Positions 1 through 64,000 of a DNA stretch of 64,000 bases are shown piece after piece. Source of the DNA: Myxococcota bacterium (GTDB taxonomy: Bacteria > Myxococcota_A > UBA9160 > PR03); the NCBI GenBank assembly GCA_041611735.1, contig JBFIML010000003.1, forward strand, positions 64,001 through 128,000. Direction: 5' to 3'. The notes below the pieces were generated by a model. The model was given only the letters and a program-made list of their open reading frames with translations, was not told the origin of the DNA and did not search any database. The translations under genes were made by a program, and so were the position numbers. How positions within the stretch are numbered: the first letter of the stretch is position 1; each line of letters starts with the position of its first letter.

Positions 1-1086
1 CTGTCCTCGCTCCGGGTGGTGAAGGCCTTCGGGCAGGAAGACCGCGAGAAGGACCGCTTCCTGCTCCACTCGGAGCGGACCCTGAGGGGCCAGATCCGGC
101 TGGCCTGGATCAACGGAGGTTTCGACGGGCTGATCGGTCTCATCATCGCGACGGGAACCGCGGTGGCCCTCTTCATCGGCGTGCGCCACGTCCAGTCCGG
201 GGCCTTGACGCTCGGCAACCTGCTGCTCGTGATGGCGTACCTCGCCCAGCTCTACACGCCGCTGCGCACCATCAGCCAGAAGATCGGGGACCTCCAGGCC
301 TCCCTGGCCGGCGCCGAACGGGCCTTCGCCCTGCTCGACCAGGAGCCGGAGGTGGTGGAACGACCGGACGGCCTTCCCGTCGCCCGCGCCGTCGGGGCCG
401 TCGCCTTCCGGGACGTGTGTTTCTCCTACCCCGGCGGTCCGCAGGTGCTCCACGACATCTGCTTCGAGATCGTGCCGGGAGATCGCGTCGGCATCCGGGG
501 GCCCACGGGGGCGGGAAAGAGCACGCTCGTGAGCCTGTTGATGCGGTTCTACGATCCCACCAAGGGCCAGATCCTGCTGGACGGCACGGATCTGCGCGAC
601 CTCCGGCTGGCGGACCTGCGCAGGCAGTTTGCCATCGTGCTCCAGGAGCCGGTCCTCTTCTCGACCAGCGTCGGTGAGAACATCGCCTACGCGCGTCCGG
701 CCGCCAGCCAGGAGGAGATCGTCGCCGCCGCGAGGCTGGCGAATGCCCACGACTTCGTGTCGAGGCTTCCCGAGGGCTACGAGACCCAGGTGGGCGAGCG
801 CGGCATGGCCCTGTCCGGGGGGGAGCGGCAGCGCATCGCCCTGGCGCGAGCCTTCCTGAAGGACGCTCCGATCCTGATCCTCGACGAGCCGACCAGCTCG
901 GTGGACCTCCGCACCGAAGCCGCCATCGTCGAAGCCACGGAAGAGCTCATGAAGGGGCGAACCACCTTCATGATCGCGCATCGCTTGAGCACGCTGCGCG
1001 ATTGCAACGTGGAGTTGTCGGTCGAGCAGGGGCGGATCGCCGTCCGGGAGGCGCCCGCGCGGGCGGCCGCCGGGAGCGCTTCGTGA
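1..1086 (+). CDS. ABC transporter, fused permease/ATP-binding (MsbA-like exporter), 5'-truncated by window
   Basis: Frame open from base 1; last TM helices, then Walker A GPTGAGKST, Q-loop VLQEP, signature LSGGERQR, Walker B ILILDE, IAHRLST. Confidence 0.95.
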   Translation: MSSLRVVKAFGQEDREKDRFLLHSERTLRGQIRLAWINGGFDGLIGLIIATGTAVALFIGVRHVQSGALTLGNLLLVMAYLAQLYTPLRTISQKIGDLQASLAGAERAFALLDQEPEVVERPDGLPVARAVGAVAFRDVCFSYPGGPQVLHDICFEIVPGDRVGIRGPTGAGKSTLVSLLMRFYDPTKGQILLDGTDLRDLRLADLRRQFAIVLQEPVLFSTSVGENIAYARPAASQEEIVAAARLANAHDFVSRLPEGYETQVGERGMALSGGERQRIALARAFLKDAPILILDEPTSSVDLRTEAAIVEATEELMKGRTTFMIAHRLSTLRDCNVELSVEQGRIAVREAPARAAAGSAS

Positions 1087-2213
1087 GCGCGACGGTCTGG
1101 CTGCTGGCCCGGACGCTGTCGACGCCCATGGCGGGGGGCCACGCCTGGGTGTACCTGAACTGGGCCCTGGGACTGCGCGCCCTGGGCTGCCGGGTGGTCT
1201 GGCTCGAGGTGGTCTGGCCCGGCACGCCGGTGGACCGGCTGCAAGCCTGGGTCGACGCCCTGAAGAATCGCCTGCGGCCCTTCGGCCTGGCGGATCGGGT
1301 AGCTCTGTGTTCCGCCGATGGCGAGCCCCTGGCGCCGGAGTGGAACTCGGGATGGCTCGGCTTGGAGGCCGCGGCCGACGCCGACCTGCTCGTCAACATG
1401 GCCTATGGCTCGTCCAAGGTGGTGGCGCCCTTCCGGCGCCGCGTCCTGGTGGACATCGACCCGGGCCTCTGCCAGATCTGGGTCAGCCGCGGCCAGTTCG
1501 AGCTGCCGCCGCACGACCTCTACTTCACGATCGGAGAGACGGTGGGTCGGCCGGAAGCTCGCTTCCCGGATTGCGGTCTCCCCTGGCAGCACCTGCCTCC
1601 CTGCGTCGCCCTGGACTGGTGGCCCACCCGGCGCGCGCCCGATGACGCTCCCTTCACCACGGTTTCCAACTGGATCATGAACGACTACTGCATGGAGGAC
1701 GAGGCCGGCAGCTACGCGAACGACAAACGCAGCGGCTTCCTGCCCTTCCTGGACCTGCCCCGCCACACCCGCCAGCCCCTCGAGCTGACCCTCTCGCTGA
1801 AGTGGGCCGACCAGGAACGCCGGGCCCTGGAGGAGCGCGGCTGGCGGGTGCGCGAGGCCCACGAGACCGTGGCGAACCCGCACGACTACCAGCGCTACGT
1901 CCAAGGCTCCCGCGGCGAGTTCAGCTGCGCCAAGCCGTCCTGCGTGCGGCTGCAGAATGCCTGGATCAGCGACCGCACCCTCTGCTATCTCGCCAGCGGG
2001 AAGCCGGCCGTCGTCCAGCACACGGGTCCGAGCCGCTTCCTGCCCGACGCGGCGGGCTTGTTCCGCTTCTCCACGTTGGCCGAAGCCGCCCGGCATCTGG
2101 AGACCGTTGCGGAAGACTACGAACGCCAGTGCGCACTGGCGCGCGCGCTCGCCGAAGAGCACTTCGACGCTAGCCGGGTGACGTCGCGGCTGCTGGAACA
2201 GGCTTTGGCCTAG
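1083..2213 (+). CDS. Uncharacterised glycosyltransferase-like protein (GT-B fold predicted), paralog 1
   Basis: GTG overlapping upstream stop (GTGA); shares VDxDPGxxQ, TTxxNW, GSRGEFSxAK, WxSDRxxCYLAxGxP motifs with the next gene; glycan-operon context. Confidence 0.7.
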   Translation: MSATVWLLARTLSTPMAGGHAWVYLNWALGLRALGCRVVWLEVVWPGTPVDRLQAWVDALKNRLRPFGLADRVALCSADGEPLAPEWNSGWLGLEAAADADLLVNMAYGSSKVVAPFRRRVLVDIDPGLCQIWVSRGQFELPPHDLYFTIGETVGRPEARFPDCGLPWQHLPPCVALDWWPTRRAPDDAPFTTVSNWIMNDYCMEDEAGSYANDKRSGFLPFLDLPRHTRQPLELTLSLKWADQERRALEERGWRVREAHETVANPHDYQRYVQGSRGEFSCAKPSCVRLQNAWISDRTLCYLASGKPAVVQHTGPSRFLPDAAGLFRFSTLAEAARHLETVAEDYERQCALARALAEEHFDASRVTSRLLEQALA

Positions 2214-2262
2214 TGGCCTCCCCCTGGGCGGCTCCGAACCCGAAGAAGGATGGGTACCTCGC

Positions 2263-3447
2263 ATGGCCCGAATCGTGATCAACGGCTACATGATCCGGCA
2301 TCCCGTCGCCGGGAACACCATGGCCTACCTGCACTACGTGCTCGGCTTCGCTCGCCTTGGGCACGAGGTTGTGTACGTGGAAGAAAGCGGCTGGCCGAAC
2401 TCGTGCTACGACCCCTACAAGCACGAGATGGGTGACGACCCCAGCACCGGGATGGCGGTGGTTTCGGCCCTCGCCAGGCAGTACGGGCTCGAGCTCCCCC
2501 TGTACTACGTGAACCGGGACACCCAGGCGGTGCATGGCGGCGAGTGGAGCGACTTGACCCGCCACCTGGACGCGGCGGATCTTCTCCTCAACGTGGGCGG
2601 CGTGTGCTGGCTGCCCGACTTCCTGCGCTGCCAGCGCCGCGCCTACGTGGACATGGACCCCGGGTTCACCCAGCTGGGGCGCTTCGGAGCCGAGGCCGTG
2701 GCGAACCACCAGGTGCATTTCACCTACGGAGCCAACTTCCAGCAGCCGGATTGCTCGATCCCGGACGACGGCATCGACTGGCGGCCGACCGTCCCCCCGG
2801 TCGTCACCGACCTCTGGAACGGGGCCGTCCCGGCCGAGCCGGCGGACTCGTCCGGGAAGCTCCAGAACGGCTCGCTCACGACCATCACCAACTGGAACCC
2901 GTACGGCTCGGTCACCCATGGGGGCCGCCGCTTCGGCCAGAAGGACGAGGAGTTCCTGCGTATCCTCGAACTCCCGCGGCGCACTTCGCAGGCCATCGAG
3001 CTCACCCTCTCCGGCGCCGGCGCCGACGTGGAGCAGCGCCTGCGAACCGCCGGCTGGCGGATTCGTCCGGCGCGGGAGGTCAGCTCCCACTTCCGGACGT
3101 ATCACGCCTACATCATGGGATCGCGCGGGGAGTTCAGCGTGGCCAAGCACGGCTATGTGGTCACCCGCAGCGGCTGGTTCAGCGACCGGAGCGTCTGCTA
3201 TCTCGCGGCCGGTCGACCCACGATCCTCCAGGACACGGGCTTCAGCAGCTGGCTCCCCACCGGGCGGGGCGTACTCGCCTTCTCGAACCTCGAAGAGGCG
3301 GTCGGCTGCATCGACGCCCTCAATGCCGACTATGCGGGTCACTGCACAGCGGCCCGCGAGATCGCCGAGACCACGTTCGGCTACCGCGCGGTGCTGCCCA
3401 GATTGCTGGACCAGGCGCTGGGCGGACCGGCTTCGAGCCGCGCGTGA
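2263..3447 (+). CDS. Uncharacterised glycosyltransferase-like protein (GT-B fold predicted), paralog 2
   Basis: N-terminal RIVINGY...HPVAG...YVLGFARLGHEVVYVEE is typical of GT-B N-domains; C-terminal GSRGEFSVAKHGYV...WFSDRSVCYLAAGRP. Confidence 0.72.
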   Translation: MARIVINGYMIRHPVAGNTMAYLHYVLGFARLGHEVVYVEESGWPNSCYDPYKHEMGDDPSTGMAVVSALARQYGLELPLYYVNRDTQAVHGGEWSDLTRHLDAADLLLNVGGVCWLPDFLRCQRRAYVDMDPGFTQLGRFGAEAVANHQVHFTYGANFQQPDCSIPDDGIDWRPTVPPVVTDLWNGAVPAEPADSSGKLQNGSLTTITNWNPYGSVTHGGRRFGQKDEEFLRILELPRRTSQAIELTLSGAGADVEQRLRTAGWRIRPAREVSSHFRTYHAYIMGSRGEFSVAKHGYVVTRSGWFSDRSVCYLAAGRPTILQDTGFSSWLPTGRGVLAFSNLEEAVGCIDALNADYAGHCTAAREIAETTFGYRAVLPRLLDQALGGPASSRA

Positions 3448-3485
3448 GCGATCCGCGCCGCCCAGCAAGGACCGAGATCGGGAGG

Positions 3486-4784
3486 ATGCCGAGCGTGCCC
3501 GACGGACCCCGGGTCAGCATCGGCCTCCCCGTCTACGACGGCCAGAACTTTCTCGAGCCGGCGATCCGCTCGCTGCTCGACCAGACCTATCGGGACTTCG
3601 AGCTGATCATCTCCGACAACGCCTCCACCGACCGCACGCCCGAGATCTGCCGCGCCCATGCGGAACGAGACGCTCGGGTCCGCTACTCGCGCAATGCCAC
3701 CAACATCGGCGCGGCACCGAACTACAACCGCGTGTTCGAGCAGGCGCGGGGCCGCTACTTCAAGTGGGCGGCCCACGACGACGTGTGCCGGCCGGATTTT
3801 CTGCGTCGTTGCGTGCAGGCCCTGGAGTCCGATCCCGGAGCCGTGCTGGCCTTCACCCGGACCGCCACCATCGACGAGCGGGACCAGGTGATCAAGGAAT
3901 GGGAGGCGCGGCCGGCGTTCGCCGCAGGGAGCCCGCAGCAACGCTTCCGAGAGGCCCTGCGGCCCCGGGAGACGCACCCGATCTGGGGACTGATGAGAGT
4001 GGAGGTCCTGCGGCGAACTCCCTTGTTCGGCAGCTATCCCGGGCATGATCTCCCACTGCTGGCCGAGCTGGCCCTGCTTGGCCGCTTTCACGAGATTCCC
4101 GAGGTGCTCTTCCTGCAGCGCGAGCACCGCGGCCGTTCCGTACGGCGATACGACTTCCGCAATCCCCATCGCGCCGTGGTCTGGTACGATCCGAGCAAGG
4201 CAGGCAGACTGATCTTTCCGCGCTGGCGACTGCTGGCCGAGTACGCCGCCGCGATCCGGCGCGCGCCGCTTCGCGCCGGGGAGCGCCTGCGCTGCTGGCG
4301 AGAGCTGTTGCCCTGGTTGCGCGGCTCGGCCGCGGCCCTGCTGGGGGACCTGATCTGGGCCATGGGGCGCATCCCCGGATTGGGAAAGCCGATGCGCGCC
4401 GGCTACCGGCGGGTGGTTCACGCCCTGGAGCAGGCCCGGCTGCGCCGGGTGGCGCGGGGCATCCGCGCGGTCACCGACGATCGGGACGTCGTCCTCCTCG
4501 TCGGGGACTGCTGGTTCGAGAGCGAGAAGTTCCTGCGCCGGAAGACGCTGCCGTTCCTGGAACGCGGGGGCCGCTACTTCGGGGCCCCAGCCGACGATGA
4601 GACGGCCATCCGCGAACTCGAGCGGATGCGGCGCGAGGGAGCCACCCACATGGTATTCGCCTGGCCCAGCTTCTGGTGGCTCGACCACTACACGAAGCTC
4701 GGCGAGTACCTGCGTTCCCACTTCCACACCGTGCTCGAGGACCGACGTGTGGTCGCCTTCGAGCTGCACGCGCCCCGGAGTTGA
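3486..4784 (+). CDS. Glycosyltransferase family 2 with additional C-terminal domain
   Basis: ATG at 3486; VSIGLPVYDG, ISDNASTD, FKWAAHDD GT-A motifs. Confidence 0.9.
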   Translation: MPSVPDGPRVSIGLPVYDGQNFLEPAIRSLLDQTYRDFELIISDNASTDRTPEICRAHAERDARVRYSRNATNIGAAPNYNRVFEQARGRYFKWAAHDDVCRPDFLRRCVQALESDPGAVLAFTRTATIDERDQVIKEWEARPAFAAGSPQQRFREALRPRETHPIWGLMRVEVLRRTPLFGSYPGHDLPLLAELALLGRFHEIPEVLFLQREHRGRSVRRYDFRNPHRAVVWYDPSKAGRLIFPRWRLLAEYAAAIRRAPLRAGERLRCWRELLPWLRGSAAALLGDLIWAMGRIPGLGKPMRAGYRRVVHALEQARLRRVARGIRAVTDDRDVVLLVGDCWFESEKFLRRKTLPFLERGGRYFGAPADDETAIRELERMRREGATHMVFAWPSFWWLDHYTKLGEYLRSHFHTVLEDRRVVAFELHAPRS

Positions 4785-4786
4785 GC

Positions 4787-6058
4787 ATGGCCATCCAGAC
4801 GATCCAGCCGCGGCCGGCCCTCGAGCAGGCCGTGGCGTGCCGGGCCTGCGGGCACCCCCTCGGTGAGCCCTTCCTGGACCTCGGCATGATGCCCCTGGTG
4901 AACAGCTACCGCTCACCCGAGAGGCTGGCCGAGGCGGAGCCCTTCTTTCCGCTCCGGGTCCAGTTCTGTGAGCGCTGCTACCTGGTGCAGCTCGAGCACG
5001 TCGCGTGTCCGGACCAGGTGTTCAGCGAGTACGCCTATTTCTCGTCGTACTCCGACAGCTGGCTTCGCCACGCACGACAGTACTGCCACGACATGGTCCG
5101 CCGCCTCGGACTGACGCCGGAGCAGCACGTGGTCGAGATCGCCAGCAACGACGGGTACCTGCTGCAACACTTCGTGCCGTTCGGAATCCCCGTGCTCGGC
5201 ATCGAGCCGGCGGCCAACGTGGCCGCCGTCGCCCGGGAGAAGGGCATCGAGACGCTGGTCGCCTTCTTCGGGGAAGAGACGGCGCGGCGGCTGCGGGATG
5301 CCGGGAAGACCGCGGACCTCCTGGTGGCGAACAACGTGCTCGGCCACGTGCCGCGGCCCGACGATTTCCTCGCGGGAGTGAGCGTGCTGCTCGAGGCCCG
5401 CGGCGTGGCCACCTTCGAGTTCCCCCACCTGCTCCGGCTCGTGGTGGAGACGCAGTTCGATACCATCTATCACGAGCACGTCTCCTACCTCTCGCTGCAT
5501 GCGCTGGACGGCCTGCTGGCCGCCTGCGGCCTGGTTGCCTTCGACGTCGAGGAGCTCCCGACGCACGGGGGCTCGCTGCGGGTCCACGTGTGCCACGCCG
5601 GGCGCGCCGCGCGGGCTCCGACGCCCGCCGTGGAGGCCGTGCGCGAGCACGAGCGGGCGGCCGGAGTGACGCGGAGCGAACGTCTGCACCGCTTCGCCGC
5701 CGACGTGGTGCGGGTCAAGTGCGGGTTGCTGGAGTTCCTGAGCGATGCCAGGCGCCAGGGCCTGCGCAGCGCGGCCTACGGGGCGGCCGCCAAGGGAACG
5801 GTGCTCCTCAACTACTGCGGCGTCGGACGCGAGTTCGTGGAGTTCGTCGTGGACCGCAGCCCCCACAAGCAGGGGCGCTTCGTCCCGGGCACGCTGATCC
5901 CCATTCGCGACCCCTCGGTCGTCTTCCAGGAGCGGCCCGACCTGCTCCTGATCCTGCCCTGGAACCTGCGCGAGGAGATCATGCAGCAGATGTCGGGCAT
6001 CCGGAGCTGGGGAGGGCACTTCGTGGTGCCCGTGCCGGAGGTCCAGGTCCATGCCTGA
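4787..6058 (+). CDS. NDP-sugar C-methyltransferase (Zn-binding N-domain, SAM domain, C-terminal domain)
   Basis: CRACG...CERC Zn motif, VEIASNDG, FDTIYHEHVSY, YGAAAKG, VDRSPHKQG, ILPWNL. Confidence 0.92.
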   Translation: MAIQTIQPRPALEQAVACRACGHPLGEPFLDLGMMPLVNSYRSPERLAEAEPFFPLRVQFCERCYLVQLEHVACPDQVFSEYAYFSSYSDSWLRHARQYCHDMVRRLGLTPEQHVVEIASNDGYLLQHFVPFGIPVLGIEPAANVAAVAREKGIETLVAFFGEETARRLRDAGKTADLLVANNVLGHVPRPDDFLAGVSVLLEARGVATFEFPHLLRLVVETQFDTIYHEHVSYLSLHALDGLLAACGLVAFDVEELPTHGGSLRVHVCHAGRAARAPTPAVEAVREHERAAGVTRSERLHRFAADVVRVKCGLLEFLSDARRQGLRSAAYGAAAKGTVLLNYCGVGREFVEFVVDRSPHKQGRFVPGTLIPIRDPSVVFQERPDLLLILPWNLREEIMQQMSGIRSWGGHFVVPVPEVQVHA

Positions 6059-7415
6059 CGCCCGGGACCTGAGCGCCTTTCGCAGCGAGATGGACGCCCA
6101 GTCGATCGGCGCGCACATGCACGGCCTGATGGCAGAGCTCTACCCGATCTGCCGCAGCCTCACCGGGGACGGGGTTCGCGAGACCTTGCGCATCCTTCGC
6201 AAGCAGGTGCCGCTCACCGTGCACGAAGTACCCACCGGCACCCAGGTCTTCGACTGGGTGGTGCCCAGGGAGTGGAACGTACGCGACGCCTGGATCAAGG
6301 ACTCGACGGGCCGGCGGGTGGTGGATTTCCAGCGCTGCAACCTGCACGTGGTGGGCTACAGCGTGCCCGTGCGTGCGCGACTCTCGCTCGAGGAGCTCAA
6401 GCCGCACCTGTTCACGCTTCCGGAGCACCCGGATTGGATCCCGTTCCGCACCTCCTACTACCACGAGGACTGGGGATTCTGCCTGACCCACAATCAGTTG
6501 CAGGCGCTCGGGGAGGGACAATACGAGGTCTGCATCGACTCGAGCTTGAGCGAGGGAAGCCTGACCTACGGGGAGTTCGTGATCCAGGGAAGCACCGCGG
6601 ACGAGATCCTGATCTCCTGCCACGTGTGCCATCCGTCGCTCTGCAACGAGAACCTTTCCGGGGTGGTGCTGGCGTCGCTCCTGGCGCGTTCGCTGGCCGG
6701 ACTGGCGCTTCGCTACACGTATCGCTTCCTCTTCATCCCGACCACCATCGGATCGATCACCTGGCTGGCCCGGAATCGCGAGCGCGCAGCGTCCATCCGG
6801 CACGGCCTCGTCGTGGCCTGCGTCGGCGATCCCGGCCAACTCCACTACAAACGCAGCCGGCGCGGCGACGCCGAGATCGACCGGGCGGCAGCCCACGTGT
6901 TGGAGCACTGCGGCGACGGATTCGAGATCTCCGACTTCAGCCCCTACGGGTTCGACGAACGCCAGTACAGCTCACCGGGCTTCGACCTGCCGGTCGGCGT
7001 GCTGACCCGCTCGACCCATGACGGCTTTGCCCAGTATCACACCTCGGCCGACGATCTCGACCTCGTCCGGCCGGAGTATCTGGCGGATTCCTTCGAGAAG
7101 TACGTCGCCATCCTCGACGTGCTGGAGAACAACGTCCGCTACGAATCCCTGAACCCCTACGGCGAGCCCCAGCTGGGTCGGCGCGGCCTCTACCGCAGGA
7201 TCGCTGGTCAGGCCGACGGGCGCAGCCGGGAGCTCCCGCTTCTCTGGGTCCTCAATCTGGCCGATGGCACGCACACGCTGCTGGACATCGCGCAGCGGGC
7301 CCGCCTGCCCTTCGATCTGATCAAGCAGGCGGCCGACGCACTGCGCGAAGCCGGGTTGCTGGCACGCTGCGGGGAGAGCGGGAGTGGCTGCGGGAAGCAC
7401 TGGAAGAGGAGCTGA
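6051..7415 (+). CDS. DUF4910-family aminopeptidase-like protein of polysaccharide clusters, with C-terminal HTH
   Basis: LYPICRSLTGDGVRETL, VFDWVVPREW, RTSYY...WGFC, CHPSLCNENLSG, DERQYSSPGFDLP, YHTSADD, GEPQLGRRGLY. Confidence 0.88.
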   Translation: MPDARDLSAFRSEMDAQSIGAHMHGLMAELYPICRSLTGDGVRETLRILRKQVPLTVHEVPTGTQVFDWVVPREWNVRDAWIKDSTGRRVVDFQRCNLHVVGYSVPVRARLSLEELKPHLFTLPEHPDWIPFRTSYYHEDWGFCLTHNQLQALGEGQYEVCIDSSLSEGSLTYGEFVIQGSTADEILISCHVCHPSLCNENLSGVVLASLLARSLAGLALRYTYRFLFIPTTIGSITWLARNRERAASIRHGLVVACVGDPGQLHYKRSRRGDAEIDRAAAHVLEHCGDGFEISDFSPYGFDERQYSSPGFDLPVGVLTRSTHDGFAQYHTSADDLDLVRPEYLADSFEKYVAILDVLENNVRYESLNPYGEPQLGRRGLYRRIAGQADGRSRELPLLWVLNLADGTHTLLDIAQRARLPFDLIKQAADALREAGLLARCGESGSGCGKHWKRS

Positions 7416-7419
7416 GGCG

Positions 7420-8529
7420 ATGCGGATTCTGATCACCGGGCACGACGGCTACATCGGAGCCGTGATGGGGAAGTTGTTCGAGGCGGCCGGCCACGAGGTG
7501 CACGGACTCGATACGGGCTGGTTTCGGCACTGCGTCTTCGGTGGCGAGCCGCCGAGGGTCGAAGAGTGGATGGTCGACGTGCGCGACGCGGACGAGTCGG
7601 AGTTCTCGGGGCGCTTCCGAGGCTTCGATGCCCTCCTGCACCTGGCGGCCTTGTCGAACGACCCGTTGGGCGCACTGAGCCCCGACAGTACCCACGAGAT
7701 CAATCACCGGGCATCCGTCCACATGGCCCGGCTGGCGAAGCGCGCGGGGATCCAGCGCTTCGTCTTCTCTTCTTCTTGTAGCCTGTATGGAGCGGCGGAC
7801 GGCGCCACGGAGCTTGACGAATCGGCCCCGATGTGTCCAGTCACCGCCTATGGCGAGACGAAGATCCTGGCGGAGCGGGAGATCGCGCAGCTGGCGGACG
7901 CCAGCTTCAGCCCCACCTTCCTGCGCAATGCAACGGCCTACGGCATCTCGCCGCGTCTCCGCACCGATCTCGTGGTCAACGACCTGGTGGGTCACGCGGT
8001 CACGTCCGGAGAGGTGCTCTTGAAGAGCGACGGGACCCCGTGGCGGCCGCTGGTCCACGTGGAGGACATCGGCCGGGCGTTTCTGGCCGTGGCCCAGGCA
8101 CCGCGAGAGAGCGTCCACAACGAGGTGTTCAACATCGGGCGTCCCGGCGAGAACTACCAGGTCCGGCAGATCGCCGAGCTGGTGACGGAGATCGTCCCGG
8201 GAAGCCGCGTGACCTTCGCAGCCGGGGCGGCACCCGACCGACGCAATTATCGGGTGGATTTCTCGAAGGCGGCCCACCGCCTGCCGGGATTCGAACCGCG
8301 TTGGACCCTGCGGCGGGGGATCGAGGAGGTCTACGCGGCCTTCCGCCAACACCTGAGCCCGGAGCTGTTCGGGAGCTCGCGGTACGTGCGGCTCCCGCAG
8401 CTTCATGGGCTTCGGGCGGCAGGGGCGCTGGATGCCACGCTGCGCTGGTGCCCGCAGCCGGATGCCCCCTCGAGAGTCCGGGATCGGTCCGCCACCACCC
8501 TGGAAAGCGCTGAAGAATCGGCATCTTGA
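7420..8529 (+). CDS. NAD-dependent epimerase/dehydratase (extended SDR)
   Basis: ILITGHDGYIG, HLAALSNDP, SSSCSLYG, YGETK catalytic YxxxK. Confidence 0.93.
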   Translation: MRILITGHDGYIGAVMGKLFEAAGHEVHGLDTGWFRHCVFGGEPPRVEEWMVDVRDADESEFSGRFRGFDALLHLAALSNDPLGALSPDSTHEINHRASVHMARLAKRAGIQRFVFSSSCSLYGAADGATELDESAPMCPVTAYGETKILAEREIAQLADASFSPTFLRNATAYGISPRLRTDLVVNDLVGHAVTSGEVLLKSDGTPWRPLVHVEDIGRAFLAVAQAPRESVHNEVFNIGRPGENYQVRQIAELVTEIVPGSRVTFAAGAAPDRRNYRVDFSKAAHRLPGFEPRWTLRRGIEEVYAAFRQHLSPELFGSSRYVRLPQLHGLRAAGALDATLRWCPQPDAPSRVRDRSATTLESAEESAS

Positions 8530-8600
8530 GCCTGGGGGCCGAGGCGGCGCGGCTCGCGCCGGCCGGCTTTTCCCTATCCTGCGCGCACACAGGGGGACCC

Positions 8601-11294
8601 ATGACGGGCAGCCGCCGCGTCGCCAGGCGACGCGGAGCGAAGCCGCGCGCCAGCACCACCTCCGCCACGCGCGCTTCGCCTGCGACCAGGCAACGCGCGG
8701 CCTCCCATCGCCTCGCTCCTCACGTCCTTCCGCACGAGTACCACGTCCACGTGGAGGTGGATCCCGGCAGAGGCTCCACCTTCCGGGGTGAGGTGGACGT
8801 GCGGCTCCGCCTGGGCCGGTCCTGCCGCAGGGTCGAGCTACACGCCGCCGATCTGAGGGTGGCTCGCGCGCGCTTCCAGACGGCGGGGAGCGTCCGGCGC
8901 GGCCGCATCGAGGAGCGACCGGAGCGCGAGACGATCTGCGTCCACTTCGACCCGCCGCTCCCGGCTGGTGAGGGCACCTTGCGCCTCGCCTTCTCCGGAC
9001 GGCTGAGGCACGACCTGCGCGGCCTCTACGGCGCCTCGGCGGAAGGGCGTCGCTACGCCTTCACGCAGCTGGAGGCAGCCGACGCACGGCGCTTCTTCCC
9101 GTGCTTCGACGAGCCAGCCATGAAGGCCCGCTTCCGCCTGGCCGTGACCACGGGAGCCGGCAACCAGGTGATCTCCAACGCACCGATCGCCCGGACGGAG
9201 CGTCGCGACGACGGCCGCCGCACCGTGCACTTCGAGGCCACTCCTCCGCTGTCCACCTACCTGGTGGCGCTGGCCGTGGGCGCGCTCGAGGCCACGGAGC
9301 CCACGGCGCTGGGCCCGACCCCGATCCGCGTGTGGCATCCGCCGGGCAAGGGCCACCTCACCGGCTTCGCGCTGGAGGCGGCGCGCGAGTGCCTGCAACG
9401 GCTCGAGGAGTACTTCGACCTCGCCTATCCCTACGCGAAGCTCGACCTGGTGGCCGTGCCGGACTTCGAGGCAGGGGCCATGGAGAATGCCGGCGCGGTC
9501 TTCTTCCGTGAGACGCTGCTCCTGGTGGATCCCGCCACCGTGACCCTGACCGAGAGGAAGCGAGTGGCCGAGGTGATCTGCCACGAACTCGCCCACATGT
9601 GGTACGGCGACCTGGTCACCATGGCCTGGTGGGACGACCTGTGGCTGAACGAGGCCTTCGCCACCTGGATGGCCTTCCACGTGGTGGACCGCTGGCAGCC
9701 CGGCTGGAAGATGTGGCACGACTTCCAGCACCACCGCGCCGCGGCGCTGCGGCTCGATGGGCTGCGACACACCCATCCGATCCACAGCGAGGTGCGAAGC
9801 CCTGCCGAGGCCACCCAGAACTTCGATCTGATCACCTACGAGAAGGGAGCCTCCGTGGTGCGCATGATCGAGCGCTACCTGGGCCCGGAGACCTTCCGCA
9901 GCGGCGTGCGCACCTACATCCGTCGGCATCGGGAAGGGAACGCCACGGGCTCGGATCTGTGGCGTGCGCTCTCGGAGGCGGCCGCTGAGCCGGTGGAGCC
10001 GATCGTGCGCGGCTGGATCGAGCAGGCGGGGCTGCCGCTGGTGGCGCTTCGCCGTCGCGGCCGCGACGGGGCGCTTCGCGTCGAGCTGCGGCAGGAGCGC
10101 TTCCGGGCGGATGCGCGCCCGGGTGCGAGTCGGCAGGGGGGCCCCGCGCGGTCGCCACGCTGGCCGATCCCCTGGGTGGGGCAGATCGGCGACGCCCGGG
10201 GAGGGACGCGCGTCGCGCGGCACCTCCTGCGTCGTGCCCGCGAAACGGTGGAGCTCGGAGCGGAGCCGATCGCCTTCCTCTACGGCAACGCCGACGAGGG
10301 CGGCTTCTTCCGCCCGCTCCACGACGCCTCCGAGCTGGAGTGCCTGGGTCGGCATCGCCAGCGCCTCACCGCCGTGGAGCGCATGGGGCTGGTGGACCAC
10401 CAGTGGACCCTGGCCCGCGCGGGACGCGCCCCGCTGCAGGGCTTCCTCGAGCTGGTGGAGCACCTGGCCGACGAGCCGGATCCGGACGTGCTGCTGGCCC
10501 TGCGTGGCCCCTTGGGCTTCCTGGAGGACCGCCTCGCCGGGGCCGCGGGTGCCGGGGCCCCCGACCGCCTGCGGGCCTGGCTCGTGCGCCTGTACCGGGG
10601 TCCGCTGGCGGCCCTCGGCTGGGACCCGGCCGAGGACGAGCCGAACGACCCGCGGCTGCGACGGGCCGCGCTGCTCGGGATCCTCGGGGAGGTGGCCGCG
10701 TGGCCCCCGGTCCTGGAGCAGGCGGCGCAGCGCTTCCGGGCCTTCCTGGCCGACCGTCGCTCCCTGGACCCGAACCTGGCCGACGTGGTGGTGACCCTGG
10801 CCGCCCGAACCGGCGACGCGGCGCGCTTCGCCGCGCTGCTCGACGCCCTGGGGGATGCGGCGACGCCCCAGGAGCGACGCCGGTTCCTCCTCGCCCTCGG
10901 GGATTTCCGCCCTCCCGAGCAGGTGGACCGCGCCCTCGCGCTGACCCTCTCCCGGCGGGTCCCGACCCAGGACGTGGCCTTCCTGCTGGCGCGCCTGCTG
11001 CGGAACCCGGCCGGGCGCGAGCGCAGCTGGGGCTTCGTGAAGCGGCGCTGGTCGACCCTGCGTCGGCGCATGCCGCCCATGCTCGTGACCCGTCTGGTGG
11101 AGGCCACCCCCGCGCTCGGGGCGCCGCGCTGGCGTCGCGACGTGGCCGCCTTCTTCCGGACGCACCCGCTCCCCACCGGAACGCGCGCCCTGCGCCAGGC
11201 GCTGGAGCGCTTCGATCTGGACAACGCCTTCGTGCGCAGGGAAGCCGCCGGCCTGGGCCGCTGGCTCGCGGCCCGGGAGCCCCACGTCCAGTAG
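8601..11294 (+). CDS. M1-family zinc aminopeptidase with ERAP1-like C-terminal domain
   Basis: GAMEN motif, HELAH followed by LWLNE zinc motif, YEKGA; ATG at 8601 after AGGGGG. Confidence 0.95.
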   Translation: MTGSRRVARRRGAKPRASTTSATRASPATRQRAASHRLAPHVLPHEYHVHVEVDPGRGSTFRGEVDVRLRLGRSCRRVELHAADLRVARARFQTAGSVRRGRIEERPERETICVHFDPPLPAGEGTLRLAFSGRLRHDLRGLYGASAEGRRYAFTQLEAADARRFFPCFDEPAMKARFRLAVTTGAGNQVISNAPIARTERRDDGRRTVHFEATPPLSTYLVALAVGALEATEPTALGPTPIRVWHPPGKGHLTGFALEAARECLQRLEEYFDLAYPYAKLDLVAVPDFEAGAMENAGAVFFRETLLLVDPATVTLTERKRVAEVICHELAHMWYGDLVTMAWWDDLWLNEAFATWMAFHVVDRWQPGWKMWHDFQHHRAAALRLDGLRHTHPIHSEVRSPAEATQNFDLITYEKGASVVRMIERYLGPETFRSGVRTYIRRHREGNATGSDLWRALSEAAAEPVEPIVRGWIEQAGLPLVALRRRGRDGALRVELRQERFRADARPGASRQGGPARSPRWPIPWVGQIGDARGGTRVARHLLRRARETVELGAEPIAFLYGNADEGGFFRPLHDASELECLGRHRQRLTAVERMGLVDHQWTLARAGRAPLQGFLELVEHLADEPDPDVLLALRGPLGFLEDRLAGAAGAGAPDRLRAWLVRLYRGPLAALGWDPAEDEPNDPRLRRAALLGILGEVAAWPPVLEQAAQRFRAFLADRRSLDPNLADVVVTLAARTGDAARFAALLDALGDAATPQERRRFLLALGDFRPPEQVDRALALTLSRRVPTQDVAFLLARLLRNPAGRERSWGFVKRRWSTLRRRMPPMLVTRLVEATPALGAPRWRRDVAAFFRTHPLPTGTRALRQALERFDLDNAFVRREAAGLGRWLAAREPHVQ

Positions 11295-11325
11295 AATCCC
11301 GGCTGCGCGCCCCAGGGAGGAGCCG

Positions 11326-12348
11326 ATGCGTCAGATCTGGATTCCGCGCGCGGGCCCGCCCGAGGTGCTCGAGGTGCGCGAGGCGCCGGACCCGCTGCCG
11401 AAGCCCGGGGAGGTGCGCATCCGGGTGCAGGCCTCCGGCGTCAACTTCGCCGACATCATGGGCCGGCTCGGGCTCTACCCCGATCTCCCCGCCATGCCGG
11501 TGGTGGTGGGCTACGAGGTGGCCGGCCGGGTGGATTCGGTGGGCGATCGCGTGGAGAGTGACTGGGTGGGGCGCGACGTGATCGCCCTCACGCGCTTCGG
11601 CGGCTATGCCGACGTGGTGTGCGTTCCCGAGATGCAGGCCCATGCGCGGCCCGACAACCTGAGCGTCGAGCAGGGTGCGGCGCTCCCGGTCAACTACCTG
11701 ACCGCGTACCAGCTGATCGAGGTGATGGGCGCCCTGCATGCGAACGAGACGATGCTCGTGCACTCCGCGGGGGGTGGGGTCGGGATCGCCGCCATCCAGC
11801 TGGCGCGCCGCATCGGAGCGCGCGTGATCGGAACCGCTTCGCTGGGCAAGCACGAGTACCTCAAGTCGCTGGGCGTGGACGCTTGCATCGACTACACCAG
11901 CGAGGACTTCGAGGAGCGGGTCCGCGAGCTCACCCAGGGCCGCGGCGTGGAGCTGGCGCTGGACGCCGTGGGCGGGAAGTCCTTCAAGAAGAGCTATCGC
12001 GCGCTGGCGCCGACCGGTCGCCTCGGCATGTTCGGCATGTCCGCGGCGGCCACCGGCAAGGAGAAGAGCTGGACGAGCTTCCTGAAGGCCGCCGCCCAGA
12101 CGCCCTGGTTCCAGTTCACCCCGCTCGCCCTCATGAACGCGAACAAGGCGGTCTTCGGCGTGAATCTCGGCCATCTCTGGGAAGAGGCGGACCGGGTGAA
12201 CCGCTGGATGGAGACCCTCCTGGGCTACGCGCGCGATGGCGCCGTCCAGCCGGTGGTGGCCGCCACCTTTCCCTTCGACCGCGCCCCCGAGGCGCACCAC
12301 TACATCCAGGACCGCAAGAACGTGGGCAAGGTGCTGCTGGTGCCCTGA
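11326..12348 (+). CDS. VAT-1-like NADPH:quinone oxidoreductase (MDR superfamily)
   Basis: GVNFADIMGRLGLYP, LPVNYLTAY, HSAGGGVG, RKNVGKVLL; GGAGGA RBS. Confidence 0.9.
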   Translation: MRQIWIPRAGPPEVLEVREAPDPLPKPGEVRIRVQASGVNFADIMGRLGLYPDLPAMPVVVGYEVAGRVDSVGDRVESDWVGRDVIALTRFGGYADVVCVPEMQAHARPDNLSVEQGAALPVNYLTAYQLIEVMGALHANETMLVHSAGGGVGIAAIQLARRIGARVIGTASLGKHEYLKSLGVDACIDYTSEDFEERVRELTQGRGVELALDAVGGKSFKKSYRALAPTGRLGMFGMSAAATGKEKSWTSFLKAAAQTPWFQFTPLALMNANKAVFGVNLGHLWEEADRVNRWMETLLGYARDGAVQPVVAATFPFDRAPEAHHYIQDRKNVGKVLLVP

Positions 12349-12352
12349 CGTG

Positions 12353-13423
12353 ATGGAGCTGCCGCCCGCCATCCGCGGCCGAGGAGCCGCCTCCGATCCG
12401 CCCAACCGCTTCGAGCAGCTCTGCTACGAGCCCGAGCCCCCCGAGGCCATCGATCCCGGCGCGGAGCCGGTCTCGCCGCGGACCCAGTTCCTGCGCGATC
12501 CGGCGCGCCGCGTGATTGCGCGCAACGAGAGCCCGGACGTGGGCTTCGACGCCAGCTTGAACCCGTATCGGGGCTGCGAGCACGGCTGCATCTACTGCTA
12601 CGCCCGACCGACCCACGAATACCTGGGCTTCTCGGCCGGGCTGGACTTCGAGACGAAGATCCTGGTGAAGGAGGATGCGCCGGAGCTCCTGGCGCGCGAG
12701 CTGTCGGCGCCGGGCTGGACGCCCCAGGTGCTGGCGCTCTCCGGAGTGACCGATCCCTACCAGCCCATCGAGCGGCGTCTGCGGCTGACGCGCCGCTGCC
12801 TCGAGGTGCTCGAGGCGTACCGCAACCCCGTCTTGGTCATCACCAAGAACCGCCTGGTGGCGCGCGACGCGGACCTGCTGGCGGAGCTGGCCCGACACGA
12901 CGCCGTGGCCGTCTTCCTGTCGGTCACGACCCTCGACCCGGAGCTGCACCGGGTGATGGAGCCGCGCACGGCGAGTCCTGCCCTGCGGCTCGCGGCGGTC
13001 CAGACCCTGGCCCGGGCCGGCGTGCCCACCGGGGTCCTGCTGGGCCCGCTGATCCCGGGACTGACGGACCACGAGATCCCGAAGATCCTCGCGGCGGGCG
13101 CCGCCGCCGGGGCACGCTTTGCGCGCCGCACGCTGCTGCGCCTGCCCCACGCGGTGGCACCGCTCTTCGTGGACTGGCTCGAGCGGCACTTCCCGGAGCG
13201 CAAGAACAAGGTGCTGAACCGCATCCGGGAGCTGCGCGGGGGGCGGCTGAACGACCCCCGCTTCGGGCACCGCATGCACGGCCAGGGCGTCCATGCCGAG
13301 CAGATCCGCCGCCTCTTCGACCTGGCCTGCCGCCGTCACGGCCTCGCCCAGGCGGCGCCCCCGCTCTCGACCCAGGGCTTCCGCCGGCCCGGGGAGCGCC
13401 GCCAGCTCGCCCTGTTCGGCTGA
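12353..13423 (+). CDS. Radical SAM protein, PA0069/Rv2578c (SPL-related) family
   Basis: RGRGA..DPPNRFE, SLNPYRGCEHGCIYCYARPTHEYLG (CxxxCxxC), GVTDPYQP, C-terminal QLALF. Confidence 0.92.
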   Translation: MELPPAIRGRGAASDPPNRFEQLCYEPEPPEAIDPGAEPVSPRTQFLRDPARRVIARNESPDVGFDASLNPYRGCEHGCIYCYARPTHEYLGFSAGLDFETKILVKEDAPELLARELSAPGWTPQVLALSGVTDPYQPIERRLRLTRRCLEVLEAYRNPVLVITKNRLVARDADLLAELARHDAVAVFLSVTTLDPELHRVMEPRTASPALRLAAVQTLARAGVPTGVLLGPLIPGLTDHEIPKILAAGAAAGARFARRTLLRLPHAVAPLFVDWLERHFPERKNKVLNRIRELRGGRLNDPRFGHRMHGQGVHAEQIRRLFDLACRRHGLAQAAPPLSTQGFRRPGERRQLALFG

Positions 13424-13433
13424 GGCGCGGCCG

Positions 13434-15173
13434 GTGCGGAGCCTCGACGACCTCGCCCGCGTCCTGGGCCGCATCGAGCGGCGCGGCTACCGGGCCTACC
13501 GGGAGATCCGCGGCGCCTGGTCCACGGGGGACCTGGAGCTCCACGTGGACCACGTGCAGGGCGACCCGTTCGCCGCCCCTTCCCGCCTGCGGCTGCGCCT
13601 GGGACAGAGCGCGGCCCGGCTCCCCGAAGACCTGTGGCGCAGCCGCGTGCGGCGCACCGCACTCCAGGACTTCCTGGCCCGGGCGTTCCGCGACGCCATC
13701 CGCCGCGCCGGCACGGGCCGGCGCGGCAGCGGCAAGAGCGGCCTGCTTCACGTGGATGCGGGGGGTCAGGAGGTGCTGGAGCGGACGGCGGTCCGGGTGA
13801 CCTCCGCGTGGGTGGAAACCCGGCTCTCGGTGGGGCTGCCAGCCACCGGACGCAGCGTCCTCGGCAGCGAGGCCCAGGAGATCCTGTGCCGGGAGCTCCC
13901 GCGCCTGGCCGAGCAGGCGCTCTGTTGGGAGCGCGTCGCCCAGGACGAGGCGCGACGCCTGGTCGCCTGCGTGGAGAACCAGGAGCACGTGCGCGAACGC
14001 CTCGACGCCCTGGGTCTCGTGGCCTTCCTGGCGGACGGGGCGGTGCTGCCGCGGGAGAGCGGAGCGAGCGACCGCCCGTTGCGACGGGACGCGGTTCCCT
14101 TGCGGGCGCCGGAAGCCCTGCGCGTCGAGATCGAGGTCCCCAACCCCGTGGACGGCAGGAGCGTCCTGCGCGGCCTCGGCATTCCGAAGGGCGTGACGCT
14201 CGTGGTGGGCGGCGGCTATCACGGGAAGTCGACCCTGCTGCGGGCCCTCGAGCGCGGGGTCTACGCCCACATTCCGGGCGACGGACGCGAAGGCGTGATC
14301 ACCGTGCGCGACGCGGTCAAGATCCGCGCCGAGGACGGGCGCCGCGTGGAGCAGGTCGACATCCATCCGTTCGTCGCCGACTTGCCCGGCGGCCGCACGA
14401 CCGACGCCTTCTGCAGCGAAGACGCCAGCGGCAGCACGAGCCAGGCCGCCAACATCGTGGAAGCCCTGGAGGTGGGAGCGCGGCTGCTGCTCCTCGACGA
14501 GGACACGTCGGCCACCAACTTCATGGTGCGCGACGCCCGCATGCAGGCGCTGGTGACCGCCGACCGGGAGCCGATCACCCCCTTCGTGGACCGCGTGCGG
14601 GAGCTCTACGAGCGGCTGGGAGTCTCGACCATCCTCGTGATGGGTGGCTGCGGCGACTACTTCGACGTGGCCGACCTGGTGATCCGCATGGACGCCTACG
14701 TGCCGGAGGATGCCACGCGAGCGGCCCAGCGGGCGGCGGCGGAGCATCCCACCGCGCGTCGGACCGAAGCGAGCGGGCCCTTGCGGCCGGCGACCGAGCG
14801 CATTCCGCTGCCGGAGCGCTTCGACCCCTCGCGCGGACGCCACCCGGTGAAGATCGAAGCAAAGGGGCGCGACCTCGTCCTGTTCGGCCGCGAGGCGATC
14901 GACCTGCGCGCCGTGGAGCAGCTGGTGGACCCGAGCCAGACCCGGGCCGTCGGCTATGCCATCCAGCTGGCCCGCAGCCGTTGGATGGATCGCAAGCGGA
15001 CCCTGCGCGAGGTGCTGGAGGCCCTGGAGGCGGCCCTCGACGCCGAGGGACTGGACATCCTGGACCCCCTGCGTCGCGGCGAGGGCCACCCGGGCGACCT
15101 GGCCCGTCCGCGCCGCTACGAGATCGCCGCCGCCATCAACCGCCTGCGAACGGGGACGTTCTTGACCCCTTGA
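13434..15173 (+). CDS. ABC-class ATPase of unknown function (ABC_ATPase family)
   Basis: DHVQGDPFAAPSR, Walker A GGGYHGKSTLL, HIPGDGRE, ASGSTSQAA, LLLDEDTSATNFM. Confidence 0.9.
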   Translation: MRSLDDLARVLGRIERRGYRAYREIRGAWSTGDLELHVDHVQGDPFAAPSRLRLRLGQSAARLPEDLWRSRVRRTALQDFLARAFRDAIRRAGTGRRGSGKSGLLHVDAGGQEVLERTAVRVTSAWVETRLSVGLPATGRSVLGSEAQEILCRELPRLAEQALCWERVAQDEARRLVACVENQEHVRERLDALGLVAFLADGAVLPRESGASDRPLRRDAVPLRAPEALRVEIEVPNPVDGRSVLRGLGIPKGVTLVVGGGYHGKSTLLRALERGVYAHIPGDGREGVITVRDAVKIRAEDGRRVEQVDIHPFVADLPGGRTTDAFCSEDASGSTSQAANIVEALEVGARLLLLDEDTSATNFMVRDARMQALVTADREPITPFVDRVRELYERLGVSTILVMGGCGDYFDVADLVIRMDAYVPEDATRAAQRAAAEHPTARRTEASGPLRPATERIPLPERFDPSRGRHPVKIEAKGRDLVLFGREAIDLRAVEQLVDPSQTRAVGYAIQLARSRWMDRKRTLREVLEALEAALDAEGLDILDPLRRGEGHPGDLARPRRYEIAAAINRLRTGTFLTP

Positions 15174-15341
15174 CTTCTTCGGGCTCCGCCGCCGCACGCA
15201 GGCGGCTCCCCTCCGCATGGGCGGCCCGGATCGGCTCGGGGAGCCGGTATCGCGGCGCCAGGCGCAGCACCAGACGTCGCGCGGTGACGAGGCTCACCCC
15301 CCGCTCCTATACTGGGGCCTCCGCACCGAGGAGGGCAGTGC

Positions 15342-15821
15342 ATGATCCGCGGCACCCACCATGCGGCCATCTCCTCCGCCGACCTGGAGCAATCCCTGGC
15401 CTGCTACCGCGACCTGCTCGGCTTCGAGCCGGCGCTCGACTGGAGCTGGCCGGCAGGAACCGCCGACCTGAACCGCACCCACCAGCTCGCGGAGGCCGCC
15501 GGGCGCGTCGTGCTAATGCGCGCAGGCAACGCCATGCTGGAGCTCTTCGAGTACGCGACCCCGACGCCGCGCCCCGCGGACCCGACGCGTCGCCTGTGCG
15601 ACCACGGAATCACGCATCTGTGCCTCGACGTGGACGACCTGGACGCCGAGTACGCGCGCCTGCGGGCGGCCGGCGTGCGCTTCCACTGCCCGCCGGTGGA
15701 CTACGGCACGGTCAAGTGCACCTATGGGCGCGATCCGGACGGCAACGTGATCGAGCTGCAGGAGGTCAAGAGTCCCGACGACCCACTGGCGCTGGCCGTG
15801 CCCGGAAGGCACGCGGACTGA
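15342..15821 (+). CDS. VOC/glyoxalase family protein
   Basis: HHAAIS, MLELFEY, THLCLDV, RDPDGNVIELQE metal-ligand pattern; TATACT and GAGGAGG upstream. Confidence 0.9.
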   Translation: MIRGTHHAAISSADLEQSLACYRDLLGFEPALDWSWPAGTADLNRTHQLAEAAGRVVLMRAGNAMLELFEYATPTPRPADPTRRLCDHGITHLCLDVDDLDAEYARLRAAGVRFHCPPVDYGTVKCTYGRDPDGNVIELQEVKSPDDPLALAVPGRHAD

Positions 15822-15824
15822 GGC

Positions 15825-16691
15825 GTGCCCCTGGGGCCCCGAGACCTGGTGCTGTGCGCGGGAACGCTCGCGCGGGTCTCGCTCCCGGACCGCGTCCAGG
15901 CCGCGTCCGCCGCCGGCTTCGCCGGGATCTCGGCGTTCGTGACCGACCTGGAGCAGGCCCGCGCCGAGGGCTGGAGCGCCACGGACCTGCGCGCGCTCCT
16001 GGCGGATCGGGGCCTCGCCGTGGCGGAGCTGGACCCCCTGCTGCGCTGGATCCCCGGCACGCAGCCGGCGGGCCTCGACGCCTGGGGCGCCGTCCTCTAC
16101 CGCCAGGGCCTCGACGACGCCCTGCGGGCAGCGGATGCCCTGGCCGCCCGCTCGCTGAACCTCGTCTGCGTGGCGGATCCGCCGCCGCCGCCCGACCGGG
16201 TCGCCGAGGCCTTCGCCCACGTGTGCGACCGGGCAGCGGGCCACGGGCTCCTGGTTCACCTGGAGTTCCTGCCCTGGACGACGATCCCCGACGCCCGCAC
16301 GGCCTGTGCCATCGTGGAGCGCGCCGGCCGTTCCAACGGCGGAATCCTGCTGGATGCCTGGCATCACTTCCGGAGCGGACTCGACGACGCGGCTTTGCGC
16401 GCCCTGCCCGGCGCGCGCGTCCTGGCCGTGCAGCTCTCCGACGCGCCGCGCCGGGCCGAGGCGGACCTCGTGGAGGAGACGCTGCACCGCCGGCTCCTCC
16501 CGGGCGCGGGGGAGGCGGACCTGACCGGGCTGTTGCGAATCCTCGACGCCATCGGGTCGCCGGCGCCGCTCGGCGTGGAGGTCTTCTCGGATGCCCTCGC
16601 GGCCGAGCCCCCGGCAGCCGTGGCGGTGCGGGCTGCCGGGAGCCTGCGGGAGCTCCTGGCGCGGACCCGCAACGGCGCCGCGGGGCGATGA
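15825..16691 (+). CDS. Sugar phosphate isomerase/epimerase (xylose isomerase-like TIM barrel)
   Basis: LEFLPW, LLDAWH, VQLSDA, RLLPGAG, GVEVFS. Confidence 0.88.
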   Translation: MPLGPRDLVLCAGTLARVSLPDRVQAASAAGFAGISAFVTDLEQARAEGWSATDLRALLADRGLAVAELDPLLRWIPGTQPAGLDAWGAVLYRQGLDDALRAADALAARSLNLVCVADPPPPPDRVAEAFAHVCDRAAGHGLLVHLEFLPWTTIPDARTACAIVERAGRSNGGILLDAWHHFRSGLDDAALRALPGARVLAVQLSDAPRRAEADLVEETLHRRLLPGAGEADLTGLLRILDAIGSPAPLGVEVFSDALAAEPPAAVAVRAAGSLRELLARTRNGAAGR

Positions 16692-16704
16692 GCGCGGGCG
16701 CGGC

Positions 16705-19572
16705 TCAGTCGAGGCCCGCGAAGGCGTCGAGAACGAGCTTGGCCTGCTCGAGCCGGTGCACGCGCATGGAGCCGGACGCCGGGCTCGCGCTCTCGGGCCG
16801 ACCGGCGTAGTGGAGCGCGCGGCCCTCCGGGAGCGCCTCCTCGATGCGATCGCGCACGAAGTTCCAGGCGCCCATGTTGTGCGGCTCCTCCTGGACCCAG
16901 AAGGCCGACTCGGCGCGCCCGTAACGCCGCACCGCCTCGGCCACCTCGGCTGCGGGCCAGGGGTAGAACTGCTCGACGCGCACGATCGCCGTGTCCGGCG
17001 CATCGGCGCAGCCCCGCTGCTCGTCGCGCTTCTCGCGTGCCTCGAGCAGGTCGTAGTAGACCTTGCCCGTGCAGAAGAGCAGGCGTCGCACGCCCTGCGG
17101 CCGCCCGGACGCCACCGCATCGTCCACGGTCATCTGGAAGCCGCCCGTCGCGAAGTCGGCCGGTCGCGAGGTGGCGCGCGGCGAGCGCAGCAGACTCTTG
17201 GGCGTGAAGATCACCAGGGGCAGCCGGTGGTTGCGCCGCATCTGCCGCCTCAGCAGGTGGAAGTACTGGGCCGGTGTCGTGCAGTTGGCCACCTGCATGT
17301 GGTCTTCGGCGCACAGCGTGAGGAAGCGCTCCATGCGCGCGCTCGAGTGCTCGGGACCCTGGCCCTCGAAGCCGTGGGGCAGCAGCATGACCAGCCCGCT
17401 CATGCGCCCCCATTTCTCGTGGGCAGACGAGACGAACTGGTCGATGATCACCTGGGCACCGTTCACGAAGTCGCCGAACTGGGCCTCCCAGATCGTGAGC
17501 GTCATGGGGTCGGCCAGGCTATAGCCGTACTCGAAGCCGAGCACCGCCGCCTCGGACAGCAGGCTGTCGTAGACCTCGAAGCGGGCCTGATTGGGCGAGA
17601 GGTGGGCCAGGGGCGCGTATTCCTGCTCGGTCTCCTGGTCGACCAGGACCGCGTGTCGCTGGCTGAAGGTGCCGCGCGAGCTGTCCTGCCCCGAGAGCCG
17701 CACCGCGTAGCCCTCGAGCAGTAGCGTCCCGAAGGCCAGGGCCTCGCCGAGCGCCCAATCCACCGCGCCGTTCTCGGCCACCACCTTGCGCCGGCGCTCC
17801 AGGAAGGGCGCGAGCTTCGGGTGCACGTGGAAGCCGGGCGGCAGCTCCGCGAGGCGCTCGGCGACCTGGTTGAGGCGCTCCACGGAGACGGCCGTGTCGG
17901 GCTCGTTGGACGGCAGCGTGCGCGAGAACCCGGTCCAGGGTCCACGGGGCTCCCAGGGCTCGTCGGGCTCCGGCGCGCCGGTCTTGATCACCTGGAGCGC
18001 CTGTTGGAGTTGATCGTTCAGATCCTCTTCGATGCGGCGCGCGTCCTCTTCCCGGAGCAGGCCCAGGTTCATGAGCTTGGCGGTGTAGAGGCGGCGCACC
18101 GGCGGGCGCTGGCGGATCTTCTCGTAGAGCAAGGGCTGCGTGTAACTGGGCTCGTCGCCCTCGTTGTGTCCGTGCCGCCGGTAGCAGACGAGATCGATCA
18201 CCACGTCGTCGCCGAAGCGCTCCCGATAGGCGAAGGCGAGCTTCACGCAGTGGACCACCGCCTCGGGATCGTCTCCGTTCACGTGGAAGATCGGCACCTG
18301 GATCATCTTGGCGACGTCGGTGCAGTAGAGCGTGGAGCGGGCCTCCGACGGCGTGGTCGTGAAGCCGATCTGGTTGTTCACCACCACGTGGATGGTGCCG
18401 CCGGTCGAGTAGCCCACCAGCCCGGAGAGGTTCAGGGTCTCGGCCACGATGCCCTGGCCGGCGAAGGCCGCGTCGCCGTGGATCAGGAGCGGCGCGATGG
18501 AGCGCCCGCGCAGGTCCCCGGCGTTCACCTGCTTGGCCCGCGCCCTGCCCTCCACCACCGGATTCACGGCCTCCAGATGCGAGGGGTTGGCGGTGAGCGA
18601 GAGGTGCACGCGCTGCCCCGACCGGGTGCGCCGGTCGCTCGAGAAGCCCTTGTGGTACTTCACGTCGCCGGACCCGAAGGGCGCCTCGGGGAGCTCGATG
18701 TCCTCGAACTCGCCGAAGATCGACTCGAGCGACTTGCAGAGAACGTTGGAGAGCACGTTCAGGCGGCCGCGGTGCGCCATGCCGATCACGAACTCCCGGA
18801 CGCCGAAATCGGGGGCAGTCTCCACCAGGCTGTCGAGCAGCGGGATCAGCGACTCGGCCCCTTCCAGGGAGAAGCGCTTCTGGCCCAGGAAGCGGGTGTG
18901 GAGGAAGCGCTCGAAGAGCTCCGCCGCGGAGAGCTTCTCGAGGATCCGCAGGCGGTCTTCGAGGTCGAGGGCGGTCTCGTTCTGGGTCTCCTCCATGCGC
19001 TTCTGGAGCCAGACCTTGCGTCCGGGGTCCTGGATGTGGGTGAACTCGACGCCCACGGTGCGGCAGTAGGTGGCGCGCAGGCGGTCCAGGATCTCGCGCA
19101 GGGTCTGGACGGGCCCGCCGGGGAGGTCTCCGGCGATGACGGGGCGGTCCAGATCCTCGGCGCCGAAGCCGTAGTGGGCCGGATCCAGCTCGGGGAAGTA
19201 CGAGGCGTGGCCCCCGAGCGGGTCGAAGTCCGCCACGCGATGGCCGCGCGCCCGGTAGGAGTGGATCAGGCGCAGGACGCGCGCGTGCTTCTCGGCGTCG
19301 CGACGGTCGAGGGGGGTCTCGGGAGGGGCGGGGGCAGGCTCCGCCCGGGCAGCAGCCTCCGCGGCCCGGGGCGGGGACGCTCCGGGCTCGAAGAGCTGGC
19401 GCCAGCTCGGGTCCACCGAGCTGGGGTCCACCTCGTAGCGCTGGCGGATCTCCTCCACCAGGGCGGCGTTCACCCCGAAGCCGGCCAGTTCCTCCGAGTG
19501 CGGTTCGGAATCGCCTCGGGGGGGGGTCTCCTCGCGTTCGGAGGCCTGCTCTGGCCGCCCTTCGGTAGGCAT
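16705..19572 (-). CDS. sucA: 2-oxoglutarate dehydrogenase E1 component
   Basis: GQKRFSLEG, GMAHRGRLNVL, GDVKYH, NPSHLE, HGDAAFAGQG (ThDP), YRRHGHNEGD, WEAQFGDF, LLPHGFEGQGPEHSS. Confidence 0.97.
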   Translation of the reverse strand: MPTEGRPEQASEREETPPRGDSEPHSEELAGFGVNAALVEEIRQRYEVDPSSVDPSWRQLFEPGASPPRAAEAAARAEPAPAPPETPLDRRDAEKHARVLRLIHSYRARGHRVADFDPLGGHASYFPELDPAHYGFGAEDLDRPVIAGDLPGGPVQTLREILDRLRATYCRTVGVEFTHIQDPGRKVWLQKRMEETQNETALDLEDRLRILEKLSAAELFERFLHTRFLGQKRFSLEGAESLIPLLDSLVETAPDFGVREFVIGMAHRGRLNVLSNVLCKSLESIFGEFEDIELPEAPFGSGDVKYHKGFSSDRRTRSGQRVHLSLTANPSHLEAVNPVVEGRARAKQVNAGDLRGRSIAPLLIHGDAAFAGQGIVAETLNLSGLVGYSTGGTIHVVVNNQIGFTTTPSEARSTLYCTDVAKMIQVPIFHVNGDDPEAVVHCVKLAFAYRERFGDDVVIDLVCYRRHGHNEGDEPSYTQPLLYEKIRQRPPVRRLYTAKLMNLGLLREEDARRIEEDLNDQLQQALQVIKTGAPEPDEPWEPRGPWTGFSRTLPSNEPDTAVSVERLNQVAERLAELPPGFHVHPKLAPFLERRRKVVAENGAVDWALGEALAFGTLLLEGYAVRLSGQDSSRGTFSQRHAVLVDQETEQEYAPLAHLSPNQARFEVYDSLLSEAAVLGFEYGYSLADPMTLTIWEAQFGDFVNGAQVIIDQFVSSAHEKWGRMSGLVMLLPHGFEGQGPEHSSARMERFLTLCAEDHMQVANCTTPAQYFHLLRRQMRRNHRLPLVIFTPKSLLRSPRATSRPADFATGGFQMTVDDAVASGRPQGVRRLLFCTGKVYYDLLEAREKRDEQRGCADAPDTAIVRVEQFYPWPAAEVAEAVRRYGRAESAFWVQEEPHNMGAWNFVRDRIEEALPEGRALHYAGRPESASPASGSMRVHRLEQAKLVLDAFAGLD

Positions 19573-19779
19573 CGGGGACTCGGCTCCTCGCTCGAGCGCG
19601 GCGTCGCAGCGCCTGCCGCTCGCCTTCTCATGTGTACAACACGGTCATCGGTAGTTCCACGCCGGCTCCTGAGCGGCACGCTGGCCGGCGTGAGACGGGC
19701 GAAGCCTCGGAGAGGTTCACGACGGGCCGGCGCGGGGCCGTGCTAGGCTGATTCGCCCCTGCAAGAGGCGCCGGAGGCC

Positions 19780-20169
19780 ATGGAGCCGCTCTCGCTCTTC
19801 GTGATCTGCGCCCTGATCGGAATCGTCGCGGGGACCCTGGGCGGTCTGCTCGGCGTCGGGGGTGGCGTGGTGATGGTCCCCGCCTTCCTGCGACTGCTCG
19901 GCATGCCGGCCCGGGAGGCGGTCGGCACCTCCATGGCGGTCATCCTCTTCACCGCCCTGGTGGCGGCAGGCCGCCACTATCAACTCGGCCACGTGAACCC
20001 CCGCATCGTGGCCGTGGTGGCGGGGACGGCCATGGCCGGCGGCTGGCTGGGCGCCACCTTGACCTCCCGGCTGCCAGACCGACAGCTGCGGATCCTCTTC
20101 GCCCTGTTCCTGATGGCGGTCGCCATCCAGATGCTGACGCGGGCTCTTCGGGCCGACGCATCCTCCTGA
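19780..20169 (+). CDS. TauE/SafE (sulfite exporter-like) membrane protein, single repeat
   Basis: GGLLGVGGGVVMVP and AVGTS motifs; 129 aa, hydrophobic; GGAGG RBS. Confidence 0.85.
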   Translation: MEPLSLFVICALIGIVAGTLGGLLGVGGGVVMVPAFLRLLGMPAREAVGTSMAVILFTALVAAGRHYQLGHVNPRIVAVVAGTAMAGGWLGATLTSRLPDRQLRILFALFLMAVAIQMLTRALRADASS

Positions 20170-20270
20170 AGGACCGAACATGGGGTGGATCTACCCCGAT
20201 AGAATGCTTCTTCGCATATCTTCGATCAAGTACAACTTTTTTCATTGACGGATGGGTCGTTTCCCAGCTC

Positions 20271-20279
20271 TGATAGGAT
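20271..20279 (+). promoter_or_regulatory. Candidate extended -10 promoter (TGnTAGGAT) for the devBCA-like operon
   Basis: TGATAGGAT at the end of a conspicuously AT-rich intergenic stretch, 30 nt before the devB-like ATG. Confidence 0.4.
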
Positions 20280-20309
20280 CCGCAGCGATCCCATGGGAGG
20301 GGCCGCCCG

Positions 20310-21164
20310 ATGCGGGTCGGGCCCCGAAGAAAAGCCTCGCGGCTCCTTGGAGCGGTGCTGGTCGCCCTGGCGGGCGCCCTCGCGCTCTCCTCGCACCCCC
20401 GGCAGACCGTCCCGTCGGACGCCGCCTCCGCCGGGGCGTCCGAGCCGCCGGGGCCGCCGGTGGTCACGGCCCTCGGACGTCTCGAACCGCGCCACGGAAT
20501 CCGCCGTCTGGCCGGCCCCTCGCGGCCGGTGGCCGTCGTCGACCGGCTCCTGGTCGAGGAGGGCGACCGGGTGCAGGCGGGACAGATCGTTGCGCTCCTC
20601 GACGACGAGGCCCTGCGCGAGGCGGACATCACCCGCGCCGCGGCGCGCCTGCGCAACGCCCAGGCCGAGCTGCGCCGGCACGTGGCCCTCTACGAGGAGC
20701 GGGTCATCTCCGACGCCGCGCGGGAGAGGTTGGAGCTCGAGATGGAGCTCGCCGGCGCCCGGCTGCGAAGCGCTCACACCGAGCTGGAGCGGACGCGCGT
20801 GCGGTCGCCCGTGGACGGGCAGGTGATCGACATCCACGCCCGCGCGGGCGAGCGGGTGGGGCCCGAGGGCATCCTGGAAATCGGTGAGACGGACCAGATG
20901 TATGCCATCGCGGAGGTCTACGAGACCGATGTGGCGCGGCTGCGGCCCGGCCAGCGGGCGACCGTCCGCAGCCCGGCCCTGCCCCTGCCCCTGCAAGGCA
21001 GCATCGACCGCATCGGCCTGAAGGTGGGCAAGATGGACCAGCTCGGGACCGATCCCGCCGCCCGCACCGACGCCCGGGTCGTGGAGGTCGACGTGCGTCT
21101 CGAGGAGAGCCCCGTCGCGGCCCCGTACAGCCTGATGCAGGTGGAGGTGGTGTTCGAGCCGTGA
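20310..21164 (+). CDS. devB: DevB-type membrane fusion (periplasmic adaptor) protein
   Basis: N-terminal TM, VTALGRLEP, LLVEEGDRVQAGQ, AEVYETDV, DPAARTDARVVEV. Confidence 0.88.
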   Translation: MRVGPRRKASRLLGAVLVALAGALALSSHPRQTVPSDAASAGASEPPGPPVVTALGRLEPRHGIRRLAGPSRPVAVVDRLLVEEGDRVQAGQIVALLDDEALREADITRAAARLRNAQAELRRHVALYEERVISDAARERLELEMELAGARLRSAHTELERTRVRSPVDGQVIDIHARAGERVGPEGILEIGETDQMYAIAEVYETDVARLRPGQRATVRSPALPLPLQGSIDRIGLKVGKMDQLGTDPAARTDARVVEVDVRLEESPVAAPYSLMQVEVVFEP

Positions 21165-22333
21165 ACCATCCGCTCGCAACGCTCGCCAGGCTGCCGTTGG
21201 GGTGGCTGCAGCTCCGCAAGGACAAGCCACGTCTGCTGGTGGCGATCGCCGGCGTCGCCTTCGCAGTGATCCTCATCCTGATGCAGCTCGGATTCCGTGA
21301 ATCCATGTTCGCGAGCGCAGTCCGCTACCACGAACACCTTCGCTACGACGTCGTCCTGCTTAGCTCCGAGACCGCCTTCATCGTCCAACCCCATCCCTTC
21401 TCCAGCCGTCGGCTCTACCAGGCGCTCGGCGCGCCCGGCGTCGCCTCCGTGGCCCCGATCTACGCGGGCCTCGGCGACTGGAGGAACCCGCACAACGGAG
21501 ATCGGACCTCCATCTACGTGGTCGGTGTCCGCCCGGAAGACGACCCCCTGGAGCTGCCCGGCCTCGCGGTGCCGCTGGGGCGTACCGCCCTCGCGGACTT
21601 CGTCCTCTTCGACGAGGCTTCGCGCCCGGACTACGGCCCCATTGCAGCGGAGCTCCGCGCGGGCGGCCCCGTGACCGCCGAGCTCAACAACCGTGAAGTC
21701 TCCGTGGTGGGCCTCTTCCAGCTCGGCACCTCGTTCGGCATCTCGGGAAGCGTGATCACCAGCGACGCCAACTTCCTGCGCTTGTTTCCGTTCCGAACCC
21801 GCGGCCTGATCGACTTCGGTCTGGTCCGCCTCCATCCCGGGGCAGACCCGGATCGGGTCCGCGATGCGCTGCGTGCGAGCCTCCCCGGCGACGTCCTGGT
21901 CTTCACGCGCTCCGACTTCATCGCCCGCGAGCGCACCTACTGGGACACCTACACACCCATCGGATACGTGTTCGCGTTCGGCGTGATGATCGGGCTGGTC
22001 GTCGGGTCCATCATCGTCTACCAGATCCTGTTTGCGGACGTGACAGACCACCTCCCGGAGTACGCCACCCTCAAGGCCATGGGCTACTCGGACACCTTCC
22101 TGGGCGTCGTCGTGATCCAGCAGGCTTCGATTCTCGCGACCCTGGGCTACCTGCCCGGCGTCGCCATCGCCCTCGGGCTCTACCAGACCGCGGGGCGGGC
22201 CACGCGCCTGCCCCTGGAGATGACCTGGGAGCGCGCCGCCGGCGTCTTCGTCCTCACGCTGGCCATGTGCTCGCTCTCCGCCTTGATGGCGCTCCGCAAG
22301 GTGCGTGCGGCGGATCCCGCGGACGTGTTCTGA
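21161..22333 (+). CDS. devC: DevC-type ABC permease (FtsX/MacB-like)
   Basis: PLGWLQL...RLLVAIAGVAFAVILILMQLGF, IVYQILFADV.DHLPEYATLKAMGY, terminal ADPADVF. Confidence 0.92.
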   Translation: MNHPLATLARLPLGWLQLRKDKPRLLVAIAGVAFAVILILMQLGFRESMFASAVRYHEHLRYDVVLLSSETAFIVQPHPFSSRRLYQALGAPGVASVAPIYAGLGDWRNPHNGDRTSIYVVGVRPEDDPLELPGLAVPLGRTALADFVLFDEASRPDYGPIAAELRAGGPVTAELNNREVSVVGLFQLGTSFGISGSVITSDANFLRLFPFRTRGLIDFGLVRLHPGADPDRVRDALRASLPGDVLVFTRSDFIARERTYWDTYTPIGYVFAFGVMIGLVVGSIIVYQILFADVTDHLPEYATLKAMGYSDTFLGVVVIQQASILATLGYLPGVAIALGLYQTAGRATRLPLEMTWERAAGVFVLTLAMCSLSALMALRKVRAADPADVF

Positions 22334-23667
22334 TGCACGAAGCAGCACCCATCGTGCTCCGGGGGGTCAATCACTTCTACGGAGAGGGGCCCCTGCGCAG
22401 ACAGATCCTCCACGACATCAGCGTGGAGATCGACGCCGGGCAGATCGTCATCGTCACGGGCCCCTCCGGCTCCGGGAAGACGACCCTGCTGATGCTGGTC
22501 GGCGCGCTGCGATCCCCCCAGGAGGGCAGCGTGCGCGTGCTGGACCGCGAGCTGCGGGGTGCGCGGACGGACGTCCTCGAGGAGGTACGCACCCGCATCG
22601 GATACGTGTTCCAGGCCCACAATCTCCTGGATGCGTTGACGGCGCAGCAGAACGTCATGATGTCGCTGCTGCTTCATCCGGGCGTACCGCAGCGAGAAGC
22701 TCGAGCCCGGGCGGCCGAGGCGCTGTCGACGGTCTCCCTCGCCGACAAGCTGGAGGTCCGGCCGGCGCGGCTCTCCGGCGGACAGCGCCAGCGCGTGGCC
22801 ATCGCCCGGGCGCTGGCGCACGGTCCGCGCATCATCCTCGCCGACGAGCCCACCGCGTCACTGGACAAGAAGTCCGGGCGGGACGTGGCCGATTTGATCC
22901 GGCGGCTCGCCCGGGAGCACCGGGTGACCGTCCTCCTGGTCACCCATGACAATCGGATCCTCGACATCGCCGACCGGATCCTCCATCTGGAAGACGGCCG
23001 ACTCCAGTCGCTCACCGACGCGGTCCTGCTCAGCACCCAGCTCATGATGGGCACCCTGGCCGACCACAAGCGCAAGGGCGGAATCGACCGCCAGTTGGAG
23101 GGCATGACGGACGACGACTTCCTCGCCTGGCTCGACGAGGCGACGGCGGAGTCGAAGCGCTTCCTCGAGGTGACCCGTCTCGCCCAGAGTGATGCCTTCG
23201 AGAGCATGCTGGAGCAGGTCCTGCGCGCCGCCACGTTCCGCTTTGCACGGATGGCGCAGGTGGAGCGGGCCTCCCTGTTCCTGGTCGACCCGGAGCGACG
23301 CGATCTCTTGATCAAGGTGGCCCGGGAGGAAGGAGGTCGGCCGCTGGAGGCGCGCCTGCCCATGGATCGGGGCATTGCCGGTCACGTGGCGACCAGCGGC
23401 CGCAGCCTGCGGGTGGACGACGCCTATGCGCACCCGCTCTTCAATCGGGAAGTGGACCAGCAGACCGGCTTCCGAACCCGGACGATCCTTTGTGTCCCGA
23501 TCCGGAATGCGTCGGGCGAGGTCTTCGCCGTCGCCCAGTTGTTGAACCGGATCGACGGTCGGCTCTTCGACGCGGCGGACGAGGAGCGCTTTGGCGATTT
23601 CGTGGCTTCCATCGGCGTCGTGCTCGAGAGCTGGCTCGAGATGCAGGCGCGCAGGGAGGTGGCCTGA
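22333..23667 (+). CDS. devA: DevA-type ABC ATPase fused to C-terminal GAF domain
   Basis: GPSGSGKTT, IGYVFQAHNL, LSGGQRQR, LADEPTASLD, VTHDNRILD; then GIAGHVA, DQQTGFRTRTILCVPI, LLNR...FDAADE. Confidence 0.92.
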   Translation: MHEAAPIVLRGVNHFYGEGPLRRQILHDISVEIDAGQIVIVTGPSGSGKTTLLMLVGALRSPQEGSVRVLDRELRGARTDVLEEVRTRIGYVFQAHNLLDALTAQQNVMMSLLLHPGVPQREARARAAEALSTVSLADKLEVRPARLSGGQRQRVAIARALAHGPRIILADEPTASLDKKSGRDVADLIRRLAREHRVTVLLVTHDNRILDIADRILHLEDGRLQSLTDAVLLSTQLMMGTLADHKRKGGIDRQLEGMTDDDFLAWLDEATAESKRFLEVTRLAQSDAFESMLEQVLRAATFRFARMAQVERASLFLVDPERRDLLIKVAREEGGRPLEARLPMDRGIAGHVATSGRSLRVDDAYAHPLFNREVDQQTGFRTRTILCVPIRNASGEVFAVAQLLNRIDGRLFDAADEERFGDFVASIGVVLESWLEMQARREVA

Positions 23668-24453
23668 GTGGATCTGGCGCAGGCGGGCAGATCGGGTCGG
23701 GCGAGCCTCGCCGCATTGGCGTCGCGTACGGAACGCACGCTCATCGTGCTCACGCTCTTCACCTACTACTGCATCGGCTACTTCCGCATCGGGAATGGCC
23801 CGACCGACGTCGAGTACACCCTGCTCACGGCCCTCGACCGCCGGATCCCCTTCGTTCCCGAGTCGATCTTCGTCTACGCGTCGGTGTACTTCCTGCTGCT
23901 TCTCCCGCTGTTCGTGGTGCGCTGCCCGGCGCTGCTTCGCCGGGTGGCGCTGGGCTACGCGATCACGATCGGCGTGGCGTTCGCGTCGTTCCTGGCCTGG
24001 CCCGTCACGTCGCTGGGGTTGCGGGCCGACCTGACCGCCCTCGACCCGGCGCATTTCACGACCTGGGGAATGCGCACCCTGTATGCCCTGGACCCGCCCC
24101 GGAACCTGTTTCCTTCGCTGCACGTGGCCGTGGCGGCGCTGGCGGCGCTGGCCGCTCACAAGGCAGGATCACCCTCGGCCCGCGTCGCGATTCCCTGGGT
24201 CGGGGCCATTGCCATCTCCACCTGCACGGTCAAGCAGCACTTCTGGGTCGACGGCGCAGTGGGCCTGCTGGTCGGGGCGGCGGTGTACGCGCTGTTGGTG
24301 AGGCCGTTCGCGGCGGAGACCCGGCGGCGCCACGAGATCGCCTTCCCCTGGCTCGGTCCTACCTCGTTCCTGGGCACCGTCGTGGGCGGCTATCTCGGCT
24401 TCTACGCCGCCTTCCGCCTGGGGGTGGAGCCCTGGACCTGGCTGGGGCCGTGA
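23668..24453 (+). CDS. PAP2-superfamily membrane protein (inositol-phosphorylceramide synthase-like)
   Basis: LDRRIPFVP, DPPRNLFPSLHVA, STCTVKQHFWVD; starts immediately after the devA-GAF stop. Confidence 0.8.
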   Translation: MDLAQAGRSGRASLAALASRTERTLIVLTLFTYYCIGYFRIGNGPTDVEYTLLTALDRRIPFVPESIFVYASVYFLLLLPLFVVRCPALLRRVALGYAITIGVAFASFLAWPVTSLGLRADLTALDPAHFTTWGMRTLYALDPPRNLFPSLHVAVAALAALAAHKAGSPSARVAIPWVGAIAISTCTVKQHFWVDGAVGLLVGAAVYALLVRPFAAETRRRHEIAFPWLGPTSFLGTVVGGYLGFYAAFRLGVEPWTWLGP

Positions 24454-24465
24454 CGCGCCGCGGTC

Positions 24466-25350
24466 CTACTCCCCGGCGGCCGCCGCGGCGCGGATCTCGG
24501 CCACCACGAGCTCCGGACGCTGCATGGGGATCAGGTGCCCCGTGTCGGCGTCCACCACCTCCGCCGCGCGCATGCCGGCGGCGAGCTTCTCGTAGGCGGC
24601 GCGCGAGAAGTCCCCGTGCCGGGCCCAGAGGATCCGGGTCGGCGCCAGGACCTGGGCCGCCAGGCCGAAGACGTCCAGGCTTCCGCTGTTCTCGAAGATG
24701 GTGGCCTCCACCTCCGGCGAGCACTTGAGCGTCACCCGGCCGTCCGGCAGCTCCCGCAGCCCGTCCGCCGCGTAGGCGTCCAGGGCCTGCGGATCCCAGC
24801 CCGCAAAGAAGCGGCGTCGGGCCCAGCTGGCGCGCGCTTCGTCGCGGCTCGGCCAGATCTCCCGTCGGCGACGGGCCGTGGCGGCCAGCAGGCGGATGCG
24901 CCGCATGCGGTCGGGGTCCGGCCGCATTCCGGGCGGGAGCGGCAGCACCGGATCGAGGAGCAGCAGCCGCCCGAAGAGCTCGGGCCGCCGGGCGGCGGCG
25001 GCGAGCGTGGCGGTGCCCCCGAAGGAGTGTCCGACGCCCACCGCCACCCGGCCGTCCGGATGCTCGGCGGCGAGGCGGGCGGCCACCTCCACCAGGTCGT
25101 CCACGAAGCGGTCCCAGAGGAAGGCCCGGGTCTCCGGGGGGCGGTCCGAGTCCCCGTGGCCGCGAGCGTCGATCGCCACCACCCGATGGCGTCCCGCCAG
25201 GGCCTCGGCCACCGGCGTCCACAACCCGGCGCAGAAGCCGTTGGCATGGTGCAGGAGGACGAGAGGACCCCGATCCCCCCACTCGGCGAGGGCGAGCACG
25301 AGCCCCGCGTCGGCGAGGCGCAGGCGACGTCGACGCGGGGCCCGCGTCAT
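24466..25350 (-). CDS. Alpha/beta fold hydrolase
   Basis: HHANGF oxyanion region, DARGHGDS, GHSFGG nucleophile elbow, GHLIPM. Confidence 0.9.
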   Translation of the reverse strand: MTRAPRRRRLRLADAGLVLALAEWGDRGPLVLLHHANGFCAGLWTPVAEALAGRHRVVAIDARGHGDSDRPPETRAFLWDRFVDDLVEVAARLAAEHPDGRVAVGVGHSFGGTATLAAAARRPELFGRLLLLDPVLPLPPGMRPDPDRMRRIRLLAATARRRREIWPSRDEARASWARRRFFAGWDPQALDAYAADGLRELPDGRVTLKCSPEVEATIFENSGSLDVFGLAAQVLAPTRILWARHGDFSRAAYEKLAAGMRAAEVVDADTGHLIPMQRPELVVAEIRAAAAAGE

Positions 25351-25375
25351 CCGGGCTGCGAGCTGCCGACGACGC

Positions 25376-25903
25376 CTAGCGAGCGGGGGCCAGGGCGCCC
25401 GCCAGGAGCGCCGGGCGGCCGTCCACGTCGCCGACGCGGGCCAGCAGGGTCCCGTCCTCCGCGTGGGCAGCCACCGCATTCGCCTCCCGCACCAGGCGGA
25501 AGCGACGCTCGAAGCCGTCCGTACCCCGGATCGCCACGGCGATGGCGCCGTCCGCCTGGAGGGTCAGCGTCGCCTGGGAGCCATCCGGACCCTGAACCAC
25601 GCGCGTGGCGCCCGCGGCGTGGGGCTGCACCGGGTTCTCCCCCGTCCAGAACTCGATCGAGTTGGTGATCAACGCGTCGATCCAAGCTGCCAGCCCGTAG
25701 ATCGGAATCACGTTCAGCACCAGGAAGACGAACCAGCGCATCCACTTGTCGGGGCTCACCTGCTGGTTGAAGTGGTAGACGTTGCGCACCAGCTGGAAGC
25801 GCCCGAAGCACCCCACCGTGGCGAGCGGCAGGAAGGCCAGGAGCAGCCCCGCCCCGGCGAACCGCCGCCAGGCGTTCGATCCGAGCCAGCCGTTCTCGTG
25901 CAT
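25376..25903 (-). CDS. DUF3332-family putative lipoprotein
   Basis: Signal peptide ending TVG-C, CFGRFQL, IPIYG...DALITNSIEFWTGENP. Confidence 0.8.
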   Translation of the reverse strand: MHENGWLGSNAWRRFAGAGLLLAFLPLATVGCFGRFQLVRNVYHFNQQVSPDKWMRWFVFLVLNVIPIYGLAAWIDALITNSIEFWTGENPVQPHAAGATRVVQGPDGSQATLTLQADGAIAVAIRGTDGFERRFRLVREANAVAAHAEDGTLLARVGDVDGRPALLAGALAPAR

Positions 25904-26013
25904 CGCGATCCCCCCTTTTCCTTCGTGGGCGGGCGCAGTCTACCACTCCGGGTGCGGTCGGCTGCCCCGCTGGGAAGCGGCGTCCCGCCCCGCGCCGTGG
26001 TTCACTGGTGGGC

Positions 26014-26862
26014 ATGGGCAGGGCAGCGCGCCGTGGGGCCGGGGCCCAACCCCGGGGCCCGTATCTCGCCGGCGCCTTGCGCGCCGAGTTCGACGCCTGG
26101 CTCGCCGCGACCGTGGCGCGCTTCGTGCCGCCCCTCGTTTTCCGGGAGGTGCGCAAGGGGGTCCAGGCCCTCTCGTCCCTGTACGTGGAGCGGCGCGGCG
26201 AGGGGGAGCTGGCAGCCCGGGCCCGGTCGGGGAGTGGAAAGCGGGCGGCGCTGGCCACCTACTACGCGCCGCTCCACTTTCTGGCCGTACACCACGCCCT
26301 GGCCCGCATCGGACCGGCGCGGCTCGGCGTCGTGGAGCGCCTGATCGACCTGGGCTGCGGCACGGGAGCGGCGGGGGCCGCCGTGGCCTGCGCTTTCGAG
26401 AAACGCCCCGAGACGCTGGCCGTGGACTGCTCCGGCTTCGCCCTGGCGGAGGCTCGACGCACCCACGCGGCCTTCCGCATCCCGGCCCGCACGCGCCGCG
26501 GTGCGCTTCCGGGCGCCGCATCCACGCCGCGCCCGGGCGAGCTGGTGTTCCTGGGCTGGACCGTGAACGAGCTCGACGACGCCGAACGCCGGGAGCTCCT
26601 GACGACGCTGGCGGCGGGCCTCGCGGCGGGAGCTCGGCTGCTGGTGGTGGAGCCCCTGGCGGGACGCGTCGCTCCCTGGTGGCCGGCCTGGCGGGAGCAC
26701 CTGGCCCCGCTCCGGGTCCAGGAGCATCGGATCAAGCTGCGGCTGGTGCTTCCGGAGTGGATCGCGCGGCTCGACCGGGCGGCAGGCCTCGACCACGGGG
26801 AGCTCGGGGCGCGGTTGCTGGCCGGACCGCTCCGGCCCGACGCGTCCGGGTCGCCGTCCTGA
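26014..26862 (+). CDS. Class I SAM-dependent methyltransferase (Rsm22-like)
   Basis: ALATYYAPLH, LIDLGCGTGA, WTVNEL, LLVVEP; start uncertain (26008 or 26014). Confidence 0.75.
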   Translation: MGRAARRGAGAQPRGPYLAGALRAEFDAWLAATVARFVPPLVFREVRKGVQALSSLYVERRGEGELAARARSGSGKRAALATYYAPLHFLAVHHALARIGPARLGVVERLIDLGCGTGAAGAAVACAFEKRPETLAVDCSGFALAEARRTHAAFRIPARTRRGALPGAASTPRPGELVFLGWTVNELDDAERRELLTTLAAGLAAGARLLVVEPLAGRVAPWWPAWREHLAPLRVQEHRIKLRLVLPEWIARLDRAAGLDHGELGARLLAGPLRPDASGSPS

Positions 26863-27869
26863 GCCCGGCGCCGTTCGTCTCCGTGCTGCTCCCGGCCCGC
26901 GACGCCGCCGCAACGCTCCCGGCCTGCCTCGCCAGCGTGCGGCGCCAGAGCGAGACCCGCTTCGAGTGCGTGGTGGTGGACGACGGCTCGCGCGACGCCA
27001 CCCGGGCCCGCGCCCGGGCGGTGGCGGCGTGCGACCCGCGCTTCCGGGTGATCGCCCAGCCGGCCCGCGGCCTGGTCCCGGCGCTCCAGGCCGGCCTGGC
27101 CCGCTGCCGGGGCCGCTACGTGGCGCGCATGGACGCCGACGACGTCATGCACCGACGCCGCCTGGAGCTCCAGGCGGCCGCCCTCGAGGCGGCCCCCCGG
27201 CTGGCCGGCGTCGGCTGCCACGTGCGGGTCTTTCCGCGCCGCGAGCTGCGCGACGGCCTGCGCGACTACGAGCGCTGGCTGCGCGGCATCGACTCCCCGC
27301 GCCGCGTGCGGGAGGAGGCCTTCGTCGAGTGTCCCCTGCCGCACCCCACCTGGATGCTGCGCCGCGACGTCCTCGCCACGGTGGGCTACCGGGATGCGGG
27401 CTGGCCCGAGGACTACGACCTCCTGCTGCGGCTCCTGCAACGCGGCGGAGAGCTGGGCGTGGTGCCTCGCCGCCTGCTGGCCTGGCGCGACCGGCCCGAG
27501 CGCCTGTGGCGAACGAGCGGCGCCTACTCCCCGCTGCGCTTCCTGGCCTGCAAGGCCGCCTTCCTGGCCCAGGGGTTGTTGGCACGCGACGAGCGCTACG
27601 TCCTGTGGGGCTACGGCGAGACGGGCAAGGCGCTGCGCCGGGCGCTGCTCGCTCACGGCAAGCGCCCGGCCTGGATCGTGGAGCTCCATCCCGGGCGCCT
27701 GGGCGAGCACATCCACGGGGCTCCGGTGGTGCGCCCCGAGCGCCTGCCGGGCCTGCCCCGCCATCCGATCGTGGCGGCGGTCGCGGGGAGCTTCGCGCGC
27801 GGCGAGATCCGCGGGATGCTCGCCCGCCTCGGCTTCCGGGAGCTGGTGGACTTCGTGTGCGCCGCCTGA
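26859..27869 (+). CDS. Glycosyltransferase family 2 with C-terminal Rossmann-like domain (B3GNTL1/QTGAL-like)
   Basis: VSVLLPARD, VVDDGSRD, ARMDADDVM, PHPTW, WPEDYDL, LWGYGETGK; start uncertain (CTG overlapping the upstream TGA). Confidence 0.85.
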   Translation: MSPAPFVSVLLPARDAAATLPACLASVRRQSETRFECVVVDDGSRDATRARARAVAACDPRFRVIAQPARGLVPALQAGLARCRGRYVARMDADDVMHRRRLELQAAALEAAPRLAGVGCHVRVFPRRELRDGLRDYERWLRGIDSPRRVREEAFVECPLPHPTWMLRRDVLATVGYRDAGWPEDYDLLLRLLQRGGELGVVPRRLLAWRDRPERLWRTSGAYSPLRFLACKAAFLAQGLLARDERYVLWGYGETGKALRRALLAHGKRPAWIVELHPGRLGEHIHGAPVVRPERLPGLPRHPIVAAVAGSFARGEIRGMLARLGFRELVDFVCAA

Positions 27870-27878
27870 CGCGGCGGC

Positions 27879-28559
27879 TCACGGCGCTCCGGTCTGCGGC
27901 GCCTGCTCCAGGCGCAGCGTGCGCAGGTCCCGCAGCAGGAGATCCTCCGAGAGGAAGCCCGCACTGTAGATGTTGCGCACCTGGCCCCGCGCATCCACCA
28001 GGAAGACCTTGAGCACGTGACGCAGCAGACCCGTGGCGTGGCCCCGGGCATCCACCAGGGCGAGCACGTCCTGGCCGTAGTCTTCCAGGACGGGCTCCAG
28101 CTCGGCGCCGCTGCGGGCGGTGAGGAAGCGCCAGTCGGCCTGGGGTGCGAGGGCCCGGCGCAGGACGCCCATGCGCTCCGGCGTATCGTGGGCCGGGTCG
28201 AAGCTCACGGTCACCAGCCGCACGTGCGGGGCGAGCTGCGGGTCGGCGGCCAGGCGACGGTCCACGGCCTGGAGGACGGCCAGGGCGCTCGGGCAGACGT
28301 CGGGGCAGTGGGTATACACGAAGGACACCAGGGCCAGCGCGCCGGGGTCGCGGGCGAGGAGCGCTGCGGGGTGGCCGTCGGGATCCAGCAGCCGATGCTC
28401 CGTCACCGTCCCGATGGGCGGGAGCTCGTAGCTCCCGGGCTCGGGGAGCGAGACGGGCGCCGAGGCCGGCCGCGGCGCGGGCGGCGCCGCCGGCCCGTGG
28501 GCGGATGCCGCCGCCGCGAGGGCGAGCCCCGCCACGAGTGCCACCGCGGCGCGTCTCAC
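27879..28559 (-). CDS. SCO1/SenC copper chaperone
   Basis: Signal peptide, YTHCPDVCP (CxxxC), VSFDPAHDTP, conserved His in RHVLKVFLVD; GTG overlaps upstream stop. Confidence 0.92.
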   Translation of the reverse strand: MRRAAVALVAGLALAAAASAHGPAAPPAPRPASAPVSLPEPGSYELPPIGTVTEHRLLDPDGHPAALLARDPGALALVSFVYTHCPDVCPSALAVLQAVDRRLAADPQLAPHVRLVTVSFDPAHDTPERMGVLRRALAPQADWRFLTARSGAELEPVLEDYGQDVLALVDARGHATGLLRHVLKVFLVDARGQVRNIYSAGFLSEDLLLRDLRTLRLEQAPQTGAP

Positions 28560-29869
28560 CGGCCGCCCCCCAGCCCCGGGACCCCCTGGCTCGCCACCCG
28601 CCCGCGATAGAAGCCCTCGGCGCCGAAGCGCATGATGTGCGGGCGCCCGAGCTCCGCGGCCCGGAAGTCCACGGCGAAGCTGGGCTCCAGGCGCTGCCCG
28701 TCCCAGCGGAACGCCTTCAGGAACTGCTCGTCGTCCTCGCCCGGCTTGTCCCAGCTGGCCAGCAGGGAGGAGGTGAAGTAGACCCGCTTGCCATCCCAGG
28801 ACTGGGAGACCATGTTCACCTGCTTGCCGATCTTGCGCTCGTGGACCTGCTTCGGCTGACGCGGGTTCGAGACGTCGAAGACGCGCACCATCCCGTCCAT
28901 GAAGCTGTCCACGAACAGGAAGCGATCGTCGGCGGAGAGGCTGATGTCCACCGGGAGCGGCGTCTTGGCCGGGTCTCCCACGTCGGCCACCGCCACGGCC
29001 TCGAAGGTCCCGTCCGGCTTCAGGAAGACGCCCCAGATCTTGGAGGTGAGGGCCGTCGAGGTGAAGGCGTAGTCGTGACGCGGCTGGAGCGCCCAGCGGA
29101 TCTCGAGGGGCGCACCCGGCACCTCCAGCACCTGGAGCGGCTTCCGCGCATGGTAGTCCCACACCACCATGGTGTTGCCGAACTCCTTCATGGCCTCCGG
29201 ATCCTGGATCAGCTGGCGCAGGTCCCGCATGTAGTTCTTCTTGCCGGTGAAGGAGGAGGTGAGCATGCGGTTCAGGTTCGCGTTCACCCGCACGTCGTAG
29301 CCGTACTCGGCGCCCTCGGGCATCCAGATGGTGCGCACCGGCTCGCCGGCATTGCTGTACTCGACGAGGGCGGTGCGCCCGCCGAGGTCGCGGTCGTTGG
29401 AAAGGCCGCTGATCAGCATGCGGCCCGGCAGGGCGTAGAAGGTGTGGGGCCCCACGACACCACCGGAGCGCTCGACGAAGTCCTCGATGCGTCTGGCCAG
29501 GCGCGGGCGGGCGGGGTCCGAGGCCACGTCGAAGACGAAGATCGCGCTGGTGTCGAGGCCGCCCATCCAGAGGTGGCGCCGGTCGTCGCTGAAGCCGCCG
29601 TGGTGGGCCTCGTGGCGGCCTCCCACGGAGACCGAGGACACCACCTGGCCGTAGTCCGGGCGCGCCGGATTCGCACCCACCGTCACCAGCTTGTCGGAGC
29701 CGTCGCCGAGCCCCGGCACGCCGAGGGTCCAGACGTAGACGTAGTCCTCCTGGCCCACGAGCTTGGGCAGGTAGGGGGACTGGCAGGTTTCGTCGGCCAG
29801 GGACGCGCCGGGCAGCGTCCATGCGACCACGAAACCCAGGGCAGGCAGCAGGGCTCGCAGGCCTCGCAT
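28556..29869 (-). CDS. mtoX: SBP56-family protein, methanethiol oxidase-like, periplasmic
   Basis: Signal peptide, then DETCQSPY...GQEDYVYVWTLG, HEAHH, GPHT, SSLLASWDK, GRPHIM; coupled to SCO gene. Confidence 0.8.
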   Translation of the reverse strand: MRGLRALLPALGFVVAWTLPGASLADETCQSPYLPKLVGQEDYVYVWTLGVPGLGDGSDKLVTVGANPARPDYGQVVSSVSVGGRHEAHHGGFSDDRRHLWMGGLDTSAIFVFDVASDPARPRLARRIEDFVERSGGVVGPHTFYALPGRMLISGLSNDRDLGGRTALVEYSNAGEPVRTIWMPEGAEYGYDVRVNANLNRMLTSSFTGKKNYMRDLRQLIQDPEAMKEFGNTMVVWDYHARKPLQVLEVPGAPLEIRWALQPRHDYAFTSTALTSKIWGVFLKPDGTFEAVAVADVGDPAKTPLPVDISLSADDRFLFVDSFMDGMVRVFDVSNPRQPKQVHERKIGKQVNMVSQSWDGKRVYFTSSLLASWDKPGEDDEQFLKAFRWDGQRLEPSFAVDFRAAELGRPHIMRFGAEGFYRGRVASQGVPGLGGGR

Positions 29870-30017
29870 GGGGGGATCCTCCGTGCGCCGATCCTATCAC
29901 CGTTGCGCCGCCCTCAGGCCACGAGATCCGCGACCCGGCTTGGACGGGGCCCGCCCACCACCTCGTCCGGATCGGCGGGGGTGGGCACCGCCCGGATCGG
30001 GGGATCGAGCCCGCGCT

Positions 30018-30536
30018 TCATAACTTCGAGCCCAGGCTCCAGCCGCTCGCGTGGGGCGCCAGGAAGATCACGCGAAGCGTCAGACGGCTGTGAAGCCAGC
30101 GGCCCTCCACGCGTCGATACTCGTCCTCCTCCACGCCCGCCAGCCAGTGGGGGACGCCGTCGCGGGTGGTGCAGGGGGCCAGCACGTCCCAGCGGGCGCG
30201 CGCCCGGTCGTCCTCCACCTCGATGCGGGGCTTCACGAAGTAGTGCCACGAGAAGCGCAGCGTGGGCCGGGCGAAGCGGGCCTCGATGGCCGCCCGACCG
30301 CGGCAGCTGCCCAGGGCCGGGCCTCCGTCCCAGACCGCGTCCACGGTGAAGAGCGCTGCGATCTCCCGCGCGATGTGCGCCAGCTCGTCGTCGGCGCGCG
30401 GAGCGCCGTCGGCGTAGCGGCTGTCGGCCAGCTCGCCATAGCGGGCCTTGAGCCGTTCGATGGACTGGACGTCCTCCGCGCGTCGCAGGCGACGCTCCAG
30501 GGCGCGGACCGTTGCCTCGAGCTCCTGGATGTCCAT
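30018..30536 (-). CDS. NTF2/SnoaL-like protein (LinA/BaiE-like)
   Basis: EDVQSIERLKARY, LFTVDAVWD, WHYFVKPRIEV, EDEYRRVEGRW. Confidence 0.88.
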   Translation of the reverse strand: MDIQELEATVRALERRLRRAEDVQSIERLKARYGELADSRYADGAPRADDELAHIAREIAALFTVDAVWDGGPALGSCRGRAAIEARFARPTLRFSWHYFVKPRIEVEDDRARARWDVLAPCTTRDGVPHWLAGVEEDEYRRVEGRWLHSRLTLRVIFLAPHASGWSLGSKL

Positions 30537-30571
30537 GCGCGGCTCTCCCTGCCGGGGCGGTTTCGGGACCG

Positions 30572-30584
30572 TGGTACGATACCA
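30572..30584. promoter_or_regulatory. Symmetric overlapping extended -10 elements (candidate bidirectional promoter)
   Basis: TGGTA-CGA-TACCA palindrome reads TGG-TACGAT on + and TGG-TATCGT on - in a 51-bp divergent gap. Confidence 0.5.
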
Positions 30585-30587
30585 GCG

Positions 30588-31826
30588 ATGCGACGGCGCC
30601 TCCCCGTGCGGCTCTACAACCAGGTGCAGCGGGGAATCGCCCGTTTGGGCCGTCGGCCGCCCCCCCTGGCCGCCAGCGAGGAGCGGCTCCGGGAGAAGGC
30701 GCGTCGCGCCACCGGCTGCGACGACCCCGGCGACCCTCGCTTCCTGGACGGGCTGCGCGTGCTGCTCCACGCCTACGACGAGGAGGCGCGCCTCAACCCC
30801 TTCGGGCGCTTCATGGTGGAGCAGCAGCTGCTGGCCGTGCTGAAGAGCCATCTCGCGGTGCGGGGCCAGCTGGCCCGCGATCCCTCGTTGCGTTCCGCCG
30901 CGGTGCGGCGCCCGCTCTTCGTGCTCGGCCTGCCGCGCACCGGCACCACGGCCCTCCACCACCTGCTCGCCCAGGATCCGGCCCAGCAGGTGCTCGAGTA
31001 CTGGCTGGCGGCGGCGCCGGGGCCCCGGCCGGCCCGGGACCGCTGGGCCCGCGACCCGCGCTTCCGGGAGGCCCAGCGGGGGCTGCGCTTCACCTACTGG
31101 CTGGACCCGGACCTGAAGGCGATGCACTGGATGACCGCCGACGGCCCCGAGGAGTGCCGCCAGCTCTTCATGCAGTGCTTCACCGACGACACCTTCGACT
31201 CGAACGCCACCATCCCGAGCTACACCAAGTGGTACGCCCAGCAGGACATGCGCCCGACCTATGCCTGGCACCGCGACGTGCTGGCGCTCGTGCAGTCCAG
31301 CGCACCGGAGCGGCGCTGGGTGCTCAAGTATCCGGCCCATCTGGCCCACCTGCAGGTACTGCTGGAGACCTACCCGGACGCCTGCATCCTCCAGACCCAT
31401 CGGGATCCGGCCCGCGTGCTGCCCTCCCTCTGCAGCCTGGTCAGCGGCTGGCGCAGCCTCTACGAGGACGGCGTGGAGGAGCGCGCGGTGGCGCGCTGGC
31501 AGGTGGATCTGTGGGCGGAACGCATGCAGCACGCCCTGCGCGTGCGGGAGGGGGCGGATCCCCGCCGCTTCTTCGATCTTCACTTCGGCGAGCTGGTGGC
31601 GGACCCGGTGGACGCGGTGCGGCGCGCCTACGCACACTTTGGCTTCCCTTGGAGCGACGAGGTCGAGCGGCGCATGGGCGCCTGGCAGGCCGCAAACCCC
31701 CAGGGCCGTCACGGGGAGCACCGCTACTCGGCGGCACGCTTCGGCCTCTCCGAGGAAGAGATCGCCGAGCGCTTCGCACCCTACCTGCAGCGCTTCGGGG
31801 TGACCCGGGAGGCCGCGGCAGCCTAA
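30588..31826 (+). CDS. Sulfotransferase (mycobacterial Stf-like / Sulfotransfer_3)
   Basis: 5'-PSB PLFVLGLPRTGTT, WVLKYPAHL, 3'-PB THRDPARVLPS. Confidence 0.92.
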   Translation: MRRRLPVRLYNQVQRGIARLGRRPPPLAASEERLREKARRATGCDDPGDPRFLDGLRVLLHAYDEEARLNPFGRFMVEQQLLAVLKSHLAVRGQLARDPSLRSAAVRRPLFVLGLPRTGTTALHHLLAQDPAQQVLEYWLAAAPGPRPARDRWARDPRFREAQRGLRFTYWLDPDLKAMHWMTADGPEECRQLFMQCFTDDTFDSNATIPSYTKWYAQQDMRPTYAWHRDVLALVQSSAPERRWVLKYPAHLAHLQVLLETYPDACILQTHRDPARVLPSLCSLVSGWRSLYEDGVEERAVARWQVDLWAERMQHALRVREGADPRRFFDLHFGELVADPVDAVRRAYAHFGFPWSDEVERRMGAWQAANPQGRHGEHRYSAARFGLSEEEIAERFAPYLQRFGVTREAAAA

Positions 31827-32938
31827 CCCGGCTCGAGACCGGCGCGCAGCCCCGCGAGCTTCACCACCCGGGTGCGGGGCTCCGGATGCTCCCGCGCTCC
31901 CACCCAGCGCAGGCACATGGTGCCGCGGCGGTGGCCCGCGGTCTCGAGCCAGTTCTCCACGCCGGGGTCCTCGTGAGCCACGACGATCCGCACCGAGCCG
32001 TCCGAACGCCGGCGGGCGGCGTGGTGATTCAGGGCGATGCGGTGGAAGCGGTAGTCCAGCGACTCCATCCAGTGGTTGTTGAGCTGGAAGTTCCAGTACT
32101 CACAAGCCGGCGGCGTCACCTCCACCAGCAAGGCCTCGTCCGGCTCGAGCTCCCAGTAGCCGTGGTAGTAGACGATGTTCGGATCGCCGTGGGCGGCCGC
32201 CGCCTGCTTCGGATCGAAGCGTGGCAGCTGGTTCTTGCGGCGGGCAAAGCCCTCGGCCCAGTCGGCGAAGAGCGCGGCGGTCCCCGCCACGTAGGAGGCC
32301 GCGGCGGCGAGCCCCTGATCCAGGAGCTCGGCCGTCCAGGGAGCCGGGGCGCCGCGCGCTCCGATGCGCTCGATGCGAAGCTCGGCGATGCGCTCGCGGC
32401 TGCGATCCTGGAAGGTCTGCCGTACGATCAGGGAGGACGTGTCGGGCGCCATGGGCAGCCAGTTGCCGGGGCGCTTCTCGCTGGAGAGCACCAGCTCGAG
32501 ACTGCCGTCCGCACCGATCTGCATCGAACCGGCGTCCAGGTAGCCGGTCTGCGCCATGCGCCCGCCGCCCCCGTAGCGGCCCGCATAGGTGCCGAAGCCC
32601 AGGTAGTGCACCGTGCCTCGCGTCCCCGACAGGCGATACGCGTGGGTGCCGCTCACCGCGGCGCTCTGGTAGTGGTTGTCCGGATTGTCGGCGCCGATCT
32701 TCACCGTCTCGTGGGCGGGCCGCCGCAGCACCGGGAACAGGGGGTCGGCGAACTCGAGGTACGACTCGAGCGCCACCCGGGTGAGCCGGCTCAGGTAGCG
32801 GAAGCCCTCGGCCCGGTCCAAGGGATCCCGGGGCGAGCCCTCGCGCAGGATCACGTCGCCCGCGCGCTCGAGGGCCCGGCAGAACTCCGACCAGCAGGTG
32901 CCGTCCAGGACGCGACGCCGCGCGCGCTCCGGGTCCAT
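31823..32938 (-). CDS. DUF1214-family protein
   Basis: DRAEGFRYLSRL, KIGADNPDNHY, IVRQTFQD, YWNFQLNNHWMESLDY, DPGVENWLETAGH. Confidence 0.82.
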   Translation of the reverse strand: MDPERARRRVLDGTCWSEFCRALERAGDVILREGSPRDPLDRAEGFRYLSRLTRVALESYLEFADPLFPVLRRPAHETVKIGADNPDNHYQSAAVSGTHAYRLSGTRGTVHYLGFGTYAGRYGGGGRMAQTGYLDAGSMQIGADGSLELVLSSEKRPGNWLPMAPDTSSLIVRQTFQDRSRERIAELRIERIGARGAPAPWTAELLDQGLAAAASYVAGTAALFADWAEGFARRKNQLPRFDPKQAAAAHGDPNIVYYHGYWELEPDEALLVEVTPPACEYWNFQLNNHWMESLDYRFHRIALNHHAARRRSDGSVRIVVAHEDPGVENWLETAGHRRGTMCLRWVGAREHPEPRTRVVKLAGLRAGLEPG

Positions 32939-32943
32939 CCGGC

Positions 32944-34080
32944 TCAGGCCGCCGGCGCGTCCAGCACCGCCCGGGCCACCTGCTCCTCCAGGTAGCGCGT
33001 GTCGCCCCAGGAGAGCTCGAGCTGCTTGGCGCGCCGGAAGTAGAGCTGGATGTCGTACTCGGTGGTGAAGCCTACGCCGCCCCAGACCTGCTGGGCCATG
33101 GCCGTGACGTCCCGGAAGGTGCGGCAGGCGAACAGCTTCGCCATGGGGGCCAGGCGCTCGATGGACCGGCCCGTGGCTCGCGCCGAGGCCGCCTGGTGGA
33201 CGAGGGTCGTGGCGCCGTCCACGGCGGTCTGGGCGTCGGCCAGGTAGTGGGAGATGGCCTGGAAGGCGCCGAGCGGCTTGCCGAACTGGTGGCGCTGCTT
33301 GGCGTACTCCACGGTGATCTCGAGGGAGCGCGCCGCGCCGCCCACGGCCTGGGCCGCCAGCAGCACGATGCCGTCCAGCCAGACCTGCCGCCAGGCGGCC
33401 CAGCCCGAGCGCTCGGGGCCGATGCGATCCGCGCCGGGCACCGGCACGTCCTCGAAGACGACTTCGTACTGGGCGTCGGCGGCCAGGCTCCGCTGCTGGG
33501 TGAGGGTGATGCCGGGCGAACTGGGATCCACCAGGAAGAGGTCCACGTCCTCGGGTCGCGGGCCGCTGCGGGCCAGCACCAGCAGGCGGCTGGCGGTGCT
33601 GGCGAAGGGCACGTGGCGCTTCTTGCCGCTGAGCCGCACCCCGTCATCCGCCGGGCGCGCCGCGAGCCGTACGCCGCGAGGCCCCGGGCTGCCCTTCGGC
33701 TCGAGCCAGGCGGGGGCGAGCCGGGCATCGCCCGCCGCGATCGGCGCGAGCCACCGGCGCTGCTGCTCGCCGGAGCCCGCTGCCAGCAGCACACCGGCCC
33801 CCATCACGGCGCTCCCGAAGTGCGGCGAGGGGGCCAGGGAGCGGCCGAACTCCTCGTAGAGGATCGCAGCCTCGAGCAGGGACTGTCCGGCGCCCCCCTG
33901 GTCTTCCGGGATCAGCACGCCGAGCAGCCCGAGCTGCGCCAGCTGCTTCCAGAACTCCGGAGCGTAGCCCGTCGGGTCGTCCTCCAGCGCCCGCACGCGT
34001 TGCAGCGGGCAGTGCTCCTCGCAGACCCGACGCACCATCTCGCGCAGCAGCTGTTGCTCTTCGCTGAACTCGAGATCCAT
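32944..34080 (-). CDS. Acyl-CoA dehydrogenase, short beta-type subunit of heteromeric ACAD
   Basis: YAKQRHQFGKPLGAFQAISH, QQVWGGVGFT, LYFRRAK; short C-terminus. Confidence 0.92.
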   Translation of the reverse strand: MDLEFSEEQQLLREMVRRVCEEHCPLQRVRALEDDPTGYAPEFWKQLAQLGLLGVLIPEDQGGAGQSLLEAAILYEEFGRSLAPSPHFGSAVMGAGVLLAAGSGEQQRRWLAPIAAGDARLAPAWLEPKGSPGPRGVRLAARPADDGVRLSGKKRHVPFASTASRLLVLARSGPRPEDVDLFLVDPSSPGITLTQQRSLAADAQYEVVFEDVPVPGADRIGPERSGWAAWRQVWLDGIVLLAAQAVGGAARSLEITVEYAKQRHQFGKPLGAFQAISHYLADAQTAVDGATTLVHQAASARATGRSIERLAPMAKLFACRTFRDVTAMAQQVWGGVGFTTEYDIQLYFRRAKQLELSWGDTRYLEEQVARAVLDAPAA

Positions 34081-34093
34081 GGGGAGCTCCTCT

Positions 34094-34576
34094 TCACGGC
34101 GTCCAGCCCTCGCCGCGGCGCTTCCAGGGATTGTCGCCCTGGCGGGTCGGGAGTGCGATGCGGGCCCGGCATTCGGTGGCCGTCTGGTCTCCCGCCGCCA
34201 GCGTCACCGCCACCTCCACCCAGCCGCACCCCGCGGCGTCCGTCTCCACCTGCTCCACCACGCCGCGCAGGCGCATGCGATCCCCCGGGAAGACGGAGGC
34301 CTTCATGCGGAACTTCATGCGCCCCACGCGGCCCGTGGGGCCACTCCAGTCGGTGAGGTAGCGCTCGAACCAGGCGGCCTGGTTCGGCGTGTTCATGAAC
34401 ACGTCGCGGACGCCGTTGCGCTGGATGGCGAAGTCCCGGTCGTGGTGCATGGGACGCCAGTCGCGGCTGGCCAGGGCGCCGAGGATCACGGTCGTAGCCG
34501 TCACTTCCACCACGAGCGGCGGGAGCTCGTCGCCGACCTTCACGCGGTCCAGGTGCAGGGACGGGAAGCCGCTCAC
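34094..34576 (-). CDS. MaoC-like (R)-enoyl-CoA hydratase, catalytic subunit (ChsH1-like)
   Basis: VGDELPPL, GALASRDWRPMHHD (Asp/His pair), DVFMNT, VFPGD. Confidence 0.88.
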   Translation of the reverse strand: MSGFPSLHLDRVKVGDELPPLVVEVTATTVILGALASRDWRPMHHDRDFAIQRNGVRDVFMNTPNQAAWFERYLTDWSGPTGRVGRMKFRMKASVFPGDRMRLRGVVEQVETDAAGCGWVEVAVTLAAGDQTATECRARIALPTRQGDNPWKRRGEGWTP

Positions 34577-35082
34577 GGGTCCCTCCGGTAGCCGAAGCCC
34601 GTGTAGCTCTCGCGGCCCACGAACTCGCCGTCCTGGTTCACGTACTCCACGTCGATCACCCAGAAGCGTCCGCTGCCGAGCCGCGTCCGCTTGGCGTCGC
34701 TCACGGAGCGCAGCACCTGCCAGGTGCGCAGGCGATCGCCGGGCCGCACGGGCTCGCCGAAGACCATCTCGTTGTCGGAGATCACCGCCTCGGGCAGCGC
34801 GAGCTTCTCCTTCAGGTCGAAGTGCACCTGGAGCGGCTGGCGCGGAGCCCGACGGCCGGGCGCCCAGTGGTGGGGCCGGAACCAGACCGAGAGCATGCTG
34901 GGCGGGGCGATCCAGCCGTCGGTGAGATCGCGCGCCACCTCCTCGTCCCAATAGAGCGGGTTGCCGTTCTCGACGGAGGCGCAGCTCGTGAGCACGTAGC
35001 CGCGCTCCACCTGGAACTCGCCCTCCTCCTCGTAGCGGCGCTGGCCGATCCAGCCCCGCACCACCGCGGGAAGCTCGCTCAC
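34573..35082 (-). CDS. MaoC-like hot-dog subunit (ChsH2 N-domain-like)
   Basis: ENGNPLYWDE, IAPPSMLSVW, PVRPGDRL, SVSDAKRTRLGSGRF, YVNQDGE. Confidence 0.85.
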   Translation of the reverse strand: MSELPAVVRGWIGQRRYEEEGEFQVERGYVLTSCASVENGNPLYWDEEVARDLTDGWIAPPSMLSVWFRPHHWAPGRRAPRQPLQVHFDLKEKLALPEAVISDNEMVFGEPVRPGDRLRTWQVLRSVSDAKRTRLGSGRFWVIDVEYVNQDGEFVGRESYTGFGYRRDP

Positions 35083-36239
35083 GCCACCACGCCCTGGGCC
35101 AGCAGCTTCTCGAGCTCCGGCGTCCCCATGCCCGCTGCCCGCAACAGGGCCTCGGTGTCGGTGCGCTCGGGGTCCGGCAGCGGCATGGCCCTGCGCTCCG
35201 CGCCCGCCAGCACGGGGGCGAGCTGGCGCACGCGACCGTGACGGGGATGCTCCGCCTCGACGAAGGCCCCGCGGCCCGCCAGCTGCGGGTGCTCCACCAG
35301 CTCGGGAACGGTCAGGACCGGGGCCACGCAGGTGTCCGCCGCCGCGAGCCGCGCCACCCATGCGTCCCGGTCGTCCCGCGCAAAGGCCCGGCGCAGGTCG
35401 GCCCGGATCGCGTCCTGGCGGGCCTCGTCCAGCTGGTGCGGGATCCAGCCCTCGAGATCGAGCGCCCGGCACAGGTTGGCCCAGAAGACCGGCTCCAGGG
35501 CCGCCACCGCCAGCCAGCGCCCGTCACGGGCCGGGTAGAGCTCGTAGCAGGCGTAGCCCCCGGTGAGCAGCGAGCAGCCGGGCCCCGGGACCTGGCCGGT
35601 GGCCAGGTACTCGTCCACCGCCAGCGCCATCAGGTGCAGCACGCCCTCCGCCACCGCCACGTCCAGGTGTCGCCCGCGACCGCTCTCGCGCCGCCGAAGC
35701 AGCGCAGCCAGGATCGCGATGGCCGCGTGCATGCCGCCGGCGGCCGCGTCCGCCACGGTGGCCCCCGGGAGCGCCGGACCCCCGTCGGCCCGGCGGCCGG
35801 AGCAGGCCAGGAAGCCCCCCAGGGCCAGGTAGTCGAGATCGTGGCCGGCCCAGGCGGCGGCGGGACCGTCCTGGCCGTAGCCGCTGGTCGAGCAGTAGAC
35901 GATCGCCGGGTTCACGCGGCGCACGTCCTCGTAGCCGACGCCGAGACGCCGGGCCACACCGGGGCGGAAGCTTTCGACCACCACGTCGGCCTTGGCGGCG
36001 AGCCGCAGGAAGGCCGCACGGCCCTCGGGAGCCTTCAGGTCGATGCAGACCCGCTTCGCGCCGCGACCGGCGCCGTAGGCCCACCAGGGCGGCTCCGTCC
36101 CGACGCCGCGCCGGGGGGGCGCTGCCACCTTCACCAGCGTGGCGCCGTAGTCCGCCAGGATGCGTGTGCAGCGGGCAGCGGGACCCACGCTGGAGAAGTC
36201 GAGCACGCTGACGTCCTGGAGGAGACCCGCGGAAGCCAT
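35079..36239 (-). CDS. CaiB/BaiF family III CoA-transferase fold, alpha-methylacyl-CoA racemase-like
   Basis: VLDFSSVGP, ESFRPGVARRLGVG, GYGQDGP, AGHDLDY and ADAAAGGM (racemase-type His/Asp). Confidence 0.88.
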   Translation of the reverse strand: MASAGLLQDVSVLDFSSVGPAARCTRILADYGATLVKVAAPPRRGVGTEPPWWAYGAGRGAKRVCIDLKAPEGRAAFLRLAAKADVVVESFRPGVARRLGVGYEDVRRVNPAIVYCSTSGYGQDGPAAAWAGHDLDYLALGGFLACSGRRADGGPALPGATVADAAAGGMHAAIAILAALLRRRESGRGRHLDVAVAEGVLHLMALAVDEYLATGQVPGPGCSLLTGGYACYELYPARDGRWLAVAALEPVFWANLCRALDLEGWIPHQLDEARQDAIRADLRRAFARDDRDAWVARLAAADTCVAPVLTVPELVEHPQLAGRGAFVEAEHPRHGRVRQLAPVLAGAERRAMPLPDPERTDTEALLRAAGMGTPELEKLLAQGVVA

Positions 36240-36241
36240 GC

Positions 36242-37426
36242 CTAGAAGTTCTTGGGAAGGCCCAGCTTGCGGCGCGCGATGATGTTCTTCTGGATCTCGG
36301 AGGCGCCGCCGCCGATGGTGTCGATGACCGAGTATCGGTAGCTCATCTCGGGCCGCCCGCGCAGCGGCGCCCCCGGCGTGCGCAGCCGCAGCTGGCCGCC
36401 GGGCCCCACCACGTCGAGAGTCGCGTCGGCCAGCCGCTGGGAGAGCTGCGTGGCGTAGAGCTTGTACTCGGAGGCCTCCACGGTGGGCGGCTTTCCGCCC
36501 TGCATGGAACGGGCCACGAAGCGCAGGCCCAGGCCGCGGGCCACCTCCATCCAGGTGGCCAGCCACGCCAGGGTCCGGCGCACGATCGGGTCGTCGCGCA
36601 GCGGCTCCCCGTCGCGCGTCTCCGCCTCGACGTACTCGATCAGCTCCTCGAAGCGCTGCTGGATGGGCGAGAAGGTGAACATCGTGAAGCGCTCGAGGTC
36701 GAGGGCCTCGGAGACGTACTGGAAGCCGCGATTCAACTCTCCCACCACGTAGTCGTCGGAAACGAAGACGTCGTCGAAGTAGACCGCGTTGGTCCGCTCG
36801 TCCCCGATGGTGGGCATGGCCTGGATCGTGAGGCCCGGGTGGTCCATGGGGATCAGGAAGAGCGTGATGCCCTGGTGCTTCGACGCGGGGTCCGTGCGCG
36901 CCCCGACCCAGTACCAGTCGGCGAAGTGGGCGGAGGTGGTCCAGATCTTCTGACCGTTCAGCACCCAGCCGCATCGCGCGTCGTCGCGGGTGGCGCGGAG
37001 CTGCATGTTGGCGGCGTCCGAGCCGGCCTGGGGCTCGCTGTAGCCGATGGCGAACTCGATCTCGGCGCGCACGATGCGGGGCAGGAACTCGCGCTTCAGC
37101 CGCTCGCTCCCGTGGCGGATCAGGGTCTTGCCGACGATGCCGGCGCCCTTGCCGATCTGCGGGCAGCCGCGCCGGGCCAGGGCCTCGTTCAGGAGGTACT
37201 CGTAGACGCCTTCCTTCTCCTGGCCGCCGTACTCCCGGGGCCAGCTCATGCCGATCCAGCCCCGGGCGGCCAGCTGCTTCATGAAGGCGCGCCGGGCGGG
37301 CGTGTCCACGATCTGCGCCATGTTCTCGCGCGTCACGTCCGCCACGTCCTGGGTGGCGTGCTCGTCGAGGAACTTCTCCACCTCCTCGGCGAAGGCGCGC
37401 TCCTCGTCGGAGAACTCGAAGTCCAC
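36242..37426 (-). CDS. Acyl-CoA dehydrogenase, alpha-type subunit (FadE26/FadE29-like)
   Basis: AIGYSEPQAGSD, NGQKIWTT, ALDLER, TIGGGASEIQKNIIA; GTG after GGAGGAG. Confidence 0.93.
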   Translation of the reverse strand: MDFEFSDEERAFAEEVEKFLDEHATQDVADVTRENMAQIVDTPARRAFMKQLAARGWIGMSWPREYGGQEKEGVYEYLLNEALARRGCPQIGKGAGIVGKTLIRHGSERLKREFLPRIVRAEIEFAIGYSEPQAGSDAANMQLRATRDDARCGWVLNGQKIWTTSAHFADWYWVGARTDPASKHQGITLFLIPMDHPGLTIQAMPTIGDERTNAVYFDDVFVSDDYVVGELNRGFQYVSEALDLERFTMFTFSPIQQRFEELIEYVEAETRDGEPLRDDPIVRRTLAWLATWMEVARGLGLRFVARSMQGGKPPTVEASEYKLYATQLSQRLADATLDVVGPGGQLRLRTPGAPLRGRPEMSYRYSVIDTIGGGASEIQKNIIARRKLGLPKNF

Positions 37427-37452
37427 GGCAAGCTCCTCCCGGGTCGGCCTAT

Positions 37453-37476
37453 TTACGGAACGTAGCGTATTGTAAT
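37453..37476. promoter_or_regulatory. Operator-like imperfect palindrome overlapping a minus-strand -10 (TACAAT)
   Basis: TTACGGAACG-TAG-CGTATTGTAA; core shared with 63501-63517. Confidence 0.55.
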
Positions 37477-37561
37477 CCGAGAGGGTCTTTCCCCGCGGGG
37501 GATCCAGCCTGGGGAGGGTCGGGCTGCGATACGCTCGGGCCCCAACGGCGGGAGGCGGTGG

Positions 37562-38812
37562 ATGCGCGTCGACGAGGTCCTCCACGAGGAGCGCGCCCGG
37601 TGGGGCAAGCCCCTGGACGGGGTGCGCGTGCTGGCCCTGGAGCAGATGCAGGCCCTTCCCTATGCGACCCAGCTCCTCGCCCGCCTGGGCGCCGACGTGG
37701 TGAAGGTCGAGCCGCCCGGGCGGGGCGACTCGGGACGCGCCTCCCAGCCGGCCCTCACGGACTCCGACGGGCGAAGCGTGGGCGCCACCTTCCTGCGCAA
37801 CAACCTCTCCAAGCGCAGCATCGCCGTCGACCTCAAACACGAGGTCGGCCGGGAGCTGGTCAAGCGGCTGGTCCCCCACTTCGACGTGGTGGCCGAGAAC
37901 TTCAAGGCCGGCGCCCTGGAGAAGCTCGGCCTCGGCTACGAGGCCCTGGCCGCCGGAGCACCGCGCCTCGTCTACGTCTCGATCTCCGGCTTCGGCAGCC
38001 GAACCGGCAGCCCCTACGCCGCGTGGCCGGCCTACGCGCCCATCGCCGAGGCCATGGCGGGCCTGTACGAACCGAACCGCAAGCCGGGCGAGCCGCCGCC
38101 GGTGGTGGTGGCGGGCGCCCTGGGCGACGTGGCGAGCGCACTGTTCGCGGTGATCGGCGTGCTCGCGGCCCTGCGTCAGCGCGAGCGCACCGGCGTCGGC
38201 CAGCAGGTGGACGTGGCCATGCTCGACGCCATGCTGGCCGTCTCCGACATGCCGCCCTTCCTGTGGTCCATGGGCGCGCCGACCCAGTGGGCGGCGGCGG
38301 GGCACCTGGCCCTGTGCGCCGCCTTCCAGGCGCGCGACGGCTGGTTCGTGGTGGCGGTCTTCCGGGAGCACCACTTCGAGCGCCTGGCCCACGCGCTGGG
38401 ACACCCGGAGTGGATCGGCGACCCGCGCTTCGCCACCCGCGAGGGCTGGGCGAAGCACACCGACGCGGTGATCCGGCCGGCCCTGGAGGCCTGGGCAGCC
38501 ACACGCACCAAGCTCCAGGCGGCCCGGGAGCTGAGCGAGCACGGGATCGCCGCGGGCCCGAGCCAGACGGCGGAGGATCTCCACGCCGACCCCCACGTGC
38601 GCGCCCACCACATGCTGATCGAGGTGCCGCGTCCCGACGGCGGGCGCCCGTTCCTGGTGGTCGGGAACCCCGTCAAGCTCTCCCACATGGCCGAGGGGCC
38701 CGTGCGCCGCTTCCCGCGCCTCGGCGAGCACACCGACGACGTGCTGCGCGCCACCCTGGGCCTGGCCGAGGCGGAGCTGGCGGAGCTGCGCGCCCAGGGA
38801 GCCATCGCATGA
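37562..38812 (+). CDS. CaiB/BaiF family III CoA-transferase
   Basis: PLDGVRVL, LGADVVKVEPP, NLSKRSIAVDLK, ENFKAG, ISGFG, GALGDVA. Confidence 0.93.
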   Translation: MRVDEVLHEERARWGKPLDGVRVLALEQMQALPYATQLLARLGADVVKVEPPGRGDSGRASQPALTDSDGRSVGATFLRNNLSKRSIAVDLKHEVGRELVKRLVPHFDVVAENFKAGALEKLGLGYEALAAGAPRLVYVSISGFGSRTGSPYAAWPAYAPIAEAMAGLYEPNRKPGEPPPVVVAGALGDVASALFAVIGVLAALRQRERTGVGQQVDVAMLDAMLAVSDMPPFLWSMGAPTQWAAAGHLALCAAFQARDGWFVVAVFREHHFERLAHALGHPEWIGDPRFATREGWAKHTDAVIRPALEAWAATRTKLQAARELSEHGIAAGPSQTAEDLHADPHVRAHHMLIEVPRPDGGRPFLVVGNPVKLSHMAEGPVRRFPRLGEHTDDVLRATLGLAEAELAELRAQGAIA

Positions 38813-39960
38813 AGGGCCGCACGCGCGGCGCCAGGCACCGCCAGGCGGTCGTGGTCGGGATCCACGCGCTTCCCTTCTCCAAGGACATGGGCATGACCGA
38901 GCGCAAGAGCGGGGCCCTGGCCATCCTGGGCGCCCTGCGGGACGCGGGCCTCGCGGTGGCGGACGTGGACGGCATGTTCCGCTTCGTGTGGGAAGGCACC
39001 ACCGAGATGGAGATGGCGCGCATCCTGGGCGTGCGCAACCTGCGCGCCTTCGGCGAGGTGGACTACGGGGGTGGCGCGGGCGCCCCCACCGTCGCCCACG
39101 CGGCGCTGGCCATCGAGAACGATCTGGCGGACGTGGTGGTGGTGTGGCGCGCCCGCAACCGGAGCTCCGGTGGACGGCCCTGGGCGGCCCAGCTCCAGGC
39201 CAGCGGTCAGGACCAGTTCGAGCGGCCCTACCACGTGGTGCGTCCCGTGGACGGCATGGCCTTCCACACCCGCTACTGGATCCACCGCTATGGCTGGACG
39301 CCCGAGGTGCTGGGGCGGGTGGCGGTCACCCAGCGCGCCCACGCCCGGCGCAACCCCATGGCGCTCATGCAGAAGCCCATGAGCCTGGACGACTACCTGG
39401 CCGCCCGCCCGATCGCCGACCCCCTGCGCCTGTTCGACTGCTGCCTGGAGACGGACGGCGCCCTGGCCCTGGTGCTGACCAGCGCCGAGCGCGCCCGGGA
39501 CCTGGACGCCACCCCCGTCTACGTGACCGGCTTCGCCATGGGAAGCGGACCCCAGATGACGGCCATGACCTTCTTCTACGGGCCCGAGCTCGGCGCGACG
39601 CCGAACCGTTGGGTGGCACCGGAGCTCTGGCGCAACACGGGCCTCTCGCCCCGCGACATGGACGTGGTGCAGATCTACGATGCCTTCACTCCGCAGATCC
39701 CGATCGCTTTCGAGGAGTACGGTTTCTGTGGCGAGGGCGCGGCTCCGGCCTGGATGGCCGAGGAGCGGAACCCGCCCTACAACACCAGCGGCGGCGGCCT
39801 CTCGGAGGCCTACGTGCATGGCTTCAACCTCCTGGTGGAAGGCGTGCGGCAGGTGCGCGGGACCTCCACCTCCCAGGTGCCGGACGTGCGTCACTCCCTG
39901 GTGACGAGCGGAAACGTGGTCCCGACCGGGGCCATCGTGTTCTCGAAGGATGCGTGGTGA
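38809..39960 (+). CDS. SCP2-thiolase-like protein, Ltp2-type aldolase
   Basis: DYGGGAG (no nucleophilic Cys), LFDCCLETDG, QIYDAFT, NTSGGGLSEAYVHG. Confidence 0.88.
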   Translation: MKGRTRGARHRQAVVVGIHALPFSKDMGMTERKSGALAILGALRDAGLAVADVDGMFRFVWEGTTEMEMARILGVRNLRAFGEVDYGGGAGAPTVAHAALAIENDLADVVVVWRARNRSSGGRPWAAQLQASGQDQFERPYHVVRPVDGMAFHTRYWIHRYGWTPEVLGRVAVTQRAHARRNPMALMQKPMSLDDYLAARPIADPLRLFDCCLETDGALALVLTSAERARDLDATPVYVTGFAMGSGPQMTAMTFFYGPELGATPNRWVAPELWRNTGLSPRDMDVVQIYDAFTPQIPIAFEEYGFCGEGAAPAWMAEERNPPYNTSGGGLSEAYVHGFNLLVEGVRQVRGTSTSQVPDVRHSLVTSGNVVPTGAIVFSKDAW

Positions 39961-40418
39961 GCGCGGCGGGCTTCGACCCGGCCCGCGCCTTTCCGGTGCC
40001 GGTCCCGGACGCCGACACGCAGCCCTTCTGGGACGCCTGCCAGCGGCGGGAGCTCCAGATCCAACGCTGCGGCGATTGCGGCGCGTGGCTGTGGCAGCCT
40101 CGCCCGATCTGCTCCTCCTGCCAGGCGCCGGAACCCGCCTGGACGCGCGTCTCCGGCGACGGCGCCATCGCCTCCTGGATCGTGCTGCGCCCGCCCACGC
40201 TCCCGGCCTACGCGGACAAGGTCCCGTTCGTGGTGTTGCTGGTCGAGCTGGACGAGGGCGTGCGCCTGCTCGGCTACCTGGTGGACGACGCGGGAGACCT
40301 GCTACGGACCGACGGCGAGGCCGAGGGGGTCGCCATCGGGCGCCGGGTGGCGCTGCGCTTCCACGACCAGGCGGGCACGCTGCTCGCCTCCTGGACGCTG
40401 GTGGGAGAAGGTCCGTGA
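39957..40418 (+). CDS. DUF35 Zn-ribbon/OB-fold protein
   Basis: PFWDA...IQRCGDC...PRPICSSC, LVELDEGVR. Confidence 0.92.
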   Translation: MSAAGFDPARAFPVPVPDADTQPFWDACQRRELQIQRCGDCGAWLWQPRPICSSCQAPEPAWTRVSGDGAIASWIVLRPPTLPAYADKVPFVVLLVELDEGVRLLGYLVDDAGDLLRTDGEAEGVAIGRRVALRFHDQAGTLLASWTLVGEGP

Positions 40419-40957
40419 AGCACTTCGAAGCCATCCAGACCGCCCTGGAGCGCATCGCCGGGGCGCGACGGCTGCGCGAGGGCGGCGCCGACGAGGCCGA
40501 GCTCCAGGGCTTCGCCGCCCTCCTGACCCAGCTCGATGGCCACGTGCGCGAGACGATCCAGGAGGAGACCGCCGACCGGGCGCTGGCGGTGATCCGCAAG
40601 CTCGAGACCGGCGCCCGCCTCGGGGAGGACGACCTCGAGCTGATCCGCCTGTGGATGGTGAGCGACGCCGAGTTCTACGTGCAGCTGGAGAACGACCACC
40701 CGAACTGGGAGGAGGAGCTCGGGCGGCTGGCCGACGTCCTGGGAGGCCACCGGCGCTCGGTTCTCACCCTGGAGAACCTGGGCCGCATCCGCGGGACCCT
40801 GCGCGACGCCCTGCGCGTGGTGCAGGACCTGGTCTACTTCGAACAGCAGAAGCGACGGATCCGCGACTTCGAAGCCGCCATCCGACGGCTCGGCCGCGAG
40901 GACCGGCTCGCCCTGGCGCGCCTGCTGCAGCAGAAGCTCGAATCCGACGCGATGTGA
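40415..40957 (+). CDS. Hypothetical all-helical protein
   Basis: GTG overlapping the upstream stop, GC3-rich codons, charged helical composition; no family recognised. Confidence 0.7.
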   Translation: MKHFEAIQTALERIAGARRLREGGADEAELQGFAALLTQLDGHVRETIQEETADRALAVIRKLETGARLGEDDLELIRLWMVSDAEFYVQLENDHPNWEEELGRLADVLGGHRRSVLTLENLGRIRGTLRDALRVVQDLVYFEQQKRRIRDFEAAIRRLGREDRLALARLLQQKLESDAM

Positions 40958-40963
40958 GCCCGC

Positions 40964-42202
40964 CTAGAGCTCGTCCTTCACGAAGCGGCCGCCCTTCAGG
41001 ATCGCCTCGAGGCGTGAGCGGTCCTGGAGGACGGTCACGTCGGCGCTCGGGTCGCCCGCCACCACCAGCAGGTCGGCGAGCTTGCCCTCGGCGACGCCGC
41101 CGAGCTCGTCTCCCCGGCGCATCAGCTCCGCCCCGTTCCGGGTGGCCCAGCGGATCACGTCGAGGGCCGGGATGCCCACCGTGTTCACGTAGAGGTCCAG
41201 CTCCTCCGCGTAGGTCCCGTGGGGCATCATCAGGAGCCCGTAGTCGTCGCCCAGCACGAGCTTCACGCCGGCGGCGTTCGCCTCGGGCAGCATCTTGCGC
41301 ATGTTGTCGAAGTCGCCGCGGATGGGCCGCAGCTGCTCCGGCGTGGCCTGGGCCACGTTGTCCACGTCCCCGAGCAGCTTCTTCAGGAACAGCATGCTCG
41401 GGGCGAGGAACGTGCCCGCGCGCAGCATCGCGTCGATCACCTCGGCGTCGAGCTCGTCGCCGTGGTCGATCACGTCCACGCCGAGCTCGATGCACTCGAG
41501 CATCAGGTGCTTCCAGGGACAGTGGGCCCGCACCAGCTTGCCGCGCTCGTGGGCGGCCTCCACGGCGGCGCGCAGCTCGTCGCGGGAGAGTCCCCGGGTG
41601 GTGTTCGGCTCGGGGATCCCGTGTCCGCCGCTCGGGAAGAGCTTGATGATCTCGGCGCCGCGTCGGATCTCGGTGCGCACCTGCTTGCGAAATGCGTCCG
41701 GGCCGTCGCAGAGCAGGTGCCCGCCCGGGTTCCCGACCTCCCACCACCAGTCTCCCAGGGCGTTGTAGTCGCCGGTGGTGTCGAGCCCGTGGCTTCCCGC
41801 CAGGATGCGCGGCCCCTCGATCAGGCCGTCGTCGATGGCCATCTTGAGCTGGGCGTCGATGTCGTGGGGTCCGCCCGCCGAGACGACCCCCGTGAAGCCG
41901 CACAGCAGCGCCGTGCGCACGTTGTTCGCCGCCGCGATGGCCAGATAGGCCGGCGGCTTCTCGGTTCCCAGGGGAACCGGCTGCATGCTCACGTTCTGGT
42001 AGCTGGCATGGTAGTGGCAGGTGATGAGCCCGGGCATGAGGGTCCGGCCGGCCAGGTCGATCACCCGGTCGTCCGGACGCGGAGCCGGGCCGCGCTCGCC
42101 GACGGCGACGATGCGCTCCCCCTCCACGACCACGGTGCTCCCCGAGCGGGGCGGACGCTCTCCATCCAGCAGGTTGGCTCCCCGGAATACGATCCGCGAC
42201 AT
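40964..42202 (-). CDS. Metal-dependent amidohydrolase (Xaa-Pro dipeptidase-like subgroup)
   Basis: MPGLITCHYH, IKLFPSGG, RAHC, IDHG, GDDYG, GKLADLLVV.GDP. Confidence 0.92.
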   Translation of the reverse strand: MSRIVFRGANLLDGERPPRSGSTVVVEGERIVAVGERGPAPRPDDRVIDLAGRTLMPGLITCHYHASYQNVSMQPVPLGTEKPPAYLAIAAANNVRTALLCGFTGVVSAGGPHDIDAQLKMAIDDGLIEGPRILAGSHGLDTTGDYNALGDWWWEVGNPGGHLLCDGPDAFRKQVRTEIRRGAEIIKLFPSGGHGIPEPNTTRGLSRDELRAAVEAAHERGKLVRAHCPWKHLMLECIELGVDVIDHGDELDAEVIDAMLRAGTFLAPSMLFLKKLLGDVDNVAQATPEQLRPIRGDFDNMRKMLPEANAAGVKLVLGDDYGLLMMPHGTYAEELDLYVNTVGIPALDVIRWATRNGAELMRRGDELGGVAEGKLADLLVVAGDPSADVTVLQDRSRLEAILKGGRFVKDEL

Positions 42203-42231
42203 GTTCGGCTCCTCTCTCGCCCTCTCGCCGC

Positions 42232-45200
42232 TCAGCGGCCAACGGACGGGGCGGGCGCCCGGAGGCGGAAAGCCGCCAGGAGCTCGGCCTCCTTCTCCTT
42301 GGCCTCCGCCAGGTGGCGCTCCTTCACCAGGTCGAAGCCTCGCACGAGCTCCGGCAGGCTCGCAATCTGGACCGCCAGGTCGTGGCTCTGCGGAGAAAGG
42401 CCGTCGAGCAGCTCCGCCAGGGTGGCTTCGTACTCGCGGATCAGGGCGCGCTCGCGGCGGCGGTGCGCCGTCCAGCCGAAGGGGTCGAGGAGCGTTCCGC
42501 GCAGGAAGCGGCCCCGGGCCAGCAGCCGGAGCACCGGGAAGATCCAGGGCCCCAGGGCGTACTTGCGCGCGCGGCCGGTCTCCGGGTCGCGGCGGTTCGC
42601 GATCTGCGGCGCCAGGTGCAGCTCGACCCGGAAGTCACCCTCGAACTCCTGCGCGATCTGGCGCCGGAAGGAGCCGTCCGTCCACAGGCGTGCCACCTCG
42701 TACTCGTCCTTGTAGGCCAGGAGCTTGAAGTAGTAGCGGGCCACGGCCTCGGCCAGGCGCGTCTCGCCAGCCACCCGCTGGCGCTCGCGGGTGGCCACCC
42801 GCTCCACCCGCTCGGCGTAGCGGCGCGCATAGGCCGCGTCCTGGTAGCCGGTCAGGAACTCCACGCGGTGCGCCACCAGCCGCTCCAGGCCCGCCGGAGC
42901 CTCCCGCTCCGGCGCAGGGGGCCGCGCCACCGGCTCCACCGCGCCGAGATCGTGGGCGGCGAGACGGCCCCAGGCGAAGGCGCGCCGGTTCATCTCCACC
43001 GCCTGCCCGTTGAGCTCGATGGCGCGCTCCAGGGCGCCCCGCCCCACCGGCAGCCGGCCGCGCTGCCAGGCATGACCCACCAGGAAGAGGTTCGTGGCCA
43101 GGGCGTCGCCCAGCAGGGCGGTGGCCAGCTGCGTGGCCGGCAGGAACTCCGCGTCGCCTTCGCCCACGGCCTCGCGGATCGCCTCCTCCATGGCGCGGGA
43201 GGAGAGGTCGAGGTCCGGGTGGGTGGCGAAGTCGGAGGTCGGCGAGACGTGGGTGTTGACCACCGCCGCCGTGCGCCCCTTGGCCATGGCGGCCAGGCTC
43301 TCGGCCCCCGAAGCCACCACGATGTCGCAGCCGAGCACGAGGTCCGCCGCCCCGGCCGGGATGCGGGTGGCGTGCAGGTCCTCGGGGCGCCGGGCGATGC
43401 GCACGTGGCTCGTGACGGGTCCGTTCTTCTGGGCGAGACCCGTCACGTCGAGGACCGAGCAGCCCCGGCCCTCCAGGTGGGCCGCCATTCCGAGCAGGGC
43501 CCCGATGGTGACGACGCCGGTGCCGCCGATGCCCGTGATGAGCACGTTGCAGGGCCGCGCCAGGTCCGAGAGGGCCGGCTCCGGGAGACCCGCGAAGATC
43601 GCCTCTCCACCCGGATCCGCGGCGGCGCGAGCCGCCCGCCGCAGACGCCCGCCCCGCACCGTGACGAAGCTCGGGCAGTAGCCCTTGAGGCACGAATAGT
43701 CCTTGTTGCAGGAGGATTGGTTGATGCGCCGCTTGCGTCCGAACTCGGTCTCGACGGGCTCGATGGAGATACAGTTCGACTGCACGCTGCAGTCTCCGCA
43801 CCCCTCGCAGACGAGCTCGTTGATCACCACGCGGCGCTCCGGTTCCGGGAAGCTGCCCCGCTTGCGCAGGCGGCGCGCCTCGGCGGCGCAGGTCTGGTCG
43901 TAGACGAGGGCCGTGACCCCGGGAATCGCGCGCAGCTCGCGCTGCACCCGCTCGAGCTCGTCCCGATGATGGACGCTCACGCCCCTGGGAAACCGCGCGC
44001 TGCGCGGATACTTGTCCGGCGCGTCGCTCACCACGGCGATGCGCCGCACGCCCTCGGCGTCGAGCTGGCGCACGATCTCGGGCACGGTGACCTCGCCCTG
44101 GATCGACTCGCCCTCGATGGGCTGGCCGCCGGTCATGGCCACGGCCCCGTTCGCCAGGATCTTGTAGGTGATGTTCACCCCCGCCGTGACGGCGGCCCGG
44201 ATGGCCAGCAGCCCGGAGTGGAAGTAGGTGCCGTCGCCCAGGTTCTGGAACACGTGGGGGGTCTCGGTGAAAGGCGCGGCGCCGATCCAGTTGGCACCCT
44301 CGCCGCCCATCTGGGTGACCGCGAGGGTGCGGCGTTCGGGCAGCCAGACCGCCATGCCGTGGCAGCCGATCCCCCCCAGCGCGAAGGAGTCCTCGGGCAC
44401 CACGGTGGAGGTGTTGTGGGGGCAGCCGGAGCAGAAGGCGGGCAGCCGCGTCAGCGCGGCGGCCCGGCCCGGGGCCGCGTCCGGCGCTGGCGGTCGCAGC
44501 CAGGCCGCCGCCTCCGGGACGCGTCGCTCGATCCAGCGACGCAGGACCTGCGCCACCCGGGGCGGTGAGAGCTCGCCCTCGGCGGGAACCAGCGCCTCGC
44601 CGCGCTCGTCCGTCTTGCCCAGCAGACGCGGCCGGGGATCCTGGTTGTAGAGCAGCCGCGCAAGCTGCTCCTCCAGGAGCGGGCGCTTCTCCTCCACCAC
44701 CAGCAGGTCCTGGAGCCCGCGGGCAAAGCGCAACGCCCCCTGTGGCTCGAGGGGCCAGGTGAGGGCGACCTTGTAGACGACGAGTCCGAGCTCCCGCGCG
44801 TGCGCCTCGTCGACGCCGAGCTCCGCGAGCGCCTGGCGCACGTCCCCGTAGGTCTTGCCGGCGGTCACGATGCCGAGACGGGGCCGGGGCGCGTCCCACA
44901 CCACCCGGTCGAGACCGTTGGCGCGCACGAAGGCGCGCACGGCCTCGAGCCGCTGCTGGTAGAGCCGTCTCTCCACGGCCAGGGGCAGGTTCGCCCAGCC
45001 GATGTGGAGCCCCTCGGCGGGGGGCTGGAAGTCCTGGGGCGCGACGACGCGCACCCGGTCCGGGCCGACCTCCACCGAGCGCGCACTGTCCACCGTGTCG
45101 GTCAGACACTTCATGGCGACCCAGCAGCCCGAGAAGCGCGAGAGCGCCCAGCCCTGGAGCCCGAGATCCAGGTACTCCTGCACGTCGGCGGGGTTGAGGA

Positions 45201-45720
45201 TCGGGATCCCGCAATGGATCAGGGCGGGCTCGCTCTGGTGGGCGATGGAGGAGGAGCGTGCCGCCGGGTCGTCGCCACACAGCACGAGCACGCCGCCCCG
45301 GGGCGCGGCGCCGGCGTAGTTGCCGTGCTTGAGCGCGTCGCAGGAGCGGTCCACGCCGGGGCCCTTGCCGTACCAGATGGCGAAGACGCCGTCGTAGCGC
45401 GCGTCCGCGAAGAGGCTGGCCTGCTGGGAGCCCCACACCGCCGTGGCGGCCAGATCCTCGTTCACGCCGGGCTGGAAGCGGATGCGGTGCTCGTCGAGGA
45501 GCGCCTGGGCCCGCCACAGGGCCAGGTCATAGGTGCCGAGCGGCGAGCCGCGGTAGCCGGAGACGAAGCCCGCCGTCCGCAGGCCTGCGGCCCGGTCCCG
45601 GCGCGCCTGCTCCAGGGGCAGCCGCGCGAGGGCCTGTACCCCGGTGAGGTACACGCGTCCCGACTCGCGCGTGTAGCGGTGCTCGAGCTCGTAGCTGGCG
45701 TCGAAAGCCGGGCCGTTCAT
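42232..45720 (-). CDS. Indolepyruvate:ferredoxin oxidoreductase family, fused alpha/beta
   Basis: SGYRGSPLG, WYGKGPGVDR, FCSGCPHN, GDGTYFHSG, CEGCGDC...NC ferredoxin motif, GIGGTGV, YKDEYEVARL. Confidence 0.95.
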   Translation of the reverse strand: MNGPAFDASYELEHRYTRESGRVYLTGVQALARLPLEQARRDRAAGLRTAGFVSGYRGSPLGTYDLALWRAQALLDEHRIRFQPGVNEDLAATAVWGSQQASLFADARYDGVFAIWYGKGPGVDRSCDALKHGNYAGAAPRGGVLVLCGDDPAARSSSIAHQSEPALIHCGIPILNPADVQEYLDLGLQGWALSRFSGCWVAMKCLTDTVDSARSVEVGPDRVRVVAPQDFQPPAEGLHIGWANLPLAVERRLYQQRLEAVRAFVRANGLDRVVWDAPRPRLGIVTAGKTYGDVRQALAELGVDEAHARELGLVVYKVALTWPLEPQGALRFARGLQDLLVVEEKRPLLEEQLARLLYNQDPRPRLLGKTDERGEALVPAEGELSPPRVAQVLRRWIERRVPEAAAWLRPPAPDAAPGRAAALTRLPAFCSGCPHNTSTVVPEDSFALGGIGCHGMAVWLPERRTLAVTQMGGEGANWIGAAPFTETPHVFQNLGDGTYFHSGLLAIRAAVTAGVNITYKILANGAVAMTGGQPIEGESIQGEVTVPEIVRQLDAEGVRRIAVVSDAPDKYPRSARFPRGVSVHHRDELERVQRELRAIPGVTALVYDQTCAAEARRLRKRGSFPEPERRVVINELVCEGCGDCSVQSNCISIEPVETEFGRKRRINQSSCNKDYSCLKGYCPSFVTVRGGRLRRAARAAADPGGEAIFAGLPEPALSDLARPCNVLITGIGGTGVVTIGALLGMAAHLEGRGCSVLDVTGLAQKNGPVTSHVRIARRPEDLHATRIPAGAADLVLGCDIVVASGAESLAAMAKGRTAAVVNTHVSPTSDFATHPDLDLSSRAMEEAIREAVGEGDAEFLPATQLATALLGDALATNLFLVGHAWQRGRLPVGRGALERAIELNGQAVEMNRRAFAWGRLAAHDLGAVEPVARPPAPEREAPAGLERLVAHRVEFLTGYQDAAYARRYAERVERVATRERQRVAGETRLAEAVARYYFKLLAYKDEYEVARLWTDGSFRRQIAQEFEGDFRVELHLAPQIANRRDPETGRARKYALGPWIFPVLRLLARGRFLRGTLLDPFGWTAHRRRERALIREYEATLAELLDGLSPQSHDLAVQIASLPELVRGFDLVKERHLAEAKEKEAELLAAFRLRAPAPSVGR

Positions 45721-45762
45721 GGGCGGAGTCCGATTCTAGCACCGCAGGCCACGGCGAAGCGC

Positions 45763-46656
45763 TCAGCGGCCCTTCGTCTCGCGCTCCTCGAGCGAGAAGG
45801 CTCCGCGCCCGAGCTGGTCACGGATCGGCGTGAACTCCGGCATCAGCATGGCGCGTCGCTGCCAGTTGGCACCGTCCACGACCAGCGTGGCCCCGCTCAC
45901 GTAGGCGGCGTAGGGCGAGGCCAGGAAGGTGGCCGCCCAGCCGAGCTCGCGGGGGTGCCCCACGCGGCCGGCGGGTGCGCGCGCCCCCTCGCCCTCCCCG
46001 CGGCCGGGCACGCCGCGGATCGCCGCCGCTTCGTCCTCGTGTGGCATGAGGCCGGGCACCAGGCCATTCACGCGGATCCCGTAGGGTGCCCATTCGACAG
46101 CGAGCGTCTCGGTCAGGTTCTTCACGCCCGCCTTGGCCGCCGCCGAATGCGCAAATCCCGGCCCGCCGGTCCAGGCGTAGGAGGCGCCCACGTTCACGAT
46201 CGACCCGGGAGCGCCCGCCGCCAGGTGGCGGCGGGCGAACTCCCGCGAGCAGAAGAAGGTGCCGTGCAGGACGATCTCCACCACTGCGCGCCAGCCGTTG
46301 GGGCTGAGATCCTCGGCTGGCACCGGAAAGTTGCCAGCCGCGTTGTTGACCAGGGTGCCGGGCAGGCCGAGCTCCGCCTCGACGCGGTCGAAGGCCGCCG
46401 CCACCGCCTCGGGGCGCCGCACGTCGCACCCGACGCCGAGGCCCCGGCCGCCGGCTTCCCGCACGGCCGCCAGGCCCGCGGCCTGGTGATCCGCGTCGCG
46501 GCTCAAGACCGCCACCGCCGCTCCGAGGCGTGCGAACTCCACGGCCACGGCCTTGCCGAGACCCGTGCCGCCTCCGGTCACCACCACAGTATGTCCCTCG
46601 AAGGTGCCCCGCGGCAGGGCCGACGCGCCCAGCGCGGGCGGCTCCGGCAGGCCCAT
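45763..46656 (-). CDS. SDR oxidoreductase, 2,4-dienoyl-CoA reductase-like
   Basis: TGGGTGLG, VNNAAGNF, LSPNGW, HSAAAKAGV, LAVEWA. Confidence 0.9.
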   Translation of the reverse strand: MGLPEPPALGASALPRGTFEGHTVVVTGGGTGLGKAVAVEFARLGAAVAVLSRDADHQAAGLAAVREAGGRGLGVGCDVRRPEAVAAAFDRVEAELGLPGTLVNNAAGNFPVPAEDLSPNGWRAVVEIVLHGTFFCSREFARRHLAAGAPGSIVNVGASYAWTGGPGFAHSAAAKAGVKNLTETLAVEWAPYGIRVNGLVPGLMPHEDEAAAIRGVPGRGEGEGARAPAGRVGHPRELGWAATFLASPYAAYVSGATLVVDGANWQRRAMLMPEFTPIRDQLGRGAFSLEERETKGR

Positions 46657-46774
46657 GCGCTCCTCCCCGGCGCGTGCGACGCGCGTGGCCGGGAAGTCTC
46701 ACCGACGCGGCCCGGGCCCGTCAAACCCGCGCGGCGCGAGCAGCCGGCGGATCGTGCCGGTAGTATGCCCGCCC

Positions 46775-47737
46775 GTGCGTCGCCCTCCCTCCTGGCTCCG
46801 CCTCGCGCTCGGGAACCTGCTCCTGCTCGGCGTCCTGGCGGCCCTGGTCTTCGTCGCCGGCGAGCTCTACTACCGCTTCGTATACGACGAGCCGGATGGG
46901 TTCGGGGTGACCCTGGTGGAGCAGGCCTGGATGCGCCGCCACTACCGATTGAACCGCGCCGGGATCCGCGATTCGATCGACGAGTATGCCCAGCGCCCGC
47001 TCCCGGGCCGACCGCGCATCACCTTCTTCGGCGATTCCTTCACCAACGGGCACGGGGTGGAGGACGTGGAGGAGCGCTTCGCCAACCGCATCCGCGCGCG
47101 ACGGCCCGACTGGGAGGTGCACGTCTTCGCCGCCGGGGGGCTCGACACCGGCCACCATCTCGAGCAGCTGCAACGCTTCGCCGAGGTAGGCTACGGCTTC
47201 GACCACCTGGTGCTCGTCAACTGCCTGAACGACATCGCCGACCTGGTGCCGGAGTGGGAAGCCATCCGCGAGCGGATCTGGAATGCGCCGGACCCGGGCT
47301 TCTGGGTGCGCAACAGCTTCTTCGTGAATCTGGTCTACTACCGCTGGAAGGCGCGCTTCGACCCGGCACTGTCCGACTACTTCTACTTCGTGCGCGAAGC
47401 CTACGCGGGCCCAATCTGGGAGCAGCAGGCCGGGCGCCTGCAGCGAATCCGGGACGTGGTGCACGGTGCCGGGGGACGCCTGCGGGCGGTCACGTTTCCC
47501 TTCGTGCACGCGCTCGGCCCGGACTACCGGTTTGCGGTGGCGCACGAGCGCCTGGGCGCCCGGTGGCGGGAGCTCGGGGTTCCGCACCTGGACCTGCTCC
47601 GCAGCTTCGAGGCCCTCGAAGCCTCGGAGCTGGTCGTGAGCCGCCACGACCCCCACCCCAACGAACGGGCCCACGAGCTGGCCTCCCACGCCATCGAGGG
47701 GTTCCTCCAAGCGAACCTCCAGGCGGGCCGGCGCTAG
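46775..47737 (+). CDS. Membrane-anchored SGNH/GDSL hydrolase-family protein
   Basis: N-terminal TM, FGDSFTNG, CLND, terminal DPHPN (DxH). Confidence 0.85.
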   Translation: MRRPPSWLRLALGNLLLLGVLAALVFVAGELYYRFVYDEPDGFGVTLVEQAWMRRHYRLNRAGIRDSIDEYAQRPLPGRPRITFFGDSFTNGHGVEDVEERFANRIRARRPDWEVHVFAAGGLDTGHHLEQLQRFAEVGYGFDHLVLVNCLNDIADLVPEWEAIRERIWNAPDPGFWVRNSFFVNLVYYRWKARFDPALSDYFYFVREAYAGPIWEQQAGRLQRIRDVVHGAGGRLRAVTFPFVHALGPDYRFAVAHERLGARWRELGVPHLDLLRSFEALEASELVVSRHDPHPNERAHELASHAIEGFLQANLQAGRR

Positions 47738-47744
47738 CGCGACC

Positions 47745-48869
47745 TCATGGCGCTCGTCGCACGGGGCGCGCTCCCGCCTCGGGCAGGGGCTCGTAGAAGT
47801 CGGGCCCCAGTGCATCGAGGAGCAGCTCGGCGACCACGGCGTTCCCGTACGGGCTCCAGTGGTAGTCGCAGCGGTGGAAGTAGCCGGCCCAGTCGCGCGT
47901 GCGCCGCGCCATGCCCGGGAGCAGGTCCACCAGCCGGAACCCCAGGCGCTGCGTCAGCGGGGAAAGCCGCGCGGCCAGCGGGGGTGGGCCGGAGCGGGCG
48001 AAGCGCTGCAGCTCGGCCAGGGTCGGGATCAGCACCACCGCCACCGGGCGCCCGTCCGCCGAGTCGGCCAGCCGTTCCAGCACGCCGACCAGCAGCCGGA
48101 GCTGTCGCTCGCTGAAGTCGTAGTAGCCGGAGGGCAGCTCGCTGCGGGCGGCCCGCGGGCGCACGCTCCGCCAGCCCTCCCGGAGCGCGTTCCAGGCATA
48201 GGAGTGGCGGCGCAGCAGGCGCATCGCCCGGGGCTCCCGCAGGTCCCGGTGGTGCCAGCGGGGCGCGTCTCCCACCAGATAGGGGCGCCAGCGGTAGTCG
48301 TAGTCCTCGAGCCTCACAGCCCGCTCCAGGTCGAGGTCGACGAAGTCGTTGGTGGGGAGCACGCCCAGCAGGATTGCCGCGTGATCGAAGCGCGTGGCCA
48401 GCTCGCGGTGCACCAGGTAGGCCTGGTAGGGGCCGAAGTGCGCCATGGCGAAGTTCAGGTGCTCGAGGCCGGTGGCGGCCTCGAGCCGCTCCGAGACGCG
48501 CTGGGCGCGCTCCACGCCCCAGCCCTCCAGGAAGGAATCTCCCAGCACGACCACCCGGGGCCGGGGGGAGCGGAGTGCGCGCTCCACGTCGCGGGCGCCC
48601 ACGGAGTTGGTGCGATAGGTGACCCGGAAGCAGGCGCTCCGGTGCTCCCACTCCGCGTTCGGGTGGTGCCAGACCCCGAAGTCCGGGTGGTCGCCCTGCC
48701 AGAAGGCCGGACCTGCCCGCGGCGGACGCGGCGTGTGCAGCACGCCGGCCTCCACCAGGCCGAGGGTGCCGAGCTCGAGGAGTGCCGCCGTACCGGCGGC
48801 GAGGCCCGCCAGCGCCAGCAGGCGCGCAAGGCGGCGGCTCCGACCCCTCTGCCTGCGCCTGTCGATCAC
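47745..48869 (-). CDS. Membrane-anchored SGNH/GDSL hydrolase-family protein
   Basis: N-terminal TM, TNSVGARD, LGDSFLEG, PTNDF, DYHWSPYG (DxH). Confidence 0.85.
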   Translation of the reverse strand: MIDRRRQRGRSRRLARLLALAGLAAGTAALLELGTLGLVEAGVLHTPRPPRAGPAFWQGDHPDFGVWHHPNAEWEHRSACFRVTYRTNSVGARDVERALRSPRPRVVVLGDSFLEGWGVERAQRVSERLEAATGLEHLNFAMAHFGPYQAYLVHRELATRFDHAAILLGVLPTNDFVDLDLERAVRLEDYDYRWRPYLVGDAPRWHHRDLREPRAMRLLRRHSYAWNALREGWRSVRPRAARSELPSGYYDFSERQLRLLVGVLERLADSADGRPVAVVLIPTLAELQRFARSGPPPLAARLSPLTQRLGFRLVDLLPGMARRTRDWAGYFHRCDYHWSPYGNAVVAELLLDALGPDFYEPLPEAGARPVRRAP

Positions 48870-48886
48870 GCTGGGCCCGCGACCCG

Positions 48887-50554
48887 CTAGCCGGGGTTCG
48901 CCGCCTGGGCCGGCACGGCCTCGAGGAGGGCGCGCTCGGCGCGTTCCAGCATGATGCGGTGGATCTTCCGTCCGGGATCCAGCTCGGCGGCCCGCGCGAA
49001 GGCCTGGCGCGCCCGCTCGGGACGTCCGAGCTCGAGGGACGCCACGCCCAGGTGGTGCAGGACGGTCTTCTCGTCGGGGTTGATGCCGAGCGCCGCCTCG
49101 TAGGCCGCGGCCGCCTCGTTCCAACGACCCTGGCGCGCGTGGAACGACCCGAGCGCATGCCAGGCCCCCACCGTCGGGTGCAGCGCGATCGCCTGCTGGT
49201 ATTCGACCAGGGCCGCGTAGGACTGCCCGCTCCGCTCCAGCGCGCTGCCGAGGGTCACGTGGAGCGCGGGCCCGTCGCGACCGATCCAGTCCAGCCGCTT
49301 GGCGGCGGTGCGGGCGCGTGCCAGGTCGCCGCTGGCGATCGCCCGCCGCGCCGCTTCCTGCTCGAAGTGCGCGAGGAGCACGATTCCCAGGCAGGCGGCT
49401 CCGGTCGCCCACACCCCGCGGCCGAGCCACGAGTGGCGCGGCGCCCCGGTCGAGGCGGGGGCCTCGCGCGGACGCAGCAGCACGCGCGCGATGCGTCCGC
49501 TGCGCAGCTTCCAGATCGCCCCGTCCAGCACGAAGTGGTGCAGATTCACGGCCGACGCCACCAGCAGGCCGAGGCCCGCCTCGAAGGGCAGGCGCCCCAG
49601 GGCCCCGGGCGCGAAGACGAGCGCCGGGACCGTCCAGATCGCCATCCCCGCCAACAGGATCTTGCCGAGGTAGGGGAGCTGCCCGCTCCAGTCGCCGGAG
49701 GCCCGGGCGTAGTACGACGTCACCCAGACGTATTGCACCGAGTGGGCGATGGCGATCCACAGGAAGTAGTAGGGCCCGTTGCTGGCCTGCCAGGGCTCGA
49801 TGCCCGTCGGAATCTTCCACACGCGCAGCGCCAGCGGGATCGAGAACCAGAGCGCCTGGGAGAAGGCGAGCGTCGCCGTGGGCACGAGATCGGCGAGGGA
49901 GCCGCGCCGCAGCAGCAGCACCGCCGCCACCCCCAGCGCCAACCCATAGGCGGCGGCCGCCAGGGCGAAGCCGACGTTGGCCACGACGGCCGGGATCCCG
50001 AAGTTGATGAAGTGGTACGACGACGAGTCGTAGGCCACGGGCGTGTAGCTGCTGGCGTCGGCCCCGCTGTGGATGGCCAGCACCGTCATCACGTAGGAGA
50101 GGATGAACGAGGCGTAGAGCGCGCGTTTGATGGCGGGCGTGATCTCGATGCCACGCCGACGCAGGAACATGACCGCGAGGCCGTAATTCTGCCCCGTGTA
50201 GTGCCAGGGGCTCCAGGTGAGATAGAGCGTCACGATCCAGGAGCCCACCAGCGCGTTGTGCACGCCGACCGCGAACGCCAGGCCGAGCAGCAGCGTCGCG
50301 TGGAGCGCGAAGAACGCGTAGGCGCGACGGTCCTCGGCCCGCTCGTAGACGCGCACCAGGGTGGCGCCGTAGTGGGGGACCCCGAAGAGCAGCACCGCGA
50401 AGGGCATCAGGGCCGCCGCGCCGCCTTCGCGGATCTGGGTGCCGGCCCCCGTCATCAGGGCGAAGGCGATCACGTACCACAGCCCGCATCCGATCAGGAG
50501 GTCGGGCAGGGGCCCGTAGAGCCAGCGGCCGGCGCGGGCAGCGGGGGTCGCCAT
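48887..50554 (-). CDS. Polytopic membrane protein with conserved-looking His motifs and C-terminal TPR repeats
   Basis: About 10 hydrophobic segments; GVPHYGAT, WHYTGQNYG, AHSVQY, HHFVLDGAIWK; TPR pattern (AWHALG..., VLHHLG...). Confidence 0.8.
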   Translation of the reverse strand: MATPAARAGRWLYGPLPDLLIGCGLWYVIAFALMTGAGTQIREGGAAALMPFAVLLFGVPHYGATLVRVYERAEDRRAYAFFALHATLLLGLAFAVGVHNALVGSWIVTLYLTWSPWHYTGQNYGLAVMFLRRRGIEITPAIKRALYASFILSYVMTVLAIHSGADASSYTPVAYDSSSYHFINFGIPAVVANVGFALAAAAYGLALGVAAVLLLRRGSLADLVPTATLAFSQALWFSIPLALRVWKIPTGIEPWQASNGPYYFLWIAIAHSVQYVWVTSYYARASGDWSGQLPYLGKILLAGMAIWTVPALVFAPGALGRLPFEAGLGLLVASAVNLHHFVLDGAIWKLRSGRIARVLLRPREAPASTGAPRHSWLGRGVWATGAACLGIVLLAHFEQEAARRAIASGDLARARTAAKRLDWIGRDGPALHVTLGSALERSGQSYAALVEYQQAIALHPTVGAWHALGSFHARQGRWNEAAAAYEAALGINPDEKTVLHHLGVASLELGRPERARQAFARAAELDPGRKIHRIMLERAERALLEAVPAQAANPG

Positions 50555-50661
50555 GCGGGGATTATCTCACGCCTCCCCGGTCGGCCGCGAGCCCCGGGGG
50601 GTCGGCGCCCACGGCGCCCGCTACGCTGGCGGCCGTCGCGTCCTCGCGCGCGGCGGGAGCC

Positions 50662-52629
50662 ATGGCCATCCGCAAGCGGACTCGCATCGCAGTTGCCGTC
50701 GGGCTGCTGCTCGCCGCCCACGCCGCGGCAGCCGTGCATGCCCTCTCGGTGCACGCGGTCACCGTGGACGAGGTGGCTCACCTGCCGGCGGGCATCTCCT
50801 ACTGGGAGACCGGCTCCTTCGCCCTCTATCACCACAACCCGCCGCTCGTGAAGCTGCTGGCGGCGCTGCCGGCCCTGGCCCTGCATCCGGTGGTCCCCGG
50901 GCCGCCCGGCCCCGGCGTCACCCACTTCGAGTACGGCTGGTCCTTCATGTACGCCAACGCCGAGCGCTATCAGCGCATCTACTTCGCAGCGCGGTTGGTG
51001 GGGGTCGGGCTCTCGCTGCTGGCGGGTCTCGTGCTCTTCGCCTGGGGACAGGCGCTGTTCGGCACGACCGCGGGGCTGCTGGCGCTCGCGCTCTGGAGCC
51101 TTTGCCCGAACGTCCTGGCCCACTCCGGTGTCGTCACCATGGATCTCGGATTGGCGGCGGCCTTCCTGGTGGCCGGCTGGGCCCTGTGGCGCCACCTGCG
51201 CCGTCCGAGCCCGGCGAGTGCCGTGCTCTGGGGCGCGGCCCTCGGCCTGGCGCTCCTCACGAAGTTCACTGCCCTGCTGCTGCTCGGGATCTGGCCGGCG
51301 CTGGCCGGGGTGCAGGGCATGCTCCGCCTGCGCAGCGGAGCGGTGCGTGGGGGGCGTCGGGTCCTCGACGCGGCCGGGCGCAGTGCGGCGCGCTGCGCCC
51401 TGGCTCTCGCGGCGCTGCTGGGGGTCGTGAATGCCGGTTATGGCTTCGAGGGCAGCGGGCGTCGCTTGGACCGCTTCGCCTTCGAGAGCGCCGATCTGAC
51501 GCGGTCCGCGCCGCGCCCCGGCGCGCGGAGCACCGCGCCCGAGCGCCGCAATCGCTTCGAGGCGAGCCCGTTGGGAGCGCTTCCGGTTCCGCTGCCCGAA
51601 CACTTCGTGCTGGGGATCGACGCCACCCGACGACACACGGAGGGGGTCTACCGCACCTACCTTGGCGGCGAGTGGCGTCGCGGCGGCTGGCACCGCTACT
51701 ACCTGGTGACGCTGCTGCTCAAGGTTCCCGTCGGGACCTGGCTCCTGTTCGGTGTGGCCCTCGCCGCCGCAGCGACGCAGGCTCGCTTCCGCGCCGATGC
51801 CACCTCGGAGCTGGTGATCGGGGGCATCCCCGCCGCGACCCTCGCGGCCGTGAGCCTGGGGACCGACGTGAACCTGGGCCTGCGCTACGTGCTGCCGGTG
51901 CTGCCGTTCTGGCTGCTCTGGATCGCGCGTCTCGGCCGTGCCGTGGAGCAGCGGGCGCGCTGGCGCTGGATCGTGCCCGCGGCGCTGCTGGCGAACCTGC
52001 TCTCCGTGGCTCGCGTCCACCCGCACCACCTCTCCTACTTCAACGAGCCGGCCGGGGGGCCCGAGAACGGCGCGCGGCACCTGCTCGACTCGAACCTGGA
52101 CTGGGGCCAGGACCTGCTGCTGCTCGACGACTGGCTCCGGCTTCATCGCCCCGGCGTCCCGGTCGGCCTGGCCTACTTCGGCGGCGTCGATCCCGGGATC
52201 CTGCCGGCTCAGGGACGCGGCTTCCCCTTCCATCTGGCGCCGCCGGGGCGAGCCGCGGACCTGCGGCTGATGGGGGCCGCCCCCGACGGACGCCTGGCCG
52301 CCTGGCTCGGCACGGTGTGGGACCCGAAGCGCACGGGCCGGCGCCCGCTGCGGCGCGAGCTGGAAGCGGCGCTCGGGCTTCCCAGCGGACCCCAGCCGGG
52401 GCTCTACGCGATCAGCGTCAACTTCCTGTACGGCTACGCCTACCGCGTGCGGGACGCTGAGGGAAACCTCTGGTATGCGGGGCCCGATGCCTTCGGCTGG
52501 CTGCGAACCCTCGAGCCCGTGGGGCGCGCCGGCCATTCGATCTTCTTGTACGAGGTCTCGCTCGAGGAGGCGAAGCGGGCGCGGGCGTCGCTCGGTCTGC
52601 CCCCCCTCGAGCACGCACCCGACGCCTGA
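50662..52629 (+). CDS. GT-C fold glycosyltransferase (ArnT/PMT-like, lipid-carrier dependent)
   Basis: TVDEVAH in first loop, HNPPLVK, LAH...TMD, LALLTKFT, GLRYVLP, DSNLDWGQD. Confidence 0.85.
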   Translation: MAIRKRTRIAVAVGLLLAAHAAAAVHALSVHAVTVDEVAHLPAGISYWETGSFALYHHNPPLVKLLAALPALALHPVVPGPPGPGVTHFEYGWSFMYANAERYQRIYFAARLVGVGLSLLAGLVLFAWGQALFGTTAGLLALALWSLCPNVLAHSGVVTMDLGLAAAFLVAGWALWRHLRRPSPASAVLWGAALGLALLTKFTALLLLGIWPALAGVQGMLRLRSGAVRGGRRVLDAAGRSAARCALALAALLGVVNAGYGFEGSGRRLDRFAFESADLTRSAPRPGARSTAPERRNRFEASPLGALPVPLPEHFVLGIDATRRHTEGVYRTYLGGEWRRGGWHRYYLVTLLLKVPVGTWLLFGVALAAAATQARFRADATSELVIGGIPAATLAAVSLGTDVNLGLRYVLPVLPFWLLWIARLGRAVEQRARWRWIVPAALLANLLSVARVHPHHLSYFNEPAGGPENGARHLLDSNLDWGQDLLLLDDWLRLHRPGVPVGLAYFGGVDPGILPAQGRGFPFHLAPPGRAADLRLMGAAPDGRLAAWLGTVWDPKRTGRRPLRRELEAALGLPSGPQPGLYAISVNFLYGYAYRVRDAEGNLWYAGPDAFGWLRTLEPVGRAGHSIFLYEVSLEEAKRARASLGLPPLEHAPDA

Positions 52630-52674
52630 CCGCTGCTTGAGACGGGCGCGCCCTCCGATACCCTCGCGCTCGCC

Positions 52675-54798
52675 GTGATCTCGCGCGGACGCCTGGTTCG
52701 GATCGTCGCGACCCTGTTCGCCGCAGGCGCCCTCGCCTACGTCGCCTTCCCCCTGCTGCGCCTGTGCGGCGGACCCATCGGAACCGCCGACGCCTGGTGG
52801 CACCTGAAGATGGGGGAGGTGTACGCGACCCAGGGGCCGTGGCCGGACGGCGATCCGCTGCTCCACACCGCCCACGCGGACGCCCCGGTGCAGCACGAGT
52901 GGGCCTTCGACGTGGCCCTGCACGGCGTGGACCGTCACTTCGGGCTGGAAGGAGTGCGCGTGGTCCACGTGCTGGCAGTTGCGGGCATCCTGGCCCTCGC
53001 GGCTTCGGCGTTCCGGCGCGAGAGCCGCACGCTCCTCGACGCGTGCTTCGCCACCACCGTCTTCGTGGTCCTGGCCTGGTGGCGGCTCATCCAGCTGCGC
53101 CCGGACCTCGTGAGCATCCCCGCCACCCTGCTCTTCCATCGGCTGCTGCTCGAGCGGGAGCGCCCGGCTTCGGCTGCCCGCATCGCGGCGGTGGCCGCAC
53201 TCCTGCTGGTCTGGGTCAACGCCCATTCGCTGTTCGCCATTGGACCCCTGCTCGGCCTGGCGGCGCTTCTCGGCCTGGCGCTGCGGGCCGGCCTGCGCCG
53301 CTGGGCCGGCGCGGCGGTGGGGCCGGGAAGCGAGGCCGCCCAGGCGCGCCGCCTGGGCGCGGCCCTGGTCGTGGGCACGCTGGCGACGCTCGTCAATCCG
53401 CGCGGGATCGGACAGCACCTCACCTTCTTCACCTCCTCGCGCGAGGCCGCCATCTGGGCCATCTCCGACGAGTGGATGCACTTCGATCCCTTCGAGTGGC
53501 GCGGCTACGGGGACGCGGTGAGCCTGCCCACCTGGATCGCGGCCGACGCGGTGATGCTGACCTTCGCCGTGGCAGCGTGGCTGGCGTTCCGGCGCTTCGT
53601 GCGAAGCCCGTCGGCGGAGGGCCTCCGGGCCAGCGACCCCGTGCTGTTCGGACTCGGCGCCGCCGGCGTGGTGGCCGCGCTGGTCTCGGTGCGCTTTCTC
53701 TGGATGCTGGTCTTCCCCCTGCTCTTCGTGCTGCGCTTCCGGCGCCTCGTGCTCGCGCCCGGCTCCCGGCCGGGCGTCGCCCTCGCCCCGCTGCTGGCGG
53801 TGGTTGCCGTGGCGCTGGCGGCGATCTTCCCGCGCATCGAGGGCTTCCGGGCCCGCGCTGCCCGGGTTCCCTCCACCCTCTCCAGCTACCTGGCCACGTC
53901 CTACGACGGGGAGAAGTTCCACGAGGAGGCGGTGCGGTTCCTGGAGGAGACCGGCGTCGAGGGCAACCTGTTCAACGTCTACCCCATGGGCGGCTTCCTC
54001 GAGTACCGGGTCGGACCGCGGCTGCGCACCTTCGTGGACGGGCGCACCGAGCACTACCCGGCCGACGTGCTCGAGGATTACTTCCGCATCACGGAGATGC
54101 GCGGCACGCGCCCGGGCGAGAGCTTCCTCGACGTGCTGGAGCGGCGCGGCGTGGATCTCTTCGTGGGAGTCGGCCTGCCGAGTCTCATGGCCGGACGCCG
54201 CTACACGAGCGCCCATCTGGAGCGCGCGCCGGGCTGGATCCTCGTGTCCCGTTCCCTGCGGCACGGCGTCTACCTGCGCGCGAACGCCCGCAACCGCGAG
54301 AACCTGAGCCGCATCGCGGCCTACTACCAGCGGGAGTCGGTGCCCTTCGACCCGGAGCGGGGTCTCGACCCGGGCGAGGTGATCCTGCGGCGGCCGCTCT
54401 GGGCGGAAGCCCACGGCATGGTGCCGACGAGCTACGGCGTCCTGGTCGCCGCCACCCGCAGCCCGGACCCAGGGCGGCGCTTCGCGGCGCTGCAGCGCAT
54501 CGGCCTCGGCTATGCGCTGGTGGGAAGCTACACGGAGCAGCTCCGCATCGAGCGCGAAGCGATCGCCTTGAACCCGCGCAGCCCGGGCCCGCGCCGCCGT
54601 CTGGTCTACGGGCTGCTCCGCCTGGATCGTCCGGAGGAGGCCCTCGAGGCGGCGCTCGCCCTCCAGGCTCTCGACCCTCAGGACCCCCTCGCGCATCGTT
54701 ACGTGAGTGCGGTCCGGGAGTACCTGGCGCGGCGGGGAAGCGACGACCGGGAGGAGGGGCCACCGCAGGCGGTCGTCAACCGGCTTCCCCTGGTTTGA
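52675..54798 (+). CDS. Putative GT-C-like polytopic membrane protein with C-terminal TPR-like segment
   Basis: DAWWHLKMG, HEW, LRPD, WVNAH, NPRG, SVRF, FVDGR motifs; many TM helices. Confidence 0.7.
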   Translation: MISRGRLVRIVATLFAAGALAYVAFPLLRLCGGPIGTADAWWHLKMGEVYATQGPWPDGDPLLHTAHADAPVQHEWAFDVALHGVDRHFGLEGVRVVHVLAVAGILALAASAFRRESRTLLDACFATTVFVVLAWWRLIQLRPDLVSIPATLLFHRLLLERERPASAARIAAVAALLLVWVNAHSLFAIGPLLGLAALLGLALRAGLRRWAGAAVGPGSEAAQARRLGAALVVGTLATLVNPRGIGQHLTFFTSSREAAIWAISDEWMHFDPFEWRGYGDAVSLPTWIAADAVMLTFAVAAWLAFRRFVRSPSAEGLRASDPVLFGLGAAGVVAALVSVRFLWMLVFPLLFVLRFRRLVLAPGSRPGVALAPLLAVVAVALAAIFPRIEGFRARAARVPSTLSSYLATSYDGEKFHEEAVRFLEETGVEGNLFNVYPMGGFLEYRVGPRLRTFVDGRTEHYPADVLEDYFRITEMRGTRPGESFLDVLERRGVDLFVGVGLPSLMAGRRYTSAHLERAPGWILVSRSLRHGVYLRANARNRENLSRIAAYYQRESVPFDPERGLDPGEVILRRPLWAEAHGMVPTSYGVLVAATRSPDPGRRFAALQRIGLGYALVGSYTEQLRIEREAIALNPRSPGPRRRLVYGLLRLDRPEEALEAALALQALDPQDPLAHRYVSAVREYLARRGSDDREEGPPQAVVNRLPLV

Positions 54799-54835
54799 GG
54801 CCGCGGGTGGTAGGCTTGCGCCGGGAGGAGAGCGC

Positions 54836-55636
54836 GTGACGCCGAGCCCGCCGCCGCGCGAGCTGGACACGGGGACCGAGCACCTGCGGGCCCGGGTCGA
54901 GGAGCGCGTGGGCGTCCTCACCCTGAACCGGCCCGAGGCCCGCAACGCCCTCTCGCTGCAGATGAAGCAGGCTCTGCGCAGTCTGGTTCCCCGGCTCGGC
55001 GAAGATCCGGAAGTGGGCTGTCTCCTGCTGACGGGCGCCGGCCGGGCCTTCTGTGCCGGCGGCGACACCAAGCTGATGGCCCAGGGGCCGCCGCCCTCGC
55101 GCGAGGACCGCCTGCGGCTGCTGCACCAGGAGCACGAGGTGCCGGCGGCGCTGCACGCCCTGGCCAAGCCGGTGGTGGCGGCGCTGCCGGGCCCGGCTGC
55201 GGGCGCGGGGCTCTCCCTGGCCCTGGCCTGCGACATCCGCATCGCCGCGGAGAGCGCGTTCGTCACCACGGCGTACGTGCGCCTGGCTCTCTCCGGCGAC
55301 TATGGAGGCAGCTGGTTCCTGACCCGCCTGGTGGGCCCCGCCCGCGCGCGGGAGCTCTACTTCACGTCGGATCGCGTCGGCGCCCGGGAGTGCGAGCGCC
55401 TCGGGATCGTGAACCGGGTCGTCCCGGACGAACGGCTCCAGGAGGAGGCCTGGGCCCTGGCGCGTCGCCTGGCCGCCGGCCCGCCCGTCGCGCTCCGCTA
55501 CATGAAGGACAATCTGAACCGGGCGTTGCAGGACGACCTGGAGACCTGCCTCGCCCTCGAGGCCGAGCGCATGGTGGACAGCGCCTTCACCCCGGACCAC
55601 CGCAAGGCCGCGGGGGACCGAGGGGGAGGTTCTTGA
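54836..55636 (+). CDS. Enoyl-CoA hydratase/isomerase (PaaG-like), atypical C-terminus
   Basis: LTLNRPEARNAL, AFCAGGD, AAGAGLSLALACD; lacks the usual AFxEKRxP tail. Confidence 0.88.
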   Translation: MTPSPPPRELDTGTEHLRARVEERVGVLTLNRPEARNALSLQMKQALRSLVPRLGEDPEVGCLLLTGAGRAFCAGGDTKLMAQGPPPSREDRLRLLHQEHEVPAALHALAKPVVAALPGPAAGAGLSLALACDIRIAAESAFVTTAYVRLALSGDYGGSWFLTRLVGPARARELYFTSDRVGARECERLGIVNRVVPDERLQEEAWALARRLAAGPPVALRYMKDNLNRALQDDLETCLALEAERMVDSAFTPDHRKAAGDRGGGS

Positions 55637-55723
55637 CGAATCGACTTCTCCTCGAGGGTCTCTACCAGAGGCGACAGGGGTGAAGGGAAGGTCAAGTCGT
55701 CAGGAACGTCCCCGAGACCGAGG
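55616..55723. repeat. Imperfect 24-bp inverted repeat flanked by 8-bp direct repeats (GACCGAGG)
   Basis: Arms 55629-55652 and 55684-55707; direct repeats at 55616-55623 and 55716-55723. Confidence 0.55.
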
Positions 55724-55731
55724 AGACCCCG

Positions 55732-56514
55732 ATGGCTTCCGAGACGATCCAGCTCGAGTACGACGGGCCGCTGGCGATCATGAGCAACAACCGGCCCGAG
55801 AAGCACAACGCCGCCAACGACGAGATGGACGCGCGGCTGTGGGAGATCCTGGAGGAGCTGCACCGCCGGGAGGGGCTGCGGGCGGTGGTCTGGCGCGGCA
55901 ACGGGCCGTCCTTCTCCTCCGGCCGCGACGTGACCGAGCTCGGCGTGCGCCAGGACGACGCGGGCCACCTCGATTTCATCGAGCGCGGGCACCGCGGCGC
56001 GCGCCGCCTGCTCACCCTCCCGGCGCCGGTGGTGGTGGCCCTCAAGGGCTGGGTGATCGGGGGATCCTTCGAGCGGGCGCTGCTCTGCGATCTGCGCGTG
56101 GCCGGCGAGAGCGCCAGGATGCGGCTGCCGGAGATCCTCCATGGGGTCGTTCCGGACTCAGGCGGGACGGCACGGCTCCTCCAGATGGCGGGTCACGGGC
56201 TCGCCGCCGACCTGGCCCTGACGGGTCGGGTGATGACCGCGGAGGAGGCGCTGCGCCACGGCGTCGTCTCGCGCGTCGTGCCCGACGAGAGGCTGGACGA
56301 GACCGCCCTGGAGATCGCCCGCGCCATCGCCGGCGCACCGGCCTTCACGGTGCGCATGTTCCGCCGCACGCTCGCCCGCCTGGCGGACCCCCTGGTGGAG
56401 CGCTCCCTGGGCGAGGAGGCGCTCACCCAGTCGCTGGTCTTCGGCTCGCGCGACTACGCGGAGATGAAGGCGGCCCGCGCCGAGCAGCGCGAGCCGAGCT
56501 ACCAGGGCCGTTGA
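55732..56514 (+). CDS. Enoyl-CoA hydratase/isomerase
   Basis: NRPEKHNA, SFSSGRD, IGGSFERALLCD, LPEILHG; GAGGAG RBS. Confidence 0.9.
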   Translation: MASETIQLEYDGPLAIMSNNRPEKHNAANDEMDARLWEILEELHRREGLRAVVWRGNGPSFSSGRDVTELGVRQDDAGHLDFIERGHRGARRLLTLPAPVVVALKGWVIGGSFERALLCDLRVAGESARMRLPEILHGVVPDSGGTARLLQMAGHGLAADLALTGRVMTAEEALRHGVVSRVVPDERLDETALEIARAIAGAPAFTVRMFRRTLARLADPLVERSLGEEALTQSLVFGSRDYAEMKAARAEQREPSYQGR

Positions 56515-56525
56515 CCCTCCGCACT

Positions 56526-58070
56526 CTAGGGCCGCGCGCTCCAGGCGCGGGGCCCGAGCTGCGCGTGCAGCTCGCCCTGAACCTCCTCGACCCACGCGCA
56601 GCCGCGCGGGCGTGTCTCGCGGGGATCGATCAGGTCGTGCACGCCGAAGTCTCCGGCGCGCGGAAAGATCGACTGCGCCGCCGCCAGCTCCTCCTCGAGC
56701 TCGCGCCGACGCGCCTCGGGGTCCGGCGCGGCGGCGATCTCGCGGCGGAAGGCGAGCGCCACGCCCCCCTCCACCGGCAGCGCGCCGCTCTCCGCCGACG
56801 GCCAGGCCAACACCGTCGCCCGGGGCCCCACGTGCGCCCCCACCGCCACCCCGAACGCCTTGCGCACGACGACCGCCAGCCAGGGAACCCGGCTCTGGGC
56901 CACCGCAAAGATCGCCTCCATGCCGAAGCGGATCGTGGCCTCGCGCTCCGCCTCGGTGCCGATCATGAAGCCGGGCTCGTCCACGAAGCTCACCACGGGC
57001 AGGTGGAAGGCGTCGCAGGTCTCCACCCAGCGGCGCACCTTGCGCGCACCCCGGGCCGTCATGGCGCCGCCCTCGTGATGGCAGTCGTTGGCGAGGACTC
57101 CGACCGGATGCCCGGCCAGGCGGGCGAGCCCGGTGATCTGGCTGCGTCCGTAGAGCGGCGACGTCTCGAAGAAGGAGCCCGGGTCCACCACCAGCTCCAC
57201 CAGGCGACGCATCTTGTAGGCGCGACGCCGGCTGCGGGGCACCAGGGAGAGCAGTTCCTCCTCACGCCGATCGGCCGGGTCGTCCGCCGGGCGGACGGGC
57301 GGCGCCTCGCCCACGTGGCTGGGCAGGTAGCCGAGGAAGCTGCGGATCTGGCGGAAGGCGTCCGCCTCGTCGTCGGCCCCGTTGTCGACCACGCCGCTGC
57401 GCAGGTGCACCTCGGCGCCGCCGAGCTCCTCCTTGGTGACGCGACGGCCGAGGGCCCGCTCCACCAGCAGTGGCCCGGCGGTCAGCACCTGGGCGGTCTT
57501 CCGGGTCATGAGCGAGAAGTGCGACGCCACCAGCCGGGCGGCGGGAAAGCCCGCCACGGGACCGAGAGCCGCGCACACCACCGGCACCGAGGCAAGGGCC
57601 TCCACGCACAGGCGGTTCAGGGGCGAATCCGAGACCAGGTCGTAGCCGGAGCGGCCCCGCACCCCGCTCGCCCCCTCCACCGAGGCGCCACCCCCTTCCA
57701 GGAGGCGGACCAGGGGCACCCGCCGCCGGATGGCCAGCTCGTCGGCGAACTGGGCCTTGCGCAGGCCGGCCGGCCCGTAGGCGCCCCCGCGCAGGGTAAA
57801 GTCGTCGCCCGCCACCACGCAGGGCCGGCCGTCCACACGGGCCAGGCCCACCACCAGGTTGGCCGGCGTGAAGCCCTCGGCGCCGGGCTCCCCGTGGCCG
57901 GCGACCTCCCCGTACTCCCGGAAGCTCCCCGGATCGACCAGGGCCTGGACGCGCTCCCGGACGCTCAGGCGACCCTTCTCGTGCTGACGGGCGACGGCTT
58001 CGGGGCCGCCCTGCTCCCGGGCCCGGGCCCGGCGGCGCTCGATCTCGTCCACCTCGGGCTTCCAGCTCAC
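56526..58070 (-). CDS. Acyl-CoA carboxylase carboxyltransferase (beta) subunit
   Basis: QHEKGRLSVRERV..LVDPGSF, DDFTLRGGA, KEELGG, FVDEPGFMIG, RKAFG, IDPRETR. Confidence 0.93.
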   Translation of the reverse strand: MSWKPEVDEIERRRARAREQGGPEAVARQHEKGRLSVRERVQALVDPGSFREYGEVAGHGEPGAEGFTPANLVVGLARVDGRPCVVAGDDFTLRGGAYGPAGLRKAQFADELAIRRRVPLVRLLEGGGASVEGASGVRGRSGYDLVSDSPLNRLCVEALASVPVVCAALGPVAGFPAARLVASHFSLMTRKTAQVLTAGPLLVERALGRRVTKEELGGAEVHLRSGVVDNGADDEADAFRQIRSFLGYLPSHVGEAPPVRPADDPADRREEELLSLVPRSRRRAYKMRRLVELVVDPGSFFETSPLYGRSQITGLARLAGHPVGVLANDCHHEGGAMTARGARKVRRWVETCDAFHLPVVSFVDEPGFMIGTEAEREATIRFGMEAIFAVAQSRVPWLAVVVRKAFGVAVGAHVGPRATVLAWPSAESGALPVEGGVALAFRREIAAAPDPEARRRELEEELAAAQSIFPRAGDFGVHDLIDPRETRPRGCAWVEEVQGELHAQLGPRAWSARP

Positions 58071-58203
58071 GCGGGCACGATACCACGGCGAAAACCGCCA
58101 CTTGCCGGAGCGCACAGAGTGTGGGAAAGTGCCAACCCCCGAGAAGTGCGCCCATCCCTTCCCCGGGCCATCGAATCTGCACCCGCTGACGAGGGATCTC
58201 GCC

Positions 58204-61200
58204 ATGCCCCCGGAACTCCGCACCGGGCTCCTCGGAGCCTGCGCCGCCTTCCTGCTCGCCGTTCCCGCCTCCGCCAACGCCCCCTCGTTCATCACCTTCG
58301 AGACGGGACCGGTGCGACCCCTCGCCCTCGCACCGGGCGGCGGGCACCTGTTCGCGGTCAACACGCCGGACGCCCGGCTGGAGATCTTCCGGGTCGGTCC
58401 AGGCGGCATCGCCCACGAAGGCTCGGTGTCCGTGGGCCTCGAGCCCGCGGCGGTGGCCGCCCGCACCGACGACGAGGTCTGGGTGGTGAACCACCTCTCG
58501 GACAGCGTGAGCATCGTGGACGTGCGAGCGCGTCGCGTGGTGCGCACGCTGCTCGTGGGCGACGAGCCCCGCGACATCGTTTTCGCCGCGGGACGCGCCT
58601 TCGTCACCACGGCACACCGCGGACAGCATCGGACGCACCCGTCGATCGCTCACGTTCCCGGGGCGGGCGACCCGAAGCTCACCACGCCGGGAGTGCCACG
58701 AGCGGACGTCTGGGTGTTCGACGCGGCTCGCCCGGGCCCAGGACCGGGCGGCACGCCGCTGCGCATCGTGGAGCTCTTCGGCGACACCCCCCGCGCCCTG
58801 GCCGTGAGCCCGGACGGCCGCACCGTCTACTCTGCGGTCTTCCACTCCGGGAACCAGACCGCCACCGTGCCGGAAGGAGCCGTTTGCGACGGCTTCGAGC
58901 CCTGGGAGCCGTGCCAGGTGCGAGAGGTCGCCATGCCCGGCGGCAATCCCGGTCCCGCCGAGAGCCACGACGGCACCCCCGCCCCCGAGGTGGGACTGAT
59001 CGTGAGGGTCGCGGACGGTCACTGGAAGGACGAGCTGGGCCGCGTCTGGGACGCGGCCGTCCCCTTCCGTCTGCCAGACCTGGACGTCTTCGCCCTCGAC
59101 GCGTCCTCCCTGGAGCCGAAGCGCTCCTACCCGCACGTCGGGACCGTCCTGTTCAACATGGTCACCAATCCCCGGACCGGCGCGCTCTACGTCTCCAACA
59201 CCGAGGCCCGCAACGAAGTGCGCTTCGAGGGGGCGGGTGAAGCCGGGGGGAGCACGGTGCAGGGGCGTCTGCACGAGGCACGCATCACCGTGATCGCGGA
59301 GGGCGGCGTGCGACCACGACATCTGAACAAGCACATCGACTACGACGCACGGCCAGCACCGGCGGGCATGAAGGAGCACAGCCTGGCCACCCCCGTCGAC
59401 ATGGTCGTGAGCCGCGACGGGAAGACCCTCTACGTGGCGGCCTTCGGCTCGCGCAAGGTTGGCGTCCTGCCCACGGCTGCCCTCGAGGACGACAGCTTCG
59501 ACCCCAGGCTCCTGAGCGCCCGCTACATCGCGCTGGGCGAGGATCCCGACGACCTCGTGACCGGCGGCGGGCCGAGCGGCCTTGCCCTGGACGAGCCCCG
59601 CGGCCGCCTCTACGTGCTGACCCGCTTCGACAACGCGGTGGCGGTGGTGGACCTGGCGGCGCGTTCGGTGGTGCAGCGGGTGGCGCTCTCCCACGCAGAG
59701 CCCGCCTGGGTGGTGGAAGGACGTCCCTTCCTCTACGACGCTCGCTTCTCGTCCAGCAACGGGGAGGCGTCCTGCGCCAGCTGCCACGTGTTCGGCGACC
59801 TGGACAGCCTGGCCTGGGATCTCGGCGACCCGGACGCGGAGGTCGGCTTCAACCCGATGCCGATCCGGCTGGGCGGACTCATCGAGTTCGTGCAGCGGCT
59901 CCCCGGCAGCGGCGGCTTGTTCACGATCATCAATGGCACTGGGGGCCTGCGCGACTTCCACCCCATGAAGGGACCCATGACCACGCAGACCCTGCGCGGC
60001 ATGGTGAATAGCGGCCACATGCACTGGCGCGGAGACCGGGCGGATGGCTTCTTCGGCCTGGACGACCCGAACACCAACGATGCGGAGCTCTCCTTCAAGA
60101 ACTTCATCGTGGCCTTCCCGGGCCTGCTGGGGAGCGAGAAGGTGCTGACGGATCCGGAGCTGCAGCGGGGCATGCAGGCCTTCACGGACTTCACCCTGGA
60201 GATCACCCTACCCCCGAACCCGGTGCGGGCCCTGGACAACTCGTTGAACTCCGAGCAGGCGGCCGGACGTGAGTTCTACATGGGTGGGCCGGACCCGGAC
60301 TTCCCCCACTTCTCCGACGGCGTTCCCTCCCAGATCCTGAGCACCCTGGTGGGAGGCGAGCCCACCGCCTTCACCTGCAACGACTGCCATCGGCTGGATC
60401 CGGCCCGGGGCCACTTCGGCACCGACGGCGCGGCGAGCTTCGAGGCCGAGCAGCAGATCCTCAAGATTCCGCACCTGCGCAACTTGTATCAGAAGGTCGG
60501 GATGTTCGGACACGCGGCGGTGCCCTTCTTCGACGTGGGGGACAACGGCTTCCAGGGCGACCAGGTGCGCGGCTTCGGCTTCCTCCACGACGGCAGCACC
60601 GACACCATGTTCCGCTTCCTGCACGCCACCGTGTTCTCCCGGGACGCGTTCCGGATCGAGGGCCCGATCGGAAACCTGCTGGGCGTCGACTTCGACCGCG
60701 TCGGTTTCCAGGATGACGAGCAACGGCGCGAGATGGAGAGCTTCATGTTCGCCTTCGACACGGATCTCGCCCCTGTGGTGGGTCAACAGGTGACGCTCAG
60801 CGCGGACAACGCCGAGGCCGTGGGCTCGCGCATCGACCTGCTGCTCGAGCGCTCGCAGACGCCCTTCGTCTCGAAGATCCTGGGTGAGGGCGCCGCCGAG
60901 TGCGACCTGGTGGTGAAGGGCAGCCCGGAAGGCCAGCCGCGCGGCTGGCTGCACGAGGGCAACGGCGTGTTCCGGTCCGACGACGGCGGCAGCACCGACG
61001 CAGCGGAGCTGCGCCGGCTCGCCCGGCGGGCGCCGCTCACCTGGACCTGCGTGCCGCCGGGTTCCGGCCGCCGCATGGCCATCGACCGGGACGAGGACGG
61101 GCGCCTGGACGCGCGTGACAACTGCCCCGCCGCGGCGAACGATGCCCAGACGGATCGGGACGCGGACGGCGTGGGCGACGTCTGCGACCGCTGCCCGGCG

Positions 61201-61572
61201 CTGGCGGACGCGGACCAGCTGGACACGGACGCCGACGGGGTCGGCGACGTCTGCGACCACCGCTGCCCGGGCCTCGGACCCACGACCCTCGAGCGGCTGG
61301 TGAGGAGCTCCGGACGCCCGGGGAATCCGGTCCAGATCCGGGGCACGGGCTTCGGGCCGCGGGTCCAGGTCTGGTTCGGGAACGAGCGCTCGCCGGAGGT
61401 GCGGGTGCTGGGCCCCGGCCGGCTGCTCGCCACGGTTCCGGACGCGACGCCCGGTCCGCGTGCGGTGCGGGTCGTGAATCCCGAAGGCTGCCGCTCCCCG
61501 GAGACGCTCCCCTTCACGATCCAGCCGCGCCCCGGCTCGTCCGGCAAGCCGCATGCCCCTGGACCTGCGTGA
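58204..61572 (+). CDS. Secreted YVTN/YncE beta-propeller plus di-haem cytochrome c (CCP/MauG-like) protein with TSP3 repeats and IPT/TIG domain
   Basis: Signal peptide, propeller repeats (VWVVNHLSDSVSIVD), CASCH and CNDCH, HWRGDR, KIPHLRNLY, FLHDGS, DNCP...DGVGDVCD repeats, GNPVQIRGTGF. Confidence 0.85.
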   Translation: MPPELRTGLLGACAAFLLAVPASANAPSFITFETGPVRPLALAPGGGHLFAVNTPDARLEIFRVGPGGIAHEGSVSVGLEPAAVAARTDDEVWVVNHLSDSVSIVDVRARRVVRTLLVGDEPRDIVFAAGRAFVTTAHRGQHRTHPSIAHVPGAGDPKLTTPGVPRADVWVFDAARPGPGPGGTPLRIVELFGDTPRALAVSPDGRTVYSAVFHSGNQTATVPEGAVCDGFEPWEPCQVREVAMPGGNPGPAESHDGTPAPEVGLIVRVADGHWKDELGRVWDAAVPFRLPDLDVFALDASSLEPKRSYPHVGTVLFNMVTNPRTGALYVSNTEARNEVRFEGAGEAGGSTVQGRLHEARITVIAEGGVRPRHLNKHIDYDARPAPAGMKEHSLATPVDMVVSRDGKTLYVAAFGSRKVGVLPTAALEDDSFDPRLLSARYIALGEDPDDLVTGGGPSGLALDEPRGRLYVLTRFDNAVAVVDLAARSVVQRVALSHAEPAWVVEGRPFLYDARFSSSNGEASCASCHVFGDLDSLAWDLGDPDAEVGFNPMPIRLGGLIEFVQRLPGSGGLFTIINGTGGLRDFHPMKGPMTTQTLRGMVNSGHMHWRGDRADGFFGLDDPNTNDAELSFKNFIVAFPGLLGSEKVLTDPELQRGMQAFTDFTLEITLPPNPVRALDNSLNSEQAAGREFYMGGPDPDFPHFSDGVPSQILSTLVGGEPTAFTCNDCHRLDPARGHFGTDGAASFEAEQQILKIPHLRNLYQKVGMFGHAAVPFFDVGDNGFQGDQVRGFGFLHDGSTDTMFRFLHATVFSRDAFRIEGPIGNLLGVDFDRVGFQDDEQRREMESFMFAFDTDLAPVVGQQVTLSADNAEAVGSRIDLLLERSQTPFVSKILGEGAAECDLVVKGSPEGQPRGWLHEGNGVFRSDDGGSTDAAELRRLARRAPLTWTCVPPGSGRRMAIDRDEDGRLDARDNCPAAANDAQTDRDADGVGDVCDRCPALADADQLDTDADGVGDVCDHRCPGLGPTTLERLVRSSGRPGNPVQIRGTGFGPRVQVWFGNERSPEVRVLGPGRLLATVPDATPGPRAVRVVNPEGCRSPETLPFTIQPRPGSSGKPHAPGPA
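61159..61258 (+). repeat. Intragenic coding repeat (two DADGVGDVCD thrombospondin type-3 units, 69-bp period)
   Basis: Near-identical 31-mers at 61159-61189 and 61228-61258. Confidence 0.8.
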
Positions 61573-62170
61573 ACTCGTCGCGCCGGGCCACACGGCGCTC
61601 CTGACCCAGGAGTGCCAGCGGGGCGTCGCGGGCGACCTCTCGGCCCTGCCGGAGCTGGCGGAGGCGGCCCGCGCCGTGCTTCCGCACGTCGGCCAGCTGG
61701 TCCGGGGGGCGCGCGCGGCCGGCGTCCGGGTGATCCACTGCACGGCGGAGCGGCGTTCCGACGGCCTGGGCGCCAATGCGAACGCGCGCATCTTCCAGTA
61801 CATGGCCCGAGCCGGAACCAAGCTCCTGCCCGGCTCGCCGGCCGCCGAGCTCGTGCCGGAGATCGAGGCGGCGGCCTCGGATCTCGTCCTGCCGCGACTG
61901 CACGGCCTGTCGCCCTTCCACGCCACGGAGCTCGACCCGATCCTGCGCAACCTGGGCGTGCGAACGGTCGTCGCGGTGGGCGTGTCCGTGAACGTGGCGA
62001 TCCAGAACCTGGCCTTCGACGCGGTGAACGCCGCCTACCAGGTGGTGATCCCGCGCGACGCAGTGGCGGGCTTCCCGCCGGAGTACGCCGAGGCGGTCTT
62101 CCAGCACACCCTCGGCGCCGTGGCGACGCTCGTGACCACCGCCGAGCTGCTGGCCGCCTGGAGGCCGTAG
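61553..62170 (+). CDS. Isochorismatase/cysteine-hydrolase fold protein lacking catalytic Cys
   Basis: HTALLTQECQ, PRLHGLSPF..TELD..LRNLGV, GVSVNVAI, VIPRDAV. Confidence 0.85.
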   Translation: MPLDLRELVAPGHTALLTQECQRGVAGDLSALPELAEAARAVLPHVGQLVRGARAAGVRVIHCTAERRSDGLGANANARIFQYMARAGTKLLPGSPAAELVPEIEAAASDLVLPRLHGLSPFHATELDPILRNLGVRTVVAVGVSVNVAIQNLAFDAVNAAYQVVIPRDAVAGFPPEYAEAVFQHTLGAVATLVTTAELLAAWRP

Positions 62171-62246
62171 CGGCGGTCTCGGCGCGAGGACCCCTGGGGT
62201 GGGCGCCGAGGCGTGGTTGAGCCGCTTGCGGCGCGGGCGGCGGGCC

Positions 62247-63443
62247 TCAGTGCGGGCGCTTGGGCTCGAAGCGGATCGGCATCGACTCCCAGCCCTGCAC
62301 GAACTCCGTGCGCAGGCGCCGGAGGCGGTCCTCCTGCACTTCGTAGTCGGGCATCTGCCGCAGCATCACCTCGAGGCACAGCTTGCCCTCCATGCGGGCG
62401 AAGTGGGCCCCGAGGCAGGAATGGATGCCGTGGCCGAAGGAGAGGATGCGCCGGGCGCGCCGCTGCACGTCGAAGACGTCCGGGTCCGGAAACTCCCGGT
62501 CGTCGCGGTTGGCGGAGGCGAACAGGAACAGCACCACCTGGCCCTTGCGCAGGGTCTGGCCGTGGAGCGTAACGTCGCGCAGCAGGGTGCGGCCCAGGAA
62601 CTGGGTGGGCATGTCGTAGCGGAGGATCTCGTTGAAGGCGTCGGGCAGCAGCGCCGGGTCCTTGGCGCAGGCGGCCCGCTGGTCCGGGTGCTGGAAGAGC
62701 CGGTAGACGCCGTTCGAGAATACCTTGGGGAAGGTCTCCGAGCCGCCGATCATGAGCATCGAGAGGTGCGAGGCGATCTCCGGGTCGGCGAGCGGGCGCC
62801 CGCCCACCTCGGCGGCCAGGAAGGCGCTCACCACGTCCTCCCGGTCGCCCGCGGCGCGGCGCCGCTCCCTCACCAGCTGCTCGAAGTAGGCGTTGAGCTC
62901 CATGGCCGCCGCGACCCCGTCCTCGGTCATGCCCTCGACACCCTCCTCCCGGGCGAAGAAGCGGTCCACGAGCCCCTTCAACATGGGGCCATCCTCGAGG
63001 GGGAAGCCGTTGGCCAGGCACGCCACGTTCACCGAGACCCGGGACGCCACCTCCCCGAAGACGTCGCACTGGCCCCGGGGCGCCACCGCGCCGAAGGCCT
63101 CCTCCACGAACTCGCGGATCTTCGCCTCCAGGGAGGCGACCCGGCCGGGCGTGAAGAACTTGCGGATCTGGGCGCGAAGCTCCGTGTGGGCCGGCGGGTC
63201 CATCAGGTTGAGCATGGGGGTCACGGGCTGGATCCGGGTCAGCAGCTGGCCTGGCGTCGTCCCCTGGGCGGTGGAGTAGGACTCCCCGTCCATGGACGCG
63301 TTCCAGACGTCCTCGAAGCGCGAGAGCGCCCAGCAGTCCCAGCGCTCGACGTGATGGCAGGGCGACTCGTCGCGCAGCCGTTTGTAGACCGGGTGGGGAT
63401 CCTGCATCACTTGCGGGGAGAAGGGGTCGTAGTCCACCGACAT
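62247..63443 (-). CDS. Cytochrome P450
   Basis: MDPPAHT, I-helix GGSET, EILR, SANRD, haem motif FGHGIHSCLG. Confidence 0.96.
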   Translation of the reverse strand: MSVDYDPFSPQVMQDPHPVYKRLRDESPCHHVERWDCWALSRFEDVWNASMDGESYSTAQGTTPGQLLTRIQPVTPMLNLMDPPAHTELRAQIRKFFTPGRVASLEAKIREFVEEAFGAVAPRGQCDVFGEVASRVSVNVACLANGFPLEDGPMLKGLVDRFFAREEGVEGMTEDGVAAAMELNAYFEQLVRERRRAAGDREDVVSAFLAAEVGGRPLADPEIASHLSMLMIGGSETFPKVFSNGVYRLFQHPDQRAACAKDPALLPDAFNEILRYDMPTQFLGRTLLRDVTLHGQTLRKGQVVLFLFASANRDDREFPDPDVFDVQRRARRILSFGHGIHSCLGAHFARMEGKLCLEVMLRQMPDYEVQEDRLRRLRTEFVQGWESMPIRFEPKRPH

Positions 63444-63493
63444 CGGGTCTCTCCGGGGGCGTCCATGCCACGGGCGGCGCGGGCGCGGTAAGG

Positions 63494-63517
63494 TTTCGAG
63501 ACGCAGCGTATCGTAGT
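63494..63517. promoter_or_regulatory. Operator-like imperfect palindrome overlapping a minus-strand -10 (TACGAT)
   Basis: TTCGAGACG-CAG-CGTATCGTA (7/9 arm symmetry); core shared with 37460-37476. Confidence 0.55.
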
Positions 63518-63572
63518 GCGGCCGGGCCGATCCCGCCCCTGCCTGGGGACGGCCGGCCGCGGGGAGGCGCCG

Positions 63573-64000
63573 GTGCGCATCGGGATCACGATCTTCGCCA
63601 CGGACCGGAGCATGAGTCCGCTGGAGCTGGCCCGGGAAGCCGAGGCGCGGGGCTTCCACTCCCTCTACCTGCCGGAGCACACCCACATCCCGGTGAGCCG
63701 GCGCACGCCGCCGCCCACCGGCGAGGCGGAGCTGCCCGAGGAGTACAGACGCACCCTGGACCCCTTCGTGACCCTCGCCGCGGCGGCGGCCGTGACGGAG
63801 CGCATCCGGCTCGGCACGGGCATCGCGCTGGTGGCCCAGCACGACCCCATCAACCTGGCCAAGCAGGTGGCCACGCTCGACTGGCTCTCCGGCGGACGGG
63901 TCGTACTCGGCATCGGCTTCGGCTGGAACCGGGAGGAGATGCAGGACCACGGCGTGGATCCGCGTCGGCGCCGGGCGCTCGTGCGCGAGAAGGTGCTCGC
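63573..64000 (+). CDS. LLM-class (putative F420-dependent, Rv2161c-like) oxidoreductase, 3'-truncated by window
   Basis: Not in ORF track (no stop in window); read by hand: VRIGITIFATD...AEARGFHSLYLPEHTHIP...LDPFVTL...LAKQVATLD.LSGGR..LGIGFGWN.EEM.DHG. Confidence 0.9.
   Translation, partial: MRIGITIFATDRSMSPLELAREAEARGFHSLYLPEHTHIPVSRRTPPPTGEAELPEEYRRTLDPFVTLAAAAAVTERIRLGTGIALVAQHDPINLAKQVATLDWLSGGRVVLGIGFGWNREEMQDHGVDPRRRRALVREKVL

Follow-up and report, generated by a model that had tools for sequence, protein, structure and literature searches.

What substrate would a soluble glycosyltransferase share with a methyltransferase encoded on the same message? The question is raised by a pair of genes in the 64,000-nt stretch of myxococcotal DNA analysed here (hereafter the window), the first coding for a methyltransferase (MT, 284 aa) and the second for a family-2 glycosyltransferase (GT, 336 aa). 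A preliminary description of this locus had suggested that the pair may modify RNA, possibly through glycosylation of tRNA queuosine (Q), and had likened GT to the animal enzyme QTGAL/B3GNTL1 and MT to Rsm22-type rRNA methyltransferases.

The gene pair and its methyltransferase

Both ORFs of the two-gene unit were found at the place given in the preliminary description, with the GT frame open up to its stop codon (Table 1), and every GT and MT motif quoted there was recovered, in order. The ATG at 26014 lies two codons inside the MT ORF, which begins at 26008. The start of GT was placed by homology. Between positions 26757 and 26883, the frame of GT is devoid of ATG, GTG and TTG codons. GT relatives are about 335 aa long, and in 12 of 14 distinct loci with adjacent MT and GT genes, the GTG or TTG start of GT overlaps the MT stop by 4 nt, as GTGA or TTGA. 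Since the CTGA of the window occupies the same place, GT probably starts at the CTG at 26859, which yields 336 aa. The alternative gene-caller model P0001 (GTG at 26883, 328 aa) was rejected, as it would remove part of the first β strand of the protein. The sequence from 26700 to 26989 was identical in contigs from four runs, one of which belonged to a different study.

The pair is flanked by one divergent and one convergent gene, and thus stands alone as a two-gene unit outside any glycan cluster, as had been claimed. A promoter and terminator scan of positions 25300-28300 returned nothing useful.

Table 1. Coordinates of the MT-GT pair, of its flanking genes and of GT domains and motifs in the window
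Feature	Position	Strand	Basis or remark
Divergent flanking gene	25376-25903	-	ORF
MT, predicted SAM-dependent class I methyltransferase, 284 aa	26008..26862	+	ORF
CTGA junction, MT stop TGA overlapping the inferred non-canonical CTG start of GT; putative coupling site	26859..26862	+	Relatives
GT, predicted soluble family-2 glycosyltransferase, 336 aa + stop	26859..27869	+	ORF, Pfam, relatives' lengths
GT-A catalytic domain, GT residues 1-240	26859..27578	+	PF00535, Foldseek against PDB
DxD motif of GT, D92-A-D94-D95	27132-27143	+	Invariant columns
Invariant E184-D185 of GT, in WPEDYDL	27408-27413	+	Invariant columns
Basic Rossmann-like C-terminal domain, GT residues 246-336	27594..27866	+	Alternating beta/alpha pattern of the AF2 model
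GxGxxGK of the GT C-terminal domain	27609-27629	+	Followed by acidic E275 and conserved R280, R314, R318
Convergent flanking gene	from 27879	-	ORF

MT is laid out as a helical N-terminal extension (residues 22-106) followed by a Rossmann core, with YYAP at residue 85, motif I DLGCG (DLGCGTG) at 114, NEL at 187 and LVVEP at 212. Searches of Pfam and NCBIfam gave weak generic methyltransferase matches only, and 19 of 20 MT homologues matched Methyltransf_25. The AF2 model of the protein (pLDDT 89.8) recovered generic class I methyltransferases only in Foldseek, with TM of 0.33-0.5. Judged by its modelled fold and by motif I, MT is a class I SAM-dependent methyltransferase. Its designation as Rsm22-like was not upheld. 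The score against Pfam Rsm22 (PF09243, HMM positions 10-141) was 22.3 bits, below the cut-off of 23; the family was matched by only 5 of the 20 homologues (best E-value 2.8e-6), and no Rsm22 or METTL17 structure was present among the Foldseek matches listed, to rank 50. The likeness of MT to Rsm22/METTL17 thus consists of the class I SAM fold and of this weak Pfam match.

MT was present in 18 of 301 genomes sampled from the phylum, and at 7 of 80 GT loci. All but one of these 18 genomes (17/18) also contained GT, and in-frame fusions of MT with GT were found (P0122, P0273 and L057). With the 4-nt overlaps reported above, these observations confirm the coupling of the two genes that had been proposed. 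As an accessory, MT is confined to a few lineages and is no general companion of the GT family, and the coupling is restricted to a clade. Prediction of a complex between MT and GT gave a score of 0.01, which is evidence neither for nor against an association of the two proteins.

The glycosyltransferase and its family

The motifs of GT are DADDVM at residue 92, RRLELQ at 100, GCHVRVFP at 119, YERW at 137, PTW at 163, VGYRDAGWPED at 175, LQRGG at 193 and WGYGETGKALRR at 250. The protein matches the Pfam family Glycos_transf_2 (PF00535) with an E-value of 1.1e-29 and 104 bits, for a cut-off of 23.3. Its AF2 model (pLDDT 97.8, pTM 0.93) was aligned by Foldseek with GT-A enzymes of the PDB over about 235 columns with a probability of 1.00, among them WrtF, CgT, heparosan synthase, RmlT, TarS/TarP and SpsA. 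Residues D92, D94, D95, E184 and D185 are kept in at least 99% of 102 family members. The profile score above cut-off, the modelled GT-A fold, the DxD motif and the putative acidic base place GT in the GT2/GT-A inverting class. No hydrophobic or membrane segment was detected in GT, the highest 19-residue Kyte-Doolittle mean being 1.33.

The C-terminal domain is basic (median pI of 10.0 over the family, with a net positive charge in 92 of 102 members), whereas the catalytic domain is near neutral. In some relatives of GT, the CoA_binding profile PF02629 scores above its cut-off (e.g. P0365, 32.3 bits).

By sequence comparison, GT is a member of a large and well-conserved bacterial family that carries no name of its own, with roughly 570 matches among genomes. 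The best 120 protein matches, 64-76% identical to the window GT and coming from several phyla according to their record titles, were all bacterial, and unnamed or generically named. GT is single-copy. Some members of the family are fused to 2-thiouracil desulfurase (P0192, P0406), to CYTH (P0172) or to HEAT repeats (P0432, P0436, P0441). The neighbours of GT differ between lineages. Gene calls in the loci of relatives were GC3-based and erred in some high-GC loci (e.g. L125), so that key loci were translated directly.

The automatic name found among these matches, "glycosyltransferase involved in cell wall biosynthesis", would make GT an ordinary enzyme of cell-envelope polysaccharide synthesis, and the top sequence and fold matches of its catalytic domain are indeed GT2 enzymes of polysaccharides and teichoic acids. 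These matches, however, span the shared GT-A core only, and the family-specific C-terminal domain is missing from the enzymes matched. All NCBIfam equivalog scores of GT were far below their cut-offs (e.g. 58 bits for a cut-off of 423). Among the neighbours of family members that were scanned, no glycan-cluster gene was found, and flippase, polymerase, sugar-nucleotide or other GT genes did not recur. Neither a glycan cluster, nor membrane association, nor a named equivalog was thus found for GT, and we regard an envelope function as very improbable.

Genes adjoining the glycosyltransferase in other lineages

To survey linkage, the fetched flanks of 240 other GT loci were searched with the tgt, queA and queG proteins of the window's genome. 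Such genes were present in the flank of 12 loci, 11 of which came from one order, and 228 loci were without them (0/80, 2/40, 10/20, 0/20 and 0/80 in the different locus sets). No linkage to tgt, queA or queG was found among the GT loci surveyed in the window's own clade. Linkage of GT to queuosine genes is essentially a single clade-level event.

In the order concerned, which belongs to the Planctomycetota (order of G335), queA, queG and GT follow one another on one strand at 11 of 21 GT loci. At 9 of these 11 operon loci the queG stop and the start of GT share 4 nt, and at one more GT comes directly after queG. All of the 11 queA and queG stretches scanned, taken from 7 of the 11 loci, passed the NCBIfam equivalog cut-offs. 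The mutual identity of the operon-linked GTs is 40-87% (median 50%), which indicates that the arrangement has survived much divergence. A candidate QueG-GT fusion at L161 was discarded, because its in-frame read-through passes through a stretch of N.

Six operon-linked GTs were used as queries against the window's genome, and each had the window GT as its top match, which spanned the full length for five of them and residues 1-235 in the case of L125. With L162 as query, the window GT scored 184 bits and the next match 68. Reciprocally, the genomes of operon-linked GTs contain one strong GT match only. On these searches, the operon-linked Planctomycetota proteins are reciprocal best matches, i.e. 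predicted orthologues, of the window GT. Six full-length operon-linked GTs retain most of the residues that are invariant in the family: the DxD and ED residues, Y137, W140, E157, R191, K232, the GxGxxGK motif, R280, R314 and R318 are present in all six, and a few other columns show single substitutions. The C-terminal domain is shortened in 3 of the 11 operon-linked GTs (L125, L149 and L151), and GxGxxG is missing from L125 and L149.

Operons in which reciprocal best matches of the window GT, with its invariant residues kept, follow queA and queG argue for a role of GT on queuosine, and lend independent support to the link suggested at the outset. Because these relatives lie directly behind the last two genes of queuosine synthesis, bacteria may glycosylate the queuosine of tRNA. 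Co-occurrence with queuosine genes, proposed earlier as a check, was found in the window's genome as well, which has two copies of tgt, a queA and a queG, all above NCBIfam cut-offs. As tgt was present in 301 of 301 genomes sampled from the phylum, its co-occurrence with GT does not discriminate. Among ten GT-bearing genomes of other lineages, queA was not seen in one (G302, the completeness of which is uncertain).

A second recurrent arrangement, found in a different clade, points away from queuosine, or to nothing. At 38 of 80 metagenome loci, aroQ directly adjoins GT on the same strand, at a median distance of 13 nt, so that GT lies at the end of a shikimate operon in which aroQ is preceded by aroB (30 loci), aroK (22), aroC (22), aroE (19) and aroA (16). 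Accordingly, GT could glycosylate a soluble small molecule, for example a carbocyclic polyol or a shikimate-linked metabolite, and MT could O-methylate the product, with the C-terminal domain of GT binding either a regulator or a portion of the acceptor that resembles a nucleotide. The GxGxxG motif of this domain, together with the acidic residue that follows, has the fingerprint of a dinucleotide binder. MT also scores 23.6 bits against the small-molecule O-methyltransferase family PF00891, just above the cut-off of 22.3, and the small-molecule O-methyltransferases DnrK, RdmB and RedM are among its Foldseek neighbours, though these matches are as generic as the others. Housekeeping operons often include unrelated genes. 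Furthermore, aroQ, aroB, aroK and aroE were found beside GT in metagenome loci only, from one sampled set, and for aroC and for aroA a single additional match each was found, at a Planctomycetota locus, downstream and on the opposite strand. The conservation of GT over several phyla would be unusually high for a glycosyltransferase of small molecules, and the translational coupling to queG at nine loci ties GT to a pathway in which the substrates of QueA and QueG are tRNA-bound. A small-molecule substrate therefore appears unlikely to us.

Another possibility is that GT glycosylates some other conserved macromolecule of translation, such as a tRNA or rRNA nucleotide other than queuosine, or a protein of the ribosome or of translation, and that MT modifies the same target. 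A basic C-terminal domain and a highly conserved, single-copy, stand-alone gene would suit such a function. Translation-related genes are indeed neighbours of GT in some clades, namely a convergent asparagine-tRNA ligase gene (14 loci), RsgA (5 loci) and a pseudouridine synthase of the RluA family (21 loci), but none of them is both on the same strand as GT and coupled to it. Similarly, the weak matches of MT to Rsm22, PrmA, CmoA and rRNA methyltransferases are all at or below family cut-offs. The sole dedicated-pathway operon found for GT is the one with queA and queG, and we think a different translation target quite unlikely.

Proposed function and comparison with known systems

The explanation that we prefer, and hold with about even confidence, makes GT a cytosolic glycosyltransferase of the inverting type that uses a nucleotide sugar, with the wobble queuosine of tRNA as its acceptor, and thus a bacterial counterpart of the animal Q-galactosylating enzyme. 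The GT-A domain would bind the sugar nucleotide through DADD and a divalent metal, E184/D185 would act as the base activating a hydroxyl group on queuosine's cyclopentenediol ring, and the basic Rossmann-like C-terminal domain would hold the tRNA. In the window's lineage, MT, made from the same message through the overlapping stop and start, would act on the substrate of GT, most simply by methylating either the modified base or the sugar newly attached to it. Acceptor, sugar and methylation target are thus proposals for an enzyme whose activity is itself predicted. Besides the operons and the queuosine genes of the window's genome, we count in favour of this explanation the solubility and conservation of GT, its basic C-terminal domain, its variable neighbours, the fusions in its family and the coupling to MT. 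The restriction of the queuosine linkage to one clade, the shikimate loci, the shortened C-terminal domains of three operon-linked GTs and the PF00891 score of MT count against it.

Sugar-bearing queuosine, i.e. galactosyl- or mannosyl-Q, has so far been regarded as a speciality of animals. We suggest, somewhat more tentatively, that many bacteria (about 10-40% of the sampled genomes of Myxococcota, Planctomycetota, Gemmatimonadota, Acidobacteriota and Desulfobacterota) carry a dedicated enzyme adding a sugar to queuosine-tRNA, that in the window's lineage the coupled MT would convert the product to methylated glycosyl-queuosine, and that the animal enzyme may have evolved from this bacterial family. 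Such a hypermodification of tRNA has not been described from bacteria before. If this is true, RNA glycosylation would be extended to bacteria, the animal enzyme would be given a testable origin, and the automatic label "cell wall biosynthesis" would be corrected for thousands of proteins. A simple soluble enzyme would also become available for Q-tRNA biochemistry and tool-making. E. coli makes Q-tRNA and is not known to carry the GT family.

Among known systems, the solved GT2 structures of the GT-A type, such as WrtF (9omh), CgT (5hea), SpsA (1h7q) and TarS/TarP, share with GT the fold, the DxD motif and the acidic base, with Foldseek E-values of about 1e-12 to 1e-14 over some 235 columns at 14-23% identity. 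They differ in their substrates, which are glycans or teichoic acids, and in that they are without the basic Rossmann-like C-terminal domain, the YxxW, the HP(T/S) and the WPEDYDL of GT.

A bacterial enzyme acting after Q synthesis on the cyclopentenediol of Q34 is already known in GluQRS (YadB), which forms glutamyl-Q on tRNA-Asp, as a patchy accessory modification. Its chemistry is wholly different from that of GT, since it has an aminoacyl-tRNA-synthetase-like fold and uses ATP and glutamate, and the two proteins presumably have no sequence relation.

The animal enzymes that glycosylate queuosine were named only recently. The ordered motifs of GT and its C-terminal G-x-G-x-x-G domain may correspond to those of animal B3GNTL1, and a kinship of the two enzymes is suggested on this ground. 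No eukaryotic relative was present among the best 120 protein matches of GT, a search of representative sequences yielded no names, and ten clusters that were looked up had bacterial MAG names only. Proteins of at least 381 aa were also searched with a profile built on the last 217 residues of GT; the matches listed were some 100 family members, followed by generic GT2 enzymes, and none of them was named as eukaryotic. This negative result is weak evidence, because the search requires shared 5-residue words. Six low-identity GT matches were read and all looked bacterial, and short-motif and composition scans of 150 GT representatives revealed nothing eukaryote-like. Neither a sequence search nor Foldseek with GT found a QTGAL entry in the PDB. 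Judged by titles and listings, literature searches brought up nothing relevant on bacterial glycosyl-queuosine or on bacterial QTGAL homologues, and the term B3GNTL was absent from an eLife paper on GT-A enzymes. A 2020 review records that neither galQ nor manQ has been found in bacteria (PMC7694415, section 5.3). According to a preprint, animal QTGAL forms a β-glycoside on queuosine (Q34 cyclopentenediol) from UDP-galactose (bioRxiv 10.64898/2026.06.28.735034), a chemistry that agrees with an inverting GT2. QTGAL/B3GNTL1 is thus, like GT as predicted here, an inverting enzyme of the GT2 type, and the bacterial family is operon-linked, in one order, to the last two steps of queuosine synthesis. 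They differ in that QTGAL/B3GNTL1 is an animal enzyme, whereas GT is bacterial and, in the window's lineage, coupled to a methyltransferase.

The methyltransferase-glycosyltransferase unit and its start codon

The methyltransferase gene (MT) and the family-2 glycosyltransferase gene downstream of it (GT) encode all the motifs quoted in the preliminary description, in the same order. The claim that they form a stand-alone two-gene unit also holds, since their neighbours are one divergent and one convergent gene (see table). The window has a G+C content of ~72% and comes from a 4.09-Mb MAG, 95% complete. The pair formed by the SBP56-type gene and the SCO1/SenC-like ORF recurs beside GT in six to seven related loci: SBP56 was seen in L024, L027, L035, L050, L062 and L068 and SCO1 in five of these, by Pfam on the relatives only, and the SCO1 ORF of L035 also bears a di-haem cytochrome c peroxidase domain (Pfam).

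Coordinates of the features in the window and of related genes elsewhere in its genome (G000, contigs C8, C11 and C22)
Feature	Position	Strand	Remark
MT	26008-26862	+	ORF, 284 aa
GT	26859-27869	+	frame open to 27869; 336 aa from the inferred CTG start
Divergent gene upstream of MT	25376-25903	minus	
Convergent gene downstream of GT	from 27879	minus	
SBP56-type selenium-binding/methanethiol-oxidase-like gene	28556-29869	minus	adjoins the SCO1/SenC-like ORF, within 27879-29869
tgt, first copy	G000:C8:92390-93481 (outside window)		over NCBIfam cut-off
tgt, second copy	G000:C11:75215-76318 (outside window)		over NCBIfam cut-off; adjoins queA
GT paralogue	G000:C22:12457-13143 (outside window)		~41% identical, residues 4-236 only, without C-terminal domain

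No ATG, GTG or TTG is present in the GT frame between 26757 and 26883, and the relatives of the protein are ~335 aa long. At the MT-GT junction we compared adjacent pairs from 16 fetched rows, two of which were repeats of the same contigs, leaving 14 distinct loci. In 12 of them the MT stop is overlapped by a GTG or TTG start of GT (GTGA or TTGA); of the remaining two, one has a 300-nt spacer and one (L057) is an in-frame fusion. As CTGA (26859-26862) occupies this exact position in the window, GT most likely starts at CTG 26859. The stored gene-caller model (P0001) starts 8 codons later, at GTG 26883, and its 328 aa would cut away part of the first strand. At the GT start, identical letters occur in contigs from four public runs, one of them from a different study, so the CTGA is not a slip of a single assembly.

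Domain structure of GT and nature of MT

GT matches Pfam Glycos_transf_2 (E 1.1e-29), and neither GT nor MT scores close to the cut-off of any NCBIfam model. In NCBIfam, GT falls outside the named LPS and EPS enzymes. An AlphaFold2 model computed with 102 aligned relatives (pLDDT 97.8, pTM 0.93) and Foldseek delimit a GT-A domain at residues 1 to ~240; Foldseek matched GT-A enzymes only, over ~235 columns at 14-23% identity. Neither sequence search nor Foldseek returned a PDB entry matching animal QTGAL/B3GNTL1. Residues D92, D94 and D95 (DADD) and E184-D185 (WPEDYDL) are kept in at least 99% of members, and judging from these GT looks catalytically competent and inverting.

A small alpha/beta domain spans residues 246-336 and has a G-x-G-x-x-G-K motif, an acidic E275 ~20 positions further on, and conserved R280, R314 and R318. 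This domain exceeds the Pfam CoA_binding cut-off in some relatives (P0365, 32.3 bits). It is basic, with a median pI of 10.0 and a positive net charge in 92 of 102 members, against a nearly neutral pI of 6.7 for the catalytic domain; no hydrophobic segment was found in the protein. Besides the GT paralogue in the window's genome, other genomes also show matches restricted to the catalytic domain.

In its AlphaFold2 model (pLDDT 89.8), MT is a class I SAM enzyme whose N-terminus carries a long helical extension, and its Pfam matches are weak and of the generic SAM-methyltransferase kind only. The label "Rsm22-like" given to it earlier is not specifically supported, because the score against Pfam Rsm22 (22.3 bits) lies below the cut-off of 23, that profile matches 5 of 20 MT homologues versus 19 of 20 for Methyltransf_25, and structural matches are generic. 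Sequence matches in the PDB are marginal (best E 0.001). Foldseek (TM 0.33-0.5) returned small-molecule O-methyltransferases, an aminoglycoside-resistance rRNA methyltransferase, METTL5 and Hen1, with no Rsm22 or METTL17 among the matches listed, to rank 50.

The coupling of MT to GT, on which the idea of a module was built, is real but restricted. Of 301 genomes of the phylum, 18 have MT; 17 of these also carry GT, the two being adjacent in 11. Among the 80 closest genome loci, 7 have MT immediately upstream of GT, and in none of the 140 more distant GT loci was MT found. Two clusters (P0122 and P0273) are in-frame MT-GT fusions, and at least two origins of MT linkage are needed on a tree built from 152 GT sequences. 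Wherever MT is not beside GT, its neighbours are variable. At two such loci (L106 and L107, genomes G064 and G169), it lies directly behind a helicase-like gene of the DEAD/DEAH-box type (935-964 aa), on the same strand.

Distribution and genomic contexts of the GT family

The family of GT is large and unnamed. In a protein search, 4728 of 8000 scored candidates passed E 0.001, the best 120 of these having 64-76% identity and generic names only. Among 50%-identity representatives, 684 passed 1e-30; most of the best 150 aligned over their full length, about a fifth being fragments or partial matches. Record titles place members in Myxococcota, Binatia, Tectimicrobiota, Nitrospinota, Gemmatimonadota, Acidobacteriota, Planctomycetota and others. 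Sampling of species-representative genomes gave matches in 131/301 genomes of the window's phylum (some covering the catalytic domain only), 27/151 Planctomycetota, 16/151 Acidobacteriota, 26/121 Gemmatimonadota and 17/151 genomes of the phylum of a Desulfuromonadales MAG (G309), and GT is nearly always single-copy in its carriers. The phylum of a MAG titled "Candidatus Limnocylindria" (L047/G301) gave the same genome sample as that of G309, so the title of this MAG and its collection placement disagree. Family members are fused to 2-thiouracil desulfurase PF04463 (P0192, P0406), CYTH (P0172), C-terminal HEAT repeats (P0432, P0436, P0441) or a UvrA-like protein (P0374); some long forms (P0167, P0263) look like mis-called starts.

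Neighbours differ between clades. In a Myxococcota clade, a DUF3604 (CehA/McbA-type) metallohydrolase gene lies upstream of GT in 15 loci, with a fusion in P0271, and an asparagine-tRNA ligase gene is convergent downstream in 14. Among 80 metagenome loci (L189-L268, the clade closest to P0192), an RluA-family pseudouridine synthase gene is convergent downstream in 21, and in 38 aroQ lies directly beside GT on the same strand (median 13 nt), GT closing the gene row aroA-aroE-aroC-aroK-aroB-aroQ. This row provides the main rival lead, an acceptor that would be a small molecule tied to the shikimate pathway, but a housekeeping operon with an unrelated gene aboard is just as possible.

Queuosine genes and the candidate acceptor

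Of the genes for queuosine (Q) in tRNA, the window's genome encodes queA, queG and two copies of tgt. Two tgt matches are also seen in many genomes of the same order. Co-occurrence of tgt with GT does not discriminate, tgt being present in 301/301 genomes of the phylum. Of ten GT-bearing genomes from ten other lineages, all have tgt and nine have queA (eight over the cut-off, one split in two pieces); queA was not found in the tenth, a MAG of unknown completeness.

We searched the flanks of 240 GT loci with the Tgt, QueA and QueG proteins encoded by the window's genome. No match was found around the 80 closest genome loci, 20 Gemmatimonadota loci or 80 metagenome loci. Two of 40 loci from three other phyla had a Q gene (L125 and L137), as did 10 of 20 additional loci in the order to which L125 belongs, where 28/40 genomes carry GT; none of these genes was found in the other 228 of the 240 fetched stretches.

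In L125 (Planctomycetota), queA, queG and GT follow each other on one strand, an arrangement found in 11/21 loci of its order, L125 included. The queG stop is overlapped by the GT start codon (ATGA, GTGA or TTGA) in 9 of these 11, and in L160 GT starts at +3 after it. An apparent in-frame queG-GT fusion in L161 spans a run of N (G777:C394, ~3115-3290) and was not counted. All 11 queA/queG stretches scanned, from 7/11 loci, passed NCBIfam equivalog cut-offs. The operon-linked GTs are mutually 40-87% identical (median 50%). For each of six searched against the window's genome, the best match was the window GT, five over the full length and L125 over residues 1-235; that of L162 scored 184 bits, the next match 68. 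Six full-length ones retain most family-invariant residues, and three (L125, L149, L151) have a shortened C-terminal domain. In L137 (Acidobacteriota, G567:C13), queA (9131-10171) is on the other strand, 3.3 kb from a minus-strand GT (~4780-5873) frameshifted inside its C-terminal domain; an ORF at 31-438 reads as queD-like, and it and queA lie within 5 kb, either side of GT.

QueA and QueG catalyse the last two steps of queuosine synthesis, on tRNA, as their NCBIfam names echo. A GT translationally coupled to queG is thus most simply the enzyme acting next, on Q-tRNA. The linkage amounts to a single event at the level of a clade, or two at most on the tree, and kin loci are not independent. 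By a rough estimate, not a computed one, chance would place any of three to four named Q genes in a ~ten-gene window at ~1/120 loci, and a same-strand Q gene immediately upstream at <0.1 of 120 loci. With so low an expectation, and with the arrangement kept across GTs only 40-50% identical, chance is an unlikely explanation of the operon. That GT has this role in the window's clade too is not proved by it.

Our best reading is a bacterial queuosine-tRNA glycosyltransferase with a lineage-specific coupled methyltransferase, a reading on which our confidence is evenly balanced and which is directly testable. Its animal counterpart would be QTGAL, reportedly named in a Cell paper of 2023. No paper on bacterial glycosyl-queuosine or on a counterpart of QTGAL in bacteria turned up in our literature searches, and a 2020 review does not assign ManQ and GalQ to bacteria (PMC7694415). 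QTGAL is absent from flies, and worms have the gene (PMC12313893); the animal enzyme forms a beta-glycoside from UDP-galactose (bioRxiv 10.64898/2026.06.28.735034).
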